Source of the DNA: a virus
Lineage: Duplodnaviria; Heunggongvirae; Uroviricota; Caudoviricetes
Virus record (IMG/VR): IMGVR_UViG_2671180710_000029
Length of the DNA stretch: 10,754 nucleotides
Strand: one strand, 5' to 3'
The notes below the pieces were generated by a model, which did not search any database, was not told where the DNA came from, and saw nothing but the letters and a program-made list of their open reading frames with translations. A program made the position numbers and the translations under genes. This document shows positions 1 to 10,754 of this stretch, in pieces. Numbering within the stretch: position 1 is the first letter of the stretch; each line of letters starts with the position of its first letter.

Positions 1-7
1 CATCCAA

Positions 8-40
8 CCGCAGCACGTTCTTGCTTAAGACGTGCTGCGG
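8..40. other. Perfect 11-bp inverted repeat (stem 8-18 / 30-40, 11-nt loop) downstream of the tfa stop
   Basis: Seen directly: cgcagcacgt at 9-18 pairs with acgtgctgcg at 30-39, plus a c8/g40 pair. No adjacent T-run on either strand, so not a canonical intrinsic terminator. Confidence 0.35.
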
Positions 41-54
41 CATAATCCCAATGA

Positions 55-339
55 TTACTCCCTGACAGGGTTCGTAGGCCACTCAATATCAGGTGCAGTT
101 GATGTATCAACACGGTTCAGCAACACCCAATCTTCAACGAGATGCCACGATGCCTCATCACTGTTGAAAACAGCCACAAAGCCAGCAGGAATATCTGGTG
201 GTGCAATATCGGTACTGTTTGCTGGCAGACCTGTATGAGGCGGAATATATGCGTCACCTTCACCAATAAATTCATTAGTTCCGGCCAGCAGATTATAAAT
301 TTTTATGGTCCGTGCTTGTTCACTCATTCTGAATGCCAT
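55..339 (-). CDS. tfa: Tail fiber assembly protein Tfa-like, short form (94 aa)
   Basis: [27 protein letters not shown]...[23 protein letters not shown] matches the N- and C-terminal segments of lambda Tfa (orf-194) as I recall it. Start ATG (337-339) overlaps the stf stop TAA (339-341) as TAATG. Sits immediately downstream of stf as in lambda. Confidence 0.75.
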
Positions 340-3300
340 TATGCAAGCCTCACAATATAGTTAAATGCGATGTTTTTGACAGTGTTTTCCGCGTTACCAG
401 CAGCGTTAACGGTGATGGTGTGTCCATGTGAGCCAATCGCAACCGAGTGCGTATGAGCACCAATACCGACAGTATGTGCGTGTGCACCTGCAGATGCAGC
501 GGTGCCGCTGACACTATGAGTGTGCGCTCCTGCAGCACTTGTATTCACACTGGCCGCAGACACTACCTTATGTACTGACCCATTTTGTGACCACTGGCTG
601 ACTGCTGATGCGCCTGTGACACTATGAGTATGGTTTCCGGCACTTGCGGCTGTACCGCTCACACTGTGCGTATGCGCCCCGGTGTTATTCGTGGATTTAG
701 TGCCGTAATCAAACGACGATGTGGTTTTCGTCCCCAAATCCGTACTGGATGCGCTGGCGCTGTGGGTGTGCGATTTAATGCCGTCCTGTTCCTGAGACAA
801 TACGGCCCGACCACTGGCAGGTTTGCCCTTAATCGTCCAGCTACGCATATCAGGGATCAGGCCTGACGGATAAGCGGCTGCAAGTTTCGGGTATGCAGAT
901 TTGTCAAAAGTCTGCCCCTGCATCAGGGCATAACCAGACGGAACGGTATCTGATGGCCACGGGATTGGTGCACCGACTGGATAAAACTCTGCAGGAGGAT
1001 GAGCCGAGGTGTAAAGCTGCGCCCACGGCGACCAGTTTGCGTCGGTCGTATCCCGTCGTGAACGAATAAATGCCGGAGCATGAGCACCGCTTGTACCACT
1101 CCAGCCGATGAGTAACTCACCTTCGCCAACGGCTGTCATCCCTTTCAGGTGAATGATATTTCCATACGTTGTTGGATATCCGTTGTTATACACCTCGTAT
1201 AACTCAAGACCTGCTGCCCCCTGCGTATTGTCTGTCAGCGCGGCTACCCGACCTTTTGAAGCCAGATTAACTGATGATACTGCTGTTCCACCTGACGGTA
1301 GCGCCCCGATCTCTGATGCCGTTGGCTTATTTCTGGAGTTATAGTCCCTTCGCCAGCCAGGTGAATAATCTGTTCCGTGATTAATATAGGTAAACAGGGC
1401 GTTGGTTGTTCCGCCACCGCTGGATGTGGTCGGAGTGGTAATGCGGATCGTCATCGCTGACTTTATCCCCATTACTTCAATGACAGCTCCGGCGAGATGA
1501 ATATTACCGCAGCCAGTATCAGTAATGATTTTATTATTGCCATAAGACCAGGAACCCTTGCACATCCAGTATGGATGGTTAAATGCTCCCTGAGAATCCA
1601 GCCACTCGATAAACTGTGCAGTCGTCCAGTTTCCTGTTGTTGTGCTTACTGACCCACCGAAGGCACGGCAGGCACCAATATTTTTCGTAAAGGTGTCTTT
1701 GCCAGGGATATCCGCACCGTTCTGATCTTTCTGCAGACGTTTCTCAGCATTGTCATTGGCTGCTTTTACTGCCTTTGGCGTTGCCGCCAGCGTTTCAGAC
1801 GTGCTGTTGGTCGTGCTGCTTAGTTGGACTATCCCTTTCTGTGCTGTCGTTGCATCCTGTGCTGTGTATTTCCCGTTAGCCAGGTCATACGCGGCCTTAA
1901 CTGCTTTTGGCGTTGCCGCCAGTGACTCGGAAGTGCTGTTGGTCGCACTGCTGAGCTGTACTATCCCCTTTTTCGTCGTGCTCGCATCCTCAAGCGCCAC
2001 GGCGGATGCAATATCCTCTGCCCGTTTTGCCGCTGTCTCAGCGCGCGTTGCTGCAGATTCCGCCGTACTTTTGCTCTGAGCTGCTGCCGTCGCACTACCA
2101 GCTGCCTCTGTCGCCTTTGTGGATGCCGTCGTGGCGCTGCCCTTCGCTGCTGACGCCTGTCTGGTCGCCTCATCTTTTGAAGCAGACGCCGATGATGCCG
2201 ATGACGCCGCCGAACTGGCGGACGATGCCGCTGCCGTTTTTGAGGATTCTGCACGGGTTTCCGACGCTTTCGCGTTCGTTTCGGATGTCTTCGCTGCGGA
2301 AGCTGACCTCGCTGCTGCCGTGGCCTGCTCAGTGGCTTCGCCAGCCTTCGTTGTGGCTGTTGAAGCGGATGATGCGGCGCTTTCTGCCGATTTTCCGGCG
2401 GCGGTGGCACTGGCTGAGGCCTGCCCGGCACTTGTTGACGCGGCACTGGCAGACGACGCAGCCGCTGTTTTTGAGCCTGCCGCAGCTGAGGCGCTCTGTC
2501 CCGCTGCCGTCTCAGAAGACCTGGCGTTCGTCTCGGACGTTTTTGCCGCCTTCGCGGAATTTCCTGCCGCCGTTGCCGAGGAAGCTGCGCTACTGGCGCT
2601 CAAGGATGCGTTCGTTTCTGATGATTTCGCTGCCTCTTTTGAGGCCGCCGCATCCCGGGCTGAGGTGGCAGCTTCTGACGCTTTCGTGATCGCGGTGGAT
2701 GCAGAAGTGGCGGCTGATTGTTCTGACGCTGCGGCATTCGTTTCTGACGTTTTCGCCGCACCGGCACTGGTAGCTGCCACGCTTTTTGAGGACTCTGCAG
2801 CGGCAGCACTTTTTGAGGCTTCAGTGGCCTTTGTTGATGCCGTTCCTGCGCTGGAAGACGCTGACTGAGCCGACGAAGCGGCCTGTCCGGCTGACGTGCT
2901 GGCTGCACGTGCTGAATCTGCAGCATCAGTCGCATGGGTTGCCGCCTCACGGGCAGATGTGCCGGCATCACTGGCTGACTTCTTCGCGGCTGCCGTGTTC
3001 TGTGCCACCACGGACGCGTTACGCGCTACCTCTTCCACCATCAGTTCAAAACGGCGCAGTGCCTCAGGACGGGCATCATCCTCCGTCATGGCACCGAGAA
3101 AATCATTCAGCGTACCGGGTCGGGAATCTTCATACACGGTGATGGTCCCGGCATGTGACGGCGGGAATCCTTCCACCAACAGAATAACGCTGTACTGACC
3201 GTACTCAACGTCCATGCTGTAACGCCCGGCTTCATCCGGATTTTCTGAGGCCAGCGTGTTCACCACCACCGTGGTGCTGTTACGTTTTGCTTTCAGCTGG

Positions 3301-3365
3301 ATTGTGCAGTTCTGTACCGGTTTTCCTGTGCCGTCTTTCAGTACACCTGAAATCTTTACTGCCAT
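339..3365 (-). CDS. stf: Side tail fiber protein Stf (mosaic; ~1008 aa from the ATG at 3365; the track's GTG at 3371 is an alternative start)
   Basis: N-terminus [26 protein letters not shown]... matches lambda Stf. Long Ala/Ser/Thr-rich region with recurring AAKTSETNA-type units. Conserved [15 protein letters not shown](S/T)[10 protein letters not shown] fibre motif present twice. C-terminal GAPIPWPSD...HTHS.../[22 protein letters not shown] His-x-His repeats typical of T4 gp37/lambda Stf distal tips. GGGGTG Shine-Dalgarno-like sequence lies just upstream of the ATG at 3365. Confidence 0.9.
1760..1980 (-). repeat. Imperfect tandem duplication (period 132 bp, 2 copies) inside stf, encoding the [25 protein letters not shown] motif twice
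   Basis: ggcgttgccgccag occurs at 1777-1790 and again at 1909-1922, with similar flanks (gtgctgttggtcg..ctgct..g..actatccc). The protein shows the motif twice, 44 residues apart. Confidence 0.7.
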
Positions 3366-3375
3366 ATTCACCCCA

Positions 3376-3402
3376 CAAAAAAGCCCGCCTGAACCGGCGG
3401 GC
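3376..3402 (-). terminator. Putative rho-independent terminator downstream of lom
   Basis: Minus strand reads GCCCGCC-ggttca-GGCGGGC followed by TTTTTT (plus-strand stem arms 3383-3389 and 3396-3402, A-run 3376-3382). Lies between the lom stop (3430) and the stf start (3365). Confidence 0.6.
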
Positions 3403-3429
3403 TGTCATAACACTGTGTTACCTGGCTAA

Positions 3430-4029
3430 TCAGAACTTATAACCGACACCCATGATGAAACCGTCAGTGCGCCAGTCGCCACTGCCGGAGCCTTCATAAG
3501 CAATATCAATGGCCACGGATTCGGTCGGGTTAAACTGCACGCCAGCTCCCCACGCCAGAGACGTGTTGCTGTGGCGACCGTCATCACTTCCGGTCAGCAC
3601 GTCGTGCGTTTTCCCCTTGTTGTCAGTTACGCGGAGATAATCCCCGGAGAAAGTCGACACACGGCTGTAAGCCACACCCGCCATCGCATACGCGCTGAAC
3701 CATTCATTCACGCGCACAGACGGCCCCACCATCACGCTGAACCAGCGGTTACGAACGGAATCTTCATGCCAGCGGGTATCGCTGTAACGGGTCAGCTGGC
3801 GATTCTTGTCTCCTGCATAGCTGAATGACGTCACCAGCCCCAGTGTGTCCGTAAACTCATAACGGTATTTCACGTTAATCCCGTTCAGATCATCGCTGCC
3901 GGGAACGTTCGTCGAGGCATGAAGATACCCCGCGCTCAGCGTGGACTGATGTTCAGACGCCCATGCAGGCGCACCGGATACGGCCAGACAAATGGCTGCG
4001 GACAAAATGGCGGCATAAAGTTTACGCAT
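3430..4029 (-). CDS. lom: Outer membrane protein Lom (Ail/PagC/OmpX-family 8-strand beta-barrel), 199 aa
   Basis: Matches lambda Lom from memory. N-terminal signal peptide MRKLYAAILSAAICLAVSGAPAWA; alternating aromatic/hydrophobic beta-strand pattern; C-terminal ...GVGYKF with terminal Phe typical of outer-membrane barrels. GAGAGG Shine-Dalgarno-like sequence upstream of the ATG. Confidence 0.9.
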   Translation of the reverse strand: MRKLYAAILSAAICLAVSGAPAWASEHQSTLSAGYLHASTNVPGSDDLNGINVKYRYEFTDTLGLVTSFSYAGDKNRQLTRYSDTRWHEDSVRNRWFSVMVGPSVRVNEWFSAYAMAGVAYSRVSTFSGDYLRVTDNKGKTHDVLTGSDDGRHSNTSLAWGAGVQFNPTESVAIDIAYEGSGSGDWRTDGFIMGVGYKF

Positions 4030-4050
4030 AATTACCTCTCGCTTTTCTGC

Positions 4051-4077
4051 AATAAAAAAGGCGTCATTTCTGACGCC
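4051..4077 (-). terminator. Putative rho-independent terminator between J and lom
   Basis: Minus strand reads GGCGTCA-gaaa-TGACGCC followed by TTTTTTATT (plus-strand stem arms 4060-4066 and 4071-4077, A-run 4054-4059). Confidence 0.65.
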
Positions 4078-4095
4078 CGTTATGGGTTATAAAAT

Positions 4096-7497
<3,402 letters not shown>

Positions 7498-7516
7498 TCA
7501 TGCTCCATAAACGATA

Positions 7517-7536
7517 AAACCGCCCGGAGGCGGTTT
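7517..7536 (-). other. Hairpin in the I-J intergenic spacer (8-bp stem AAACCGCC/GGCGGTTT, 4-nt loop), followed on the minus strand by a U-rich stretch and the J ribosome-binding site
   Basis: Seen directly in the 60-nt gap between the I stop (7555-7557) and the J start (7494). Confidence 0.35.
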
Positions 7537-7554
7537 CACATAAAACATTTTGCA

Positions 7555-8226
7555 TCAGCGACCAATCACCACAACCTGACCACCATCCCCTTCGTCTGCC
7601 GTGCTGATCTCCTGAGAAACCACGCGTGACCCCACGCGCATTTCACCGTACAGAACCGGCAGAACATTGCCCTGGGCAACCATGTTATCCAGTGAGGAGA
7701 AATAGGTGTTCTGTTTGCCGTTATCCGTTGTCTGTGTACGGGGAGTTCTGGCTTTCGGTGCCAGCATCTGCGCCACACCACCGAGCACCATACTGGCACC
7801 GAGAGAAAACAGGATGCCGGTCATACCTCCGGCCCCAATGGCTGCCCCCCATGCTGCAAGGGTGGCTCCGGCGGTAAAGAATGATCCGGCAATGGCGGCA
7901 GCCCCCAGGACAATCTGGAATATGCCACCTGACTTGGCCCCGGCGACTCTGGGAACAATATGAATCACAGCGCCATCAGGCAGAGTCTCATGTAACTGCG
8001 CCGTTAACCCGGACGTGCTGACGTCCCGCCCGGCAATCCGTACCTGATACCAGCCGTCGCTCAGTTTCTGACGAAACACCGGGAGCTGTGTGGCCAGTGC
8101 GCGGATGGCTTCAGCCCCCGTTTTCACACGAAGGTCGATGCGGCGGCCAAATCGTTGCAAATCCCCGTAAAGGCAGATGCGCGCCATGCCCGATGACGCC
8201 AGAGGGAGTGTGTGCGTCGCTGCCAT
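7555..8226 (-). CDS. I: Tail tip assembly protein I (223 aa)
   Basis: Matches lambda gpI from memory: MAATHTLPLASSGMARICLYGDLQRFG... with a C-terminal Gly/Ala-rich hydrophobic segment. The 5' end overlaps the 3' end of K by 103 nt in a different frame, as in lambda. Confidence 0.9.
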   Translation of the reverse strand: MAATHTLPLASSGMARICLYGDLQRFGRRIDLRVKTGAEAIRALATQLPVFRQKLSDGWYQVRIAGRDVSTSGLTAQLHETLPDGAVIHIVPRVAGAKSGGIFQIVLGAAAIAGSFFTAGATLAAWGAAIGAGGMTGILFSLGASMVLGGVAQMLAPKARTPRTQTTDNGKQNTYFSSLDNMVAQGNVLPVLYGEMRVGSRVVSQEISTADEGDGGQVVVIGR

Positions 8227-8867
8227 TTGTCGGTATACCTCTCTCGTTTGCTCAGTTGTTCAGGAATATGGTGCAGCAGCTCGCCATCACCACAGTAAAT
8301 GGCGGCATGATTCGGCACCGATGAACCAAAACAGCACAGCAGCACATCGCCCGGTTGTGCTGATGACAACGGCACCTGATACAGCCCTGTGGCCTCCAGA
8401 TTATCCAGATAGAGATTCTGACCGTGACGCCACCAGTCATCCTCGCGATGAAAATCCGGCATCTCAATCCCCGCCAGATGATAAGCATCCCGGAACAGCG
8501 TGTAACAGTCCGTCACCCCGTGCTCAAAGCGCCGCCCGGTGAGATGCGGCACACAGCGGAACTTATGAATCGTCCCCCGGCAGACCAGCCACCACGGCAA
8601 ATCACTCTGCACCTGCAGCCGCCGGTCGGCCTCACTCAGCCAGGGCAGACCACCGGGGTGGCTGTGGACCAGCGCCACAATCTCACCCTGCATTTCTGCC
8701 TGCAGCCAGTCTTCCGGCGACATACGGAAATACGCCTCCGGCTCACCGGAGATATTCACGCAGGGGAAATATCTTTCCCCCTCCGGCGTGCTTACCACGA
8801 AGCCGCACGACTCCGCTGGCGCACATCGCCGGGCGTGCGCCAGAATCGCTGATTCTGTCTGTGTCAT
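8124..8867 (-). CDS. K: Tail tip assembly protein K (JAB/MPN-type metallopeptidase-like domain plus NlpC/P60-like domain); 247-aa ORF, with an alternative internal start at 8723 giving the classical 199-aa form
   Basis: Matches lambda K from memory. JAMM signature H-x-H-x7-S-x2-D seen as HSHPGGLPWLSEAD (nt 8625-8666). Downstream Cys (DCYTLF) and His consistent with an NlpC/P60-like fold. The ATG at 8865-8867 lies 5 nt after the L stop. Confidence 0.85.
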   Translation of the reverse strand: MTQTESAILAHARRCAPAESCGFVVSTPEGERYFPCVNISGEPEAYFRMSPEDWLQAEMQGEIVALVHSHPGGLPWLSEADRRLQVQSDLPWWLVCRGTIHKFRCVPHLTGRRFEHGVTDCYTLFRDAYHLAGIEMPDFHREDDWWRHGQNLYLDNLEATGLYQVPLSSAQPGDVLLCCFGSSVPNHAAIYCGDGELLHHIPEQLSKRERYTDKWQRRTHSLWRHRAWRASAFTGICNDLAAASTFV

Positions 8868-8872
8868 GGGAT

Positions 8873-9571
8873 TTACTGCGAAAGTTTGTTAATGGAAAGG
8901 AAGCCGCCAAAGTTGCCGACGTTATTGCGGAACTTACAACCGCTCAGGCATTTGCTGCATTTATCCTTCGTGATATCGGACGTCGGCTGGTCATATTCAT
9001 CCGCGACCGCCGGACCGTGATAACCGCACTCATCGCCGCGATAGGTCCAGGTGCAGGTGTTGGCCAGCATGATACGTCCCGGAAAAACAGCGCCATCCGT
9101 TTCCGTCGGCGTGGACAGTACAAAGGAGGCACTCACCGCGCTCAGTTCGCTGCACTGCTCGATGCGCCAGCGGCTGATCACCTCCTGCTCCGGATCGGCG
9201 TCGCTGTTTCCGTTGACGAAGTTCACCGCATCCAGAAAACGGGCGTAAACCTTACGCCGGACCACCGTTCCGCCGACCAAACTCTGCAGATCTTCCGCCA
9301 TCCCGGTGACCATACCGTACAGGTTAGAAACCGTCAGCGTGGGGCGCGTACTGGTGCCTTTGCCATTCAGTTCAAGACCACTCCCCTGAATGGGATATGG
9401 CTGATACTGTCGCCCCTGCCAGGTGACCGGCTCACCTTTTTCGTTCTGCTCATTACAGAAAAAATAACGTTCTCCACCGACCTCTGTCAGGTCGATTTCC
9501 CATAGCACCACGCTGGCCGACTGCTCCGCACGGGTGCATTCATTCAGTGTTTCCTGCCGGATATCCTGCAT
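8873..9571 (-). CDS. L: Minor tail tip protein L (232 aa)
   Basis: Matches lambda gpL from memory: MQDIRQETLNECTRAEQSASVVLWEIDLTEVGGERYFFCNEQNEKGEPVTWQGRQYQPYPIQGSG... with a Cys-rich C-terminus (CTWTYRGDEC, CSKCLSGC). Start ATG overlaps the M stop as TGATG. Confidence 0.95.
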   Translation of the reverse strand: MQDIRQETLNECTRAEQSASVVLWEIDLTEVGGERYFFCNEQNEKGEPVTWQGRQYQPYPIQGSGLELNGKGTSTRPTLTVSNLYGMVTGMAEDLQSLVGGTVVRRKVYARFLDAVNFVNGNSDADPEQEVISRWRIEQCSELSAVSASFVLSTPTETDGAVFPGRIMLANTCTWTYRGDECGYHGPAVADEYDQPTSDITKDKCSKCLSGCKFRNNVGNFGGFLSINKLSQ

Positions 9572-9900
9572 CAGTTCACCACCTGTTCAAACTCTGCGCT
9601 GAACTCAACACGCAGCATACTGACCCGCGACGACCATTTTGCGCAGGTCACCTTTATCTGCCGCCACTCATAAGGCGGCGTCCACAGAAAGGCTTTCCAG
9701 CCCCCGTGCTCTTCCAGAAACGACTCCAGTACCGTGGCCTCCTCACGGGGGACAGAAAGCGTCACGCTGTACGTTTTCAGGTTGGCATTCAGCCCGGCAG
9801 GCGCTCGCTGGGAATAGCCATCACCAAAGCGCACCTTTCTTACAGAAGGGGACGAAGCCACATCCATACCGGGTTTCACTTTCCAGCGGAAGGTTTTCAT
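9571..9900 (-). CDS. M: Minor tail protein M (109 aa)
   Basis: Matches lambda gpM from memory: MKTFRWKVKPGMDVASSPSVRKVRFGDGYSQRAPAGLNANLKTYSVTLSVPREEA... Start ATG overlaps the H stop as ATGA. Confidence 0.95.
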   Translation of the reverse strand: MKTFRWKVKPGMDVASSPSVRKVRFGDGYSQRAPAGLNANLKTYSVTLSVPREEATVLESFLEEHGGWKAFLWTPPYEWRQIKVTCAKWSSRVSMLRVEFSAEFEQVVN

Positions 9901-10754
9901 CGTCCACCTCCGGAGAACAGACCACCATCGCGCATCTGCCCGGTCACAACATCCATTGCCGCCTTACGGGCTACGTCATAAACAGCCTTCAGTGCCTGTG
10001 GCCCTATCTGACCGTTCGTGCCGTCGTTGTTAATCACCACATGGTTATTCTGCTCAAACGTCCCGGACGCCTGCGACCGGCTGTCAGCCAGACTGCCCGG
10101 TGTACCGACATAACCACCGGTGGCATAGCCGCGCATCAGCCGGTAGAGATTCCCCACGCCAATCCGGCTGGTTGCCTCCTTCGTGAAGACAAATTCACCA
10201 CGGTGAACAATCCCCGCTGGCTCATATTTGCCGCCGGTTCCTGTGAATCCTCCGGTTGCAAAATGGAATTTCGCCGCAGCGGCCTGAATGGCTGTACCGC
10301 CTGACGCGGATGCGCCGCCACCAACAGCCCCGCCAATGGCGCTGCCGATACTCCCGACAATCCCCACCATTGCCTGCTTAAGCAGAATTTCTGTCATCAT
10401 GGACAGCACGGAACGGGTGAAGCTGCGCCAGTTCTGCTCACTGCCGGTCAGCATCGCTGCCATATTCTGTGCAATACCATCAAAGGTCTGCGTGGCTGCA
10501 CTTTTTACCTGCGACATACTGTCCGTGGCGCTCTCTTCCCACTCACTCCAGCCGGACTTCAGGCCTGCCATCCAGCTCCCGCGAAGCTGGTCTTCAGCCG
10601 CCCAGGTCTTTTTCTGCTCTGACATGACGTTATTCAGCGCCAGCGGATTATCGCCATACTGTTCCTTCAGGCGCTGTTCCGTGGCTTCCCGTTCTGCCTG
10701 CCGGTCAGTCAGCCCCCGGCTTTTCGCATCAATGGCGGCCCGTTTTGCCCGTTG
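9897..10754 (-). CDS. H: Tail tape measure protein H, C-terminal part (5'-truncated by the window edge)
   Basis: C-terminal sequence ...NNVMSEQKKTWAAEDQLRGSWMAGLKSGWSEWEES...MRDGGLFSGGGR matches lambda gpH. The reading frame stays open upstream of the track's Met (10625) to nt 10754; I translated ...TEQRLKEQYGDNPLALNNV directly from the sequence. Confidence 0.95.
   Translation of the reverse strand, partial: QRAKRAAIDAKSRGLTDRQAEREATEQRLKEQYGDNPLALNNVMSEQKKTWAAEDQLRGSWMAGLKSGWSEWEESATDSMSQVKSAATQTFDGIAQNMAAMLTGSEQNWRSFTRSVLSMMTEILLKQAMVGIVGSIGSAIGGAVGGGASASGGTAIQAAAAKFHFATGGFTGTGGKYEPAGIVHRGEFVFTKEATSRIGVGNLYRLMRGYATGGYVGTPGSLADSRSQASGTFEQNNHVVINNDGTNGQIGPQALKAVYDVARKAAMDVVTGQMRDGGLFSGGGR

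Follow-up and report, generated by a model that had tools for sequence, protein, structure and literature searches.

The analysed stretch of DNA (the window, 10,754 nucleotides) contains the end of a late tail operon with the gene order J-lom-stf-tfa, as read from the list of open reading frames and the Pfam match of lom, and identical loci are annotated as gpJ, Ail/Lom, tail protein, and tail fibre assembly protein. The stf gene lies on the minus strand (339..3365) and is an uninterrupted open reading frame of 1008 amino acids, beginning at an ATG at position 3365 and containing no internal stops. The same minus-strand frame can be read from a GTG (339..3371, 1010 amino acids); the RefSeq start for stf in identical chromosomes is the ATG at 3365. 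The upstream neighbour that fixes the synteny is lom (3430..4029, minus strand), which encodes an Ail/Lom outer-membrane protein (PF06316, E 1e-119). A candidate terminator, comprising a hairpin and T-run recognised by consensus match (3382..3403, minus strand), is found between lom and stf, just 5' of the stf ribosome-binding site. On the other side, the gene for the tail fibre assembly chaperone, tfa (55..339, minus strand), shares sequence with the stf stop codon and encodes 94 amino acids instead of 194. The frames of J, lom, K, L, M, I, and stf are all intact in the window, which is 99.99% identical to many genomes. An earlier sequence-only reading of this DNA had identified stf as an unbroken reading frame for a side tail fibre, and the open reading frame, the Pfam and PDB matches, and the synteny bear this out. 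The lengths used there for comparison (774 amino acids for Ur-lambda Stf, and a lambda PaPa gene split into orf-401 and orf-314) agree with the records.

N-terminal domain, shaft, and fibre repeats

Residues 1-101 of Stf (3063..3365, minus strand) comprise the N-terminal tail-attachment (collar) domain and a linker. PF08400 covers residues 1-134 (E 1e-71; 239 bits, cut-off 26.6), and residues 1-94 match the N-terminal domain of lambda Stf (PDB 9e7m_Ta, E 1e-51). In the cryo-EM structure of Ur-lambda, gpStfN residues 1-91 contact gpV and gpM (PMC12617516). The N-terminus had been described as lambda-like, and these matches uphold the family assignment, but the closest relative lies elsewhere. 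Residues 1-101 are 99% identical to StfR from the Rac prophage of Escherichia coli K-12 (b1372, NP_415890.2, 1120 amino acids) and 93% identical to lambda, and the N-terminal 455 residues are closer to StfR (97-99%) than to lambda.

The adjoining shaft (residues 102-455; 2001..3062, minus strand) is evident from composition, periodicity, and identity to StfR, whose shaft is equal in length. It is 97% identical to StfR residues 102-455 and 59% identical to lambda. Alanine, serine, and threonine make up 73% of residues 122-452 (nt 2010-3002) compared to 37% of the remaining protein, confirming the extended Ala/Ser/Thr-rich shaft placed at approximately nt 2010-3000 by the earlier reading. Alanine recurs in residues 102-455 with a period of 3.5 (power 10.6, against 2.1 for the 99th percentile of shuffled sequences) and the heptad register is unbroken. 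Tandem Repeats Finder detected no long-period array in the shaft; the periodicity sits at the level of the protein heptad. The equivalent region of lambda has been described as a coiled coil (PMC12617516), and the shaft here is predicted to form a long proximal coiled coil in α-helical conformation.

Two fibre repeats of the PF03406 family follow, at residues 456-503 (1857..2000, minus strand) and 504-547 (1725..1856, minus strand). The corresponding DNA contains two 107-nt copies (1884-1990 and 1752-1858) that are 132 nt apart and 77% identical, so the duplicated fibre motif noticed from the sequence is genuine. Repeat 2 is an extra copy of 44 amino acids. It falls in a 44-residue alignment gap in StfR, which has a single repeat, and is missing from lambda and from the 964-residue alleles. 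The match in PhiR29_1 is 132 nt shorter, consistent with the absence of repeat 2 from PhiR29. The protein had been noted to be about 230 residues longer than lambda Stf; the figure holds (234 residues), but much of the excess is the standard StfR-type shaft (approximately 98 residues), and the remainder is contributed by the second fibre repeat and a larger centre of Mu/P1 type.

Central modules and distal tip

The centre of the protein had been reported as a domain without recognisable relatives, a statement that did not survive database comparison. Residues 539-722 match the Mu tail fibre S/S' structure (PDB 8ju3, E 5e-68), and residues 548-793 match P1 Sv' in two blocks. Module A (residues 548-690; 1296..1724, minus strand), of Mu S'/P1 Sv' type, is 80% identical to P1 Sv' residues 219-358. 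Module B (residues 691-793; 987..1295, minus strand), of P1 Sv' type, is 62-64% identical to P1 Sv' residues 47-153. The counterpart of module B precedes that of module A in P1 Sv', so the module order is permuted in Stf. No homologue of module B was found among PDB sequences at E <= 10. An AlphaFold2 monomer of residues 548-800, built with 24 homologues, had low overall confidence (mean pLDDT 58.5), which peaked in module A (pLDDT 70-86), and module B was modelled poorly; a Foldseek search with this model returned 8ju3 as the only significant PDB match (E 5e-17). Two other relationships were considered and rejected. Kinship with T4 gp34 was not significant, either for Gp34_trimer (17.9 bits; cut-off 27) or in Foldseek (E ~0.08), and modules A and B share no significant similarity as diverged duplicates, with only a W..Y..P motif at their ends in alignment. 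The Mu and P1 fibres differ from this Stf in having another tip and a U/U' chaperone.

The distal tip is of the T4 gp37 type. In a phmmer search, residues 794-1008 aligned end to end, without large gaps, with chain residues 28-242 of the T4 gp37 tip (gp37 residues 812-1026; PDB 2xgf; collar, iron-stapled needle, and head) at 69% identity (E 1e-86). Residues 794-914 (624..986, minus strand) contain the collar domain (PF07484 at residues 798-844, E 1e-10) and the proximal needle with the first three H-x-H motifs, and are 78% identical to T4 and 93% to StfR. Residues 946-1008 (342..530, minus strand; stop at 339-341) correspond to the returning needle strands with motifs 4-7 and a conserved 15-residue C-terminus, and are 98% identical to StfR, 89% to lambda, and 76% to T4. 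The seven H-x-H motifs (residues 866, 898, 912, 948, 962, 971, and 980) each fall in the same alignment column as one of the seven in T4, and an 11-residue C-terminal sequence is common to both proteins. The T4 needle contains seven iron atoms, coordinated by histidines that are essential (PMC6957217). This substantiates the gp37-like His-x-His tip suggested earlier, although the motifs span nt 420-770, slightly more than the nt ~400-700 proposed; a 15-residue sequence said to occur twice does so, at residues 896-910 (nt 636-680) and 946-960 (nt 486-530). By homology, the tip would be a trimeric, metal-binding needle of gp37 type.

Residues 915-945 (531..623, minus strand), between H-x-H motifs 3 and 4, form the variable head insert, which is the only stretch that cannot be aligned among the tips of the window protein, lambda, StfR, PhiR68_2, and T4. 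Its counterpart in T4 is the receptor-specificity region of gp37 (residues ~932-965; PMC9659904; PMC6957217), and the insert is predicted to be the receptor-contacting part of the tip. It resembles no characterised tip. A 60-residue query (residues 902-961) retrieved six phage records only, five of them at 98% (2H10 twice, PhiR29_1, PhiR29_2, and SPF_0923), and PhiR29_1/2 and 2H10 carry the same insert. The sixth was a T-even phage with a 167-kb genome, vB_EcoM_G2285 (80%). This last match hints that the head insert may be exchanged as a cassette between T-even gp37 and the side fibres of lambdoid phages. Since divergence of the tip is confined to the region that determines receptor specificity in T4, a host range different from that of lambda is plausible, as the sequence-only reading had proposed.

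Truncated tfa and the working of the fibre

Compared to full-length relatives, tfa in the window has lost exactly 300 bp in frame (codons 71-170, with the junction at nt ~130-134); its product retains residues 1-70 and the last 24, and Pfam and PHROG match just the two ends of the gene. There is no intact cognate tfa immediately 3' of stf, which concerns the working of this copy rather than its membership of the Stf family. In other genomes, such as that of strain JNEC-KY174, a full-length Tfa is encoded beside an identical stf. No record of the 94-residue product was found by exact look-up in a 153-billion-gene index, and the 36-nt junction is absent from genome_contigs, viral_contigs, and metagenome_contigs. 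Because these junction and product searches were all negative, they do not distinguish a natural deletion from an assembly error or an edit, and the lesion may have arisen as an artefact when the source sequence was assembled or edited. In characterised Tfa proteins, the N-terminal domain binds the fibre and conserved C-terminal helices trimerise (PMC9608196), and T4 gp37 requires gp38 (PMC6957217), which is about 30% identical to the Tfa here. Since tfa lacks codons 71-170, a lesion found nowhere else, this stf copy probably depends on Tfa supplied in trans by another prophage. The earlier inference of a functional side fibre is therefore weakened by the adjacent deletion, although the stf frame itself is intact.

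Taking these data together, we consider it very probable that the stf of a lambdoid E. coli prophage occupies 339-3365 (minus strand) and encodes a homotrimeric fibre composed of StfR-, Mu-, P1-, and T4-type modules that is probably Tfa-dependent in trans. In the proposed working of this fibre, the N-terminal domain (residues 1-~91) of each homotrimer would dock onto the tail tube and tip, and a shaft of ~350 residues with alanine heptads, in the length class of Rac StfR and ~14 heptads beyond that of lambda, would extend from it as a coiled coil. Beyond the shaft would come the two short fibre repeats, the two Mu S'/P1 Sv'-type modules, and a gp37-type collar followed by a needle in which the seven H-x-H motifs are stacked as rungs, each of which would coordinate one iron ion through six histidines of the trimer. 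The 31-residue head insert at the far tip would contact the receptor, which, by analogy with T4 and lambda, is likely to be an outer-membrane porin or the LPS core. Initial adsorption through such a fibre would be fast and reversible, after which the J tip would bind irreversibly. Folding of the tip would require the downstream chaperone Tfa as an analogue of T4 gp38, and with its fibre gene intact and its tfa shortened, the copy in the window would probably rely on the Tfa of another prophage.

The alternative that survives best, though we judge it distinctly less likely, is that the locus is a decaying relic in which production of the fibre has ceased even though the stf frame is still open, the chaperone gene and perhaps further parts of the prophage being defective, so that the gene is a silent remnant. 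The internal tfa deletion would fit such decay, as would an assembly (L008) in which an identical stf is accompanied by a differently broken tfa (61 amino acids). In the identical chromosomal locus, moreover, an incomplete tfa pseudogene lies 3' of tfa together with genes not belonging to a phage, next to ompT, and the region resembles an old prophage end. Against this, all of the frames from stf and J to lom, K, L, M, and I are intact, and the near-identity of the window to many genomes also argues against decay. Tfa is 95-96% identical among lambda, Rac, and this prophage type, and an E. coli genome contains a median of three stf-like places, which makes supply of Tfa in trans plausible. Just 10.7 kb of the prophage is visible in the window. 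Less likely again is a departure from the preferred reading in one of two respects: the head insert might specify a receptor or allele unlike the OmpC and LPS recognised by lambda and T4, or Tfa lacking residues 71-170 might be a naturally minimised, working chaperone.

It is very improbable that stf lies within a Gin/Cin/Pin-type invertible cassette that switches host range by alternating the fibre C-terminus. Both Mu S' and P1 Sv', which the central modules match, are from invertible segments, and the related phage PhiR68_2 and Rac have a Pin-type recombinase 3' of tfa. However, the window contains no gix/cix/hix-like crossover site, with up to 3 mismatches allowed, and no inverted alternative stf C-terminus, and the identical chromosomal locus has no recombinase gene 3' of tfa. 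These observations largely refute the invertible-segment reading; this stf is not a member of the Mu/P1 invertible fibre system and has only modules in common with it. That the frame is a product of chance or biased composition has a negligible probability: the GC-rich repetitive shaft DNA does yield spurious long frames on the opposite strand (e.g., 2119-2868), but this explanation is already refuted by matches to four Pfam domains (three above curated cut-offs), three strong PDB matches, at least 8000 homologues at E <= 1e-10, and conserved synteny.

Distribution and closest relatives

The identical 1008-residue protein is present in RefSeq (WP_024175316.1), and an exact-sequence look-up across public assemblies matched 723 index blocks. 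Its locus is 99.99% identical to the window. Among 5,426 complete E. coli genomes, 639 contain at least 80% of the stf gene. Near-identical stf alleles also occur in isolated phages (SPF_0923, PhiR29_1/2, and 2H10), with 98.4% protein identity over the full length in SPF_0923; in these phages, as in the WP_024175316.1 locus, tfa is full-length, unlike that of the window. PhiR phages plaque on E. coli. A literature search on the receptors of PhiR, mEp, and SPF_0923 fibres returned only a description of the panel, without Stf characterisation.

Among characterised systems, StfR shares the tip outside the head insert (93-98% identical) and a downstream tfa of the same type (95-96%), but its head insert is different, its centre (residues ~522-875) is unrelated, and its locus has the PinR recombinase downstream, unlike that described here. 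Ur-lambda Stf (N-terminal domain, PDB 9E7M), which binds OmpC, has the same J-lom-stf-tfa order, a similar coiled-coil shaft, and a gp37-type tip that is 84-89% identical outside the head. It differs in its shaft (~100 residues shorter), its single fibre repeat, and the absence of Mu/P1-type central modules, and its tip has eight H-x-H motifs, a 10-residue SFDYGTK duplication, and an unrelated, longer head insert. T4 gp37, which binds OmpC/LPS and is folded by gp38 and gp57A, belongs to the long tail fibres of a myovirus rather than the side fibre of a siphovirus, and its head insert and the rest of the protein outside the tip are unrelated to Stf.

The mosaic make-up of tail fibres across lambda, Mu, P1, P2, and T4 has been in the textbooks since the early 1990s. 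A family of receptor-binding tips common to T4 and lambda has also been described (Magaziner and Salmond 2022; PDB 2XGF). The segments of this protein do differ in their closest relatives, as expected of the mosaic 1008-residue fibre that had been proposed, but all of the modules and the whole protein are already on record. The novelty implied by the sequence-only reading is lost with these full-length, near-identical matches. Stf is an intact but ordinary lambdoid side tail fibre with modules known from Rac/lambda, Mu/P1, and T4, and carries little weight as a discovery when the exact protein is catalogued in hundreds of genomes. The sole unusual item, the clean 300-bp in-frame deletion in tfa, lies outside stf and is a possible sequence artefact. 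The practical value of the gene is as a further natural example of joints between fibre modules, at the fibre repeat, the NGADIP motif, and the W-x-x-x-Y...P module ends, and its head insert is an additional variant usable in engineering the host range of phage or cosmid particles.

The stf locus and its distribution

On its minus strand the window carries the distal half of a lambdoid phage tail operon, for which ORF calling gave the order tape-measure C-terminus, M, L, K, I, J (4096-7494, minus), lom (3430-4029, minus; PF06316, E 1e-119), stf and a short tfa (55-339, minus). The stf reading frame proved intact, as had been read from the sequence alone: it runs from an ATG over 339-3365 (minus), encodes 1008 aa and contains no internal stop codon, with a GTG two codons upstream at 3371. 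Chromosomal prophage loci in many E. coli strains match the entire window at 99.99-100% identity; in them the ORF carries the annotation "phage tail protein" (1008 aa; WP_024175316.1) and starts at the same ATG.

The sequence-only reading held that full-length, near-identical matches to a single characterised Stf would make the protein known rather than mosaic. In sequence terms such matches were found, with the identical protein present across 723 blocks of an index of public assemblies and 98.4% full-length protein identity to Stf of phage SPF_0923. Among 5,426 complete genomes of E. coli, 639 carried at least 80% of stf and 5,172 some part of it. Homologues in a protein search, which bear the name "prophage tail fiber N-terminal domain-containing protein", numbered at least 8000, and the alleles of the plaque-forming PhiR phages are annotated "side tail fiber protein Stf". 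The gene is ordinary, already catalogued and not new. That the tail fibres of lambda, Mu, P1, P2 and T4 are mosaics of one another is long established in the early-1990s literature, and the notes on shared segments within the P1 record itself agree with this.

Two strong hairpins, each an 8-bp stem followed by a T-run and terminator-like by consensus match only, lie between J and lom (4059-4078) and between lom and stf (3382-3403, minus), the latter about 10 nt ahead of the ribosome-binding site of stf. They could insulate lom from the fibre genes; lambda lom is expressed in lysogens. Opposite the shaft region, the plus strand (2006-3198) has several long ORFs, the largest of 249 aa, which are by-products of GC-rich, repetitive Ala/Ser/Thr coding sequence and not genes.

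Domain architecture of Stf

Segment-wise alignment combined with PDB, Pfam and phage searches resolved every part of Stf. The predicted lambda-like N-terminus corresponds to PF08400 (aa 1-134). Within it, the tail-docking N-domain and linker (aa 1-101) are 99% identical to StfR of the K-12 cryptic prophage Rac and 93% identical to lambda, and the N-terminal region matches PDB chain 9e7m_Ta (E 1e-51). In the Ur-lambda virion structure, Stf residues 1-91 touch the tail proteins gpV and gpM (PMC12617516). The shaft (aa 102-455) is equal in length to that of StfR and 97% identical to it; against the lambda shaft, some 100 residues shorter, identity is 59%. The reported enrichment was evident, with Ala, Ser and Thr making up 73% of aa 122-452 (nt 2010-3002) versus 37% elsewhere in Stf. 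Alanine positions follow an exact, unbroken 3.5/7-residue periodicity (power 10.6; the 99th percentile of shuffled sequences was 2.1), a pattern that fits the coiled coil described for lambda. The reference facts used for comparison, a 774-aa Ur-lambda Stf and its division into orf-401 and orf-314 in lambda PaPa, were also accurate.

The duplicated fibre motif consists of two PF03406 repeats (aa 456-503 and 504-547) 44 aa apart, whereas StfR and lambda have one each. The corresponding 107-nt DNA copies (nt 1752-1858 and 1884-1990) are just 77% identical, so the duplication is not recent; this divergence suggests that the second repeat was gained through recombination rather than recent slippage. 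That repeat (1725-1856, minus) is polymorphic: alleles encode 1008 or 964 aa, exactly 44 aa (132 nt) being absent from the shorter ones and from phage PhiR29_1.

The centre, previously considered a domain that could not be placed, resolved into two modules. Module A (aa 548-690) is 80% identical to P1 Sv', and the Mu tail fibre structure S/S' (PDB 8JU3) matches aa 539-722 (E 5e-68). Module B (aa 691-793) is 62-64% identical to P1 Sv' and has no sequence homologue in the PDB. In P1 Sv' (2365-3922 of the P1 record, L012), the modules occur in reverse order relative to the window (987-1724, minus). Modelled with AF2, aa 548-800 reached mediocre confidence (mean pLDDT 58.5; 70-86 in module A), and the model's sole significant PDB fold match was again 8JU3 (E 5e-17). 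Both modules terminate in a similar W-x-x-x-Y-x-S/T-x-x-x-P motif, which is likely a recombination joint.

The distal tip and receptor specificity

The C-terminal residues (aa 794-1008) match the T4 gp37 tip (PDB 2XGF) end to end (E 1e-86, 69% identity) and are assigned to a collar (PF07484, aa 798-844) and needle of that type. The repeated H-x-H motifs number seven, from aa 866 to 982 (nt 420-770), and two copies of [15 protein letters not shown] lie at aa 896-910 and aa 946-960. In an alignment of the tips from the window, SPF_0923, PhiR68_2, lambda, StfR and T4, the seven motifs share columns with the seven of T4; the lambda tip has eight. The T4 needle holds seven iron atoms, and its iron-binding histidines are essential (PMC6957217). 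By homology, the proposed gp37-like metal-binding needle is reasonable.

Residues 915-945, between the third and fourth motifs, were the sole unalignable stretch in this alignment. This head insert is equivalent to T4 region 932-965, which sets OmpC/LPS specificity and, across the more than 200 phages of the published T4/lambda tip family, is the divergent spot (PMC9659904). PhiR68_2, 94% identical overall, differs precisely here. Given divergence at the T4 specificity region, the suggestion of a host range possibly unlike that of lambda is a reasonable one by homology. A 60-residue query around the insert (483-662, minus) matched six phage records and no more: five at 98% (2H10, listed twice, PhiR29_1, PhiR29_2 and SPF_0923) and, at 80% identity, gp37 of the T-even phage vB_EcoM_G2285 (167 kb; MK327933.1, 157391-157570). 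The latter match points to possible tip-cassette exchange between the side fibres of siphoviruses and the long fibres of myoviruses.

The C-terminus of J, the central tip protein (4096-4848, minus), is 63% identical to lambda J across the last 250 aa; the final ~130 residues, the receptor-binding end, are far less lambda-like, and the part before them is nearly identical. The central tip may not use LamB, which would add independently to a non-lambda host range.

Proposed function and the tfa deletion

A mechanism is well supported through homology to solved structures. Three Stf chains would form one fibre, with the N-domains clamping it to the tail and a coiled-coil shaft some 14 heptads longer than that of lambda. 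Mu/P1-type knobs and an iron-stapled β-needle would then display the head insert to a receptor on the cell surface, giving rapid reversible adsorption before J binding, as shown for Ur-lambda and OmpC (PMC12617516). Folding of the T4 gp37-class tip requires the chaperone gp38 (PMC6957217), and by homology a lambda-type tip would require Tfa. Tfa proteins bind the fibre through a variable N-domain and trimerise through conserved C-terminal helices (PMC9608196).

A 194-aa tfa comes after stf at all but one of the identical or near-identical loci examined, and its product shares 95-96% identity with lambda Tfa and with TfaR. Relative to chromosomes otherwise 99.99-100% identical, the window tfa (94 aa) has an exact 300-bp in-frame loss of codons 71-170, with the junction at about nt 130-134 and an adjoining C-to-T change (Arg to Trp). 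The 94-aa product had no record in a 153-billion-gene index, and the junction sequence had no match in three sequence collections. The deletion may be a real lesion, an artefact of assembly or an edit. Were it real, this copy of stf would probably rely on Tfa from another prophage, which is plausible because E. coli genomes have a median of three stf-like places. The exceptional assembly (GCA_000944015.1) carries an identical stf with a different broken tfa of 61 aa (7027-7212 of locus L008), so tfa decay does occur and its loss recurs in this prophage lineage. Because of the tfa lesion, a decaying relic is possible for this particular stf copy. An invertible, host-range-switching cassette was excluded, as there is no crossover site in the window and no invertase at the identical chromosomal locus. 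Homology evidence excluded a chance ORF.

In the identical chromosomes, the prophage end (13973-15085 of locus L003) contains a methyltransferase gene, a partial tfa pseudogene, an alpha/beta hydrolase gene and ompT; this content suggests that the prophage integrated at, or became fused to, the remnant of an older DLP12-like prophage.
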